Made by a program: the position numbers and the translations under genes. A DNA stretch of 64,000 nt from Gammaproteobacteria bacterium (lineage in GTDB: Bacteria > Pseudomonadota > Gammaproteobacteria > Ga0077536): contig CAXXLL010000003.1 in the NCBI GenBank assembly GCA_963662545.2, positions 96,001-160,000 on the forward strand, read 5' to 3'. Below the pieces are notes generated by a model, which saw nothing but the letters and a program-made list of their open reading frames with translations, was not told where the DNA came from and did not search any database. The stretch's first letter is position 1. Each line of letters starts with the position of its first letter. Below are positions 1 through 64,000 of the stretch, piece by piece.

Positions 1-1
1 G

Positions 2-280
2 GGGCTGCATCATCACCTCGCGAACTCGGGCAACTTCGGGCAGATCCTGCGCAAAAACTACCCCGTCGTCATCGGCAACAAGCTGGGAGGCACGGCGGGG
101 GGTACCGTATCCGTCGTCGGTCCCCTGTGTACTCCCCTCGACATCGTTGCCGACAAGGTCCAGTTACCGTCAGTCGAACTCGGCGACCTGATTGTCGTGC
201 TGCAGTCGGGAGCCTATGGCTACACAGCCAGCCCGCATCTCTTTCTCAGCCACCCCGTTCCGTTGGAATTGCTGGTCTAG
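2..280 (+). CDS. Pyridoxal-dependent decarboxylase, exosortase A system-associated (3' part; 5' end outside window)
   Basis: Hand translation of frame 2 (absent from the ORF track): GLHHHLANSGNFGQILRKNYPV...VVGPLCTPLD...GDLIVVLQSGAYGYTASPHLFLSHP*; a LysA/ODC-type C-terminus. Confidence 0.85.
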   Translation, partial: GLHHHLANSGNFGQILRKNYPVVIGNKLGGTAGGTVSVVGPLCTPLDIVADKVQLPSVELGDLIVVLQSGAYGYTASPHLFLSHPVPLELLV

Positions 281-488
281 GGCCTGCACTGACCGGGCTA
301 CGGGCTTTCCCCCCCCAGTAGGATCCGATGACGGCAGCACGCGTCGACTTGCTGTAGTTGAAGGGTGTCACAGATGGTGTCCTTAGCCTTGGTGAACAGA
401 GCTTACTGCTATACTGCGGCGGCTTAAAAATACGCCCCGACACCGAATCCGCACCGCTGAATATCCACCCGAACGAAGCGCCCGAATC

Positions 489-1634
489 GTGAGCGTGCAA
501 CATCCAGCCCAAAAGCGAACGATCGCCCTGAGCGTTCCAAAGCTCGGCGAGGAAGAATGGCTCGCGCTGAAGGCGCCCCTCGAATCGGGCTGGCTCACGC
601 AAGGGCCATGCGTCGAGGCCTTCGAAGCGGCTTTCGCCGCCCGCCATTCCGTAAAACACGCTATCGCCGTGACGAGCGGTACGACCGCGCTACACGTCGC
701 GCTTGCTGCCGCCGGCATCGGACCCGGGGACGAGGTCATTGTGCCCGCTTTCACCTGGGTGGCAACGCCGAACGCGGTGATCTACGCCGGAGCAACTGCG
801 GTTTTCGCCGACGTTCTCCCGAACACCTACAACATCGACCCGGCCGAAGTGCAAAAACGCCTGACCGAACGCACAAAAGCCGTGATCGCGGTGCATCTCT
901 TCGGGCTGTGTGCAGACATGGATGGTCTGCGCAGCGTTGTTCCCGAAGACGTCATGATTATCGAGGACGCGGCCTGCGCCGCCGGCGCGGCGTATCGCGA
1001 CGTGTCAGCCGGAAGCATGGGAAAGGCGGGATGCTTTAGTTTTCATCCTCGCAAGTCGATGACAACCGGAGAAGGTGGAATGGTTACGACGAACGATGAC
1101 GAGATCGCCGTCGCGTCCCGTTCGTTGCGCAATCACGGCGCGGAGGCCACCAGCGGTACAGTGTATCCACACACCATGCCCGAATTTCCGCGCTTGGGGT
1201 TCAACTATCGCATGACCGAACTGCAGGCGGCCGTCGGACGGGTGCAATTGACGAAACTCGACGGATTCATCGACGAGCGCGCGTCGTGGGCCCAAGTCTA
1301 CCGAGAGGAACTTGGGTCGCTTGGCTGGCTTACGCTTCCGCATTCCGACGCACGAGACCGGCACGCGTGGCAGGCTTTCGTTACCGTGGTCAATGAAGAC
1401 TCGTCGCCGACGACTCGCAACGAATTGATGCAAGATCTGAATTCCTCCGGCATTGCAACGCGACCCGGTACGCACGCGGTAACGGAATTGGCCTACTACA
1501 GAAAACTCGGCGTCGATCCATCGGCTTATCCGGTGGCGCGCGCCCTTCACCATCGCTCGATGGCAATTCCGATGCACAATCGGATGTCCGCAGATGATTA
1601 TCAATACGTTATTGACACGCTTCGACCCCTCTGA
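489..1634 (+). CDS. DegT/DnrJ/EryC1/StrS NDP-sugar aminotransferase
   Basis: SGTTALH, GDEVIVPAFTW, IEDAAC, FSFHPRK(PLP Lys)SMTTGEGG, GFNYRM motifs. Confidence 0.93.
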   Translation: MSVQHPAQKRTIALSVPKLGEEEWLALKAPLESGWLTQGPCVEAFEAAFAARHSVKHAIAVTSGTTALHVALAAAGIGPGDEVIVPAFTWVATPNAVIYAGATAVFADVLPNTYNIDPAEVQKRLTERTKAVIAVHLFGLCADMDGLRSVVPEDVMIIEDAACAAGAAYRDVSAGSMGKAGCFSFHPRKSMTTGEGGMVTTNDDEIAVASRSLRNHGAEATSGTVYPHTMPEFPRLGFNYRMTELQAAVGRVQLTKLDGFIDERASWAQVYREELGSLGWLTLPHSDARDRHAWQAFVTVVNEDSSPTTRNELMQDLNSSGIATRPGTHAVTELAYYRKLGVDPSAYPVARALHHRSMAIPMHNRMSADDYQYVIDTLRPL

Positions 1635-1682
1635 ATCATAAGTCAAAACCATAATCATTCTGGCGAAGGTTTGCTGAATATC

Positions 1683-2699
1683 ATGGCCAAGTACTTCATT
1701 ACCGGTGGCGCGGGTTTCATCGCGAACGCGATCATGCACCGGCTCGTCGACGACAACGAAATCTTCGTCTACGACAATTTTTACCGCGATACGCTGTCGG
1801 CGAGCACGCTGAATGGTCACCCGAACATCGAAGTCATCCGGGGCGGCGTCCTCGATCTCGATCTGCTGACGAAATCCGTCGAGGAGGCCGATGTGATCAT
1901 TCATGCTGCCGGCATCGCGGGCATTGATACAGTCATCAAGGATCCGGTGAAGACGATGAGGGTCAACATGATCGGCACCGCGAACATGCTGGAGGCGGCG
2001 ACCTGCGCTGGCGTGTCCGGTCGAATCATCGATTTTTCGACTTCGGAAGTGTTCGGCCCGATGGCTTTCCGTTCAAGCGAAGAAGATGCGACCGTCGCCG
2101 GATCCGCGGGCGAAGCACGTTGGACTTATTCGGTGAGCAAGCTTGCCGGTGAGCACCTTGCGAAGGCCTACCACACCAGGGACGGCCTGCCCGTCGTCAC
2201 CGTCAGGCCATTCAACGTTTACGGACCCGGCCAGACCGGCGAAGGTGCCATACAGATCTTTATCAAACGGGCTCTCAAGGGTGAAGATATTCAGATCCAC
2301 GGGGATGGAAACCAGATCCGAGCCTGGTGTTACATCGAAGATTTCGTCGACTGCATCATGCGATGCATGGATAATCCGGCTGCGATCGGCGAGAGCTTCA
2401 ACATCGGAAATGCCCGGGCGGTGATCACGATCCTCGGGTTGGCTCAGGTCGTTTGCCGGGTACTCGACTCCAAATCCACCATTGAATTCGTCCCGGCGCT
2501 GTCCGCCGATATCGCGATCCGGATTCCGAGCGTGGAGAAAGCGTACGACCTGCTCGGGTTCAAGGCGCAGGTCGACCTCGAGGAAGGCGTCGAGAAAACT
2601 GCCAAGTGGATGCTGCAACTAGGTAACTGCTCCGAATATAGAACCATATACACGCTTGTCATTTTTGCGGCCGGATCCGAAAACATCTTGGTCCGCTGA
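1683..2699 (+). CDS. NAD-dependent epimerase/dehydratase
   Basis: [30 protein letters not shown]; the last ~25 aa look atypical (possible read-through). Confidence 0.9.
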
Positions 2700-2747
2700 A
2701 CGCGATTTTTTCACTCGACGGACCCATCTAAATAATGCGTGTAAATA

Positions 2748-3947
2748 ATGCGTGAAGATATTGATATTCTGCTGCTCGCCCACACAGACTGGTATGGATT
2801 GGGCAATCCTGCTCGAGCGATGGCGACAGCCCTGGCCCGAAATGGCTGGCACATATTTTTTAGCCGAGGCGTTTATTACTCGTGGGAAGTTTTCGATGAG
2901 CACTGGTCGTCATCGCCCTTTTTCACCCGGATTGATGAGGTCCATGGCGTTCGGGTCCACGTGCCCGGCAAATTCCCGTTTCGATGGCCGCGCTTCGAAC
3001 GGTTCGAATCATGGGTAATGAAACATGAATGTTCCAAGCTGTTTCCTCGCAGTTCAGAGCCGGCGAAACGCCGGATTACCCTGGTGCTGCACCCGAAATT
3101 CGGGAGCTTCCTCCCGTATCTGGCCTGTGACGATGTGATTTATTGGGCAGTCGACCTGCTCCGAGCACAACCTGATTACGACGATGCTTCGGAACAAGCG
3201 CACCGGCACATGATGGCCCAGGCAGATATGCTTCTTGCAGCCAGTAGGAGTGTTGGAGCGCTTGCATTCGACGAACACTTCGAACCCGATCATGTTCTAC
3301 GAAGTGGCGTTGATGTAGAACTGGTCATTGCTGCCGCGGATGCGCCGCCGCCCGCAGATCTCGAGGATATCCCCCACCCAAGAATCGGCTACATAGGCGC
3401 GATTAATCAAAAAGTCGACCTTCGGATCGTTGCGCATGTCGCCCGTGCCCGTCCCGATTGGCATTGGGTCATAATTGGTCCGTTAAATATTGGTCCCCCA
3501 CTTCCAAACGTCGACGACGTCACGAACGCATGGCTAGAATGTGAGCGTTTGGATAATGTGCACTGGTTAGGACCGCGTCCGTTTGCAGACGTTCCGCGGT
3601 ACTTGAACAACATGGACGTCAACACGATCTGCTACCGGCTCGACATCGGCAATTGGACGAAAACCGCATACCCTTTTAAAGTCCATGAATGCCTTGCCGC
3701 AGGAAAACCCGTTGTATCGTCTCGACTGCCGGAGCTCCTGATCCACGACGACGTAATAGAATTTGCCGAAACGCCCGAAGAATGGCTCGCAGCAGTTGCG
3801 CGTGCATTGGACGCCCCCGCCGACGACCGCGAAGCACGGCTCGCCGTCGCGAAACAGAACACCTGGGACAAGCGGGTCAAGGAATTAACGACGCCTATAT
3901 CACGAGGACCCATTGCGGTCGCTCATCCTCGTAGAACGCCACGATAA
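2748..3947 (+). CDS. Glycosyltransferase (GT-B, TuaH-like)
   Basis: PRIGYIGAI, PFKVHECLAAGKPVVSS, NTWDKRV; tail overlaps the convergent flippase fragment. Confidence 0.85.
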   Translation: MREDIDILLLAHTDWYGLGNPARAMATALARNGWHIFFSRGVYYSWEVFDEHWSSSPFFTRIDEVHGVRVHVPGKFPFRWPRFERFESWVMKHECSKLFPRSSEPAKRRITLVLHPKFGSFLPYLACDDVIYWAVDLLRAQPDYDDASEQAHRHMMAQADMLLAASRSVGALAFDEHFEPDHVLRSGVDVELVIAAADAPPPADLEDIPHPRIGYIGAINQKVDLRIVAHVARARPDWHWVIIGPLNIGPPLPNVDDVTNAWLECERLDNVHWLGPRPFADVPRYLNNMDVNTICYRLDIGNWTKTAYPFKVHECLAAGKPVVSSRLPELLIHDDVIEFAETPEEWLAAVARALDAPADDREARLAVAKQNTWDKRVKELTTPISRGPIAVAHPRRTPR

Positions 3948-4251
3948 AGGGCGACACGGCCAAGAGCGTTACACACGCGATCCCGCCGAACAGGACGTTG
4001 AACGTCCACGCCGTATCGTAGTGGCGTGCGGTGACGTCCTGCTTTTGAATCAGGACGGTGTCGAAACCGAAGTCACCGAACAACTCGATCATCGCGAACA
4101 TGGCCATCGCGATTGCGACGATCCCGAAATCGTCAGGGGTCAGCAATCGCGCGAGGATCATCGTGCTTACGAGCCCGAGCGCCCGAACCGACATCCGTAA
4201 CAACACCATCCACGCGGCCCCGCGAGCGACGGCGCTGCCTAGGTCCTGCAT
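3895..4251 (-). pseudogene. Truncated Wzx/PST-family flippase (N-terminal 118 aa only)
   Basis: ILARLLTPDDFGIVA...DFGFDTVLIQ; similar to the N-terminus of the intact flippase at 28780 but stops after about a quarter of the length. Confidence 0.85.
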
Positions 4252-4397
4252 TTTCGCCGCGACGCAGTTTTAATGTTCATTTCACGCTTTGCGCTCACAT
4301 GGCCCGGCGTTGGGGTTTCAGATTCCTCGCGTTTTCATGCTCGAACAGACAACCGCTCGGCGAGGACGAAAATACCACGCCCAGATAGGGTCGTCTT

Positions 4398-4860
4398 TCA
4401 CATCCTATTGTCGAATTCGAATGCGCCCGCTTCGGGTGATTCGTCATGCTGCCTGGCGCGTGTAGATACAGGGTGACGGTATTCTGCGTGCGGGACAATT
4501 TTAAGGTCTGCGGTGTCTTCAAGGCCGACACCGGCATCTATGGCAGGCGAATTCTCCCGCAAACGGTAGTCGAGCCTGCCGCGGTTTTGCACCGGCGCGT
4601 CCTTTACGATGCGATTATCCCGGCTACCGGGCAAGCCCCCCCAGGGCGTCCCCTCCGAACAGCGGTATCCGGCCCCACGCGAACACGTTGCCGGCGGCGA
4701 AAGCACCGCCCCGTATCACCTTACCCCTACCGATCTGTAGGTCATTGTGCAAGAACGCCGTTGCCCCGGTCGGATTGGAGAAAAAGTCACCGTCATGGCG
4801 ATCGTTTACGATCGTATTATGGATTACGATAAATGCGTCCTTCCCCGATAGGCCGTCGGA
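4398..4860 (-). pseudogene. 3' remnant of a paralog of the adjacent beta-helix protein, frameshifted
   Basis: Hand translation FIVIHNTIVNDRHDGDFFSN...LGG / LPGSRDN...DYRLRENSPAIDAG...GAFEF aligns with the C-terminus of 4957..6396; frame changes at a C7 run near 4636-4642. Confidence 0.75.
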
Positions 4861-4956
4861 GACGAACGCGATTCCGTCAAACGTTTCTGGTTACACTGCG
4901 AACCCTCACCGATTCCTGAGCCACCCCGAGCCGCTCGACGCACTCATTTAGACTTT

Positions 4957-6396
4957 CTAGGATCCGTACTCGAACGCACCCACATCAAGCGGGCCTGCCT
5001 GCTCTCGAGGCACGGCAGAAAGCGGGGCCGAATACTCATACTCTGGGAACACGTCAAGCGAATTCGTCGGATCTAGCTCGACGCCAATGTCGATCGCGGG
5101 CGAGCCACCCTGCAAGCGGTAATCGTAAGCATCCCGGTTGACGACATGGACATCGGCGGCGTAGTGGTTCAATTCGCTACCCAAAACACCGCCAAGTGAT
5201 TCATCAAAGCCACCAAGAAATCCGCCTCGGCGATCCACTAAATTACCCCGAAGTATTGCCGTGCCCTCGATTGGCTTCGCTTCGCCAATCATTAGGTTGT
5301 TGTATATGTGAATTATCTCGCCGGAGTGATTGTAAATGAAATTGGCGTCCCGCCGATCGCTAACGAGTGTGTTGTTTACGACGAAAAGTTCATTGACGTC
5401 CCAAATCATCCCCTCCGGTGCATAAGTGATCAATGTATAATTTTCGGTTGCAGGCCCCTGTTGCAAGACATTGCCGACGACAACCGCGCGACCGCCCGCC
5501 GAAAGATCAATCGAATAGTTGCTTCGCCCTCTCGGTTCATCGACGATCCTGTTGTAGAGGATGCTGGACTCGCGTGCACGGCTTTTCACGGCGGATCCGA
5601 CTATCGTTTCATGCACATAAGTGAATTTCAGTTCGAAACTCGCAATCGATCCGATGTAAATCTGGTGTGCTTGGCCCGACGGGTGGCCGTTGCGGGCAAA
5701 CTCGGAATGCTCAATGACAACCGAATTGTCCGGCTCGTTGCTTGCCATCAGGCCAGACTCGTTGTCATGGAAGAAACACGACACCACCCGCAGATGCCGA
5801 CCTTCTGCACGAATCCCGGCGCCATTTCTGTCGCGGCTGCGGGCATACGAAAACTCGATGTTCTCGATTCTGACATTGTCACCGGAAACGATCCAAATTG
5901 CCTTGTGCTGGACGAGCGTGGCACCCCTCGCATCGAGCCGGGCGACCCCACCGACCGCGCGAATGAGCAGATCGTCAGCAACCCACACCGCGCTGTCTCC
6001 GCGGTATGTACCCGCCGCAATTTCGATCCGATCGCCTTTTCTAGCCGCGCGTGCTGCCTGGCTGGGAAGCGAATAGTCCCCTCCGGGTCCGACCTGTAAT
6101 ACCCGTCCGTAACCCTGGCTCTCGCTCGTCGCATCGGGCACAGCGCGAAAGCGAAAAACGTCCGGTAGGGCCTCCCCGAGCATCGCTTCGACGCGCTGCT
6201 CGCGGCGTGTCTCGATACTCTTCGCTTCTGATCGAACCATGGCGAGGGACTGACGAGCGACGGATATCGCGTATTCAAGAGTCCGCACCGGCCCCGATAG
6301 AAACGCAGCTACAAGCAGGACCACCAAGACGAGATGCGCAGCGAGCGCAAGCAGGACCAGATACCAGCGAAAGTAATGGAAAAAACGGCTAAGCAT
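4957..6396 (-). CDS. Membrane-anchored right-handed parallel beta-helix protein (polysaccharide lyase/epimerase-like fold)
   Basis: N-terminal hydrophobic helix; GDRIEIAAGTY, NGAGIRAEG, Asn-ladder repeats, C-terminal DYRL..GSPAID.G...DVGAFE. Confidence 0.75.
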   Translation of the reverse strand: MLSRFFHYFRWYLVLLALAAHLVLVVLLVAAFLSGPVRTLEYAISVARQSLAMVRSEAKSIETRREQRVEAMLGEALPDVFRFRAVPDATSESQGYGRVLQVGPGGDYSLPSQAARAARKGDRIEIAAGTYRGDSAVWVADDLLIRAVGGVARLDARGATLVQHKAIWIVSGDNVRIENIEFSYARSRDRNGAGIRAEGRHLRVVSCFFHDNESGLMASNEPDNSVVIEHSEFARNGHPSGQAHQIYIGSIASFELKFTYVHETIVGSAVKSRARESSILYNRIVDEPRGRSNYSIDLSAGGRAVVVGNVLQQGPATENYTLITYAPEGMIWDVNELFVVNNTLVSDRRDANFIYNHSGEIIHIYNNLMIGEAKPIEGTAILRGNLVDRRGGFLGGFDESLGGVLGSELNHYAADVHVVNRDAYDYRLQGGSPAIDIGVELDPTNSLDVFPEYEYSAPLSAVPREQAGPLDVGAFEYGS

Positions 6397-7258
6397 CGTG
6401 CTCGATACGCTTCAACCAATCCACTGCCTGTTGTTCCACCTGAGCGCGCCATACGGCGCTGGAGAAGGTATGGTTCGCATCTTTGAGTATACGCCGATCA
6501 CGAATACGTTCGGCAGCCAGCGATCTCCAGGCTGAGTCGTGCTCACACCGCTGACGAAATTCGCTCGCGACCAGGTCATCTCCGCTCAGTAGAAGGAACA
6601 CGGAGCCACGAAAATTCGCTAGTCCGGTACGCATACGCTCGATGAAATCATCCCTGCCTCTGTGTCGCTCCTCGCGCAATCCCACGAGGCGCCCAGCATA
6701 ATTCGCCAGGCTCGTCACCGAGTCACGCAAATCGAGTTGCCCACGGACAAGCTTGCGCCAGAAATCGCGGTTCCTGAGCCGCGCCATATAGTAGGTGCGC
6801 ACCCGCGCTTGCGCCTCGGTACGCGGCGAATGAACCCACGGATTGGCAAGGATGAGTGCCACGACTCGGTCATTGGCGTACGCGTACATCAACGCCGCGG
6901 ACGCCGCGTCGCACAAGCCCCAGATAACGACACGACGTACCCCGGCGGTGCTTGTGAAGTAGTCGATCGCTGCCTCGATGTCAGCGCCGATAGTCTCGAA
7001 ATCCCGCGGATCGCCTTCGCTGTCGCCGATGCCGCGGTAATCGAAACGGAACACGGGATATCCACTGCGCGCGAGCGCCCGCGCAAGCAACACGAACTGT
7101 CGATGGCTCCCAACCCGGTATTGTGGGCCACCTACGATAAGCAGCACGCCGAGCTCGCTTTCACCTGAAACTTCATGCAACACGGCAATGGTGTCGTTGC
7201 CGGCGATGTCCATGACGCAGGCACGCTCGGTACCGCTCAGACTTCCGGGCGCATCCAT
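6389..7258 (-). CDS. Hydrolase 1, exosortase A system-associated (alpha/beta hydrolase)
   Basis: VGGPQYRVGSHRQF, FDYRGIGDSEG, WGLCDAASA, ANHTFS. Confidence 0.9.
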   Translation of the reverse strand: MDAPGSLSGTERACVMDIAGNDTIAVLHEVSGESELGVLLIVGGPQYRVGSHRQFVLLARALARSGYPVFRFDYRGIGDSEGDPRDFETIGADIEAAIDYFTSTAGVRRVVIWGLCDAASAALMYAYANDRVVALILANPWVHSPRTEAQARVRTYYMARLRNRDFWRKLVRGQLDLRDSVTSLANYAGRLVGLREERHRGRDDFIERMRTGLANFRGSVFLLLSGDDLVASEFRQRCEHDSAWRSLAAERIRDRRILKDANHTFSSAVWRAQVEQQAVDWLKRIEHDA

Positions 7259-8115
7259 TGCTTAGCGATCTCCACGGTCCGCACCGCCACCTGCGGCGGC
7301 GCAGATATCTCCTGGGTTGCCCAAAACTGCTCGCAATCAAGAACTTCGCCAAGCGTGGCGATTCCCTGCTGATCCAGAACCTCTAAAAATTTCAGCCCGG
7401 GAAGACTCAGCTTCTCGGACCCGCTCGGTTTGCACTCGAGTACTGCGCATTTTGCTCCTGCGGGGAACGAGAGGTCCGTCAGCTTGACCTCGGCGAGCGC
7501 CCCGGCCAGCTCGGCAGCGATAGAGTATCCGGCCACCTCAACCGACTCACCGCTTTCGAAAAGATTCATCAAGTCCCGGTTAGTTTCATTTCCTCCAGAG
7601 AATTTGCTGGCCATGACCCGTAATCGCAATATTTGCTGCAAGTACTGCCTGCCTTCATACACGGGCTGCCATGCGACGACTAACAAAGGTTTATCGGCGA
7701 GGAGCGAAGGGAGTAACAGCGTCCCCGCACGCACGGCCAACACCATCTCGACGTCGGCAACCGAACGTTCGCTAAACCACGCCCGCACCGCTTCCAGATC
7801 CTGAATCCACCGCTCCCAACGCGCTTCCCCGAATTCTCCCGCGCTGTCTCCGGTGCCGCTCAAATCCGGCAGTACGACGTCGAATCCGGCATCGCTGAGA
7901 CGCCGACAGCACATGGCCATCAGCTTTCGGCATTTGTTCATCTCTTCCATCAAGGGTGGCAGGACGAGGATCCGGCCCTTTGCGGGCGGGACGGCAGGCG
8001 CAAAATGCAGGACAAACAGTGTACGTCCGCTGATTTTCAAGAACTGCGGGTGGAGACGATTGGAATCCGGCACGGATTTTCTAACTTTAGCCAACCTTGT
8101 ACGCGACAAAATCAA
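7237..8115 (-). CDS. Hydrolase 2, exosortase A system-associated
   Basis: PPLMEEMNKCR, DLSGTGDSAGEF, WQPV..G..YL.Q.LRLR, VEVAGY; true start may lie slightly downstream. Confidence 0.88.
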   Translation of the reverse strand: MILSRTRLAKVRKSVPDSNRLHPQFLKISGRTLFVLHFAPAVPPAKGRILVLPPLMEEMNKCRKLMAMCCRRLSDAGFDVVLPDLSGTGDSAGEFGEARWERWIQDLEAVRAWFSERSVADVEMVLAVRAGTLLLPSLLADKPLLVVAWQPVYEGRQYLQQILRLRVMASKFSGGNETNRDLMNLFESGESVEVAGYSIAAELAGALAEVKLTDLSFPAGAKCAVLECKPSGSEKLSLPGLKFLEVLDQQGIATLGEVLDCEQFWATQEISAPPQVAVRTVEIAKQWMRPEV

Positions 8116-8332
8116 CCAGGGAACCCACGGTCTCGAATGTATCGGCGCTCACTTCGTCATCATCGATCATGAACCCGAACTCCTCTTCGATAACCGTCAG
8201 AACCGATACCACGGCCATCGAATCGAATTCCGGCACGTCGCCGAGCAATAGAGTTTGTGCGTTGAAAGCATCGACCCTGTCGCCAATCCCCAGTACTTGC
8301 CCGAGAATCGTTATGATTTTTTGTTCGATCAT
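8087..8332 (-). CDS. Acyl carrier protein
   Basis: Acidic 81 aa with PEFDSMAVV phosphopantetheine Ser motif and FETVGSL. Confidence 0.9.
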   Translation of the reverse strand: MIEQKIITILGQVLGIGDRVDAFNAQTLLLGDVPEFDSMAVVSVLTVIEEEFGFMIDDDEVSADTFETVGSLVDFVAYKVG

Positions 8333-8529
8333 CTTCAGCTCTCGTTATCTAGAAATGCTTGCTTGTGTAAGCAGCATGAAATGTTGCCCCGTCACGATGG
8401 TGCTTCTTCTTGCGCACGACCAGTCGTACCGGTTTGCCGACAAGAAGTGCCGACAGTGCTCTTCGGCCCTTCGATACAAATCGGGACATATGCGTTCTCC
8501 GGCTCTCCCGGAACGCGAAGCGTAAACGA

Positions 8530-9837
8530 TCATCGGCCGCGCGGCGCCAAAATTGACTCGAGTTCCACGCACATTTCCGCGGCGCGAACGTCCCGAGAAA
8601 AGCCGCGCACAACCGCGTCGTCCACCGCGACGCGCTCGCGATGAGCGCGCAGGTCTTTGATCTCCGTACTCAGCAGAGCCCGTATATCGGCAGCGGAATC
8701 GATGGCAGCGATCGCGTCGATTCCGACGTCACGGAGAATTTGGGCGGTGTCGCCTGCCTCGTCGGTAATCGCCAATATCGGACGCCCGCTGCGCAGATAC
8801 TCGTATAGCTTGGCCGGTACCTGGAAGTTGCAATTCCCGGCCTGCACCAGCAGCAGAGCGTCTGCGGTGAGCATCTCCTCCACCGCCTCCTGATAACCCA
8901 CCGGCGGGAGCAGTTCGACGATGTCTTCGAGCGCGTAGTCGCGAAGCATGGGCTGATAGTAGGCCTCATGGCCCGACCCACGGAAGGTCACGCGCAGCGT
9001 TGCCGCCGCAATCTCGCCCGCCGCCTTAAGTTCAGACAAAGCCTCGAAAAGGGGTCGCGGATCACGTTCGGACGGGTACAGTATGCCGGAATGCAGCAGC
9101 TTGAGCGGCCCCGCATCACGTGCCGTGCGCCGCGCGGCACTGGCTTCCGCCCTCTTGAACATCGCTTCGTCATACCCGTTGGGAATCGCTCTGCCTTTGC
9201 TCGCGATGCGCTCACCGTAATGCGATTCGTAATAAATCCTCGCACCCGGCGCCGTATAGATCACGCGTTCGGCATGCCGCGCAATCCGATCCTCGATCCA
9301 TCGGAAAGCGCGCCATGTCCTCGGATCGGATGGGTAGCCTTCCTGCGCCATCGGATCGCGCATATCCGCCACCCAAGGCTTCCCTGTCAGGCGGTGCAGG
9401 ATATATCCAATAACATGTGCCGAGGCGATCGGATAGGTCGACACGATAACATCGACGCGGCCACGCGCGATTTCGAATAATCCCAACACCACCGCACTCG
9501 GCACCCACGATACCCAACGATCGGGGATTGCCATGAAATCCAGATACTTACCCTTAATCGACAAATGTCTGGTCGTATCGAGCGCCGGAGCGCGTACAAC
9601 CTTGACTCCGGCCGGCACCATTGCCTCATTTTCAGGGCGCGAAGCAAGCAAGGCGTTGCGCGTCACGGTCAACACGGTGGTCGTCCAACCGTTGCCCGCA
9701 CAATGCGCGGAGAAACTCAGTGTCCTGTGCACCCCGCTGCTCGCCTGAATTGGCGGGTAATGGTATGCGATAAAGAGTACACCGCGTCGGATGGACAGTT
9801 CGTTCATAGGCTTGGCGACATTGGCGCCGGGCAACAC
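8530..9837 (-). CDS. Glycosyltransferase family 4
   Basis: IAYHYPP, PWVADMRDP, IPNGYD, PAKLYEYL..GRPIL. Confidence 0.9.
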   Translation of the reverse strand: MLPGANVAKPMNELSIRRGVLFIAYHYPPIQASSGVHRTLSFSAHCAGNGWTTTVLTVTRNALLASRPENEAMVPAGVKVVRAPALDTTRHLSIKGKYLDFMAIPDRWVSWVPSAVVLGLFEIARGRVDVIVSTYPIASAHVIGYILHRLTGKPWVADMRDPMAQEGYPSDPRTWRAFRWIEDRIARHAERVIYTAPGARIYYESHYGERIASKGRAIPNGYDEAMFKRAEASAARRTARDAGPLKLLHSGILYPSERDPRPLFEALSELKAAGEIAAATLRVTFRGSGHEAYYQPMLRDYALEDIVELLPPVGYQEAVEEMLTADALLLVQAGNCNFQVPAKLYEYLRSGRPILAITDEAGDTAQILRDVGIDAIAAIDSAADIRALLSTEIKDLRAHRERVAVDDAVVRGFSRDVRAAEMCVELESILAPRGR

Positions 9838-10179
9838 AATACCCCTGCGACTCGCGCAGCGTGGCGAATCGGGCGCAACGTGTCGACAGGTTCCTGAAGC
9901 ATTCTCGGAATTTCAAGTACAATTCGCCGAGTCGGGACTTCGATGGTGAAAATTTGTGTCGGCATAGCGTAGGTATAGTGAATGGATTTCGCGGGTCATG
10001 CATCTTACGGCAACCCAGTCGGTCCGCGTCCTAAAGCAATCTCTCATGCCTGCCGATGGAGAAAAGAGGGATTCCGGATCCGGCCGTGTTGAGCGTAAAG
10101 TGGACGCGCGGCTGGTTTTTGGCCCGCTCTCGCAGACACCAGCTACCCCGCTTAATCATACCTAAGTAAGCCGACACCA

Positions 10180-11412
10180 ATGGAGCGACAGGGCGTGGAG
10201 CTTAGCGCAGAGAGGGTAACGGAGGCCTCTGCAGTCCATATCCACCCAGCCTTGTTCGAATGCATCGATCCGGAAGCGACGATGTACCCTGCCCCGGCGC
10301 TGCCGATTTTACCTTATCTAACCGCTTCGCAGCTTTTACGTGGGCCCCGCGACCTGCCGATTTTCCTTTCGCGACCACATCAATTTTTTCGCAATGCCCG
10401 CTCTGCCCTCGCTCAGGTATTTACCCAATGCGGCCTGCACAACAATCACATTCTCGTTCCCGGGTACATCTGCAAATCAGTTATCGAACCGATTATCTGG
10501 AGCGGGAGTACGCCGGTATTTTACAATTTGAATGACGATTTAAGCGTTGATGAGACCGATTTCGAAGCCAAGTTAGTCGATGCGGATGCTGCAATCGTGA
10601 CACATTTTTTCGGCATTCCTCAGCATATCGATCGGCTTGCCGAGTTGTGTCGCCGACAACAGGTAATCCTGATAGAAGACTGCGCCCATGCTCTTATGGG
10701 CGCCCTGAACGGCGCACCACTCGGCTCGTTAGGCGATTATTCGATCGCGAGCACCATTAAATTTTGCCCCGGGATCGACGGAGGCATACTGATCTGTAAT
10801 GGCCCCACCACTACAGACCGACGTGAACCGCGTACCACCCACGTAGATCTGCGGTCCATTGCTTCCCTGCTCGAGCGCAGCGTGACAGGTTACGTTTCGA
10901 GATACGGCAACAGATCTTATTCGAGCAATCACGTGCCGCCGGTACCGCGGTGGCGCTCAAGCCGGATGCGCGAACTCGAACAATCGCCAGGGATCGATGG
11001 CCGGTATGAATGGTTCGATCCGGAGGATATGGGAATCCCTGGCAACGAAGTGTCTCGCCGTCTCCTATTCATGCTCGATTACGATCTGATTCGACGTCGC
11101 CGCCGCGAAAATTTCCTGCACTACGTTGAGGTGTCTCGCGGGCTTGCAAGATGCCAGGCAATCATCACCGAACTGCAGGCCGAAACTGTGCCTTACATGT
11201 TTCCCCTTTTCGTCGAAGGCATCGATGACGTATTCCGGACTCTGAAGTTCCGCCGTATTCCCATCTGGCGATGGGAGCAGCAGCACGTCAACGTCCCCGC
11301 AATAGGGAAGCGATTAGGGCGAGGTTTGCTCCACTTGCCCTGTCATCAGTGCATCACCCTGAGAGACATCGATAAAATCATCGCTGCAATTCGCGATAGC
11401 TTGCAGTTCTAG
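10180..11412 (+). CDS. DegT-like PLP-dependent aminotransferase (divergent)
   Basis: VPGYIC, THFFG, LIEDCAHAL, ASTIKF(PLP Lys)..IDGG, LPCHQ; start uncertain (possibly ~10281). Confidence 0.75.
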   Translation: MERQGVELSAERVTEASAVHIHPALFECIDPEATMYPAPALPILPYLTASQLLRGPRDLPIFLSRPHQFFRNARSALAQVFTQCGLHNNHILVPGYICKSVIEPIIWSGSTPVFYNLNDDLSVDETDFEAKLVDADAAIVTHFFGIPQHIDRLAELCRRQQVILIEDCAHALMGALNGAPLGSLGDYSIASTIKFCPGIDGGILICNGPTTTDRREPRTTHVDLRSIASLLERSVTGYVSRYGNRSYSSNHVPPVPRWRSSRMRELEQSPGIDGRYEWFDPEDMGIPGNEVSRRLLFMLDYDLIRRRRRENFLHYVEVSRGLARCQAIITELQAETVPYMFPLFVEGIDDVFRTLKFRRIPIWRWEQQHVNVPAIGKRLGRGLLHLPCHQCITLRDIDKIIAAIRDSLQF

Positions 11413-11453
11413 TCCGCCAATATAGCGATCTGGTACCAGGAATTTCGCTGGCA

Positions 11454-12482
11454 ATGAAAACAACAGTAACACCTTGTTCGGATTTTGCCGCGTATAGCGG
11501 TGCATGGGATCGACTGGCCGCAGCCGGTTACGGCGTGCCAATACTGTCATCTGCCTTCGTCGAGTCCTGCCTGGAACATTTCGCGGACGGTTCCATCAAT
11601 CTCGCAGTCGTCGAAGACGAACAAGGAATAATCGCGCTCGTTTTTCTCAAGGCGCACCGGGTCGGCGTGCTGGAAACCTGGAACCCCGGACAAGCTCCTC
11701 TGGGCCTGTTCGTATTCGAACAGGACCGAGAGCTGACAGATATTTTCGATGCATTGTTCTCTCATTTTCGTGGCCGCGCCATGGTCAGTGTGACGCAACA
11801 GGATTCCAGGTTCGTGAAATCATCCCAATTCCCGGCTTGCGCCGACTTAGTTCCGTATATCGAGACGCCGTGGATCGAATGCGCGGCACCGTTCGAGGAG
11901 TACTGGAATTCCCTCGGGAAAAATATCAAGCGGAATATGCGCAAAGATTCGAATAAGCTCGAGTCGCGAAATATATCAACCAGGCTGAATATTATTATCG
12001 AAAGAGCCGAGATGGGTGCGGCCATCGACGCTCACGGCAAGCTCGAGTCGTCTGGCTGGAAAGGCGCCGCGAACAGCGCGATAGCCGGCGACAATATCCA
12101 AGGCAGATTTTATACGACTCTGCTTCAACGATTCAGTAAAAACAAAAACGGTCTCGTCTTCCAGTACTACTACGGCGATGAACTCGTGGCGTCGGACTTT
12201 GCCGTATCAAATGGCAAAAGCGTGGTAATACTGAAAACCGCCTACCTGCAGTCAAAACGAGAAACATCACCGGCCCAATTACTGCGCCATGCCTATTTTC
12301 CATTCTTGTTCGAACGGTTTGCCGGATCTAGGATTGAATTCTACGGTAAGGCACTGGAATGGCACTCGCGCTGGACCAAACAGACCAGGCCCCTTTACCA
12401 CATGAACGTGTATCGTTCGATTATGGCGCGCAGCGTTGTTCGTTCAATGAGGCGCGTTGCCAGGTCGAGTTTCACTAAATGA
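11454..12482 (+). CDS. GNAT-family acyltransferase (CelD/BcsL/FemAB-like)
   Basis: EEYWNSLGKNIKRNMRK, SGWKG, LKTAY...SPAQLL. Confidence 0.75.
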   Translation: MKTTVTPCSDFAAYSGAWDRLAAAGYGVPILSSAFVESCLEHFADGSINLAVVEDEQGIIALVFLKAHRVGVLETWNPGQAPLGLFVFEQDRELTDIFDALFSHFRGRAMVSVTQQDSRFVKSSQFPACADLVPYIETPWIECAAPFEEYWNSLGKNIKRNMRKDSNKLESRNISTRLNIIIERAEMGAAIDAHGKLESSGWKGAANSAIAGDNIQGRFYTTLLQRFSKNKNGLVFQYYYGDELVASDFAVSNGKSVVILKTAYLQSKRETSPAQLLRHAYFPFLFERFAGSRIEFYGKALEWHSRWTKQTRPLYHMNVYRSIMARSVVRSMRRVARSSFTK

Positions 12483-12827
12483 TTCTGGAGGCTTGGCGTC
12501 CTAGTCGGCTTATGCCCACTCTTTGGGCGTTCGCCGTTCCTGGCCTATCACACCGTCACGTGCATCGCCCGGGCGAAGGCGGCCCCGGCCCCGACCGTGC
12601 CCCGTTTCGCTCGTGCCCGCCGCCCGTTTGCGTCTTGCGAGCGGTCTCATCAATACTGGGCGCCGGAATTCGCCCGGATCGGTGTTGGTAGAACGTTTTC
12701 CCGATGAGCGCACCCAATCGCACTTATGTCAATCGCGGCATGGGCGCGCCGATTGGCTTTCTGGCCGTTTTTTGGCCCGTAGCCGTTTAAAGCAAGTTCC
12801 TATCCTAATTGTTATGAAGGTAATTGA

Positions 12828-14261
12828 ATGACATCTAAAGCGTGCGTCGACTTGCCCCCCGGTCTGGTAAGAGAGGGTGGATCTTATCGTGATCCCGCTG
12901 GGCACGTTTTTAACTTCAACGGTCGAATAATCAGGACCGTGACCACTCACGCCAAGGCGGAATACGAGTTCGTACGCGACTCTGAGTGTCTGAAGAAGCT
13001 AATCGAAAGGGGGTGGGTAATCTCCACCGAGGAAATCGACCCGCAACCCTTTGTCGGTGCGGATAAAGACATTACCTATGTACTTGAGCACGAGCCGGTT
13101 CCGTGGATATCGTTTCCTTACGAATGGGGATTTTCGGCGCTCAAGGCCGCTGCCTTGCTACATCTTGAAATTCAATTGTTGGCGCTGGAATATGGTGTGG
13201 CGTTATCGGACGCGAGCGCCTACAACGTTCAATTCGTCGGAGCCCGGCCGATCTTTATCGACGTACTATCTTTGCGGCGCTATCGCGATGGGGAATTCTG
13301 GACGGGGCAGCGTCAGTTCGCAGAGCAGTTTCTCAATCCGCTGCTGCTGCGTGCATTGACCGGAGTACCCCACAATGCCTGGTTTCGGGGCGCTTTGGAA
13401 GGCATCGAATCGCAACACCTCAACAGCGTCATTCCGGGTTGGCGGAAACTCGGCTGGAAGATTCTAACCAACGTAGCGCTACCTTCCTACGTACAACAAT
13501 CGGCCAGAAAGCGGTCAACCAGTAATCTTCAAAGCCTTCAGGACAAACGTCTCTCCAAAACCGGATATCACTCCCTGCTTGTAACTTTACGAGATTGGAT
13601 CGCGACGCTCCGTCCTAAGGATAGCGGTGAGACCACCTGGGAAAATTACGAAGCAGATCGGACCTACAGCTCCGCGGAGGCGAGCAGGAAGCGTGACTTT
13701 ATCAAGCAGTTCATCGAAGCGACAAGACCAAAGACGGTATGGGACCTTGGCTGTAACACCGGCGAGTTCAGTGAGGCGGCGCTCGCAGCCGGTGCTGAGT
13801 ATGTAGTGGGTTTCGACATCGATCACGGCGCACTCGATAAAGCATTTGCCAGAAGTCGTAATTCCAGTCTGGCACTTCAAGTCGTGTACCAGGATGCTGC
13901 CAATCCCACTCCGAACCAGGGATGGTTAATGCAGGAAAGAGGTTCGATATCGGCAAGAGGAGCCCCGAATGCTATCCTCGCGCTCGCATTTGAGCATCAT
14001 CTGGCGATCGGTAAAAACATACCGCTTGACCAAGTCGTTTTTTGGCTCACTTCACTTGCCCCGACCGGCGTGATTGAATTCGTTCAGAAGACCGATCCCA
14101 CTATCGAACGGATGCTTGCCCTTCGGGAAGACATTTTTGATGAATACAGTGAGGAGAAATTCAGGGCAACGTTGGAATCGTGCGCAGAGATAACCTGTGA
14201 GGAGAAGATTTCGTCCGATAACCGGATGTTATTCGGTTTCAAGACGAGATCCCACCCATGA
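12828..14261 (+). CDS. NoeA-like protein: kinase-like N-terminal domain plus class I SAM methyltransferase
   Basis: GSYRDPAG, ISFPYEWGFSALK, LSDASAYNVQF..PIFID, QF.EQFLNPLLL, VWDLGCNTGEFS, LAFEHHLAI. Confidence 0.8.
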   Translation: MTSKACVDLPPGLVREGGSYRDPAGHVFNFNGRIIRTVTTHAKAEYEFVRDSECLKKLIERGWVISTEEIDPQPFVGADKDITYVLEHEPVPWISFPYEWGFSALKAAALLHLEIQLLALEYGVALSDASAYNVQFVGARPIFIDVLSLRRYRDGEFWTGQRQFAEQFLNPLLLRALTGVPHNAWFRGALEGIESQHLNSVIPGWRKLGWKILTNVALPSYVQQSARKRSTSNLQSLQDKRLSKTGYHSLLVTLRDWIATLRPKDSGETTWENYEADRTYSSAEASRKRDFIKQFIEATRPKTVWDLGCNTGEFSEAALAAGAEYVVGFDIDHGALDKAFARSRNSSLALQVVYQDAANPTPNQGWLMQERGSISARGAPNAILALAFEHHLAIGKNIPLDQVVFWLTSLAPTGVIEFVQKTDPTIERMLALREDIFDEYSEEKFRATLESCAEITCEEKISSDNRMLFGFKTRSHP

Positions 14262-14330
14262 ATGCGACCGAGATCTACCTTCTGATCCTAACGCGTCCCA
14301 TGCATTGTCATTCGACTTAAGGATAGCAAC

Positions 14331-14582
14331 ATGAACAAAACGTCCATAATCGTCGGTCGCCTACTGGGTGTATCGCTCGCGACCTACAGTGTCGCATCGC
14401 ATGCATACCTGGACCCAGGGACAGCCAGCATTATCCTCCAAGGTACCATCGCCGCCATCGCCGGGGCGGCCATTACCCTTAAGCTCTACTGGTATCGCAT
14501 CAAGTCGATGTTCACAAAGTCTTCTGAGAAAGACGTTGAGAACACGGATTTTGAATCCGAAGAAGACCCGAACGGCGGGTAG
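14331..14582 (+). CDS. Small membrane protein with signal peptide and YLDPG motif
   Basis: RBS TAAGGA upstream; ...VASHA/YLDPGTASIILQ, hydrophobic helix, KLYWYRIK, acidic tail. Confidence 0.75.
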   Translation: MNKTSIIVGRLLGVSLATYSVASHAYLDPGTASIILQGTIAAIAGAAITLKLYWYRIKSMFTKSSEKDVENTDFESEEDPNGG

Positions 14583-15568
14583 ACAACAGTGCTTACCCGA
14601 TAGATAGACGGATTAAGGACCACCGGTAGAATGTGCTCTATCCAGCCTAACGATGCCTTGAAGGGATGTCCGGCCTAGGAACCTTGGGGGAAAGTCCCGA
14701 CGAATTTTCACGAAAGAAGTTTAAGCAACGCCGCGTCTTCCGCAGCGCCAGATGACGAAATGCGCAGTCCTAATATTTCCGAGTGTTGCATGATCCCGCC
14801 CCCATGCCGTCATACCATGGACATCGAAGTAATGCGATAACTCTCTCTAAGGTTGCGTTGTCGTTCAATAACAACGCGAGTTTCCAACCGGGACGAAGTA
14901 GTCGGCCAGTACGTTGAAAGAGATTAATCCTCATCGTTTGAAGTATCTCGAACGTCCAAAAGGCCGTGCGCTTGGTGACCGCGCCGTCAATATTCGATAC
15001 TCGCGTTTCACTTTCCCGCCGACTGTGCGGGGCGACTCATTCTCAAGCGTCCCAGTCAAAAATAATGTTGCCGGCGCTTGAAGTGGAAACAAATCCGGGA
15101 GTCCGCGGACGGCTGGGTACCTGCCGGTCTTGATCCACCCCTATCAACGTGTCGCTTCGCGAATGATGGTACGTTTCGTACACGATGTCGCACGTAAATA
15201 GATCCTGTAATTATGTTTCCACGTACACCAAACAAACGTGACGTGGCTTCCACGTGGCAAACCGTACTCGTTTGTCAGTTTCTCATGGTCAGCCCGCTTG
15301 TAAAGTTCCTAATGACCGAGTCATACCCTGTTTTTTCATTCGAAGTGATTTTAGTTCTCGTAAGTTACTTGTCGTTGGCCACGATACTTGCTTGGGCAAT
15401 GATGAAATGTCGCTGGCGATGGTTATCCTATCTTTTGTTATGTGTTTTATTGACATATAGCTTAGAGCAGCTATTCGCTGTACCGTTAAAAGTGATTATG
15501 CCTGCAGTCCTGACCGCAGTCTGGTTGTTACGCAACAACATATATCCGATTACCCTAACTGCTTTCGG

Positions 15569-15966
15569 GAACTTCACTTCAAAGTCCCAACGTCGCTCCT
15601 ATTTTAATAACGAACCATTCTCCTTGTCGGTACTGATGATCTCCATTGTGATTTTTCCACCGAGCATACCATTGACTAATTTCGATAATAATTCAGTCGG
15701 TTCTACAGCTAGTAACAAGCCATCTATCGTACATCTCGTTCTGGACGAACATATAAGTGTCAGGGCCATTTCCGACCACGCTCCAGACAGCAAGGTTATT
15801 GGCGTAATAAGGAGTTTTTATCAGAGAAACGGATTCGAATTGTTTGGCGCCGCAGTATCTAAGTATTTTTGGTCTACCGATTCATTGCCGAATCTCATGA
15901 ACTTTCACTTCAAAGTCCCAACGTCGCTCCTATTTTAATAACGAACCATTCTAGCGGCCTTGTCGG
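15569..15966. repeat. ~55-60 bp imperfect direct repeat (15569-15630 / 15899-15966)
   Basis: cacttcaaagtcccaacgtcgctcctattttaataacgaaccattct occurs twice. Confidence 0.9.
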
Positions 15967-16053
15967 AAAATCGATACTTCAATTTGCTGAACCATGCCGG
16001 CTATAAGATCAATGTGTATCAAAGCAGTTGCGCAAGCGTCTAGACTCTTGACC

Positions 16054-16305
16054 ATTGCGCACCTGATGATGCAGAAATAAACAAGTGCGTCACATATTCG
16101 GCGAACTCGATACGAAATATTGCAAACGAAAATCTAAGCGTGACAACCACCGGAGGTTTCGATCCCTTAAGCGACAAATTTTCCTTTTTATTTCAACCGC
16201 ATCGCATGCACACTACCTAGATTATTGCGCACCTGATGATGCAGAAATAAACAAGTGCGTCACATATTTGCGAAATATTGCAAACGAAAATCTAAGCGTG
16301 ACAAC
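16054..16305. repeat. ~85-95 bp imperfect direct repeat (16054-16147 / 16224-16305)
   Basis: attgcgcacctgatgatgcagaaataaacaagtgcgtcacatatt...cgaaatattgcaaacgaaaatctaagcgtgacaac occurs twice; the second copy lacks ~12 nt. Confidence 0.9.
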
Positions 16306-17101
16306 TAAAGCTCTATTGATTGTCATCAGTCAACATACGTTAAATGAAAACCTTACGGTAACAGCGGTACGGCATTACTGCGATAAGCTTCGGCCGAAAT
16401 TTACAAACGTCAAATTTCCATGTAAGAGCGAAGGGCCGATAACATCAACACTGGCGTCCTCATTACAGCTTCCACGGATAATGGAAGACGTAATATCTAA
16501 CCCTACTGGCCACCTGTTTTTTGCACATTTATTGGTGCCACACTACCCATACGTTTATAACTCCGCCTGCCACCTGAAAAACCATTTCATTGATTGGCTC
16601 GGCAAGAACGCGCTTGCCGCTCAAGAAAGTGAGGATGAAGAGTCAGCTGAATTAAGTAAGCATTTAGATCAAGTTGAGTGTCTATACGTGCAATTGCAGT
16701 CGTTTATTAATGGACTGAAGAGAAAAGGGTTTTACGATCGACTCGTGTTTATTGTGCATGGGGACCACGGTGCCAGAATTTCACTGCAAACAGAATCAAA
16801 TAGCCATGATCCCCAAATTCAAATTAATTACATCATAAAGAATTATTCGACTATATATGCGACAAAAACCTCATCTCAGAGTGCGGGTTATGAATCAAAG
16901 TTGCTACCGTTGGATACGTTGTTTGCACATACGATAAAGAAGATTATGCCCGCTGCAACGATTTTGATTGCCGCAGACGACTATGTTTATAAAGAACGGT
17001 CCGGTGCCGGGTTTGGGGGGGAAATGTTTAAGCTACAGATCCCCGAACATATCGAAGCTAGAATTCTGGATTAGGCAAAGTCTGTATAGAGCACCCGTTT
17101 A

Positions 17102-17130
17102 GGGGAATGTCAGGAATTTTGTGTATGAGC
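17102..17130. mobile_element. Possible isolated IS256-like terminus
   Basis: ggggaatgtcaggaattttgtgt resembles IS256-family inverted repeats as recalled; no transposase nearby. Confidence 0.3.
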
Positions 17131-17495
17131 CGGTTCATGAATGGATTGCTACGGACCGATCTTCAGAGTGTATCGAAAATTGTGCCTTAGCTTAACGCCA
17201 GGTGACGCGCTCTTCATGCATGATTCGAAGGGATCGCTCAGCAGCTCAGCAAGCCGCTGGTGACTAAGACGATAGGCGGGGTTCGAGCTAACCTGTGAAC
17301 ACGCAGCGAGAATCTACAGCCGACAGCGAGCAACTCAGCGGTCTGCGCTAAGCCACAGTCGCGCAGTTCGCGCCCGACTGGATCATACACGGTTAAAAGC
17401 GTGTACCGATGAAGTCGCATTTGCATCGCGTATACTACCGCGACCAGTATGCCCCGTGCAGCCGCTGCGACCCTAAACCTGAACGCTTCTCCGCC

Positions 17496-18143
17496 ATGAT
17501 TTTCATCTGTGGAGCCATCGACTGGCATACCGCCGGCGCCACCGCAGCGGCATCGGCCGCGATGGTGCAGGCAAGACGCACAGCACGCGACCGAGCCATC
17601 TCTACCGTAAATCTGCCGGGCGCCGTTATGGCACATGCCGAGCAGAATGCGATTCGGGCCAGCGTCGGCAGCAATACGGCGCTCCTGTTTCGCCCCACCG
17701 CTGAAGACATCGCCGACGATGGTGCGCGCCTCACGGAAATGCTCGACGACTACCTGCGTTCCGGCCGCCTGCGGCCTGGCGCGATGAGCGGTGCGTTCAT
17801 GCTCGTTGTCATTGACGTCGGACAGCGACGCACGCTGCTGGCGACCGACCGGTTCGGGATCTGCCCCATGTACTATCGGGTGGCACCCGAACGCATCATG
17901 TTCTCCAGCGACCTCGATGCACTCGTCGCGCACCCGTAAATCGCGCCCGCGCTTGATGCCCAGGCCATCTACGATTACGTATTTTTTCATTGCATCCCTA
18001 GCCCACGCACGATTTACCAGGAAGTAAGCAAACTGGGGCCGGCGGAATCGCTGTTATGGGACGAAGCTGGGGCACACCGCGGGCCGTACTGGCAGCCTGA
18101 CTTTGCCGCCGAAGACGCTGGGCCTAAGGCCGCCGGGCAACGC
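17496..18143 (+). pseudogene. Asparagine-synthase-like gene, 5' part; nonsense codon and IS21 truncation
   Basis: MIFICG...GAF...LLATDRFGICPMYY; in-frame TAA at 17937 followed by IAPALDAQAIYDYVFFHCIPSPRTIY...YW up to the IS end. Confidence 0.8.
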
Positions 18144-18343
18144 TGTCAACGGCGGAGCAAAATTAGTCCACCCGGGCGGAGCAAAACTAGTCCACTTAAC
18201 GTTATGCGGTACGCAGTGTTGGGGGGTTGTCCCGGTAGTCCATAGGAGGGACCCGCGCTGCTTCGTGTAGCGCTTGCGTTACGCGGAGCGAAGCAGCGTG
18301 GGAGGTTCCTGTGGACCCACCGGGTCAACCTTGAGTTCGGTGG

Positions 18344-19114
18344 TCAAGCAGGCGTATTTGGGGATTTCCGCCGTTTTTGGCTTTGGTTGAGACGATAGCT
18401 CTCGCCGTTCATTTCCAGGATATGGACAGGGTGGGTCAGGCGGTCCAGCAAAGCCCCGGTCAGACGTTCCGAGCCGAATATCTCCGTCCACTCATCGAAC
18501 GGCAAGTTGGAGGTCACCATGATCGAGCCCCGCTCGTAGCGCTGGCTGAAGACTTCGAACAGCAGCTCGGCGCCGGTCTTCGAGAGCGGCACGAAGCCGA
18601 GTTCGTCGATGATCAGAAGGTGATACTTTGCCAGTTGCTTCTGCAGGCGCAACAGGCGTTTTTCATCCCTGGCCTCCATCAGTTCATGAACCAGGGCGGC
18701 GGCCGTGATGAAGCCGACGGAGAGCCCCTTTTGGCAGGCCGCCAGACCGAGACCGAGGGCGATATGGGTCTTGCCGGTTCCGCTGTTGCCGAGCGCGATG
18801 ATATTCTCACGACGCTCTACGTATTCGCATCGCGCCAACTCCAGAACCAGCATCTTGTTGAGCGAGGCGATGGCCTTGAAGTCGAAGCTGTCGAGGCTTT
18901 TGACGGCGGGGAACCTAGCCTGTCTGATCCGCCGCTCGACCATGCGGCGCTCACGGTCGATCAGTTCCAACTCGGTCAGACGGACAAGATACCGCACAGG
19001 GTCGGCGCCCTCGGTGGCGCATTGGCGGGCCAGCTTGTCGTATTCGCGCAGGAACGTCGGCAGTTTCAGGGTCTTGAGGTGATGGGCCAGCAACACTTGC
19101 GGCGTATCGGTCAT
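18344..19114 (-). CDS. istB: IS21 helper ATPase IstB
   Basis: GNSGTGKTH Walker A, LLIIDELG, ALLDRL. Confidence 0.93.
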   Translation of the reverse strand: MTDTPQVLLAHHLKTLKLPTFLREYDKLARQCATEGADPVRYLVRLTELELIDRERRMVERRIRQARFPAVKSLDSFDFKAIASLNKMLVLELARCEYVERRENIIALGNSGTGKTHIALGLGLAACQKGLSVGFITAAALVHELMEARDEKRLLRLQKQLAKYHLLIIDELGFVPLSKTGAELLFEVFSQRYERGSIMVTSNLPFDEWTEIFGSERLTGALLDRLTHPVHILEMNGESYRLNQSQKRRKSPNTPA

Positions 19115-20610
19115 GACGCGCCTCCACCCAACAAGCTCATATAACTGGCGGCGGCCGTGGTCGCCACGTTGGCCCGAGGCAGGTAGGGATAGATATCCAG
19201 GTCGAGTTTGGGCGGGCGTCGCTCGATACGGCACAGCACAAGGTGTTTGACGGCGTCGTAGCCGATCGCGCCCAGGCGCAGGGCGTCCTTCACCGCGCCG
19301 TGAAGCACCTCGAGATCGAAGGTCTCCAGAAGCCGAAGGACCTGGACGTATTCCCGCTTGCCGGCCTTGCCCATGCGCGCCTCCAGGAGACGGCGCAGGG
19401 TTGGGAAGGCATCAGGCAGTTCCCATCCGGCTAGCGGCGCGGCCTGATCCAGGGCACCGATCTTGTGCTCCAGCAAAGGCAGGTAGTGGATCGGATCGAA
19501 GACCCTATCTTCCCGGTCGTAGGAACGGGGGTGTCGGGCAATGATCCCGGCGCCGCAACCGATAACCACCTCGTGGACATAGCCACGGACCCAGACCTCT
19601 TGGTGGCCGTAGGCGACGGGCACGGAATAGTCATTCGTCCGGTAGCGCACCAGGGACAGCGAGTTGACCCGCGTGCCCTGCTTGTCGCACGCGTCGAACG
19701 GTGCCGGCAGTGGCCTCTTCAACGCTTCGCGGTCACGCACAAACCGTTCGCCGATGCTCTCGCGGTGGCCGCGCAGGACGTCGTCTTGCCGTTTGCGGCA
19801 TTGTTCCTCCAGGTAAGCGTTGAAGGCGTCCCAGCTCGCGAACCGGGGAAGCGGCGTCATGAAGTTCCGTCGGGCGTAGCCAACCACCCCCTCAACATTG
19901 CCTTTGTCGTTGCCCTTGCCGGGACGGCCGTAACGGTCCTCGAAGAGGTAATGGGACTGCAGTCCGCTGAACGCTCGCGTTCGTTGTCGCGTGCCATCCG
20001 GCAAGATGCGCGACACCAGGCACTTGTCGTTGTCGTAGAGAATCGATCGGGGAACACCGCCGAAGAAGGCGAAGGTTCTGTTGTGCCCGTCCAGCCAGGC
20101 CTCCGTCGTCGCTGACGGGTAGGCCGCAACGAAGCAGGCATCGCTGTGGGGAAGTGTCATGACGAAAAAATGCGCCCGATACTTGACGCCGGCGATGATC
20201 GCATCCGCCTCGCCAAAGTCCGCTTGAGCATGGCCCGGAGGATGTGACAACGGCACAAACATCTCACGCCGACGAAGGCGCCGTTCCCGAACGTAATCCT
20301 TCACGATGGTCTCTTTGCCCGTGAAGCCATGTTCGTCGCGAAGGCGCTCGAATATACGCTTCGCCGTGTGGTGCTGCTTACGGTGAACCGTTCGGTCCTC
20401 CTCCAGAATACGGTCGATGATATCCGTGAAGGGGGCCCGTTTCGGGCGTTTCGGTGGCTGGCGTCGCCGATATCCCGGCGGTTCCGAATGCCGCAGCATC
20501 TTCCTCACCGTCTCGCGCGCAATGCCAAACCGACTTGCCGCCTCTCGCTGGCTCAGACCATCAACATGGCAGGCCAGCCGAACGCGCAGATATAGGTCCA
20601 CGGTGTACAT
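19111..20610 (-). CDS. istA: IS21 transposase IstA
   Basis: HTH N-terminus, AQADFG, ILYDND, KGNVEG. Confidence 0.93.
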   Translation of the reverse strand: MYTVDLYLRVRLACHVDGLSQREAASRFGIARETVRKMLRHSEPPGYRRRQPPKRPKRAPFTDIIDRILEEDRTVHRKQHHTAKRIFERLRDEHGFTGKETIVKDYVRERRLRRREMFVPLSHPPGHAQADFGEADAIIAGVKYRAHFFVMTLPHSDACFVAAYPSATTEAWLDGHNRTFAFFGGVPRSILYDNDKCLVSRILPDGTRQRTRAFSGLQSHYLFEDRYGRPGKGNDKGNVEGVVGYARRNFMTPLPRFASWDAFNAYLEEQCRKRQDDVLRGHRESIGERFVRDREALKRPLPAPFDACDKQGTRVNSLSLVRYRTNDYSVPVAYGHQEVWVRGYVHEVVIGCGAGIIARHPRSYDREDRVFDPIHYLPLLEHKIGALDQAAPLAGWELPDAFPTLRRLLEARMGKAGKREYVQVLRLLETFDLEVLHGAVKDALRLGAIGYDAVKHLVLCRIERRPPKLDLDIYPYLPRANVATTAAASYMSLLGGGAS

Positions 20611-20724
20611 CCTCCCGCCTTCCATCTCAAAAAAGATCGAAGGCTACAGGTGGCAGAGTTTTACTCCGCCCGCGGCTGGGAAATCCCGCCGCTTCCGTGG
20701 ACTAATTTGTCACCGCCGTTCTCA

Positions 20725-21120
20725 CTCGAATGCGGCGGTTATTTAATGGGCATTGGCACCCACCTCGGCACCGTGACGTTCTACCATTGCATCGAAGATT
20801 TAAACGACGACTTCCCATTCAACGTTTACTCCGACGACTCGCCGTTTGACGTACGTTGCATCGATTGGAGCGGCGAGGTTCACGCGCTTACGTTGTCAGG
20901 CCATGGTCCCTCGCAGAGCCGCATCGACCGCCCGGAAAACGATGCCATACGCGGCTATTTCACCAATCGATTCGAACGCAAGGCCGGGCTTGAATGGTTT
21001 ACCGTGGGACAAACGAAAGGCTGGTTTGTGGCCATGCCTCCCATGTACGAGGAATGCCTAGCTATGCTGGCCGAGGGCGTCACGATCTATACGAACGGAG
21101 ATGAACTGCCCAATACCTAA
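20725..21120 (+). pseudogene. 3' part of an unknown gene cut by IS21
   Basis: Open frame running from the IS end to TAA; the listed start (20650) lies inside the IS. Confidence 0.45.
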
Positions 21121-21274
21121 GACCCCGTACATTTGTGCCATTTGAAATTCCACCGCCCGCACCTGAAATTTCGAAGAGCGGACAAGACTCGCTTGTCTGG
21201 TCAGACCCTTCAACGCCTGCCGCGCGATTGGCAACCGAATGATTTGACAGATTTCTCCACGACCTGGACCGAAA

Positions 21275-22339
21275 TCAGAGTCTCCGCGCATGGATATAGT
21301 CCGCACCGTTGTCCGGTACCAGATGGTCCGCAACGGTGACCAAGCGCCGTACGTGCCGCCAGTGCGAACCGGCGGAGAACCAGGGCCGGTAACGCGTCAG
21401 TCCGTGCCACCGTACGACGCCGGCTTCCAGCGCGCGACACGTGTCCTGCTCGATAACATCCAGGTCCCGCCCTTCCCGTATGGCCGCTAAGGCCTCCCCA
21501 AAAAACCCGTAGAGGCAGATGCTCACGACGTGCATGCGCAGCTGAATCTCGTCAAACTCAGGCTGACGGTTGGCAAGCGGACGGAAATACAGGACGTCGA
21601 CCTCCCAGATTCGCCGGGAAAGACTTGGCGAATAGTCATAGACATTCAGCACATTCGTCAGCACTGATCGACTCCCGTGAAGCGAACGCGGCTGCCGATC
21701 CGGCCACAAATCGAGTAACTCGAAACCCTTGCCGGTCATCAGTGCGTGAATATCGCAAAATGTTGGATAGCCGGGCTCGTGTTCGTGCATGGCTGCTTCC
21801 AACTCGACAAGTGAGCATTCGGGCAGAACGGTATTGGCCAAGCCTTCCAGTATTTCGAGTTCACACCCCTGCACATCGAGTTTCAGCAGATCGATCCGGT
21901 TTACACCGATCGATTCGAAGAATTTACCCGAAGCTTCGGTCTTCAGCGTTCGCGTCGTGATCGGCAGCAAATACTCGGATGTCGTATAAGCCCTGACGAG
22001 GTCGTTGTCAGGATTGAACAGGGACGAGCCGCTCGGTGCGGCTGTCACATAGAGAGTGCGCTCACCACCTTCTTTTGACAGCGCCACCGGAAACACCTGG
22101 TAATCTCCACTGTTACCGCGTGCCGCGTGCCGCTTTTTCATGCGCTCGCATGCTTCTTCGTCGGGCTCGACGCAAATGAATTGGGCGTTCTCCTCTAGAT
22201 CCAGCCACGGCTCCGGCAGGTCGCCGCTCGCGCCGATATCCACGGCCACCGGCGTGTATCCGTCCAGCAAAGATCCGATCGCGTTTCGAAGTGCCGCCCG
22301 TTTACGCGAGCGACGCCACGACATAATCCATTCAATCAT
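21275..22339 (-). CDS. FkbM-family methyltransferase
   Basis: VDIGASG, VEPD, SSLF, IDLLKLDVQGCELEILEG. Confidence 0.85.
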   Translation of the reverse strand: MIEWIMSWRRSRKRAALRNAIGSLLDGYTPVAVDIGASGDLPEPWLDLEENAQFICVEPDEEACERMKKRHAARGNSGDYQVFPVALSKEGGERTLYVTAAPSGSSLFNPDNDLVRAYTTSEYLLPITTRTLKTEASGKFFESIGVNRIDLLKLDVQGCELEILEGLANTVLPECSLVELEAAMHEHEPGYPTFCDIHALMTGKGFELLDLWPDRQPRSLHGSRSVLTNVLNVYDYSPSLSRRIWEVDVLYFRPLANRQPEFDEIQLRMHVVSICLYGFFGEALAAIREGRDLDVIEQDTCRALEAGVVRWHGLTRYRPWFSAGSHWRHVRRLVTVADHLVPDNGADYIHARRL

Positions 22340-22413
22340 GCTTGCCTTCGCGCACTCGCTGATTCGCGTGCTCGACCGTTCAAGCCCTGCATTGATCGGC
22401 CTTCAGTGACCCG

Positions 22414-22966
22414 TCAAATCTTGGTAGCGACGACGAGCGTATATGGGGTCGCCATGTGCCCGAGGAATCGCAGCGGGGGTAGCCGCCGTATCACAGTGAA
22501 CACTATCCTGCGCAACGCCGTAGTGCTAGTCACGGCACTAAAATCAAACCGGTCCAGGGCCTGTAACCCACGTTTCTTGAGTTCCTTTCGGAGACCGTAA
22601 TAAGGGAACCAATGGACGGCCGGATAGGTCGCGTAGTTGACGAGTTCAGGTCGGGTCGTTACAGAAAGCCGTTCGTAGTAATGTTTGAGTCTCGCGGGGT
22701 ACCAACTATATAAGGGCAATTCGAATTCCTGCTGTGCCGGGCACAGTATATTGCTGGTGCTCAAGTAAAGGACTCCTCCCGGCTTCAAGATCCTGACCGC
22801 CTCGTCGAGGCAACGCCGCCAATCAGCCACGTGCTCGAGCAGTTCCGGCATCAGGCATAAGTCCATAGCTTCGTCGTCCCATGGTAGTTCGGTCGCGCTG
22901 CCGACGACGTACTCGATGTCCAGCCCCTGCTCTTTCGCCCTTTGGCAAGCGATCTCAATTAATGGT
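22414..22966 (-). pseudogene. Class I SAM methyltransferase, 5'-truncated
   Basis: Frame extends to PLIEIACQRAKEQGLDIEYVVGSATELPW...LLEHV...LKPGG; motif I (GxGxG) and start are missing. Confidence 0.8.
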
Positions 22967-23073
22967 GATGTCTCGCTTCATCTGCATACTCGATCACAGC
23001 CGCCGTGACATGGCAAGTTAATTTACGACACCGTCCTTCGTGAGCGTGGTTTTCAGAAGCGGGCTAGTCTAGG

Positions 23074-24300
23074 TCAAACTTTTTCTGTCAAGCGCATCTG
23101 ACGCCAAACGACACACCCGACCACTATTGTTGCGCCTAAATGCATCGCTCCAACAACGAGCCATTGCGGCAACAATAACGCACCCGCCGATGTAAATAGG
23201 CTATAACGTCCAAGGTAGATCACGCTAAAAGTAATTGCGCCAAGACAACCACCGAAAGCGATCCATTTCATCCAATCCGATAATCGGTACGCCGTTGGAT
23301 AGAACCAATCCAGATGGCGTTCGAACCACAGCACCGCAAACGGTAATAACCATGGCGCGAACATGAATCCGATCCGAATTTCGCGTACCCGTGCAAGCGC
23401 GATGTTAGTGACTAAGATCAATAGCAGCACTATTGGCGCGGACAGGTAGAGGACGCGCCAACTATTCGGGAGCTGATTGCGGATTCGAATTGCTTCAAAG
23501 TAACCGGCCACACCGATAGGCCACAATACACCGAAAACCATCGCCAAGAAGAACACACTTTCAATTGGGAACTCGACGTTACGCGTTGCCCCATCAAAGG
23601 GCCGATAACTTTGAACCCCCAGCCACCATCGAGTTGCAAGCAACGTCAGCGGCGCAATAGCACTTAATACGATGCGTTCCCGTAAGCGGCCCGAGCCAGC
23701 GACTAAGTATGTAAAGGACAATACAAGCGTTGTCTCGCGTGTGAGCGCTCCGAAAACAGAAAACAATACCATGAGAATTCGGTTGCCGCGTATTAGCGCA
23801 ACTAATCCGAATATGACGAGTAAATAAGCCAGTGGGTCTTCGCGAGTATGTACCGGAAAAACGTAGGCAAGTAGTATCGGAGGCGACAGGAAAAACAATG
23901 CGATGGCAAATTGCGCGGAGCTATCGGAGAACCCCAAGACTTTAGCGTATTGGTGAAAAGCAACGCCGGTGATAGCAAGGCAAAGGAAACTCAAGGTAAT
24001 GAATGTTGCGAAGAAGAATTCACTCGATTCGGACGGTGAAACTGCAGAGTAGACGCCCTCCACGACCCATTGAAAGAGGACTCGATATCTCATTGCGGGC
24101 CTTTCCGATATGTTCCAGTCCTGAGGTGAATGAGCCGGGGACGTGAGCTCGGCCGCTAAGGCCGATGAATCTCTAAAGCTGCCGTAGTCCGATATCGCGA
24201 AAAGCCAAACGACGAATAGACAAGCGCCCAGAATGAGTGTTGTTCTCACTTTGCCATCCCGGGAATGCCCGCGACATTCCCCACTTTTAACCAACGGCAC
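23074..24300 (-). CDS. Polytopic membrane protein (possible GT-C glycosyltransferase or polymerase)
   Basis: Roughly ten hydrophobic segments, R..LTRET-type loops; lower GC. Confidence 0.55.
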   Translation of the reverse strand: MPLVKSGECRGHSRDGKVRTTLILGACLFVVWLFAISDYGSFRDSSALAAELTSPAHSPQDWNISERPAMRYRVLFQWVVEGVYSAVSPSESSEFFFATFITLSFLCLAITGVAFHQYAKVLGFSDSSAQFAIALFFLSPPILLAYVFPVHTREDPLAYLLVIFGLVALIRGNRILMVLFSVFGALTRETTLVLSFTYLVAGSGRLRERIVLSAIAPLTLLATRWWLGVQSYRPFDGATRNVEFPIESVFFLAMVFGVLWPIGVAGYFEAIRIRNQLPNSWRVLYLSAPIVLLLILVTNIALARVREIRIGFMFAPWLLPFAVLWFERHLDWFYPTAYRLSDWMKWIAFGGCLGAITFSVIYLGRYSLFTSAGALLLPQWLVVGAMHLGATIVVGCVVWRQMRLTEKV

Positions 24301-24386
24301 CGAATACAGGCAATCCGCGCTATTGTGAAAATCATTCGAACATACTTCCTTCCCACAATGGAAAGAATTCCGGCGGACCGCCGATT

Positions 24387-24445
24387 TGATCTTCCCCCGA
24401 TAAGGCGGACATTAGTTTAAGCGGCATTATTCGGTTCGTACACTA
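24387..24445 (-). mobile_element. IS3-family right-end remnant
   Basis: TGATCTTCCCCC...GGACA terminus preceded on the minus strand by ...YEPNNAA*, like an OrfB tail. Confidence 0.45.
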
Positions 24446-24446
24446 T

Positions 24447-24903
24447 GTGCTTCCGCATGTGCGGCATATTTTCATCATGCGAAATCCGATTGACCGAGAA
24501 TGGTCTGCGGCACTAATGAGCCTCGTGAAGCGCAGCGGCAAGCGATACGAAGACGTACCCGAGCATTCCTTCAGCGAACATTTTCGCGCTTCGCCATCTG
24601 TAAGGCGAGGAGACTGCCTTACGACACTCGAGAACTGGCTTACCTATTTTCTTCGGAGCAGCTGCTGATTGAATTATTCAAGGACATTTCGACGCAGCCG
24701 CGTGACCTTCTTGGTCGCGTATTCGCGCACATCCGCGTTTCGAGCGAAGTCCATTGGAACCAGTTTCCATTCGAGCAGAACCCGAACAGAGCATCGAAAT
24801 GCCCCCGCAGTTTCGAGAGTTCCTGAACGACATGTACTGCGACGACATCGAGCAACTCTACGATCGTTTTGGGGATCGCGTAGCAGGATGGCGCGTCGCG
24901 TGA
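24447..24903 (+). pseudogene. Sulfotransferase 3' fragment, frameshifted
   Basis: IFIMRNPIDREWS (3'-PB motif), LENWL.YF, then frame changes (EQLLIELF.DI..QP); the 5'-PSB motif is missing. Confidence 0.7.
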
Positions 24904-25405
24904 AGCTGTACACGCTTGCTTCTTCATAGTCGTCCGCGGCACCGTTAGTCTAAGATTGCGTCGGCCCCACTTCACACAGCGTATCTAAATGTTAGAGCGC
25001 GTTGCGATAGTTTTTGATGACGACGCTTTTTGGAATCACGTGCTTAAGAGTTCGTGGCAGCAGGCCGATAAACATTCGAATCAGTGCTTCGGCACCCCGC
25101 TCCAGTTGCACTTTCTTTTGAGCAAGGGTGCTGACCACGGCTAACAGCAGCCAAGTTAAACGCCCGTGCCAACAGCCTGCTCGCAAAAGAGCCGATTCGG
25201 AGAGATCCTCAACATCCTCGGGTTACGAACTTCAGTGCGTCCGCCGCTGTTAAAAAGAGTAGCAGGCACAATTCTGTGACTGTGAGGAAGTCACGAAGTC
25301 GAGTATCGTACGATTATCTGAGACTTCGACTGAAAATGACCCGCCTTCCAATCACCGCCTTCGCGAACACCCGCTGGGGCTCGGCATTCCAGTGCTACAT
25401 GCTCG

Positions 25406-26287
25406 ATGCCTAGACCCAACTTTTTCCTTATTGGTTCGATGAAGTCCGGGACCTCTTCGATGCACCGATATCTCGCAACTCACCCGGACATATTCATGTC
25501 GGAGGACAAGGAGCCCAGCTACTTCGTCGAGCCTGAAACTTTGAAGGTACTGTGGCCAGCAATGTACGCAAAGCGATACTGGGAGAATCTCGAGAATTAC
25601 CTCTCCTTATTCGCCGGCGCCGGCCAGGCTAGGTGGATCGGAGAATCGAGTACCAATTACTCCAAGCTGCCTGTCTCGGCCGACATTGCGGAGCGAATCC
25701 ACCGTTTCGCGCCAGACGCGAAAATACTCTACTTGATGAGAGATCCCGCGCACCGCGCGCTAAGCCATTATTGGCAATCCGTGGACCGGGAGTTCGAACA
25801 GGCGGCACCCGAACACGCTCTGGTACCCGGCAGCCATTATTTCGATGTTAGCCATTACGCAATGCAGTTGCGCCCGTATCTCTCGCTGTTCCCGCGTGAT
25901 TCGGTCATGGTGCTGTCACTCGAGGAATTCGAAGCGGAACCGGACCGTGTATTCGGCGCGATCCTGCGTTGGCTCGCGGTGAGTTCCGTATTCCGTCCTG
26001 CGAATCTCGGCGAAAAATTTCACCAAACCCCATCGATTCTCTGGCAGACGCGCGCGGGGCGACTCGCGCGATTCTACCGCAAGATCTCGGTACCTAAGTT
26101 CATCCGGCGGCTATGTCCGGACGCGATGCGCTATTATGCGTGGCGCTTGGCAGTCAAACCGGTCCGCCGCGACCCGACCAGCGAGACAGCTTTAATGGCA
26201 CGGGTGCGCGAGTGGCAACGGCCGCAGATCCGGGAGCTGGAAGATCTGCTTGGGCGCCGGTTTCCGGAGTGGGTCGGTAACCCCTGA
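25406..26287 (+). CDS. Sulfotransferase
   Basis: PNFFLIGSMKSGTSS (5'-PSB), KEPSYF, GESSTNY, RDPAHRALSHY. Confidence 0.92.
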   Translation: MPRPNFFLIGSMKSGTSSMHRYLATHPDIFMSEDKEPSYFVEPETLKVLWPAMYAKRYWENLENYLSLFAGAGQARWIGESSTNYSKLPVSADIAERIHRFAPDAKILYLMRDPAHRALSHYWQSVDREFEQAAPEHALVPGSHYFDVSHYAMQLRPYLSLFPRDSVMVLSLEEFEAEPDRVFGAILRWLAVSSVFRPANLGEKFHQTPSILWQTRAGRLARFYRKISVPKFIRRLCPDAMRYYAWRLAVKPVRRDPTSETALMARVREWQRPQIRELEDLLGRRFPEWVGNP

Positions 26288-26390
26288 GATCGATTGACGC
26301 GCATGGCCGCAGGTTCTCCGGCGTCGACGTGATCCAAGACGTGAACTCGATGCTACGGATCTTCCAAGTGATGCATTCGTCTGCTTCGAA

Positions 26391-27587
26391 ATGAATGTCC
26401 TGCAGGTGTATAAGACGAGGTACCCCGAACTCGCAGGCGGCGTCGATGTCGTCGTCGCGAATCTGCTGCGTAGCACGGAACCAGGCTTCAATGTCGCCCT
26501 GCTCCGTACCGCGGAATGGACAATGCGCGGGATTGATGATCAGATCGTCGATGACGCACGGATGTTTTCGCTGCATCTTCCCTTGCCCCCCGCGAAGCCG
26601 CGTGATTTTCGCGGCTGGTTGTTTTTCGCGCGCAAGGCACCGGTCTGCCTGATGCGCTTGAGCAAACTACTGGCTCGTAATGATTTCGATCTGGTCCATC
26701 TGCACACGCTTCAGAACTACCATTTATATTTCGTGCTGGCTCAGATCTTGGGGGGGCCGCCCTTCGTCATAACCTTGCATCGCGCGGAGGTGCTGGGATT
26801 TCCAACGCGGGCGCGGCCAACACGCATCCTCTGGAAGCTGTCGCTGCGGCGGGCGGTGGCTGTCAATGCGGTATCCGAATGGCTCGCCGGGGAAGCCCGC
26901 GCGGCCTTTCCTTTCCTTCGAAACATCGACTGCATCACGAGCGGCATCGACATCGGCGTGGAGACACTGCCGGTGGGTCGCGACGTGCGGGAACGATTGT
27001 CACTGCCGGAACGCTACTGCGTCGCGATCGGGACCTTGGCGCCGTATAAGGGGCACGACATCGCAATCCGTGCATGGCGAGAGCTTGATCCTGAATACGA
27101 CGATCTCCACCTCGTCATCGTCGGTTCGGGCGCACTCCTACACGCACACCGGGACCTCGCACAGGCGTTAGGGATCTCCGGCCGCGTGCACTTCACCGGT
27201 CAGCTGGGACGTGCCGACGCCCTCGCTGTCGCGCGCGACAGCCTCGCCATGGTCATGGCGTCCAGAAACGAGGGCCAGGGTCTCGCGGTGCTCGAAGCCG
27301 GCGCCGTGTCAACTGCGATCATTTGCAGCGACATCGGTCCGTTTCGGGAAATGGTTGAACACCGCGAAACCGGTCTCTTGTTCGAGTCAGAAGATCACCA
27401 TGCTCTGGCCACCGCAGTTCAGTCCCTCGCCTCGGACCGCAAGCTTAGAGAAGGGGTTGCGAGGCGATTCTCGCAGCAGGTGCGATCGCGTTATTCGCTT
27501 GCGGAAATGTTTGCTCGCTACGCCGCGTTTTATCGCAAGGCACTCGATCGAAGGCCGGCCGAACGGCCGGCCCACCGCGTGCGATGA
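26391..27587 (+). CDS. Glycosyltransferase family 4
   Basis: GGVD, AVS, YKGHD, SRNEGQGLAVLEAG. Confidence 0.9.
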   Translation: MNVLQVYKTRYPELAGGVDVVVANLLRSTEPGFNVALLRTAEWTMRGIDDQIVDDARMFSLHLPLPPAKPRDFRGWLFFARKAPVCLMRLSKLLARNDFDLVHLHTLQNYHLYFVLAQILGGPPFVITLHRAEVLGFPTRARPTRILWKLSLRRAVAVNAVSEWLAGEARAAFPFLRNIDCITSGIDIGVETLPVGRDVRERLSLPERYCVAIGTLAPYKGHDIAIRAWRELDPEYDDLHLVIVGSGALLHAHRDLAQALGISGRVHFTGQLGRADALAVARDSLAMVMASRNEGQGLAVLEAGAVSTAIICSDIGPFREMVEHRETGLLFESEDHHALATAVQSLASDRKLREGVARRFSQQVRSRYSLAEMFARYAAFYRKALDRRPAERPAHRVR

Positions 27588-28765
27588 CCTACCGCGCCGC
27601 GCCGGTCTGCGTGATCGTGCCGACCTTTAACCGGGCGGCAACCCTGCCGGACGCGATAAATAGTATTTTAAATCAGACTGTTAAGCCAGATCAAGTGATC
27701 GTCGTTAACGATGGGTCCAGCGACGAGACCGGACAGATCGTGCTGCCTTTTCTCGACCGCGTCACCTACATCGATAAGGACAACGGCGGTAAATGCTCGG
27801 CCATCAACGCGGCGCTAGAGCAGGCCGATCAGGAGTTTGTATGGGTGTTCGACGATGACGACGTCGCGTGCGAGGATGCTATTGAGCGGCATCTCGCGGT
27901 GCTGCAGCGCAGGCCGGAGATCGGATTCACGATCAGCGGGTCCTACCGCTGCCGTGAAGAACCCGAGACCGGGCGACTCGTTGTGATTCGGGCGCACGGT
28001 GTACGCGACTTTCACGATGACGATTATCTTCTCGAGTTGATGCTGAGCTCCTACATCGCCGGCCCTTCGACCATGATCCGGCGCTCGCTGATCGAACAGG
28101 TGGGTCCTTATCGCACGGATCTCGCGCGGGTAGACGATTTCGAAATGGCGTTGCGCCTGGGGCTCGTCAGCCGGCCGGGGCGGCTCGATGATCCGAAGCC
28201 GACGTACTACCGACGCTGGCACCGGGGACTGAGGGGCTGGCAAGACCAACGATTTGGATACGACGAAAGCATCGCCCACAGCCGTGAGGAAGAGCGCATG
28301 GTCCTGCGTGACATGCACGGCCGGATTGAGCTCAGGCATTACCTGCCGCGTTCGGATTGGGACAAGCCGTTCGACCGAGCTACCGAACGCAGTGCACGGC
28401 TGCGGCGGTGGGTCGTATCGGTGCAGAAGCACCTGTGGCCCGAAGCGGGCGAGGAATTCGAAGCACTGCGCGATCTCGGCCTCGCAAGTCTCAGCCTCTG
28501 TGATCTCGTGTGGGCCCAACGCGCCTTTTCAGACCTCAACGCACTCTCAGAACTGCGCGGGGACGAAGATGCCCTGCGGCAGCTACGCGAAGGGCTGTCC
28601 GATCCCAGCGCCCGGCGCCTCCGCCTCAGCGCTCTCAAGCAGTTTTACTATCATCTCCGCGCCAGCCTCAACAAACGCGAATGGCAGCGGATCGAAGTCG
28701 CGGCCGCGGTGGGCCGCGGTATTTTCGATATACGGGGCATCCTCGACGCCTTGATGGCGAGGTAG
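27584..28765 (+). CDS. Glycosyltransferase family 2
   Basis: VIVPTFNRA, VVNDGSSD, FDDDD. Confidence 0.9.
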   Translation: MTYRAAPVCVIVPTFNRAATLPDAINSILNQTVKPDQVIVVNDGSSDETGQIVLPFLDRVTYIDKDNGGKCSAINAALEQADQEFVWVFDDDDVACEDAIERHLAVLQRRPEIGFTISGSYRCREEPETGRLVVIRAHGVRDFHDDDYLLELMLSSYIAGPSTMIRRSLIEQVGPYRTDLARVDDFEMALRLGLVSRPGRLDDPKPTYYRRWHRGLRGWQDQRFGYDESIAHSREEERMVLRDMHGRIELRHYLPRSDWDKPFDRATERSARLRRWVVSVQKHLWPEAGEEFEALRDLGLASLSLCDLVWAQRAFSDLNALSELRGDEDALRQLREGLSDPSARRLRLSALKQFYYHLRASLNKREWQRIEVAAAVGRGIFDIRGILDALMAR

Positions 28766-28779
28766 CAGGGTCGCGAACA

Positions 28780-30225
28780 ATGTCTGATTTTCGCCGCGCG
28801 GTGGTCCAGGCCACGACGGGCCAGTATATCTCGCTGCTCATCGGGTTCGCCTCGATCCTCGTCCTCGCACGCCTGCTGCTTCCCGAGGAAGTCGGCGTAT
28901 TTTCCGTCGGTGCTTCGGTCCTCGCGATCATCCACGTGTTCCGCGATTTCGGGATCGCCCAATATGTCGTGCGCGAACCGGAACTCACCGATGTCAAGCT
29001 GGGCACGTGTTTCTCGCTCTCGGTTGTCATCGCATGGATTTTCGCTGGATTTTTACTCGCCGCCGTTCCGAGCATAGCAACGTTCTACGAGCAGCCCGGG
29101 CTGAAGACGGTTTTGTGGATCCTGTCGGCGGGCCTGATGCTCGTACCCTTCAACAGCGTTCGGATGGCGCTGCTCCGCCGGGACATGCGATTCGACATTC
29201 TGTTCTTCGCGGATATCGCCAGTGCCTCGGCCAATGCGGTCGTTGCGATTACTCTGGCACTTCTGGGTTACGGTTTCGTCAGCCTCGCTTGGGGTGCACT
29301 CGCTTCGATCGGCGCGACGTTTCTGCTAGTGCAGTTATCCAGCGCAGGAGACCGCCACTTTCGGCCCGCCTTTTCCGAGTGGCGTAGCGTCTGCAGTTTC
29401 GGAGGCCTTGCACTCAGTCTAAACCTCGTAACGCGCGTCGGCAACAAAGCTCCGGATCTCATCATCGGTAAATCATCGGGCATGTTCGAGGTCGGGATTC
29501 TCTCCCGCGCGCGCGGATTGGTCGATCTGCTGCAAACGAGTTTTCTGAACACCATCAGCACTGTCACGTATTCGCAGATCTCCCGAAAATTCCGTGAGGG
29601 TAAGCCGCTGGGACAGGACTACCTGGTTGCCGTGTCCTACCTGAGCGTAATCGCGTGGCCATGCTACGCCTTCGTTTTAATCAATGCCGCTCAAATCATA
29701 CGCCTGCTATTCGGGCCGAACTGGGATGCCTCGGCGGCCCTGGTCGAAGTGTTGGTGCTAACGGGCTTCTTCGCGCCATTCTGGGTCTTTAACGGAACCT
29801 TTTTCACGACGATTGGAAAAATCGGCGTGCAATTTCGCATCCAGGCGGTTTCTCACTTCTTTAAAATCTGCGCGTGGCTGCTCGCTATTCCGTACGATCT
29901 GATGGCGGCCATTGCCGCCTACGTCGTGGTGCACTGTGCGACGGTGGTAGTGTCCTGCATAGTGCTGACCCGGACGCTTGAAATTCGCGCGAGCGATGCG
30001 CTCCGCCGCACCTTGCTCAGCCTGGCGGTTACCATTGGGGCGATATCGGTGCCCGTCCTCTCGCAAATCGCAGCGCTGGACCAGCGCATCGGAGCCAACG
30101 GCAGCCTGATCCTGAGCGCGGCTGCGCTCGCGCCGTGCTGGATTGGCGCCGTCTATCTGTTCCGTCATCCCATCCGCCGCGAAATCGATATCGGCATCGG
30201 TAAGCTGCGTGCGGCGTTCGGATAG
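28780..30225 (+). CDS. Wzx/PST-family flippase
   Basis: ATG at 28780; LARLLLPEEVG, DFGI.QY; many TM helices. Confidence 0.88.
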   Translation: MSDFRRAVVQATTGQYISLLIGFASILVLARLLLPEEVGVFSVGASVLAIIHVFRDFGIAQYVVREPELTDVKLGTCFSLSVVIAWIFAGFLLAAVPSIATFYEQPGLKTVLWILSAGLMLVPFNSVRMALLRRDMRFDILFFADIASASANAVVAITLALLGYGFVSLAWGALASIGATFLLVQLSSAGDRHFRPAFSEWRSVCSFGGLALSLNLVTRVGNKAPDLIIGKSSGMFEVGILSRARGLVDLLQTSFLNTISTVTYSQISRKFREGKPLGQDYLVAVSYLSVIAWPCYAFVLINAAQIIRLLFGPNWDASAALVEVLVLTGFFAPFWVFNGTFFTTIGKIGVQFRIQAVSHFFKICAWLLAIPYDLMAAIAAYVVVHCATVVVSCIVLTRTLEIRASDALRRTLLSLAVTIGAISVPVLSQIAALDQRIGANGSLILSAAALAPCWIGAVYLFRHPIRREIDIGIGKLRAAFG

Positions 30226-30380
30226 CAAACCCGCCTATTGCGCGAAGACGGTCGCGGCGCTAAGAGAATTAATTGAGCAAACAGAATTAATCGGGCCATT
30301 CAAGCGCCGCAGTAGGAGAATGGTGAAAGATTCGGGCGAGGTCGTCCCCGAGAGGGGTCTCATCCGTGACCCGCCTCCTC

Positions 30381-32267
30381 TCACTGCTTCGCGAGAAACG
30401 CGTCAAACATCAGCAAGGTCCACAATAACGCACTGTAATCCCGTCGCCCGGACTGATGCGCTTCGATCAGATGGCGCAGGAAACCCGTCTCAAAATATCC
30501 GGTCCCGTTCAACCTCGGCCCAAGCACGACCTCGCTTATGCGGGGCTTCAGCGGTCCGCGGAACCATTTGGCCAGCGGCACGGCGAAGCCCATCTTGGGT
30601 CGATAAAGCACATCGGCCGGGAGGTGGGGCTCGAGGGCCTTCTTGAAGACCGACTTGCCTTCGCCGCGGTGCAGCTTCATGTGCGGCGGCAGACCCGAGA
30701 TCCACTCGACCAGCTCGTGATCAAGCAGCGGCACACGCACCTCGAGCGCATGAGTCATGCTTGCGCGGTCTACCTTGGTAAGGATGTCGCCCACCAGATA
30801 GGTCTTCAGGTCCAGATACTGGATCAGTGACAGCGGATGGTCGGTCGGCGCACGTGCGGCATGCGCGCGCAACACCTCGCCGGCCTCGTATCCCTGCAGG
30901 TCGGATTTGAATGCTGGACTGAACAGACGGCCGCGCAGTTCGTCGTTGAACAGCGAGATGGTATGGAAATAAGCGGCGACTGAATCGCGCGCCAGGGCCT
31001 GGAATGTCGTCTTAGCGCGAAACACCCGCGGTGCCCAGTCCGCCTTCGGATACAAGCTGCCGAGCGGCCCGAACAGTGCTCGCCTTACCGGTAGGGGCAA
31101 TAGGTCACGGACCCGCTCTTCGGCCATGTGCAGCTTGTAGCGCCGGTAGCCGGCGAGGTTCTCGTCGCCGCCATCACCAGACAATGCGACCGTAACGCGC
31201 TCGCGCGCCAGCTCACAAACGCGGTAGGTCGGTAGCGCTGAACTATCGGCGAATGGTTCGTCGTATAGGTCGATCAGATGGTCTACCAAACCGAAATCGT
31301 CCGGGCTTACTTGCCTCACGTGATGGTTGGTTCGGAAGCGTCGCGCAATATCGGCGGCATAAGCGGATTCATCGAAACCCGGCACGTCGAATGCAATTGA
31401 GCAGGTGTTCACCGGATCGTTCTGCAGGCCTGCCATCATCGCGACGACCGCCGAGGAATCGACGCCGCCCGACAGGAATGCGCCGAGCGGCACTTCGGAG
31501 ACGAGGCGGATATCGACCGCCTCACGGATACGTTCGACCAGTTCGACGCGCGCGTCGGCTTCGTTAATGCCGGCGTCGAGCGCGAAGGGGACGTCCCAGT
31601 AATCGCGGGGCGACGACAGTGTGGCGCCGCGCCGCACGCACAGTACGTGCCCCGGCGACAACTTTGCTACAGATTTGTAAATGGTGCGGGGTTCCGGCAC
31701 GTAGCCGTAGGCAAAGTATTCCTCGACGGCGAGCGGATCGAGCGCCCGCCCCACAGCGGGATCGAGCATGATCGATTTCAGCTCCGAGGCGAACACCAGC
31801 CGCCCGTCCGGAAGTACGGCGTAGAGCAGCGGCTTGATGCCGAGCCGGTCGCGCGCGAGGAACAGGCACTCGCGGTTAGCGTCCCACACGGCGAAGGCGA
31901 ACATGCCGCGCAGGCGGGTGACGCACGCCTCGCCCCATTCGAGCCATGTATGCAGCAACACCTCGGTGTCCGAACGTGTGCGGAAGGCGTGCCCGGCGGC
32001 TTCGAGTTCGGTCCGCAGCTCGCGGTAGTTGTAGATCTCCCCGTTATAGGTCAGCCAGCAACGGCCGTCGTCGGAACTCATCGGCTGTTGACCGGTGGCG
32101 AGGTCGATGATCGACAGCCGGCGGTGGCCAAACCCAACCCCAGGCTCGAGATATAGTCCGCTCTCGTCGGGACCCCGGTGGGTTAGTGCATCGGTCATCC
32201 GCCGCAACAGGCTCTCAGGAACGTCGCTTGTCCCGCGCAGATCCACGATGCCCGCGATGCCACACAT
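30381..32267 (-). CDS. asnB: XrtA/PEP-CTERM system amidotransferase (asparagine synthase family)
   Basis: MCGIAG, HRGPD, RDRLGIKP, LSGGVDSS, SGDGGDE, KVDRASM. Confidence 0.93.
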   Translation of the reverse strand: MCGIAGIVDLRGTSDVPESLLRRMTDALTHRGPDESGLYLEPGVGFGHRRLSIIDLATGQQPMSSDDGRCWLTYNGEIYNYRELRTELEAAGHAFRTRSDTEVLLHTWLEWGEACVTRLRGMFAFAVWDANRECLFLARDRLGIKPLLYAVLPDGRLVFASELKSIMLDPAVGRALDPLAVEEYFAYGYVPEPRTIYKSVAKLSPGHVLCVRRGATLSSPRDYWDVPFALDAGINEADARVELVERIREAVDIRLVSEVPLGAFLSGGVDSSAVVAMMAGLQNDPVNTCSIAFDVPGFDESAYAADIARRFRTNHHVRQVSPDDFGLVDHLIDLYDEPFADSSALPTYRVCELARERVTVALSGDGGDENLAGYRRYKLHMAEERVRDLLPLPVRRALFGPLGSLYPKADWAPRVFRAKTTFQALARDSVAAYFHTISLFNDELRGRLFSPAFKSDLQGYEAGEVLRAHAARAPTDHPLSLIQYLDLKTYLVGDILTKVDRASMTHALEVRVPLLDHELVEWISGLPPHMKLHRGEGKSVFKKALEPHLPADVLYRPKMGFAVPLAKWFRGPLKPRISEVVLGPRLNGTGYFETGFLRHLIEAHQSGRRDYSALLWTLLMFDAFLAKQ

Positions 32268-32463
32268 TTTCGGGGTCTCCGGTTTAACTCTGACAGACTG
32301 TTAGCAGTCTGTCGGACTTAGGATAATAAGGATTCGAACGCCAAATTGGACCGATGGCGAGCTCTTAGGTATTACCGACCATTTCCAGAGAAGTAGTGGT
32401 TAGCCGCCATGTATGTTGCTGGTGATTTCGACAGGGATACTCATCCCCCACCGTTTTCTTCCT

Positions 32464-32826
32464 TTACGCAATAAGACACTCGTAGGGAATCTTTAGGCCT
32501 TCGTGCAATTTCTTGATCATTGCCAGCGTTAGACTTCGCTTTCTGCTCAGCACCTCAGACACACGCCCACTCGTTCCGATATAAGGCTCCAGATCTTTGC
32601 GCGACAAGCCGTTCTGCTCCATCAAAAACTTTATCGCCTCAATAGGATCCGATGCGGGAATTGCATAGTACTCCTCCTCATATTTCTCAACGAGAAGCAT
32701 TAAGATATCCAATTCATCGCCTCTTGGCGTATTGGGTCTTGCACCCCATAGCTCATCAATGCGTATTAACGCACGACTCAGCCCACGGTCATTTTTAATA
32801 GGTTTCAGCTTCATCATAAATCTCAA
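32464..32826 (-). CDS. higA: HigA-type antitoxin (HTH)
   Basis: DPIEAIKFLMEQ...SEVLSRKRSLTL.MI..L. Confidence 0.88.
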   Translation of the reverse strand: MRFMMKLKPIKNDRGLSRALIRIDELWGARPNTPRGDELDILMLLVEKYEEEYYAIPASDPIEAIKFLMEQNGLSRKDLEPYIGTSGRVSEVLSRKRSLTLAMIKKLHEGLKIPYECLIA

Positions 32827-33134
32827 ATATGCTCAATATCCTCGATCTCGTCGTATTGCCTATGCGTTCCGACAAAACGAATGAGCATCCCATGCCGAAC
32901 ATAATCCATAATAACTACAATTCTGTATTTGTTACCGCATATATTAAAAACAACACGATTGTTCTTTAAGATACTTGCATTGGTTAAGTCCGCCTTTAAT
33001 TTGTGCGGCGTACTCCATTTTGCCGTTGCACAATAGTTGTACCATTCCGTCATTCGCTTCTTCGCATCTCTATACTTCGGACTACTTTCCCAAAATTTCC
33101 GCAACCTGGACATTGCGATCACCCTCATTGACAT
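32823..33134 (-). CDS. higB: HigB-type toxin
   Basis: RVVFNICGNKYRI...IRFVGTH..YD; lies upstream of the antitoxin. Confidence 0.88.
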   Translation of the reverse strand: MSMRVIAMSRLRKFWESSPKYRDAKKRMTEWYNYCATAKWSTPHKLKADLTNASILKNNRVVFNICGNKYRIVVIMDYVRHGMLIRFVGTHRQYDEIEDIEHI

Positions 33135-33451
33135 ACCCTAGCATGCTCCCACCATGGGATCTAGCAGGAATATCCCAATTTGGGAGGTTTTACCCTTCAG
33201 ATTGATGACTCGTCGGTATCTGCGGTGTATTCGAATAGGACGCGGATCCCAAACATCGGAGGTCCGATCGAGGCGATAATTTTTGCCTAAGATTCGCCCG
33301 CAAGCGGGCTCCTACGGAATTGCCGCCGAGCGTCATCGGCGCCGGGACGGTAGGAGCCCGCTTGCGGGCGAATCTTCCTACGGCCAACCCATTGCGGCAA
33401 CCTCTCGATCATCTCTAGAATCGTCCTTCATTCCTGACCAGGGACTGGTCA

Positions 33452-33907
33452 ATGGCGAAATATCACGGAAAGAATCTTCGCAAAGGACGGTATTCGGAGC
33501 CCGGACGCCCCTACCTCGTCACCGCCGTCTCGCACGCGCGTCGGCCGGTCTTCAACGACTGGTACGTGGCACGCGCGTTAGTCGTGGAACTGCGGCGTGT
33601 GACCGACGATCAATGCGTCGATACGCTCGCCTGGGTGATCATGCCGGACCACTTTCACTGGCTTGTTGTGCTGCGTGAAGCTGCGCTTGAAGAAGTCGTG
33701 ATGCGGGTTAAATCTCGCAGTGCCATCGCAATCAATCGGCTGCTCGGCTCCCACGGACGAATATGGCAGCGGGGCTTCCACGATCATGCGTTACGGCGCG
33801 AAGAATACATTCAACATGTCACCCGTTATCTCATCGCCAATCCATTGAGGGCGGAGCTCGTGAAACGTTTCGGGGACTATCCGTTGTGGGATGCCGTTTG
33901 GGTCTGA
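33452..33907 (+). CDS. REP-associated tyrosine transposase (RAYT, HUH/Y1)
   Basis: LRKGRYS, MPDHFH (HUH), WQRGFHDHALR, YLIANP. Confidence 0.92.
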   Translation: MAKYHGKNLRKGRYSEPGRPYLVTAVSHARRPVFNDWYVARALVVELRRVTDDQCVDTLAWVIMPDHFHWLVVLREAALEEVVMRVKSRSAIAINRLLGSHGRIWQRGFHDHALRREEYIQHVTRYLIANPLRAELVKRFGDYPLWDAVWV

Positions 33908-34010
33908 AGATCACGGGCGTGAATGATTCGCCCGCCAGCGGGCTCCTACGACGAGGCGATGTGGATCGCGAACGTCGGGGGTTTGATCGAGGTGATTTTC
34001 TCTCGCCTCA

Positions 34011-34054
34011 CGAATAAGGATCGATTGCGCGCCGCTGCAATCGATCCTCATTCG
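34011..34054 (-). other. Hairpin directly after the toxin stop codon (terminator or attC-like site)
   Basis: cgaataaggatcgattgc / gcaatcgatcctcattcg, an 18-bp near-perfect stem. Confidence 0.7.
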
Positions 34055-34351
34055 TTATGTGCGATTCATCCAGCGTCGCGGATGGCGGCTGCCATGCATA
34101 ACGGTAACAATGGTTACGGACTCGCTGGATGCACGGTAAAAGACGCTGAACGGAAATCTTTGTAGCAGCGCGCGTCGCGCGCCACGGTGGATTTCTGGAT
34201 ATGAAGACGGATTTTCGCCAATTCTTGAAAAGGCACTTTGGACTTCATCTACAAATTCGTTTCAAAGGCCAGATTGTTGGGATTCATACCAGCGGGAGGC
34301 CTCTTCGATATCTTTTCGCGCTCGCGGACGAACGCGGACCGAAAAGCTCAT
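34055..34351 (-). pseudogene. RelE/ParE-family toxin with a premature TGA at codon 30
   Basis: Hand translation MSFSVRVRPRARKDIEEASRWYESQQSGL*NEFVDEV...RRALLQRFPFSVFYR...VMHGSRHPRRW; ATGA overlap with the antitoxin. Confidence 0.88.
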
Positions 34352-34557
34352 AGATTTCTACGAATTTGCGCTAATACGACTTCGGCTGGATCCCCAAGGT
34401 CTCCATCCGCCTCGAATTCATCGAGCCGGTCATCTAATTCTGCTTTTTGTGCATCAGTCAGGGGCAACTTTTGTTGGTCGGCCGCGATACTGTCCCAAAG
34501 ATCCTCAACGAGCTTCAGGCGCGCCTCTATGGGTAAATCTTGGATTCTAGTTGCCAT
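34348..34557 (-). CDS. Putative addiction-module antitoxin component
   Basis: LPIEARLKLVEDLWDSI...AQKAELDDRL. Confidence 0.85.
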   Translation of the reverse strand: MATRIQDLPIEARLKLVEDLWDSIAADQQKLPLTDAQKAELDDRLDEFEADGDLGDPAEVVLAQIRRNL

Positions 34558-34840
34558 TACGGCTGGTTCTTCAAAGTCGCCTATTGCCAGTTTAGTCTGA
34601 TTGCTGCTTGCAGCACATAATTCTCCGTTGTGGGATGCCATTTGGGATTGAAGATCATGGACGTGAATGATTCGCCCGCAAGCGGGCTCCTACCATGATC
34701 TTCTTCGACGAGACGAGGCGATGCGGATCACGAACGTCGGCGGTCTGATTGAGGTGATTTTTTTCGCCTGACATTCGCCCGCGAGCGAGCTCCTACGGTT
34801 CCATCTGGCCTCACTCTCCGACCCGCTTCGCTAGGAACGC

Positions 34841-35962
34841 TTAGGTCCGACAAGCCGCCAGCGCCCGGTATTCGGCGTCGTAGGCGCGGATCATGGTCGC
34901 GAGGCTGAAGTGCGACTCGACCCGTTCGCGGCCATGCCGGCCGTGTCGCTGCCGCAGTGCCGCGTCGTCGATGTAGCGTTCGAGCGCGGCGGCCAGCGCC
35001 GCGTCGTCGTCAGGTTCAAGCAAAAGGCCCGATTCGCCGTCGGCAACCAGATCCGGATTCCCGCCCACGGCCGTCGCGATCACCGGCAGGCCGGTCGCCA
35101 TCGCTTCCAGGATGGTGTTCGAAATCCCCTCCGCGAGCGAGGGCAGCACGAAGACGTCCATCGACCTCAAGTCGTCCGCTACCGCATCGGAATCGCCCCG
35201 AAACAGGACATGAGCCGCGCAATCCGCTTCGTTGACGATGCTTCGGCAGTCCTGTTCCAGCGGCCCGCTACCGACCAGTATGAGGCTCACACGCCCGGCG
35301 AGTTCCGGCCGGCGGCGCATCAGGGCTACGAATACACGGCACAGAAACGTTTGATTCTTGACCGCCTTCATCCTGCCGACCGTTCCGACGGTCAGCATCT
35401 CATGTGATCCCTCCGGGCGAGGGTGGAACTTCACGTCGTCGACCCCGTTGTAGATCTGGACGACCTTGCGCCTGGGTATTCGTACGGTATCGACCAGGTA
35501 GCGCTCGAGCTCGCGCGACAACGCGACGAAACGATGCGCGCAGTGACCCAGGATCCTGCGCGCTATCCGGTATTTGCGATTGCTGCCGTCGAGATCATTC
35601 ATGTCCCAGCCGTGCTCGCCGTGCACACGCCCTTTCACGCCGCACATCAACCCGAGTGTCTGCATTTCGAGCGCGGCGAAGTTACGGGTATGCAGCACGT
35701 GTGGACGGGTCTCACGCAGCACGCGCCACATCTGCGCCCAGACACGGGGATCGTTACCCTCGCGCTTGTGCAGAGCCCGAAACTCCACGTTCGTGGCCTG
35801 CACGCGCCGGCAATATGTCCTGTCGTAATCCGTCAGACATACGATTACGTGGCTGTAACTGCGCTCCTCGAGTCGATTGACGAGATTAATGACGCCATTC
35901 TCGAGCCCGCCGATGTCGAAGCGAAACAATACATGCACGATTCGAATGGGGTCCGCTGTCAT
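34841..35962 (-). CDS. PEP-CTERM/XrtA system glycosyltransferase (GT4)
   Basis: GGLENGVINL, HGEHGWD..DLDGSN, LPSLAEGISNTILEAMA. Confidence 0.9.
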   Translation of the reverse strand: MTADPIRIVHVLFRFDIGGLENGVINLVNRLEERSYSHVIVCLTDYDRTYCRRVQATNVEFRALHKREGNDPRVWAQMWRVLRETRPHVLHTRNFAALEMQTLGLMCGVKGRVHGEHGWDMNDLDGSNRKYRIARRILGHCAHRFVALSRELERYLVDTVRIPRRKVVQIYNGVDDVKFHPRPEGSHEMLTVGTVGRMKAVKNQTFLCRVFVALMRRRPELAGRVSLILVGSGPLEQDCRSIVNEADCAAHVLFRGDSDAVADDLRSMDVFVLPSLAEGISNTILEAMATGLPVIATAVGGNPDLVADGESGLLLEPDDDAALAAALERYIDDAALRQRHGRHGRERVESHFSLATMIRAYDAEYRALAACRT

Positions 35963-35973
35963 CAATGTTCCGT

Positions 35974-37124
35974 TCAGCGTGCTTGCTGCATGCGCTCGAG
36001 CGTCAGCACGCCGCTGTTCACGAATCCTTGCAGCACTGCGGCCGGATCGCTGCCGTCCACGAACGCTGTTCGAACCGTCGTAACCGCACCCCCGCCGGGC
36101 CGCCCGGCCATGCGCGCGCGGGCTTCCCCGAATTTTATCCGTAGACGATTCGCCGATCGACTGCCCGGCGTTTCGTACCAATACCAAAGAAGGTATTCGC
36201 CGCTGCCGTCGCCAGCCCGAAGATGAAGCTCCACCACGTCGGTTACCGGCGATGAGTCCGGTAGCTCACGATGCCCGTGCGCGAGCTGTCGCCAGAGCGT
36301 TTCGTCAAAGACCTTGTTGGACTGGTTGACCAGCTCCTGCCCGTCGCCTTGGGAGCGGTAGTAAAACACCTCCAGGATCACGTGTGCACCGTGTTCGGCG
36401 ACGTAGGTCGCGGCGAGCATTTGATCGACGCCGTCGAACCGTGCCCCGAGTGTCGGCGATAAAGGATCCGGCCCGCTCCAACCAGGAGGCGCCCGTGGCA
36501 ATTCGATCGCAGGCGAGATCGGGCGCGCCGAATCAATACTCGCCAGCAGTCCGCGCGGCACCAGCGCCGCGGCGAGCGTCAGCACCATGATCACGCTCGC
36601 TCGGGCGGGCCGCACCTGCCCGGGCAGCTGCGGTACGGAAACGGGCGCTGCCTCTTCGTCACTGAACAGATTACCGAGCGCGAACAGCGCAAAGATGACG
36701 ACACCAAAGAACACCCAACCGTAAATCAGGTGGTCGACGCCCAATGCATAACGGTAGTCACTCAGGTGAGCGATCATCACGATGCCGTAAGCCCGCAAGC
36801 CATTTGCGATCAACGGCACTGCGATGGCGAGCAGCATGAACAGCACTCGCCGCCAGAGACTGCGAAAACGCAGATACATGAACATGGTCGCGACGGCCAA
36901 GGTGGCGATCAGGTAATTGATCCCGCTGCAGGCTTCCGCCACCACGAAGTTTCCGGTCGGAATGCTCAAGTAACGGCCTTCGAGGAACACGGGAATTCCC
37001 GTCGCCCTGAGTGCCGCGACCAGGACGAGCGCGGTCCAATCCTGGAGATAAGGGACCAGGAATTCACCTTCGGGAACGGCGAAGTAGAGGTAGAAAAACG
37101 GAAAAACCAGGATGCGGAATACCT
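35974..37124 (-). pseudogene. xrtA: Exosortase A fused to an EpsI-like domain, 5'-truncated by an IS
   Basis: FP...FAVP.GE.L.P.LQ, VAEACSGINYL, NGLRAYGI, DHLIYGW (Cys/Arg/His retained); frame runs into the IS end at 37125. Confidence 0.88.
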
Positions 37125-37133
37125 GGTAGTGTC

Positions 37134-38021
37134 TCAGTTTGAAATCTGCTTTCTATGGGCTTTTGGTCGGCCCGACTTTGGTGCTCGCGCATCAATCAAG
37201 CCAACAAGCCATTCCATGTCGTGCAACGTGTCGGTGACACCTGCGGCCATAGCAGGCGTCATGCGAAGTGACTTGTGCATCCTCACGAAGTTGTAGTGCA
37301 CGAAGTACAGACTCAACATATGTAGGTGATTCTCCAATTTTTTACTAAAGCCGTTGGTAAGCCGAGTGAATCGGCGCATGCCCATGCGCATCGTCAGGTT
37401 GTGGCGCTCGACATGGGACGTACTGACGTGTCCTCGTTCTGGAGACCCTTCAACAACCCTCGTTCTAGTACCCATGCATTCGGCTGGCGAGTATTTGCGT
37501 TCGTGACCTTGCCGACCGTTCGGAGCGCCGTACAACTTCACTAACTGAGCAAAGTCCACGTCGCCGCCAAACGCACCCTCAACTGCTTCCAGATACGCCT
37601 TGTGCCCGTCCGTGGTGAGTTGCACTCGATTAGCAAGCCGCGCCCGTAAGTCGTCCATGAATTCGATAGCCGTAGCGCTTGAGCGGTCGCCTACCTCGTA
37701 GGACAATATCATCTTGGTATCGCTGTCGATGGCGGTCCATGTCCACACATCGCCCGCACCTTCTGGAGCCGCCTTAGCGGCTCTAACATTCTTATCCTTG
37801 GCGTAGCAGAAAGACCAAATCTCGTCGCACTGGATGCGCTTTGCGGACACGTTGCGCACGGCTTCGTTATGATGCGCGGCGCAAGCCTCACCAGCTTCAA
37901 CCATCAGCTTTGTCACAGTGTTGATCGAAACGCCGACTGTCCTACTGATCGATCGCATGGACATGCCTTCAACCAGCATAGAGAGAATTTGGATACGTTT
38001 GGCAAGAGGCAATTTGTTCAT
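37134..38021 (-). CDS. IS1-family DDE transposase
   Basis: HTH N-terminus; QCDEIWSF, LTTDG..AY, VERHNLTMR...RFTRLTNGFSKK. Confidence 0.88.
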   Translation of the reverse strand: MNKLPLAKRIQILSMLVEGMSMRSISRTVGVSINTVTKLMVEAGEACAAHHNEAVRNVSAKRIQCDEIWSFCYAKDKNVRAAKAAPEGAGDVWTWTAIDSDTKMILSYEVGDRSSATAIEFMDDLRARLANRVQLTTDGHKAYLEAVEGAFGGDVDFAQLVKLYGAPNGRQGHERKYSPAECMGTRTRVVEGSPERGHVSTSHVERHNLTMRMGMRRFTRLTNGFSKKLENHLHMLSLYFVHYNFVRMHKSLRMTPAMAAGVTDTLHDMEWLVGLIDARAPKSGRPKAHRKQISN

Positions 38022-38066
38022 GCCTCTATTATATGAACTTATATCCTTACCGTCAAGCTTCTATGT

Positions 38067-39149
38067 TCATTTAACTACGTACAGGCTGGGTTTTTCCCTG
38101 ACAAGGTACGACCCGTAAATGTCCCAGATATCGCTAACGCTGGTGTTTAGAAGCCCCTCCAAACTCGCCACGTCGTATTGAAGATCGTCTGAATGTAGCC
38201 GGATAAGGCGCGGGAATACCTTTGGCTGCTCGGAGGGGAAATCCGTCTCCTGCGGCTCCCTCGTCCGCCAACCAAGTGCGGATAGTTTCTTCCAAAGGTA
38301 TTCACTTTGGTGGCGCGTCAGAATATCAAGCACCCCCACCCGGTAGAGCAAGAAAGCCATTGATACTTTCCAGTAAGCTTTCTGACGAGCGAGCCATTCG
38401 AGTGTTACGCGTTGTCCAAGAGCCGCTCTGCGAAATTGCCGTTCCGGCACAAGAAGCTCACCGGCAAAGGCGTTCGCCTCGTCCTCAATCGTGTCGGAGG
38501 GAACCGTGTGCATAACGATGTGGCCCAATTCGTGAGCCAATGAGAACCGCATTCTATCTGGCGGCGACTTACGGTTGAGGAAAATGCAGGGCGGAAGATC
38601 ACGAACGCTCATTGTGACGCCATCTACGCCGCTCTCAAGATCGCACCAAACCACCAAAATGCCAGCGCACTCGCAATGCTCAGTGAGACTCTGGATAGGT
38701 CCATCAGGGATGGACCATGCGCGCCTAATTGTCTCAGCAATTTCCTGCGGCCCGCCGCCTTCATCGACATCGATGTGAGGCAATGGAAGCTCTGGATGAA
38801 TATCAGCAGCCCTCAGAAATATTCGTAGATGCATGAGGCGAATGTTTAGCTCTGCATGTATCTGCTTTAGCGCACGCGCGCTGACCTTTTTTTTCTTGCG
38901 GTTAAAGGGATGCACGCTCAATGGAAGACCCGCCAGCCCGTCATCTTGGTAGAAAAAGCCCACCGGGAACTGTAAGGCGGCGGCGATGCATTCAGCGTTA
39001 TCGGGAGATGGGCCTCCAGGGACAAGGCCATTCTCAATTCGTGAATAGTGCCCCTGGTTCAGCCCCGCCTTTAGAGCTACGTCAGTTTGACTTACCCTCC
39101 GAAACTGCCTTGCAAGGCACAGCAGGGCCGGATTGAACGCGCCAGCCAT
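38067..39149 (-). CDS. XRE HTH plus ImmA/IrrE Zn-metallopeptidase
   Basis: N-terminal HTH (SQ...YSRIENG), RFSLAHELGH, EDEANAFAGELL. Confidence 0.9.
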   Translation of the reverse strand: MAGAFNPALLCLARQFRRVSQTDVALKAGLNQGHYSRIENGLVPGGPSPDNAECIAAALQFPVGFFYQDDGLAGLPLSVHPFNRKKKKVSARALKQIHAELNIRLMHLRIFLRAADIHPELPLPHIDVDEGGGPQEIAETIRRAWSIPDGPIQSLTEHCECAGILVVWCDLESGVDGVTMSVRDLPPCIFLNRKSPPDRMRFSLAHELGHIVMHTVPSDTIEDEANAFAGELLVPERQFRRAALGQRVTLEWLARQKAYWKVSMAFLLYRVGVLDILTRHQSEYLWKKLSALGWRTREPQETDFPSEQPKVFPRLIRLHSDDLQYDVASLEGLLNTSVSDIWDIYGSYLVREKPSLYVVK

Positions 39150-39151
39150 AG

Positions 39152-39753
39152 TTATCTACGTTCATCCTCGTCCGGCTTGTCATCGCCCCTCTTTACTGGG
39201 CGCAACACGTGATCTGAGGCGGGAGCTGGCTTTGGCGAAGCCGGAAACTGCTCAACAACCGCACCGCCTGAACGAAACTCCAAAGAACCTTGCGCCCGTC
39301 ACGCGCGACCACGCCGATCCAATCAAGATTCCTTTCCAGCCTGTCGAATACGTGAGCGACCTCGACTCGGTGGCTCCCCTCAAACCCGAACAAGTCTTTG
39401 TCGCTTCTATGGAACAAAAGTGCCGAGAAGGTGGGGTAATTGGACGAAAGTAATTGCAGGCTGACCCTCTTGAAGCGCAGTACAACAATGCCGTCGAAAT
39501 GAAAGGAAAACGTGTCGTTAACCGGAATGATCCTGGCTCCTGGAACGTCACTGAGAGCGTCGACCGCGTTTTGGACCGAGTGCTCCCAAACCAGTGCGCG
39601 GCTTGTGGACTTCCGCCGATACCATGCCCGGTTCGTATATTCGCTCTTGACCGTGGCCCAAGCGTCCTCCACCGCTCTGCGGCAGAGAGTGTCGCGACTA
39701 TGCTTGGCAAGGACTTTGCGCACAACATCTTCGTCAGGAACCGCCATACTCAA
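39152..39753 (-). CDS. Hypothetical passenger gene, probably frameshifted near its 3' end
   Basis: ORF 39193..39753; an alternative frame GAVVEQFP...DEDERR* ends 2 nt before the ImmA start. Confidence 0.55.
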
Positions 39754-39827
39754 GCACCCTTTGGTCGAATTGTGTGTTCAGAATGCCACGTAGGTTTCCG
39801 GAATGCAAGACCTAAATATGCGTGAAA

Positions 39828-40067
39828 TTATGCTTTCGTACGGATCCACCGTTGTTTTGCGGCTTTCTTGGCGATCTCCTTGCGCCGCTCCCCACTTAGC
39901 TTCTTAGCCCGAGCCGCCCCCCCCTTCCGCCCCAACGCTTGGGCGGCCTTGTCCTTGCCGTCCCCGTCCACCTCGTCCCCGATCTCACCAGTGGCGATCT
40001 TAGCAATCTTGACGGCGTTGCCGATGACATCAGCCGGACGTGTCTCGCCCTGCGGTCCTTTCGGCAT
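39828..40067 (-). CDS. Small basic IS-associated protein
   Basis: MPKGPQGETRPADVIGNAV.IAKIATGE...LGRKGG.ARA..L...RR.EIAKKAA..RW. Confidence 0.7.
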   Translation of the reverse strand: MPKGPQGETRPADVIGNAVKIAKIATGEIGDEVDGDGKDKAAQALGRKGGAARAKKLSGERRKEIAKKAAKQRWIRTKA

Positions 40068-40142
40068 GGTGCAACCCTCCTGTACTTAGCGGTTAGCATA
40101 CAGGAATCAGGGGGCGGCGGGATTTCAAACTGAGACACTACC

Positions 40143-42409
40143 TCGAAAGTCGAAGCCTTGAATTGCTCGACGGCTTCAGCGCCATTTTCTACTTCGGTAA
40201 TCTGGTAGGGTTCCTTTTTCAGATAGGCCTTGATCAGCAGCCGATTATCCGGATTGTCTTCGACCAGAAGAATGCGAGCTGCTGCGACTACCGGAACCGG
40301 CTCGATCGGCCGTTCGGCAACGTCGGGGGCTTGGACTGACGACACCTTCTTCAAAGCGTCTGCCAATTGGCCCCTTTTGACCGGTTTGACGACATACTCC
40401 GCATGGGTCAAATCTATTATCTGTTCGGCCCCTGCGGCGAGAGTCGATGGACGAAACATCACGATTGCCGGCACCGAAAATCCGGCCGCGCGGATCTCAC
40501 TCAATAGATGCGCATCGTTCGTGCCCTTGAGATCCGAGTCAATCAACAACAAATCGTAAGGCGTTCCCGAGCCGTCGGCCTGCTTCACGCGCTCGAACCC
40601 AGCCAAGCCATTGTCCACCGATTCTGTTTTGATCTGCTGGGATGCGAACAAGTCGGTCAGCATCGCTTCGTTGTGCGCGTTGCCGTCGACGATTAAAACT
40701 GATCGAATACCGGGAGCCCAAGCCTCAGGCACAGCAGGTTCGCCCTGTCCCGGTTGCAACATAACGTCGAACTGAAATGTGCTGCCTTTCTCTTCGTCGC
40801 TCTCCACCCAGATCTGCCCGCCCATCATTTCAACGAGACGCTTGGAGATCGTGAGACCGAGGCCGGTACCGCCGTACTTTCTCGTTGTCGAACTGTCGAC
40901 CTGGGTAAAGCTCGAAAATATTTCGTCCAACTTCGACGCTGGGATGCCGATACCCGAATCGCATACTTCGAAATGCAGCCACAATTTACTCCGGGACGCG
41001 TCTTTCAATCGGACTCGGGTGACGATCTGACCGCTTTCGGTGAATTTAATTGCGTTGCCGATAAGGTTCAGAATAATTTGACGAAGTCGCCCAGGATCGC
41101 CGTGCGCAAACAAGGGAACGTCCGTGGCGAAATGCGATATAAGCTCGAGCCCCTTGGCATCCGCCTTCAAGGCATAGATGTCGACGGCCTGTTCCAGAAT
41201 GTCGAGGAGGTTGAAGTCTATTTCCTCGAGGCTAAGCTGGCGCGCCTCGATTTTTGAGAGATCGAGAATGTCGTTAACCAGGCTGAGCAGTGCTTCGCCG
41301 GAATTCTTGAATACGCCGACGTACTTCTCCTGTTCACGGTTAAGTTTCGTTTCTGATAGAAGCTCGGCCATACCGATGATGGCATTCAGTGGCGTCCTTA
41401 TTTCGTGGCTCATACTCGCCAGGAAGTCCGATTTGACCAGGGAGGCCTCGAGCGCCTGATCGCGCGCCTCGGCCAGCTCGGGCGTTTGCTGCCTTACCTG
41501 CTCTTCGATCACGCGGTTACGGGCTTCGAGTTCTCGCGCCTGTAATTCCTTGGCGCGCGCCAGCGCTACCAGTAAGAGCGTGACCCCAACGCCGAGAAAT
41601 AAAGCGACGAAGACGAGGCCTTTGTCGATTTCCGTCCACAAGAGATCCTTGCCAGTGAGCAACCGGATCGAATAACGATCGAGTCGAATGGACGTGTCTT
41701 CTCCGAGGGGCTTGACCAGCGCCCCGCTACGGGGAGACGCCGGAGTTTTGGAATATACCAGCCGTCGTCCGGCGACACCTTCCGATTCCGTGTACACGGC
41801 AATATTCATGGCCGGATCGACTGCGAGCACCTGCACCAGGCTCGGTAAGTCGATAGCCAGCGCGGCCAAACCGATACGCCCCTCTGCATCGCCCGCTGTT
41901 GAACTCATCTGCACCAGGTAGAAGGGGTTGTCGTTGCTCCCATCCACTTCGTGCACGAGCGGAATCGCAGCAGATCCGCCGGCCACGACCTGCAGGACAA
42001 TGCGTCTGCCACCGCCCTTCGTCATTAGATTCAGGAGGGAACTGTCTGCAAATTCGCCGACGCTATGCAGGATACGGATTTCTCCGGAAGCCGAGACCTC
42101 GAGATATGCCATGCCGCGAATGTAATCGTAGCGCTCGAGTATGCCGCCCGTGTAGCGTGCAAATCGGTCAGCGTTCAGTGGATCACTCGTGGCAATGAAA
42201 CTCGCAAGATTATCGATGACCGCATCCGCCGTCTGGATGTTTGCGGCAACGGCGTTTTGTACCGATATCGCATCGAAGGCGAAATTGCGGGTTTCGCTCT
42301 CGAGGGCGTTGTTCCATGCGAGCATAAGCAGCGCGCCCGAGAAAGAAACGCCAAGTGCCGCCGCTACGAAGTAGAAGAACAGAGCAGAGGGATGCCGTTT
42401 CTCGGACAT
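40143..42409 (-). pseudogene. Hybrid sensor histidine kinase, 3'-truncated in the last receiver domain
   Basis: Two TM helices, FLASMSHEIRTPLN, NLIGNAIKFT, GTGLGL, two receiver domains; the last is cut at STFE before the phosphoacceptor Asp. Confidence 0.85.
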
Positions 42410-42451
42410 TAATATCGCTCTCGTAACGGACGCGCCCTCATTGCCGAACGC

Positions 42452-42757
42452 TCATTGATCCAGCACGACATCGACCCGCGACAGGTAATCCGCAAGCTTC
42501 TCAGTGCCGGTTTTAACTGCCGCTGCATCCTCCACCAATGCCGCCTCTTCGATGGCCGATCCGATCTCGGTGATCTCGTCGAAACCATATCCGCCACCAG
42601 CGCCCTTCATGCTGTGGCCAATCAACCGGATTTCCGTGAAATCCGGAACCTGCAAGAATTCCGTCAACCGGTCTACATCTTTGCGACGGTTTTCGAGAAA
42701 TCCCGGTACGAGATCTTCCAGATCGGGGTCGATCCTTACCTTAATCCTGTCATCCAC
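42452..42757 (-). CDS. Stand-alone Hpt phosphotransfer protein
   Basis: GHSMKGAGGGYGF; GTG start after GAGGGG. Confidence 0.85.
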   Translation of the reverse strand: MDDRIKVRIDPDLEDLVPGFLENRRKDVDRLTEFLQVPDFTEIRLIGHSMKGAGGGYGFDEITEIGSAIEEAALVEDAAAVKTGTEKLADYLSRVDVVLDQ

Positions 42758-42797
42758 TGCTCGCCCCCTCACGGACACATACGGCCCGTTTCTCCAT

Positions 42798-44162
42798 TCA
42801 ATCCTCTTTCGAAGCAACCCTGAAATCCGCGGCATCCAATGAGTGTTGATTCAGAAGTTTATAAAATTCCGTACGATTCCGCCCGGCCATCTTCGCTGCA
42901 TTTACGACATTCCCTTCAGTTACGCGCAGTACGCTGACAAGGTATTTGCGTTCGAATTCCGCCTTCGCCTCTTTCAAGGTCCTAATATGTACGGGTTCCT
43001 CCCGTAGAGCCCGCTGCGCCATCGATAAGGGAATAATATCGCCTTTGGTCAAGGTCACGCAGAGTTCGACCGCATTGGCCAGCTGCCGGATATTGCCCGG
43101 CCAGGACGCACCTGACAGATAGGCCGTCGCATCGGGCGCGAAGCGCTTTGTCCTGGTTTCGGTTTTTTGCGCGTGCGCTACGAGGAAGTGCTCAAGCAGC
43201 ATCGGAACGTCATCCGGTCGTTCCGAGAGCCGCGGCATCATCAACGGTACGACGTTCAATCGATAATAAAGATCTTCTCGAAATTCGCCATTGCTTACGA
43301 GCGCTTCAAGATCGTTATGAGTCGCCGAGATGATGCGTACGTTCACGGGAAGCGTTTTGGTCGACCCAACTGGCCGGATTTCGAAATCTTGTAGTACTCG
43401 CAAGAGCTTTACCTGGAGGTCCAGCGGCATATCGCCAATCTCGTCGAGAAACAGCGTGCCGCCGTTTGCCGCAAGAAACAGGCCTTCGTGTTTTGTATTC
43501 GCTCCTGTAAATGCACCCTTTTCGTGTCCGAACAACTCGGATTCGAGCAGTTGTTCGGGAATCGCGCCGCAATTCACTCCGATGAACGGAAATTCGCTGC
43601 GCGGACTTGCATCGTGAATCGCCCGTGCAAGAACCTCCTTGCCGGTGCCGGTGGCCCCGCTGATGAACACCGTGATGTCGCCCTGCGCCAGGAGTTCTGC
43701 CTGCTCGATGAGTTCGGCCATGACATCACTGCGATAAATGATGTTGCGCGCAAGATCACCAGTGCCTTTACGCCGAGACCGTATGTGCCGATCGATCTCA
43801 TTAAGAAATTCGTCCTTGTCGATCGGTTTCGTGAGGAATGCGGACGTGCCGAGGTGTGTCGCTTTTACCGCATCGGGAATTTGCGCCTGGCCGCTCAGCA
43901 TGATCACCGGTGTAAGCGCATTATCCTCGTGAATACGCGTGACGAGCGTCATCCCGTCCATTTCGTCCATGAACAGGTCGGTCACCACGATATCCGGCCG
44001 CGCGGCGGAAAGCTTGCGTAAGGCTTCGGTACCCGACGCCACTGCAATGGCGTCGAATCCGGCATTTTCCAGCCACTTAGACAGCAGCTTGAGCATGTCC
44101 GGATCGTCATCGACGACCAGCACCTTGCCCTTGGATACCGCCAGATTCTCGAGTTCCACCAT
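42798..44162 (-). CDS. glrR: Sigma-54-dependent response regulator, GlrR/QseF-like
   Basis: Receiver domain, GATGTGKE, ESELFGHEKGAFTGA, WPGNIRQL, AAKMAGRNRTEFYKLL. Confidence 0.8.
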   Translation of the reverse strand: MVELENLAVSKGKVLVVDDDPDMLKLLSKWLENAGFDAIAVASGTEALRKLSAARPDIVVTDLFMDEMDGMTLVTRIHEDNALTPVIMLSGQAQIPDAVKATHLGTSAFLTKPIDKDEFLNEIDRHIRSRRKGTGDLARNIIYRSDVMAELIEQAELLAQGDITVFISGATGTGKEVLARAIHDASPRSEFPFIGVNCGAIPEQLLESELFGHEKGAFTGANTKHEGLFLAANGGTLFLDEIGDMPLDLQVKLLRVLQDFEIRPVGSTKTLPVNVRIISATHNDLEALVSNGEFREDLYYRLNVVPLMMPRLSERPDDVPMLLEHFLVAHAQKTETRTKRFAPDATAYLSGASWPGNIRQLANAVELCVTLTKGDIIPLSMAQRALREEPVHIRTLKEAKAEFERKYLVSVLRVTEGNVVNAAKMAGRNRTEFYKLLNQHSLDAADFRVASKED

Positions 44163-44210
44163 TTAACCCACCGTGCGATTTAGCACCCGATTCCAATTAC
44201 GATTGTAATT

Positions 44211-44297
44211 AACCACAGAGCTCACAAAGAAATAAATTATATTGTGGGCTGTAAACGATCCATTTTTTTCTCTGTGTGCTCTGTGTTCTCTGTGGTT
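44211..44297. repeat. Inverted ACCACAGAG-type short repeat element
   Basis: aaccacagagctcacaaag ... ctctgtgtgctctgtgttctctgtggtt. Confidence 0.65.
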
Positions 44298-44381
44298 TTA
44301 TTGTGTTGCTCTGTAGACCACATGGTTATCCGTTCAACTGCTAAGATCCTGCCTATGATTCGGACCGGCGTCGGGGTGTCC

Positions 44382-46214
44382 TCACTCGACGGTGACCGAT
44401 TTGGCCAGGTTGCGCGGTTGATCGACATCAGCACCCTTGAGCACCGCCACGTGATAGGAAAACAGTTGGAGCGGAACGGTGTAGACCACCGGCGCTATCG
44501 GATCTTCCGCGGGCGCGATATTGAAAACATGAATCCCCGGTTGCGCCGCGACCTCCACGTTTGAATCAGCGAATATGTAAAGTTCGCCGCCGCGCGCCCG
44601 GACTTCTTCGAGATTCGATTTAAGTTTTTCCAGCAACTCGTTGTTCGGCGCAATCGAAATCACGGGCATGTCCTCGTCGACCAGGGCGAGCGGCCCGTGC
44701 TTGAGTTCGCCAGCGGGGTAGGCTTCGGCGTGGATGTAGGATATTTCCTTAAGCTTGAGCGCACCTTCCAATGCGATCGGATACATCGACCCGCGACCCA
44801 GATACAAAGTGTGGTCCTTGTTCGCAAATTCCTGGGCTAATTCGGCGATGCGGTCGTTCAACTCCAACACGCCGTTGATCTTTCCGGGCAGGGATTCGAG
44901 CTGCCGTACGAGATCGGCCTCGGTATCCGAGTTCATTGCGTTGCGCCGGCCCAGTGCAACGACGAGCAGCATCAGGGCGACCAGTTGGGTCGTGAACGCT
45001 TTCGTCGAAGCGACGCCGATTTCCGGGCCCGCCCTCGTCATCAAAACCAGTTCCGACTCGCGCGTCAAGGAACTTTCGGGGACATTACAGATCGCCAACG
45101 AGTGCGCATAACCCCAGTTTTTCGCCTCGCGCAGCGCCGCCAGCGTGTCGGCGGTCTCGCCAGATTGGGAAATCGTTACGAACAGCGCATCGTCTGCTAC
45201 CACGGGCCGACGGTAGCGAAATTCACTCGCGACTTCGACCGTGCACGGCACGCCTGCGAGGTCTTCCATCCAGTAGCGCGCAACGAGTGCGGCATGATAG
45301 CTGGTGCCGCACGCCACGATCGTAACCGACTTGACTGTGTCGAGGACGCGATCGGCTCCGAGTCCAAAGGTAGTATCCAGCACGCGACCTTTCTCGATAC
45401 GGCCTTCGAGCGTTTCCGCGATCGCGCGGGGCTGGTCGAATATCTCCTTCAACATGTAATGTCGGTAACCGGATTTATCGGCGGCGTCGGCGGAAAGTTC
45501 AGAAATGGATTCCGGGCGCGTAACCCGCTGGCCATTTTCGTCGTAAATTCGAACGACGTTACGCGTAATTTCGGCAACGTCGCCTTCTTCCAGGAAAATG
45601 AAACGTTGCGTCACCGGCAGCAGGGCGAAAACATCGGAGGCGACAAAGTTCTCCCCAATCCCAAGGCCAATCACGAGCGGGCTTCCGCGGCGGGCAACGA
45701 CAAGTCTTTCAGTCATCGTCTTGGACAACACGCCGAGCGCGTAAGCGCCTTTGAGATCGCGCGTCGTTCGCTGTACGGCTTTCAGCAGATCGTCGCCTTC
45801 CTGCACGTAGTCACACACACGATTAACGATGACTTCGGTATCGGTATCCGAATGGAATTCGTGCCCCGCCTTGAGTTGCTCTTCGCGGAGACTCTCGTGG
45901 TTCTCGATGATACCGTTATGGACCAGCGCGATCGTCTCGCGGCAGACATGGGGGTGCGCGTTACGTACCGACGGCTCGCCGTGGGTTGCCCAGCGCGTAT
46001 GCGCGATGCCGATGCCGCCCGCATGGGACTCCGATTCGAGGGCTTCTTCGAGCGCCGTGACTTTGCCCTGAACCCGGGTTCGCTTGATACCCTCGGAACC
46101 CGAAATCACGGCGATGCCGGCCGAATCATAGCCACGGTATTCCAACCGCTTAAGGCCCTCGAGCAATATCGGCGCAACATCGCGTTGCGCCACGGCTCCT
46201 ACTATTCCACACAT
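44382..46214 (-). CDS. glmS: Glutamine--fructose-6-phosphate transaminase
   Basis: [34 protein letters not shown]. Confidence 0.98.
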
Positions 46215-46443
46215 TCGCGCATTCCTATCTTAATGAGTGTTTCGTCCCCCAGGACGGAAACTTTCAATTTTACATCACGGCGTGCTCGCAAATTGCGACG
46301 GGATTGGCGAAATGATCAACGCTCCCAGCCCACATTTCTCACCGCACACCGTCGTGAGGGTACGGCGGCATGGCCGTTCGGTGGCGCACGGAGCGAAAGA
46401 CGGCACCGGGGTAGCAGACACGCAGAGGTAGGATCTTGGAGGA

Positions 46444-46847
46444 TGGTCGGGGCGAGAGGATTTACTCGCCACGTCCCTGTGGCTCGCCCCTGCGGGGCCA
46501 TCACAGCCCTTCGGGCCGGGATGTTCAAAACCGCTCCCGGCGGTTTTGTGAACCTCGGTTTCGGTTCGCAGCCTTTCCCGACCATTTTCAATTAAGTAAT
46601 TAATGACCTTCACTTTCTCCGAAAGGCCATGAATTACTTAATTGAAAATGGTCGGGGCGAGAGGATTTACTCGCCACGTCCCTGTGGCTCGCCCCTGCGG
46701 GGCCATCCCAGCCCTTCGGGCTGGGATGTTCAAAACCGCTCCCGGCGGTTTTGTGAACCTCGGTTTCGGTTCGCAGCCTTTCCCGACCATCTTGTGAATA
46801 AATCATGGCCTTACCTTTCTTCGAAAGGCCATGATTTATTCACAAGA
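46444..46847 (-). repeat. Two 141-bp tRNA-linked repeats (46444-46584, 46649-46789) with palindromic spacers; RtT-like
   Basis: Each unit ends (minus strand) in the last 19 nt of tRNA-Pro, aatcctctcgccccgacca; the units differ at 2 positions. Confidence 0.85.
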
Positions 46848-46924
<77 letters not shown>

Positions 46925-47052
46925 ACATGATTTTCAAACGTAGAAACAGGCTTGGAACCTGCGGGTTGGAGATTAGACGGTTTCGCAGCGGAGCGCCAGC
47001 CGCCGGCCGGAGTCACGGTAAAACCCGCGCCGGGGGAACTAGATTGCGAAGA

Positions 47053-47409
47053 TTAACGTCGCAGGATGTCGAGAACTTCTTCGAGTTCTTGCCTGAGCTG
47101 ACGCACGATCTGTTGGCTCATGCTCGAATCGGCTTTGACCTCTTCTCCCGAAAGCTTCTGCCGGGCTCCGCCTATGGTGAACCCGTGCTCATAGAGGAGG
47201 CTGCGGATCTGGCGGATGAGGATTACATCCTGACGCTGGTAGTATCGGCGATTGCCACGGCGTTTAATCGGCTTGAGCTGGGGGAATTCCTGCTCCCAGT
47301 AGCGGAGCACGTGCGGCTTCACCGCACATAATTCGCTAACTTCCCCGATCGTGAAGTAACGCTTACCGGGAATGACGGGCAGTTCGTTATTGTTCGATGC
47401 TTCCAGCAT
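47053..47409 (-). CDS. MerR-family regulator
   Basis: [25 protein letters not shown]; conserved position after ihfA. Confidence 0.92.
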
Positions 47410-47689
47410 AAGCTTCTACTCTGGCTTTCAGTTTCTGACCGGGCCTAAATGTAACGACGCGCCGCGCGCTGATCGGAATCTCCTCGCCGGTTTTGGGATT
47501 GCGCCCCGGTCTCTGGTTCTTATCGCGAAGATCGAAGTTACCAAAGCCTGATAACTTAACTTGTTGACCCGCCTCTAGAGATGCTCGGATCTCCTCGAAG
47601 AATGCCTCGACGAGTTCCTTGGCTTCGCGTTTGTTGAGGCCCAAATCCTCGAACAATCGCTCTGCCATTTCGGCCTTGGTCAACGCCAT
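47387..47689 (-). CDS. ihfA: Integration host factor alpha
   Basis: [10 protein letters not shown]...[19 protein letters not shown]. Confidence 0.97.
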
Positions 47690-47693
47690 CGAA

Positions 47694-50063
47694 CTACTCC
47701 CTCAATCTCCCCCCAACGCGATTCGAAAGGTTTTCGAGCACGCGCTGCATCGCGCTATCGACTTCGTCATCCACAAGAGTGCTGGAAAGGGCCTGGAAAA
47801 GCAAGCCTATGGTGAGACTTTTTTTTTCGTTATCAATACCTTGCCCTCGATATACGTCAAATAACTGCAGATCTTTTAGATGCTCGCCAGCCGCTTCCCG
47901 CACCGCTTCGAGACAGGCGGTGGCCGCCACCGATTCGTCCACGATCACGTTGATATCGCGCCGAACTGCCGGAAATTTCGATATCGGCCGAAACTTCGGA
48001 ATCGAGGGGGCGGCCCCAAAATTATAGGAAAATTCGAACAGAAACAAGGGCTTATCAACTTCGATGGACTGAGCAATCACAGGGTGTAAGGCGCCCAGAC
48101 AGCCGATGTTCTCGGTCCGGAGCATGATGCGGGCACTCTGCCCCGGGTGCAGGGCTGGGTGCGTACCAGGTTCGATCTTGAGCCCAGCCAGGCCCAGGGT
48201 TTTTATTAGGGATTCAACATCCTGTTTCAAATCATAAAAATCCGTGTCTCGCAGTGGCTCACCCCATTGTTGCAGCACTGCTCGACCACAGCGCACCCCC
48301 GAAATTCGATGAACTTGCGACAATTGACCCCCATCACGTCGAAAAACCATCCCGATTTCGAACAGGCTGATGTCTTCGCGCTGGCGATTCAGGTTGTAAC
48401 GGGCGGCGACGGCGAGCCCCGGCCACAGGGAGCGCCGCATGGCAGACATGTCGCTGGAGATCGGGTTTTCCAGCAAGACGGGCTCCACATCCGGCTCGAA
48501 CAGCCGGCTCAAGTCCCGATCGATGAAGCTGTAGGTGACGGCCTCGAAATAACCGCGGGCGGTCAGGCATCGTCTCAGGCTGCCTTCGACCGTCGATTCG
48601 CGTACCGGGACCGCAGGCGCGGCTGCGCCTGGTGGGATCCGGCAGGGGATAGCGTCGTATCCGTGTACGCGCGCGACCTCCTCAATGAGGTCCTCCTCCA
48701 TGGCGATATCGAATCGAAACGCGGGTGGGGATACCTGCCATGTCCCGCCGCGACGCTCGACCTTCATCTCGAGAGATTCGAAAATCTTCTCGATGCGCCC
48801 CTCATCTACCCGGACCCCGAGCAAGCGTTCAACCGCGGCCGGACGAAACTCGATCGTCGCGGGTAACGCCGTAGTGCCAAGGTCCGACACTTCGCACGGC
48901 CCGGCGGATCCGCCGCAGATCTCCAGGATCAACGCCGTTGCCCGTTCGACGGCGCGCGCCTGCATGGTTGGATCGACACCCCGTTCGAACCGCGTCGAAG
49001 CGTCGGTATGCAGCCGGTAACGCCGCGCGACACCGGCGAGGCGCACGGGTTCGAAGAATGCGCTTTCGAGAAAGACCTTGGTTGTAACGGCCGACACGGC
49101 CGTCATCTCCCCGCCCATGACGCCCGCCAAGGCAACCGGACCGGATTCGTCGGTGATCACGAGCGTACCTTCGTCGAGTTCGAGTTCCTGTCCGTCAAGC
49201 AATATGAGGCGCTCGCCCGCGTTCGCGCCGCGCACGATAATTCGTTTCTCAAGCTTGTCGCAATCGAAGACGTGCATCGGCTGGCCGAATTCGAGCATCA
49301 CGTAGTTGGTCACGTCGACCAACGGGTGTACGCAGCGAACACCCGATCGTCGCAAGCGTTCCTGCATCCACAGGGGCGTTCGACCGTGTGGGTCGAGGCC
49401 CTCGATCACACGTCCGGCGTAGCGCGGACAAGCATCGCCATCCGCCAGCTCAACTGTGAATCGGACGTCGCTTTTTGCAACTACGCTCGCCACCTCGGGC
49501 ATCTTCATCGGTGAGTCGGTGAGGGTGGCGAGATCGCGCGCAATACCGATTATGCAAAAGCAATCACCCCGATTCGGGGTTAGATCGATGTCGATAATGG
49601 CGTCGTCAAGACCGAGTACCTCCGTGAGCTGCGCGCCGGGCAACGCCGAAGCCGGTAGTTCGAGAATCCCCGATGCATCCTCACCCAGACCCAGCTCCGC
49701 CGCCGAACACAGCATGCCGGACGATTCGACGCCCCGAATACGGGCGCGCTCGATAGTGCGACCGCCCGGCAGGCTAATGCCAGGCGCGGCATAGGCCGTC
49801 TTCATCGACGGCACCACATTGGGCGCACCGCACACGACCTGGTGTACCTCCCGGCCGTCGGAAACGCGGCAGAGACTCAAGCGATCGGCACGAGGATGTG
49901 CTTGAACTTCGATGACTTCACTGACGATGACGCCGGCCAGCGAGGGCGCCGCCGGCACGATATTGCCGACTTCGAGACCACCGAGCGTTAGGCGCTCGGC
50001 GATGGCGTCGACGTCGAGCGGTGGGTCGACCCACTCGCGCAACCATTGTTCGCTCACCTTCAT
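47694..50063 (-). CDS. pheT: Phenylalanine--tRNA ligase beta subunit
   Basis: [32 protein letters not shown]. Confidence 0.97.
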
Positions 50064-50091
50064 CAGCGTCTCTGGTAATGTGCCGCGGCAC

Positions 50092-51090
50092 TCAAGCGAA
50101 CTGCCTCAGGAACTGGATGTCGTTGTCGAAAAAGACCCTGAGGTCGGAAATCCCGTGGCGCAGCATGGCCATACGCTCCACACCGAGACCAAATGCGAAT
50201 CCACGGTAGCGCTCGCTGTCGATGCCGACGCTTGCGAACACATTCGGGTGCACCATTCCGCACCCCATGATCTCCAACCAGTCACCGATACCGTGTTCCG
50301 ATTCGAGCTTGATATCGACCTCCATCGACGGTTCGGTGAATGGAAAGTACGATGGGCGGTAACGAATCTGCAGATCGTCCCGTTCGAAGAAACACTTCAG
50401 GAAAGCGTCGAGCACGCCCTTGAGATCGGCCATGGTCACGTCTTCATCGATGAGCAGGCCTTCGACCTGGTGAAACATCGGTGTGTGGGTCTGATCGTAA
50501 TCGCGGCGATAAACTCGGCCGGGCGCGATGATGCGCAGCGGCGGCTGCTGCCGTTCCATGACGCGGATCTGGACGGGAGAGGTGTGGGTTCGCAGTAGGG
50601 TTCCGTCAGCGAAGTAAAAGGTGTCGTGCATTGCACGCGCAGGATGGTGGGCGGGGATATTAAGGGCTTCGAAGTTGTGGTAGTCGTCCTCGATTTCGGG
50701 ACCCAGCACGACGTCGAATCCGGCGTGGCGAAAAATAGACTCGATGTGCTCCATCACGCTGCTGATCGGATGGGCGCCGCCTGGCAGAACGCCGCGCCCG
50801 GGCAGGGTGACGTCAATTCGATCGCGCTCGAGGCTCGCTTCGAGATCGGCATTTTGGAGCGCCTTGCGTCGCATCTCAACGGTCGCATTGACGCGCTGCT
50901 TGGCGTCGTTGATCGCCTGGCCGGCCGCCGGGCGCTCCGCGGCCGGCAGTTGACCCAGATTCTTCAGCAAGGCGGTCAGTTGACCGTTCTTTCCAAGGTA
51001 CTGGATCCGGACGTCGTCCAGCGCCTCGAGCGTGTCCGCTACGGCAGTGGCGCTCTCGGCTTCCGCGACAATATTTTCGACGTCGGTCAT
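50092..51090 (-). CDS. pheS: Phenylalanine--tRNA ligase alpha subunit
   Basis: [37 protein letters not shown]. Confidence 0.98.
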
Positions 51091-51172
51091 GTGGACGGTA
51101 ATCGAACGATTACGACAGGCGCGGGAGGTCCCCGCCTCCCCTATTTATTCGGTCAAACTGCCGCGCTTGGCT

Positions 51173-51532
51173 TCAGCCGGCAAGCGCGGTCTTCGAACGC
51201 TCCGCAAGTGCCGCGAATGCGGCTTGGTCGTTCACGGCCAGGTCGGCGAGCATCTTACGATCGACGACAATTTCCGCGCGCGCAAGCCCGTGCATGAATA
51301 CGGAATAGCTCAACCCGTGTTCGCGTGCTGCTGCATTAATACGAACGATCCAAAGGGCGCGAAACTGCCGCTTGCGCTGGCGGCGATCACGATAAGCGTA
51401 TTGGCCGGCCTTGATGACCGCCTGCTTGGCGACCCGGAACACATTCTTGCGCCGGCCGCGGTAGCCCTTGGCTTGCCGAATCACTTTTTTGTGCCGGGCG
51501 TGCGCCTGCACCCCGCGCTTTACTCGTGCCAT
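51173..51532 (-). CDS. rplT: 50S ribosomal protein L20
   Basis: MARVKRGV...AKGY.G...WIVRINAA. Confidence 0.98.
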
Positions 51533-51567
51533 CGCTTAGTAATCCTCAATACAAATGTTCGAATCCC

Positions 51568-51765
51568 TTAAAACCCGGGGATCAATCGACGTACTTGGTC
51601 CTTGTCGGCGTGCGCGATCAGCGCACCTTGCCGCAATTTCCGTTTTCGCTTCGGGCTCTTTTTCGTCAGGATATGGCTCTTGAACGATTGCCGCCGCTTG
51701 ATCTTCCCGGTACTCGTTTTTGCGAAGCGTTTTGCCGCACCGCGATTCGTCCTCATTTTCGGCAT
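51568..51765 (-). CDS. rpmI: 50S ribosomal protein L35
   Basis: [14 protein letters not shown]...HILTKK. Confidence 0.97.
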
Positions 51766-51869
51766 GCTGTAAAACCTATCTCAAAATTATTCACGTACGC
51801 GCCGCTTTATGGCTTGTTAATAAGCCCCAAGCTCTCAAATACGATCACAATGAACGACGAAGATTCGAT

Positions 51870-52391
51870 CTATTGGTGCCGCTTGGGCGCGATCACCATT
51901 ACCATTTGTCGCCCTTCGAGTTTCGGGTATTGCTCCACGTTACCCAACTCATCGAGGTCGGTTTCGACGCGATCGAGCATTTGCGCGCCGAGTTCTTGAT
52001 GAGCCATCTCACGCCCACGAAACCGTAAGGTCACTTTAACCTTGTCGCCGCCCTCCAGAAATCGTCTGAGGTTGCGGAGCTTGATTTGATAGTCGCCTTC
52101 ATCCGTACCAGGCCGGAACTTGACTTCCTTGACCTGGATTTGTTTCTGCTTTTTCTTCGCCGCATGACGTTTCTTGTTCTGATCGAAAAGAAACTTGCCG
52201 AAATCCATGACCCGGCATACGGGCGGTTCGCCGGTCGGTACGATCTCCACGAGATCCAGAGCAGATGATTCGGCCTCTAGACGTGCGTCTTCGATCGACA
52301 TGACACCGCGGTTACTTCCGTCGGCGGCTATCAATCTGACTTCGGGTACGTCTATGGCACCGTTTACGCGATTCTTTTTTTCGGTGGCTAT
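51870..52391 (-). CDS. infC: Translation initiation factor IF-3 (probable ATA start)
   Basis: [18 protein letters not shown]; frame extends to ATA at 52391 downstream of GGAGG. Confidence 0.95.
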
Positions 52392-52395
52392 ATTC

Positions 52396-54318
52396 TTAAC
52401 CCTCCAACGAATTTTTTCCGCGCTGTGCTACTTCGTGGCGAAGCCGTTGCGCGAAGTCATCGAGTGACATTTCGCCCAAGTCGTCTCCGCCCTGCGCCCG
52501 CACGGCCACGGTTCCGTGTTCCATTTCCCGCTCGCCGACGACGAGCATATAAGGGATACGCTGCAACGTATGCTCGCGGATTTTAAGCCCGATCTTCTCG
52601 TTTCTCAAGTCTGAAGCGGCCCGGAACCCTTGATTCTTCAGGGTTTCCGATACTTGAAACGCGTAATCTGCGTGCTTTTCGGTAATGCTCATCGACACGG
52701 CCTGAATCGGGGCCAGCCACGGGGGGAAACGGCCCGCGTGCTCTTCGATCAGGATCCCGATGAAGCGTTCGAGCGAGCCGAGGAGCGCGCGGTGGATCAT
52801 TACGGGTACACGCCGTACGCCGTCATCGGCGATGAATTTGGCGCCCAGCCGCTCGGGCATCGAAAAATCAACCTGCACGGTCCCACACTGCCACACCCGA
52901 CCGATGCAATCACGCAGGCTAAAGTCGATTTTAGGACCGTAGAACGCGCCTTCACCCGGCTGCACTTTATACTCCAAACCCTTGTTTTTTAGAGCGAGAT
53001 CCAGCGCTGACTCGGCTTTGTCCCAGAGCGAATCGGCGCCGACCCGCTGCTCCGGGCGAAGCGACAGGGCGACTTCAATCTCATCGAAGCCGAAGTCGCG
53101 GTACACCCGAAAAGTCATGTCGATGAGCTGGCTGACCTCGGCCTGCAGGCCGTCCTCCGTGCAGAATATGTGGGCGTCGTCCTGGGTAAAGCGCCGCGCG
53201 CGCAGCAGACCGTGGAGCGTCCCGGACGGCTCGTTGCGGTGCACGATGCCGAATTCTGCAATGCGGTACGGCAAGTCGCGATAACTGCGTAGTGCATGGT
53301 TGAAAATCTGTACGTGCCCGGGACAATTCATCGGTTTAAGGGCGTATTCACGATTTTCCGAGCTCGTCGCGAAGATCATGTCGTGGAATTTGTCCCAGTG
53401 ACCCGATTTCTCCCACAGACTGCGATCGAGCACCTGCGGGGTGTGGACCTCCCGGTAATCGGCATAGCAGACTTCGCGAATGTAGCGCTCGACGACCCGG
53501 TAGAGTGCCCAGCCCTTCTCGTGCCAGAACACCATGCCCGGCGCTTCCTCCTGAAAATGAAAGAGATCCAGTTGCCTCCCGAGTTTCCGGTGATCGCGCT
53601 TCTCCGCTTCCTCCAGGCGATGCAGATAGGCTTTGAGTTCCTTCTTCTCGCCCCAGGCCGTGCCGTAAATACGCTGTAGCATTTCATTGTTCGAATCGCC
53701 GCGCCAATACGCGCCGGCAATCTTGGTCAGCTTGAAGGCCTTGAGTGCGCCGGTGCTCGGTACGTGCGGTCCGCGACACAGATCGACGAAATCTCCCTGA
53801 GCGTAGAGTGAGATCTCGTCCCCGGCAGGGATTGCCGCGATGATCTCCGCTTTGTATTCTTCGCCCATGCCCCGAAAGAAAGCCACCGCCTCGTCCCTGT
53901 CCATGACCCGGCGCTCGATCGCGTAGTCGGCCTTGGCCAGGTCCGCCATGCGTTTCTCAATCGCCTCCAAATCTTCCGGCGTGAACGACCGCTCGAACGC
54001 AAAATCGTAATAGAAACCATCCTCGATGACCGGGCCGATGGTAACCTGAGCCGAGGGAAACAATTGCTTGACGGCTTGCGCCAGCATATGCGCAGTGCTG
54101 TGCCGGATAACGTCGAGCCCGTCGGCGTCGCGCGCGGTAACGATGGCCAGTTCGGCGTCTCGTTCGATTCGATACGCCGTGTCGACCAGACGGCCGTCGA
54201 TCCTTCCGGCCAGTGCCGCCTTCGCGAGACCTGGACCGATAGACGTAGCGACCTCATACACCGTGACCGGCGCTTCGAACTGTTTCTGATTACCGTCGGG
54301 CAGGGTGATGGTGGGCAT
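52396..54318 (-). CDS. thrS: Threonine--tRNA ligase
   Basis: [30 protein letters not shown]. Confidence 0.98.
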
Positions 54319-54355
54319 GTCATGCTCCGTGACCGATACGAGAGGTCATCGAAAT

Positions 54356-54432
54356 TGGTAGGCGCGATTGGACTCGAACCAACGACCCCCACCATGTCAA
54401 GGTGGTGCTCTAACCAGCTGAGCTACGCGCCT
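54356..54432 (-). tRNA. tRNA-Val(GAC)
   Basis: AGGCGCG stem, CCACC-TTGACAT-GGTGG anticodon arm, GGTTCGAGTCC, CCA end. Confidence 0.96.
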
Positions 54433-54627
54433 ATTACTTAATAATCCTTACCTGCCATCCCTGGCGCAACGTATTCGTCTTCGTTTAGCCCCAGCCCGGC
54501 CAATCGTGGCCGGGTGCTCGCTGGGAGAAAGCTATGTTAAATGGCTTTCTCTTTTTCCGGCTCGCCCATCGCCGGGCGCGGATTATAAGCCAGAAAGCGC
54601 GGCCTTAGCGAACATGGCGCGGGCTAT

Positions 54628-57600
54628 TCAGGCGATCGTTTCTTGTACAGCCGGTATTTGTTGCCGGGCGGCATCCGCACCGTGGTCGCGGGCCAGTAGG
54701 AGGTAGAAAGCCGGCACCACGAAAAGCGTGAAAACGGTGCCGATGCCAAGCCCGCTCGCAATCACGAGTCCGATGTGAAAGCGGCTGACGGCACCTGGGC
54801 CGCTTGCGGTCAGCAGCGGGACCATGGCGACGACCATTGAGATGGTCGTCATTAATATCGGGCGCAGACGAATGCGCGCGGCCTCCTCGATCGCTTCGCG
54901 CTTGGGCAGACCGCGTACGATCTGGACCTGGTTCGCGAACTCGACGATCAAGATTCCATTCTTGGTAATGAGGCCGATCAGGGTGATCAGCCCGACCTGC
55001 GTATAAATGTTGGAGGTGGCAAACCCGAGTGCAATGAAGATCATCGCCCCGGCGATCGACATAGGTACCGACATCAATATGATCAGCGGATCCCGCCAGC
55101 TTTCGAACTGCGCGGCGAGTACGAGGTAGATCACGAGCAGTGCGACGAAAAACGTCATCATCAGCGCGCTGCCCTGCTGCGCATATTGACGTGACTCGCC
55201 GGCGTAATCCCACGAATAATTCTTCGGCAAGATTTCTCTCGCCGCCATCTCCAAGTAGTCGAGGGCGTCGCCCATGGCGACGCCCTCCGCCGGGACGCCC
55301 TCGAGGATGACCGCATTCAATTGCTGGAATTGGAGCCGCTCGCTCGGTTCCACCGAGCGCTCGAAGGAGACGATGGTAGACAGGGACACCAGCTTGCCGT
55401 CTCCGGTGCGCACGTAATAATCGTCGAGCATGTCCTGGCTCGCGCGGAACTTGCGTTCGACCTGCGGAATCACCTTGTAACTCCGGCCTTCCAGGTTGAA
55501 CCAGTTGACGTGATTGCCGCCCAACAGAGTCGCCAGCTCCTGGCCCAGGTCGTCCATCCGAATGCCGAGTATCCCTGCGCGATTGCGATCGATCAGGATG
55601 GTCGCTTTGGGCCGATTGAACTCGACCGATTTCTGCAAAAACATGAAACGCCCGCTTTGCATGGCGCGGCCGAGCAGTTCATCCACCACGCCGTCGAGCG
55701 CTTCGTAGTCGGCCGCCGAGGTCACCACGAACTGAACCGGCAGACCGCGGCCGGGTGACGGCAGGCTCGGGCGCCCAAACGCGGAGACTTGAAGGCCCGT
55801 AATCCCGAAAAGCTTCTGTTGCAATTCGTTCTGCACCTCCCACTGCGCGCGCTCGCGCTGCGAAGTGGGCGGCATCTTGAAACCCATGAAGATCGTGTTG
55901 CGCGCATTGTTGAAGCCGAGCATCGCAAAGCTTTCCTGATGCTCCGGAATGTCTTCGAACAACTCCACCATGCGATGGCCGTAATATTCGTCGTATTCGA
56001 CCGTGGCCGTCTGCGGTCCCCGCGCCATCATGAAGATGATGCTTTGATCCTCCATCGGAGCGAGTTCCGTCTGGCTCATGACGAACATGAAATATATGCT
56101 GACCAGGATCGCAATGCCGAACACGACGATGACTGAGGTGAAGTCGAGGAATTTATGCAAGACCGCCTTGTAGGCATCCGCGAGGACGTTGAAGATTCGC
56201 TCAACGAGCAGCTCGAAACGACCGTGCTTGTCGGCCTTGAACACTCTCGAACACAACATGGGCGATAAGGTCAGCGCAACGACGCCTGAGATCAGCACCG
56301 CGCCGGCGAGAGTAAAGGCGAATTCGGTGAACAAGGTTCCTACCAGCCCGCCCATAAATCCGATCGGCGCGTAGACGGCAATCAAGGTCGTGGTCATCGC
56401 GATGATGGGAAGCTGCAGTTGCCGCGCACCGACGAACGCGGCCTCCAGCGGCGCACGCCCCTTTTCGATGTGGCGGTGGATGTTCTCGGCGATGACGATG
56501 GCATCGTCGACCACCAGGCCGATTGCCAGCACCAATGCGAGCAAGGTCAGCAGATTGATGGAAAAGCCCATCAAGAGCATCAGGAAAGCGCCGCCGATGA
56601 GCGACAGCGGCAGCGCGACAGCGGGGATGAACGCGGCGCGCACCGACCCCAAAGTTAGCAGAATGACGCTGAGCACGATGAGTACGGCCTGGGCCAGGGT
56701 GGTGAACACTTCCTCGATCGATTCCTGGATGAATTCGCTGGCGTCGTACGGAATGAACACCTTGAGCCCGCTCGGCATCTGTGCACTGATGTCGGGGATC
56801 TCCGCGTGAATCCGCTCGGCAACCGTCAGGGGATTGGCACCGGGCGTCGGGGTGATGCCGAGGAAAAGCGCCGTCTTGCCGTTGTACCAGGCGGTCGATT
56901 CGTAATCCTCGGCACCGAGTTCCATGCGGGCGACGTCCGAGAGGCGCACGATGACGCCGGTTTCCTCGCGCACCACCAGGTCCCTGAATTCATCGACGCT
57001 CGAGATGTCGGTCGTCGCGCTCAAGTCGACGGCGACGTACTCGCCTTTAGTTTCCCCGGCACCGGACAAGTAATTATTGGCGAGTAAAACGCGGCGAACG
57101 TCAGCCGCCGTAACGTTCATGGCCGCCATGCGCCGGGGATCAAGCCAGATACGCATGGCATAGGTCTTGTCCCCGATCATCCTCGCCTTGGCAACGCCGG
57201 GGATCGCCTGCAGCCGGGGCCGCACTACGCGGATCAGGTAATCCGTGATTTCCGGCGGCGACATCGAATCGCTGTAAAACGCCAGATACATCAGCGCCGT
57301 TGGATTGCCCGTCTGCGAATCGATAACCGGATCGTTGGCCTCCTCCGGCAGCACGTTGCGCTGGCTCGCGACCTTGGCCTGGATCTCGGCGACCGCGGCA
57401 TTGGGATCGTAATTGAGCTCCATGTATGCCTCGATCACGGAGATCCCCTGCTTGCTGGTGGCCTTGAGAAAATCGATGCCGTCGGCTTCCGCGATCGCTT
57501 GCTGCAAGGGCGTGGTGATGAAGCCCTTGACGAGTTCACTGCTGGCGCCCGGATAGGTCGTACGCACGGTGATCAGGGTGTTCTCGGTTTTCGGATACTG

Positions 57601-57705
57601 CCGTAGTTCCAGCAGCGTAATCGAGCGCACGCCGAGGACGAGGATCATCAAGCTGATGACGCTCGCGAGGACCGGGCGGCGGATGAAGATGTCGGTCAGG
57701 TTCAA
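54628..57705 (-). CDS. RND efflux permease (AcrB/MexW-like)
   Basis: FIRRPVLA, GLVVDDAIV, KNGILIVEFA, RLRPILMT. Confidence 0.95.
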   Translation of the reverse strand: MNLTDIFIRRPVLASVISLMILVLGVRSITLLELRQYPKTENTLITVRTTYPGASSELVKGFITTPLQQAIAEADGIDFLKATSKQGISVIEAYMELNYDPNAAVAEIQAKVASQRNVLPEEANDPVIDSQTGNPTALMYLAFYSDSMSPPEITDYLIRVVRPRLQAIPGVAKARMIGDKTYAMRIWLDPRRMAAMNVTAADVRRVLLANNYLSGAGETKGEYVAVDLSATTDISSVDEFRDLVVREETGVIVRLSDVARMELGAEDYESTAWYNGKTALFLGITPTPGANPLTVAERIHAEIPDISAQMPSGLKVFIPYDASEFIQESIEEVFTTLAQAVLIVLSVILLTLGSVRAAFIPAVALPLSLIGGAFLMLLMGFSINLLTLLALVLAIGLVVDDAIVIAENIHRHIEKGRAPLEAAFVGARQLQLPIIAMTTTLIAVYAPIGFMGGLVGTLFTEFAFTLAGAVLISGVVALTLSPMLCSRVFKADKHGRFELLVERIFNVLADAYKAVLHKFLDFTSVIVVFGIAILVSIYFMFVMSQTELAPMEDQSIIFMMARGPQTATVEYDEYYGHRMVELFEDIPEHQESFAMLGFNNARNTIFMGFKMPPTSQRERAQWEVQNELQQKLFGITGLQVSAFGRPSLPSPGRGLPVQFVVTSAADYEALDGVVDELLGRAMQSGRFMFLQKSVEFNRPKATILIDRNRAGILGIRMDDLGQELATLLGGNHVNWFNLEGRSYKVIPQVERKFRASQDMLDDYYVRTGDGKLVSLSTIVSFERSVEPSERLQFQQLNAVILEGVPAEGVAMGDALDYLEMAAREILPKNYSWDYAGESRQYAQQGSALMMTFFVALLVIYLVLAAQFESWRDPLIILMSVPMSIAGAMIFIALGFATSNIYTQVGLITLIGLITKNGILIVEFANQVQIVRGLPKREAIEEAARIRLRPILMTTISMVVAMVPLLTASGPGAVSRFHIGLVIASGLGIGTVFTLFVVPAFYLLLARDHGADAARQQIPAVQETIA

Positions 57706-58799
57706 GGCGTTTCGCTCGCCAGGGCGGCGGAGACGTTTTCTGTGATCGTGACCGGCATGCCGTTGCGAAGCTTATTCTGTCCCACCGCAACGACCCGATC
57801 GCCCCGCGCGATCTCCGCGACAATTTCGACGCGCCCGTCGCGCACTTCCCCGGTCCGCACCCGCCGGCGCTCGACGATGGTGGCACCGTCCTGCTCGACG
57901 ACGATGAATACGGTGTCGCCGAAGGGGCTGTAGGTCACTGCGGTCTCCGGCAGCGACAACACCTCTTTACGCGCTGGTTCGATCGTCCACACCTCGGCGA
58001 ACATACCGGGACGCAGCCGCCGCTCGGGATTGGCCAGCGTCGCGCGAATTCTCACACTGCGGGTGTTGGGATCGATGCCCGGTTCGATGGCGGTGATTGC
58101 GCCGTGAAACTTTTCCCCGGGATAGGCCGGCACTTCGATTTCGATGGCCTGGTCGATCGCCAGCCGGCTCAGGAACTGCTCCGGCAACGCGTAATCGACG
58201 TGAATCGGGTCGAGCATTTGCAGCGGCACGACCGGATCACCCGGCTCGAGATGTTCGCCGAGATCGATCATGCGTATGCCCAGCGTCCCATCGAAAGGCG
58301 CGTAGACCCGCTTACGCGCGATATAGGCCTTCTTGGCCTGCATCGCGGCTTCTGCCTCATCGCGCGCAGCACGCGCCGCGTCGTAATCCGATTGCGAGAT
58401 CTGATGTTCGCCCAGCAGTCTCTTGGCGCGTTCAAACTGCAATTCCCGCAATTCGCGCGCGGCGATCAAACCGTCGAGCTCGGCCATGTCGACGCCGATG
58501 TCCATTTGCACCAGGATCTTCCCGCGCTTGACCTCTTCGCCGGATTCGAATTTGATTTCGGTCACGGTGCCGGGCAGTGGAGCGGTCACGTCGATCCCCT
58601 GCTCGGCGACGACGGATCCCACGGCGAACAAGGTCTGCCGCCAGCTTTCGGACTGGAGCTCAGCCACGGTGACGGCGGACGGCGGAAATACACGGCTGCT
58701 GATGGCCGCCATCTCCTCCATCTTTTTCATCTTCAGCGCATAGGTCGCGCCACCGACGCCGGCGATCACGATGACGATGAGAAGGAGACGCTTAATCAC
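57702..58799 (-). CDS. RND periplasmic adaptor (membrane fusion protein)
   Basis: N-terminal TM helix, APFDG.LG, LRPGMF. Confidence 0.93.
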   Translation of the reverse strand: MIKRLLLIVIVIAGVGGATYALKMKKMEEMAAISSRVFPPSAVTVAELQSESWRQTLFAVGSVVAEQGIDVTAPLPGTVTEIKFESGEEVKRGKILVQMDIGVDMAELDGLIAARELRELQFERAKRLLGEHQISQSDYDAARAARDEAEAAMQAKKAYIARKRVYAPFDGTLGIRMIDLGEHLEPGDPVVPLQMLDPIHVDYALPEQFLSRLAIDQAIEIEVPAYPGEKFHGAITAIEPGIDPNTRSVRIRATLANPERRLRPGMFAEVWTIEPARKEVLSLPETAVTYSPFGDTVFIVVEQDGATIVERRRVRTGEVRDGRVEIVAEIARGDRVVAVGQNKLRNGMPVTITENVSAALASETP

Positions 58800-58865
58800 G
58801 GGCGGGCATTATAGCGGGCCGTTGCTGTTTGACAGCGATAGTAGATTACCTAACCGAAAGGCTTC

Positions 58866-60890
58866 TTAACGAACAGCAACGACCGGCATGTCGAGCAGAT
58901 CCGTCTTGAGCGCCGCGATCTCGTCGCGGATGCGGGCAGCCTCTTCGAATTCCAGATCGCGCGCATGACGATACATGCGTTCTTCCAATTGTTTAACCTT
59001 CTTCATCAACCCCTCATCGGACAGCCCGGCATATTCGGCCCGCTTCTCGGCGGCACGAAGCGCCCGACGCGGTTTTCCGGTGCCCGATGAATAGGCACCT
59101 TCCATAATGTCCGTGACATGCTTGCGGATCCCTTTCGGCGTGATGCCGTGCTCGATATTGAATTCGATCTGCACCTGCCGGCGCCGCTCCATCTCGTCCA
59201 GCGCTCGTTGCATCGAACCGGTCACGGTATCCGCATACATAATGGCGCGACCGTCGATATTGCGCGCGGCGCGGCCGGTGGTCTGGATCAACGACCGATC
59301 GGACCGCAGAAAGCCTTCCTTGTCGGCATCGAGAATTGCAACCAGTGATACCTCGGGAAGGTCCAAGCCTTCGCGCAGCAGATTGATCCCGACCAACACA
59401 TCGAATTCACCGAGCCGCAGATCGCGGATGATTTCCACGCGCTCGACGGTGTCGATGTCCGAGTGCAGATACCGCACCCGCACCCCATGCTCGGCGAGGT
59501 AGTCGGTCAAGTCCTCGGCCATGCGTTTGGTCAAGGTCGTCACCAGCACGCGCTCGTTGCGTGCCGCGCAGATGTTGATTTCCGACAGCAAATCATCAAC
59601 CTGGGTTCCGACTGGCCGCACTTCGACTCGCGGGTCGATCAGCCCCGTAGGCCGCACGACCAATTCGACCACCCGATCAGCGTGTTTTTCCTCGTAAGGC
59701 CCGGGCGTCGCGGACGTGAAGATCATCTGCGGCGCCATTTGTTCAAATTCATCGAACCTGAGCGGCCGGTTATCGAGTGCCGACGGCAGCCTGAATCCAT
59801 ATTCCACCAGGTTTTCCTTGCGCGAGCGATCGCCCCGGTACATGCCGCCCAACTGTGGCACGGTCACGTGGCTTTCGTCGATTACGAGCAGCGTGTTCTT
59901 CGGCAGGTATTCGAACAGCGTCGCCGGCGGCTCGCCGGGCGCACGCCCGGAGAGGTGACGGCTGTAGTTCTCGATGCCGTTGCAGTAGCCGATCTCGGCC
60001 ATCATCTCGATGTCGAAACGCGCGCGCTGCTCCAGGCGCTGCGCCTCAACGAGCTTGTTGAGCGCGCGCAATTGTTCGAGCCGTTCGACCAGTTCGACCT
60101 TGATCGTCTCGATCGCCCGCAGCACGGTTTCGCGCGCCGTCACGTAATGCGATTTCGGGTAAATCGTAAAACGCGGCACCTTGCGCAGAACTTCGCCGGT
60201 AAGGGGATCGAAGTGCGCCAGCGATTCTATTTCGTCGTCGAACAACTCCACGCGCAAGGCATTCCGATCCGATTCCGCGGGGAAAATGTCGATGATCTCC
60301 CCGTGAACCCGGTAGCTGCCGCGTTCCAGTTCGTAATCGTTGCGCCGGTACTGGAGATCCGCAAGCCGCCGCAGAAGCGCTCGCTGATCGATGATGTCCC
60401 CACGGCGCAGGTGCAGCACCATGGCATGGTATTCGTCGGGCTCACCCAGGCCGTAGATGGCCGAGACCGTGGCCACAATGATCGTATCGGGCCGCTCTAG
60501 CAGTGCCTTGGTCGCCGACAGACGCATCTGCTCGATGTGATCGTTGATCGAGGCGTCCTTCTCTATATAAGTGTCCGAAGCCGGAACATAGGCCTCGGGC
60601 TGGTAGTAATCGTAGTAGGACACGAAATACTCGACCGCGTTCTGCGGGAAGAACTCGCGCATCTCACCGTAGAGTTGCGCGGCGAGGGTCTTGTTCGGCG
60701 CCATTATCAGGGTCGGACGCTGCACTGCCTCGATCACTTTCGCGATGGTAAAGGTCTTGCCGGAACCGGTGACGCCGAGCAGCGTCTGATGATAGAGGCC
60801 GGCTTCAAGCCCTTCGACCAGCGCCGCAATGGCTTGCGGCTGGCCGCCGGCGGGGTCGAATGTCGATTCGAGAGCGAGGTTCTTGCTCAT
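58866..60890 (-). CDS. uvrB: Excinuclease ABC subunit B
   Basis: [33 protein letters not shown]. Confidence 0.98.
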
Positions 60891-60973
60891 CGACGGGTCA
60901 AGGCATCGATGTGAGGTGTCATGCTTGCGGGGTCATCAGGAGTTCGTATAGTACACGGCCCCCGCGTCGCCCA

Positions 60974-62185
60974 ATGCAAACGAAAGAGGAGGTTCGCGCC
61001 TTGGAGGTCAAACCGTCACTACGCGCGCAAAGCGTCAGGCCGTCACCGACGATGGCGATATCCGCGAAAGCTGCCGAGCTGGAACGCGCAGGTAAAGACA
61101 TCCTGAGCCTCGCGGCCGGCGAACCGGATTTCGACACGCCCGAGCACGTCAAGGCCGCTGCGATAGTCGCGATCAACGATGGGTTTACTAAGTACACGGC
61201 GGTGGACGGCACGCTCGAATTGAAACAGGCCATCATCGAAAAATTCGAGCGGGAAAACAACTTGCGGTTCTCCCTGGAGCAGATATTGGTATCGAGCGGC
61301 TGCAAGCACAGCATTTACAACCTGATGCAGGCGCTGTTGAACGATGGCGACGAAGTGATCATCCCCGCGCCATATTGGGTGTCGTACCCTGACATGGCAC
61401 GCTTGGCGGGCGCCGAACCCGTCATCCTGCGAACGGACATCGCGAGCTGTTTCAAGATCACCGCCGAGCAGCTTCGCGGCGCTCTCGGTAAGCGCTCGCG
61501 GCTGCTGATCCTGAACAGTCCATCGAATCCGAGCGGCAGCGTATATACGCGATCCGAACTCGAAGCGCTGGGCTCCGTTTTGATCGATTTTCCGGACGTC
61601 TGCGTCGCCACCGACGACATTTACGAACACATCCTGTGGACCGGCGAACCTTTTATCAACGTACTCAATGCCGTGCCCCAGTTGCACGAGCGCACCGTGG
61701 TCCTGAACGGGGTATCCAAGGCCTATGCGATGACCGGCTGGCGGATAGGCTACGCCGCCGGTCCGGCAAGCCTCATTGCAGCGATGAAGAAGATCCAGTC
61801 GCAAAGCACCTCGAACCCGACTTCGATCGCGCAGGTCGCAGCGACGGCCGCATTGAACGGCGACCAGTCGTCGCTGGCGGAGCAATCCGCCGTCTTCAAG
61901 CAACGGCATGATTTCGTCATCCGTGAACTGGATCGGATCAAGGGCGTCGAGGTGCAGCCGTCGGCAGAGACCTTCTACACCTTCCCCGACATGAGCGGCG
62001 TCATCGAGCGCGCGGCCGATATCGACGACGACCTGCAACTCGCGGCATACCTGCTGGACCACGCGGGCGTCGCCGGCGTCCCCGGATCGGCGTTCGGCGC
62101 TGCAGGGTGCATGCGGTTTCCCTACGCAACCAGCATGGACGTGCTGAAGGACGCGATGACCAGGCTACAAGAGGCGCTTACCTGA
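60974..62185 (+). CDS. Class I PLP aminotransferase (aspartate aminotransferase-like)
   Basis: GEPDFDTP, NSPSNPSG, DDIYE, SKAYAMTGWRIGY; start may instead be TTG at 61001. Confidence 0.93.
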   Translation: MQTKEEVRALEVKPSLRAQSVRPSPTMAISAKAAELERAGKDILSLAAGEPDFDTPEHVKAAAIVAINDGFTKYTAVDGTLELKQAIIEKFERENNLRFSLEQILVSSGCKHSIYNLMQALLNDGDEVIIPAPYWVSYPDMARLAGAEPVILRTDIASCFKITAEQLRGALGKRSRLLILNSPSNPSGSVYTRSELEALGSVLIDFPDVCVATDDIYEHILWTGEPFINVLNAVPQLHERTVVLNGVSKAYAMTGWRIGYAAGPASLIAAMKKIQSQSTSNPTSIAQVAATAALNGDQSSLAEQSAVFKQRHDFVIRELDRIKGVEVQPSAETFYTFPDMSGVIERAADIDDDLQLAAYLLDHAGVAGVPGSAFGAAGCMRFPYATSMDVLKDAMTRLQEALT

Positions 62186-62197
62186 ACGGCGCGCGCG

Positions 62198-62226
62198 TTG
62201 ATCCGATCTTGGGGCCTCAGTACCAT
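62198..62226 (+). promoter_or_regulatory. Sigma-70 promoter of tRNA-Asn
   Basis: TTGATC-17 nt-TACCAT followed by a GC-rich discriminator. Confidence 0.65.
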
Positions 62227-62243
62227 ACGCGCCTCCCTCCCAA

Positions 62244-62319
62244 TCCCCGGTAGCTCAGTTGGTAGAGCGGGTGACTGTTAATCACTAGGTCGGCGGTTCG
62301 AGCCCGTCCCGGGGAGCCA
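62244..62319 (+). tRNA. tRNA-Asn(GTT)
   Basis: TCCCCGG stem, GGTGA-CTGTTAA-TCACT anticodon arm, GGTTCGAGCCC, CCA end. Confidence 0.96.
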
Positions 62320-62438
62320 TCGAATTTCCACTTTCGTCCAACACCGGATATCGCGAACAGGCAAAAGGCAAGACCTGACCCCGGTGCTCAGAAACCGCGG
62401 TGACCTGGGCGCGCAAGGCGAATTTGACGAATTCCAGC

Positions 62439-62478
62439 CAAGCAAACAAGCAAACAAGCAAACAAGCAAACAAGCAAA
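62439..62478 (+). repeat. (CAAGCAAA)x5 tandem repeat
   Basis: Five perfect 8-bp units abutting the RBS of the next gene. Confidence 0.95.
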
Positions 62479-62488
62479 GGACCATCCC

Positions 62489-62863
62489 ATGTCGATTAAA
62501 AAGCTGCTCGATATGCTGACGATCGCCTGGAATGAACAGGACGTCGATACGATCCTTTCGCTGTTTGCCGAAGACGGCACCTATCACGAGCCTAGCGGGC
62601 CAGAGAACCTGGGCCGAAGTCACACCGGCCATGCCGCCATTCGCGCGGTGCTAGAAAAGGGATTTGCGGCTTTCCCCGACGGCACCATAGTCCCGACTAA
62701 GCTCGCCAACATTGCCGACGATAGCGCGTGTTCGGAGTGGGATTTCGAATTTTCGGATAAAGGCGGCAGAAAGATGAAAGTGCACGGCGTTGATGTCTTC
62801 ACCTTTGAGAACGGCAAGATCAAGCATAAGAACGCGTTTTTGAAGCGGTACGTCGGAGTATAG
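62489..62863 (+). CDS. SnoaL/NTF2-like protein
   Basis: AWNEQDVD.I.SLFAEDG, G..AIR, GVDVFTFENGKI..K. Confidence 0.85.
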   Translation: MSIKKLLDMLTIAWNEQDVDTILSLFAEDGTYHEPSGPENLGRSHTGHAAIRAVLEKGFAAFPDGTIVPTKLANIADDSACSEWDFEFSDKGGRKMKVHGVDVFTFENGKIKHKNAFLKRYVGV

Positions 62864-63323
62864 ATTCTATGTCGATGCGCAAGCGTAACGTTCCATCTCG
62901 TACTCCTCCATAAAAAGGGGACATCCCTAATTAAGCGTAGATCGTGGCGTTATTCCGGGACGAAAAAGTGGAATGTCCCCTTTATCCCCTCGTCGTTCAC
63001 AGATTGTCTTGCAACAACTGAGATCAACTCGAGCCATGCAGATTCAACGAACCGACAAATCAATCTATCGCTTTGTATTTCGTTGGAGTTTTATGGGGAT
63101 TCCTCAGGGTGTTAGGTTTATTTTTTCCGTAGATAGCGAACGGCTCTAAATAAACCTGACACCTTTTCTTTCCGATTGAACTGCATGATCGCTCCTCCCG
63201 GTCGAATTAATCGATCGGTATTGAATCACATACGGCTAAAATGAGTGTCGCCATCATCGAACCGCTCGTGTTTGCCGGCGCGCTCGGTTTAATATCGGCG
63301 CCAAAGAAACAGGAGGCGCCCGC

Positions 63324-64000
63324 ATGACCGACATCCACTATCTGACGCTCATCGAGTTGTCGAAAAAATTGCAAGCGCGCGAGCTCTCGTCTGTCGAAGT
63401 GACGCGCCACATGCTGGCGCGGATCGAGGCGCTCGATGGCGCGCTCCGGAGCTATGTCACGAGCATGGCGGATGTCGCCCTCGCCCAAGCCGAGCAGGCG
63501 GATGCCGAGATCGGCCGGGGTGAATGCCGCGGGCCACTGCACGGCGTGCCCTTCGGTCTGAAGGATCTGTGCGCCACCAAGGACGCACCCACCCATGTCG
63601 GCTCGTTCGCGAACCGCGATTGGAATCCGGGCGTCGACTGCACGGTCGTGGCCAAGCTCCGTGAGGCGGGCGCCGTGTTCCTCGGCAAACTGCAGTTGAC
63701 CGAAGGCGCTTATGGCGTCCATCACCCCGACATCTCGCCGCCCGTCAATCCGTGGCATGCGGACTATTGGACGGGTGTCTCCTCGAGCGGCTCGGGCGTC
63801 GCGACCGCGGCCGGGCTCTGCTTCGGCTCGCTCGGCACCGACACCGGCGGTTCGATCCGCTCGCCGGCCCATTGCAACGGCCTTACCGGGCTCAAGCAGA
63901 CCTGGGGCCGCGTGAGTCGCGCCGGTGCGTTCGCGCTCTCCGAATCCCTCGATCACATCGGTCCGCTGGCGCGGTCAAGTGTCGATGCCGCCGCCATTTT
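63324..64000 (+). CDS. Amidase-signature enzyme (partial, runs off window)
   Basis: Hand translation after RBS AGGAGG: GPLHGVPFGLKDL, GVSSSGS, GTDTGGSIR. Confidence 0.92.
   Translation, partial: MTDIHYLTLIELSKKLQARELSSVEVTRHMLARIEALDGALRSYVTSMADVALAQAEQADAEIGRGECRGPLHGVPFGLKDLCATKDAPTHVGSFANRDWNPGVDCTVVAKLREAGAVFLGKLQLTEGAYGVHHPDISPPVNPWHADYWTGVSSSGSGVATAAGLCFGSLGTDTGGSIRSPAHCNGLTGLKQTWGRVSRAGAFALSESLDHIGPLARSSVDAAAI

Follow-up and report, generated by a model that had tools for sequence, protein, structure and literature searches.

The rhizobial NoeA/NoeB cassette in a gammaproteobacterial polysaccharide locus, and a candidate microprotein carrier for phosphoryl groups

The function of noeA and noeB, host-range nodulation genes, has remained unsolved since 1995, i.e. 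for 30 years, and what their products might do together is a question raised anew by a locus from a Gammaproteobacteria bacterium (assembly GCA_963662545.2, contig CAXXLL010000003.1). The window, meaning the whole stretch of DNA analysed, comprises 64,000 nucleotides (positions 96,001-160,000 of the contig, forward strand). As the initial annotation had pointed out, three co-oriented genes follow one another on its + strand: gene A (12828..14261, 477 aa), recognised as a NoeA homologue by homology, structure model and hydropathy; a microprotein of 83 aa (14331..14582), delineated by its ORF, profile and leader prediction; and gene B (15213..17074), a NoeB homologue by homology and motifs, which is split as assembled and was re-examined with short-read contigs. 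Gene A is 43% identical to the annotated S. meliloti NoeA over 475 aa (E 3e-137) and spans its full length, gene B is 25% identical to NoeB over 392 aa (E 2.4e-28), and the microprotein shares 47% identity over 38 aa with a 71-aa ORF located between nodL and noeA in S. meliloti. The trio is a copy of the known rhizobial NoeA/NoeB cassette, all three genes being homologous to those of the pSymA nodL-(71-aa ORF)-noeA-noeB operon and to Lani_1193/1194/1195; the copy here differs in its gene order (A-peptide-B), in its location inside an exosortase-A/PEP-CTERM polysaccharide locus and in its Ser nucleophile.

Krysinska et al. (2022, PMC9758233) had already described, on bioinformatic grounds, the kinase-plus-methyltransferase architecture as well as both neighbours. 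The available text of that paper reports a kinase-like domain with the R/D/N/D residues and a methyltransferase in the Lani_1194/NoeA family, the neighbour genes in 65% and 38% of 816 neighbourhoods, and an alkaline-phosphatase fold for NoeB; it contains no mechanism, no role for the tyrosine of the small gene and no link to TagF or YidC. The cassette being already in print, the copy here is no new kind of system, and the label “undescribed” given to it by the initial annotation is to be dropped. What the present analysis adds is the likely intactness of gene B, the invariant, possibly WbdD-like residues of the methyltransferase, the invariance of one tyrosine (Tyr1) in the peptide, and a TagF/YidC swap around that peptide.

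Alignment and modelling show gene A to encode two joined domains, the first protein-kinase-like and the second a class I SAM methyltransferase. Its 477 aa were modelled with a pLDDT of 95.5, and hydropathy predicts no membrane segment. Within the kinase-like domain (residues 10-262; 12855..13613, +), R36, D128, N133 and D145 are invariant in 139/139 aligned homologues; D128/N133 and the DFG-equivalent D145 make up the kinase-type catalytic loop that had been recognised by eye. Since methyltransferase matches filled the fold searches with the whole protein, the N-terminal domain was modelled alone (pLDDT 91), whereupon the best 50 matches listed by VIA were all protein-kinase folds (Z 8.9-10.3). 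The invariance across homologues, together with these kinase-only fold matches, places the catalytic motifs beyond chance. The WbdD kinase also resembles eukaryotic kinases and yet phosphorylates mannose, according to the available text of PMC3482155, so that a peptide substrate cannot be read off from an ePK-like fold. Across unrelated gene contexts, NoeA retains 33-55% identity while NoeB falls to a mean column identity of ~17%, from which the substrate of NoeA looks constant and the acceptor of NoeB variable. The open literature on noeA/noeB yielded neither a kinase or methyltransferase assay of NoeA nor a substrate.

The methyltransferase domain (residues 268-474; 13629..14249, +) carries the previously noted SAM motif DLGCNTG at residues 306-312, and Y274, R377, H390, H391 and R466 are invariant in the NoeA homologue alignment. 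The modelled fold is generic: the best match is ChlM (Z 17.0), the top 17 include MePCE, BCDIN3D, DhpI and WbdD, and the Z-scores are level with those of many generic methyltransferases. A profile of residues 335-474 alone retrieved three matches, all unrelated, with neither WbdD nor any related solved structure among them. Phosphate methylation by WbdD requires Y16, H132, H133 and R203 (PMC3482155, available text), and H390/H391 lie within one residue of H132/H133 as judged from hit coordinates, assuming an ungapped match end, rather than from a residue-level alignment. The domain is a predicted phosphate O-methyltransferase. The conserved residues agree with the methyl-phosphate donor envisaged in the initial annotation, the chemistry and acceptor of which we still infer. 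The likeness to WbdD of E. coli O9a lies in the pairing of a kinase with a class I methyltransferase and perhaps, going by hit coordinates, in Tyr/His-His/Arg at matching positions (PMC3482155, available text). Methyl phosphate shows a 1H doublet near 3.6 ppm in NMR (PMC9912281). The order of WbdD is methyltransferase-kinase-coiled-coil, whereas in NoeA the kinase comes first and the methyltransferase ends the protein; WbdD caps its glycan in the cytoplasm without an outside transferase, whereas NoeA is encoded together with a microprotein and a membrane-bound phosphotransferase.

Gene B combines four predicted transmembrane helices with an alkaline-phosphatase-superfamily domain, in which the motifs LVLDE, PHYPY and GDHG were found as initially reported. 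Family alignment places the first metal Asp at 15744-15746 (+) and the nucleophile at 15873-15875 (+), the latter being Thr in 48/52 family sequences and Ser in 4/52, including the one in the window. The metal-ligand Asp, His, His and Asp are invariant in all 52 sequences, and the same set has no conserved His column after the DHG motif. Profile searches matched LtaS at E 4e-11 and also sulfatase folds. Formylglycine sulfatases carry a C/S-x-P-x-R motif at the nucleophile; that of gene B reads S-T-D-S-L, and no Pro/Arg column at +2/+4 reaches 60% in the 52 sequences, which led to the rejection of a sulfatase. The superfamily assigned by the initial annotation holds, and gene B is better described as a predicted LtaS/EptA-like phosphotransferase with a Thr/Ser nucleophile. 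It shares with LtaS, EptA and YejM the N-terminal membrane helices, the alkaline-phosphatase domain, the nucleophile and the metal ligands. The donors of those enzymes are phospholipids; the partners of NoeB, by contrast, are a loader in the cytoplasm and a microprotein, and its scores lie far under the curated family cut-offs (C-terminal piece of gene B: LtaS 18.2 of 970 bits, YejM 13.5 of 825); two intact homologues matched no NCBIfam family at 1e-8.

The assembly presents gene B as two pieces of 241 aa and 329 aa, which had been read as a broken gene. Three stretches account for the split: a 60-nt insertion (15569..15628), likely an assembly artefact, that holds a copy of 15904-15952; 21 extra nt in small patches (15903..16053), the source of frameshifts and stops; and a 158-nt insertion (16113..16270) made of duplicated flanks and a 59-nt ISNCY-end piece (16147-16205), the parent element of which has about 50 copies in the genome. 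All three are missing from the short-read contigs of 4/4 runs from four studies. Among four further runs, two (one from a fifth study) skip 15569-15628 and two are without coverage there; the RNA run X20 gave short pieces only. Removal of the three stretches leaves a single 540-aa frame with no stop, and the break is likely an assembly error in a likely intact gene. Real pseudogenisation was considered but is disfavoured, as the inserted form occurs in none of the runs examined and the IS piece, without the genuine terminus of the element, sits between misplaced copies of neighbouring sequence. The inserted form may be a private allele of the assembled sample. The likely artefactual nature of this “pseudogene” bears on other genes called broken in the same, IS-rich genome.

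The microprotein begins with a predicted signal peptide (14331-14405, +) ending in ASHA, and Tyr1 (14406-14408, +), the first residue of the mature head YLDPGT, adjoins the predicted signal-peptidase site. One predicted transmembrane helix is followed by a basic and then an acidic tail; from the signal-like leader, the hydropathy and the basic tail, Tyr1 is predicted to lie outside the cytoplasm. Tyr1 is present in 37/37 peptide matches (Ser8 in 30 and Thr/Ser6 in 31, as placed by profile coordinates) and in 83/83 of the NoeA-linked set, in which Ala precedes it at -1 in 78/83. It is the only invariant hydroxyl residue in these alignments, the profile having been seeded with Tyr-bearing sequences, which relatives devoid of it could escape. 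A leaderless form (L109) begins M-Y-L-D-P-G, and the forms with and without leader have their parallels in M13 procoat and Pf3 coat, each a YidC substrate according to the available text of PMC2172118. The closest relatives of the window peptide are TagF/YidC-linked (29-30 of 36 residues, one genus), followed by a NoeA-linked one (28/36). The peptide matched neither a Pfam nor an NCBIfam family, and an ESM Atlas search with a homologue gave unnamed clusters only (0.88-0.89). Among 343 matches to a search for longer homologues, the 120 listed were all of 75-123 aa, in a search that overlooked peptide::TagF fusions and whose motif counts, biased by word search, were left out. A tblastn of the window peptide against plasmids was insensitive, giving no match though pSymA carries a homologue. 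When an intact NoeB homologue (L043) was modelled in complex with its mature peptide and zinc, the score was 0.00 and the peptide fold uncertain, which is evidence neither way.

Co-occurrence binds the three genes together. Of the metagenome NoeA loci flanked by 2 kb or more on each side, 23/23 contain the peptide and 22/23 gene B. With the N-terminus of gene A kinase-like and the genes found together elsewhere, the core of the initial reading survives. A search by peptide alone yielded 36 loci, several of them kin (L149-L151 belong to one genus): 23 contain NoeA, 10 a TagF-like enzyme without NoeA, and three neither; a NoeB-like enzyme is usually present beside either loader type. In four cases peptide and TagF are fused, the TagF-like part being a cytoplasmic enzyme of 430 aa, and a possible peptide::NoeA fusion (P0117) is known from one record with a junction that looks frameshifted. 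One locus (L162) has two peptides, one adjoining each loader. Donor pathways lie by TagF loci, of phosphoramidate type in L104 and of phosphonate type in L174 and L162. YidC-like genes occur in 7/10 TagF-only loci, three of them fused to gene B, and directly adjoin the NoeA cassette in L161 and L169; such a gene is missing from the vicinity of 45/47 NoeA loci of at least 9 kb. In 36 NoeA loci with 113 neighbours altogether, no fourth gene recurs, neither a flippase nor a nucleotidyltransferase, and the nearest ORFs include a glycosyltransferase, nucleotide-sugar, Wzx, Wzy or DegT gene in only 12/36 (14 including carbamoyltransferases).

The analysis directly establishes the folds, which residues are invariant, that the genes co-occur, and the exchange of NoeA for TagF-like enzymes around the same peptide. 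The model that best accommodates these findings, with chances about evenly balanced, is a relay in three steps. NoeA, in the cytoplasm, would phosphorylate the invariant Tyr1 and then methylate the phosphate, a YidC insertase would carry the short peptide tail outside, and membrane-bound NoeB would hand the methyl-phosphate to a surface glycan via its Ser/Thr nucleophile; Tyr1 as acceptor, phosphate methylation, export by YidC and the final acceptor are what we infer. In this locus the acceptor would probably be the exosortase-A/PEP-CTERM exopolysaccharide whose genes surround the cassette. Since Tyr1 is predicted outside and ATP and SAM are inside, Tyr1 would have to be charged ahead of export or else flipped back, and we know of no precedent for such a return flip of a tyrosine. 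The rarity of YidC-like genes by NoeA loci, the 12/36 share of these loci with glycosyltransferase, nucleotide-sugar, Wzx, Wzy or DegT genes and the generic methyltransferase fold also speak against the model. By chemical analogy with the acyl-tyrosine of Dlt/Pat, an aryl methyl phosphodiester may serve as an activated donor for an alkaline-phosphatase-family transferase. The relay would thus resemble the DltX acyl shuttle, whose tyrosine offers the precedent for a carrier microprotein (PMC12148441, available text). Both DltX/PatA and the YLDPG peptide involve a membrane microprotein with an invariant outside Tyr (predicted here), set between a donor in the cytoplasm and a transferase beyond the membrane. 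In the available text the DltX tyrosine is C-terminal (FxYxxF) and its partners are MBOAT/SGNH proteins, whereas here it is N-terminal and the partners are a kinase-methyltransferase or TagF-like enzyme plus an LtaS-like one, with no MBOAT/SGNH recurring. The NoeA-type loader is soluble, so that, unlike in DltX, the tyrosine itself would need to cross the membrane. Of the two roles offered to the peptide by the initial annotation, carrier or accessory, the former has gained comparative support through Tyr1 invariance and loader swapping. A wider proposal, somewhat more doubtful than even, is that the YLDPG microprotein might be a carrier for general transmembrane phosphoryl transport, with interchangeable loaders charging Tyr1 (NoeA with methyl-phosphate, TagF-like enzymes with CDP-activated phosphonates or phosphoramidates), YidC exporting it and NoeB/LtaS-like enzymes unloading it on envelope glycans. 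Single use of a peptide fused to a 430-aa enzyme would be costly, and an anchor role may fit these fusions equally well. The open-access papers and preprint main texts searched contained no earlier account of the relay mechanism.

Such an anchor is central to a rather unlikely alternative, in which NoeA esterifies a membrane lipid of diacylglycerol or undecaprenol type with methyl-phosphate and NoeB uses this lipid donor, while the microprotein anchors NoeA and bridges NoeB, Tyr1 being structural or completing the NoeB active site. The EptA/LtaS/YejM layout of NoeB suits it, as does the membrane-anchor topology of the peptide::TagF fusions and of the possible peptide::NoeA fusion, the latter weakened by its single, apparently frameshifted record; the missing His after DHG could be a ligand provided by the partner, and the topological paradox is avoided. 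A mere anchor, on the other hand, has no need of an outside Tyr that is invariant and sits right at the cleavage site, the dedicated and fused YidC paralogs and the one peptide per loader of L162 are left unexplained, and no flippase recurs among the neighbours.

Two further readings are improbable. If NoeA acted like WbdD, it would phosphorylate and methylate a glycan or envelope precursor in the cytoplasm, with NoeB and peptide working separately, e.g. removing or moving phosphate outside. Both WbdD activities have predicted counterparts with similar methyltransferase residues, and the second copy in the same genome lies near Wzm/Wzt-type ABC exporter genes; the domain order is the opposite, a constant NoeA beside a diverging NoeB speaks for a fixed NoeA substrate, and neither the near-constant peptide nor the TagF swap is accounted for. 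Little chance is likewise given to a group other than methyl-phosphate, be it through a small-molecule kinase and N-methylation (phosphocholine-like) or the decoration of a secreted signal such as Nod factor. The generic methyltransferase fold allows for it, and PMC9048898 and PMC9758233 repeat the Nod-factor hypothesis in their available text. Against it stand the lack of a small-molecule kinase among the 50 VIA matches listed (weak evidence), the lack of a recurring nucleotidyltransferase beside NoeA, and the widespread occurrence of the cassette outside rhizobia. A nodL mutation polar on noeA/noeB, moreover, altered Nod-factor O-acetylation only (available text of bioRxiv 10.1101/2021.11.23.469708, citing Ardourel 1995).

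The proposed relay from NoeA through the peptide to NoeB would narrow the problem to three residues, namely the catalytic Asp of NoeA, Tyr1 of the peptide and the Thr/Ser of NoeB. If it holds, bacteria would have a general means of decorating their surface with small phosphorus groups that dispenses with a lipid carrier, a phosphoryl counterpart of the DltX acyl shuttle with a protein insertase acting as metabolite translocase, and noeA/noeB would have their function explained. The cassette occurs in about 2-7% of sampled genomes of the phylum and class, NoeA and peptide being present in the same 6/251 genomes of the phylum. Annotated phages gave no NoeA match; three loci were found on viral contigs.

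Three forward-strand genes make up the cassette, namely gene A, the NoeA homologue (12828-14261, 477 aa), a membrane peptide ORF (14331-14582, 83 codons), and gene B, the NoeB homologue (15213-17074, split as assembled), and all motifs named in the initial annotation are present in them. Annotated NoeA is 43% identical to gene A over 475 aa, NoeB is 25% identical to read-through gene B over 392 aa, and an unnamed 71-aa ORF between nodL and noeA matches the peptide; judged by sequence, the trio is the NoeA/NoeB cassette. The view that the system is undescribed had to be abandoned, since the available text of Krysinska et al. 2022 (PMC9758233) already describes the kinase-like domain and methyltransferase of the NoeA family, reports two neighbours of NoeA in 65% and 38% of 816 neighbourhoods and assigns an EptA/YejM-like fold to NoeB, a description that comes there without chemistry. 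The window features are real, and the cassette is a further copy of one in print; the relay mechanism proposed below was not found for it in literature searches.

The predicted co-occurrence of the three genes in other genomes was borne out by a neighbourhood check, the peptide being found in 23/23 and gene B in 22/23 NoeA loci that have 2 kb or more of sequence to either side (73 and 48, respectively, in the best 80 of 595 confirmed metagenome NoeA loci). NoeA and peptide matches fell in the same six genomes in one sample of 251. No fourth gene recurred in the 113 ORFs lying nearest to NoeA at 36 loci (E up to 1e-12); at 12 of these loci the nearest ORFs include a glycosyltransferase, nucleotide-sugar, Wzx, Wzy or DegT gene (at 14 when carbamoyltransferases are counted). 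The window cassette itself lies in an exosortase-A/PEP-CTERM polysaccharide region, where hydrolase 1 and the XrtA-system amidotransferase score above NCBIfam cut-offs, and is flanked by exosortase, glycosyltransferase, DegT and GNAT genes. The start of an asparagine-synthase-like gene (17409-17939) followed by an IS21 element (istA 19111-20625, istB 18344-19234) occupies 17409-20700, an apparent interruption of that gene. A second, unbroken trio stands about 115 kb away in the same genome, near glycosyltransferase and Wzm/Wzt-type ABC-exporter genes (locus L005, G000:C3 216000-235999; all on the minus strand, B 11507-13225, GT 10146-11441, peptide 9760-10026, A about 8336-9750), its gene A being 49% identical to that of the window.

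Gene B, first thought to be broken in this strain, reads as 241-aa and 329-aa frames in the assembly. Misplaced duplicates of local sequence lie within it, together with 59 nt (16147-16205) from the end of an ISNCY element present in about 50 near-identical copies in the genome, some in tandem arrays of three (L177). Sponge metagenome runs contain DNA of the window organism, and 15569-15628, 16113-16270 and 21 nt between them are absent from single region-crossing contigs in 4/4 runs from four studies. Among four further runs, the first stretch is likewise missing from two, one of them belonging to a fifth study, and is not covered by the other two; the window's form was seen in none of them. 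As removal of these 239 nt restores 540 codons with no stop, gene B is likely intact and the break not biological. A consensus error is the simplest reading, perhaps at a position where some members of the population do have the insertion sequence. Further gene breaks in the assembly may have the same kind of artefactual origin. At 43%, the G+C content of gene B is below that of the peptide and gene A (53%) and that of the genome (58%), which suggests a separate exchange of gene B.

Gene A as a whole gave a confident structure model (pLDDT 95.5), and structure prediction confirmed the kinase-like N-terminal domain proposed for it. Folded alone, that domain matched protein kinases in Foldseek and in all 50 VIA matches listed (Z 8.9-10.3, about 200 residues aligned, rmsd about 4), and R36, D128, N133 and D145 are invariant in 139/139 homologues. 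Invariant in the methyltransferase are Y274, D306, R377, H390, H391 and R466, and the available text on WbdD gives Y16, H132, H133 and R203 as required for phospho-sugar methylation (PMC3482155). A profile match pairs positions 292-414 with WbdD chain residues 66-178, which would place H390/H391 (profile 382/383) at most one residue from H132/H133, assuming an ungapped end and with the 13-residue tag subtracted; the structural alignment, starting at model 268 and WbdD 11, would set Y274 beside Y16. The top 17 fold matches include MePCE (Z 16.9, 193 aligned, rmsd 3.3), BCDIN3D, DhpI and WbdD (Z 15.1). Phosphate O-methylation is rated only likely because these scores tie with generic methyltransferases and the profile of the C-terminal part alone did not recover WbdD.

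In the peptide, a signal-like leader and Ala-x-Ala precede YLDPG, which is followed by a single membrane helix and a basic tail. In a set of 83 different NoeA-linked peptides, detected by profile and anchored on the Tyr pattern (one row mis-anchored, one truncated match left out), Tyr1, the first residue of the predicted mature form, is present in 83, Gln12 in 82, Asp3 in 79, the -1 Ala in 78 and Ser8 in 75; another set, whose rows were positioned purely by profile coordinates, gave Tyr1 37/37, Asp3 36, Ser8 30 and Gln12 27. Tyr1 is the only invariant hydroxyl residue of the peptide. In some peptides the leader is short or missing (L084, L109); the L109 peptide, leaderless and 46 aa long, comes from one of two viral-contig-collection loci (L109, L110) with virus-like neighbours around a NoeA cassette. 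Leader-bearing peptides are laid out like M13 procoat and leaderless ones like Pf3 coat, both inserted by YidC according to the available text of PMC2172118. The peptide gene is divergent from noeA-noeB in L002, L003, L004 and L050. In P0117, a 540-aa database protein joining peptide to NoeA, the usual basic helix is missing at the junction, which may be a frameshift error.

Peptide-profile searches, leaving out the window's own genome, two known NoeA loci, an unpublished genome and a fragment from a contig end, yielded 36 regions, 23 with NoeA, 10 with a TagF-like transferase without NoeA and three with neither; gene B was detected in 28 by profile and in one more by Pfam. In L162, one peptide adjoins TagF-like and phosphonate-type genes and another NoeA, and in four loci the peptide forms the N-terminus of the TagF-like protein. 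L104 carries phosphoramidate-type donor genes and L174 PEP mutase and decarboxylase. YidC-like genes occur in 7/10 TagF-only loci, in three cases as fusions to gene B; in 2/47 NoeA loci of at least 9 kb such a gene directly adjoins the cassette (L161 4910-6541 and L169 4229-4906, of which one is full length and the other lacks the periplasmic domain). The nearest relatives of the window peptide are three TagF/YidC-linked peptides from a single genus (29-30/36 residues), followed by a NoeA-linked one (28/36). NoeA and TagF-like proteins thus swap around the same peptide: the peptide and gene B stay constant, and it is the cytoplasmic enzyme that is exchangeable. NoeA-type and TagF-like folds both place a phosphoryl group on a hydroxyl.

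All of 52 gene B sequences keep the first Asp, the nucleophile position, two His and the DHG Asp; the nucleophile is Thr in 48 and Ser in four (Ser in the window), and the sulfatase motif is absent. Four membrane helices are predicted ahead of the catalytic domain, and the profile matches LtaS and sulfatase folds. The low mean column identity (17%, versus 41% for NoeA) and the two or three copies per NoeA in some loci (L042, L115, L167) are as expected if gene B sets acceptor specificity.

In the best model, NoeA would form Tyr1-O-PO2-OCH3 on the peptide in the cytoplasm, YidC would move the tail outward, and the NoeB Ser/Thr would take the methyl-phosphate and hand it to surface glycan. A precedent exists in the DltX/PatA tyrosine acyl shuttle, as far as the available text of PMC12148441 goes. 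No YidC paralog is present in the window cassette, so the organism's housekeeping YidC would have to serve. Weak points of this relay are its topology and, for the peptide::TagF fusions, the expense of a carrier that is used only once. A tyrosine shuttle is held tentatively, as quite possible but short of probable. A route by way of a lipid carrier, in which the peptide would be an adaptor, is the less likely alternative. The tyrosine relay is specific and testable.

A literature search on a carbamoyl shuttle returned only saxitoxin-cluster papers among the matches listed. Three loci with a carbamoyltransferase gene each hold a small membrane peptide whose last residues are PFIYTLF or PFIYRIF (L001 10515-10673, L030 3320-3607, L073 391-540); these endings fit FxYxxF, as in the DltX acyl shuttle, and a parallel tyrosine shuttle for carbamoyl groups is possible there.
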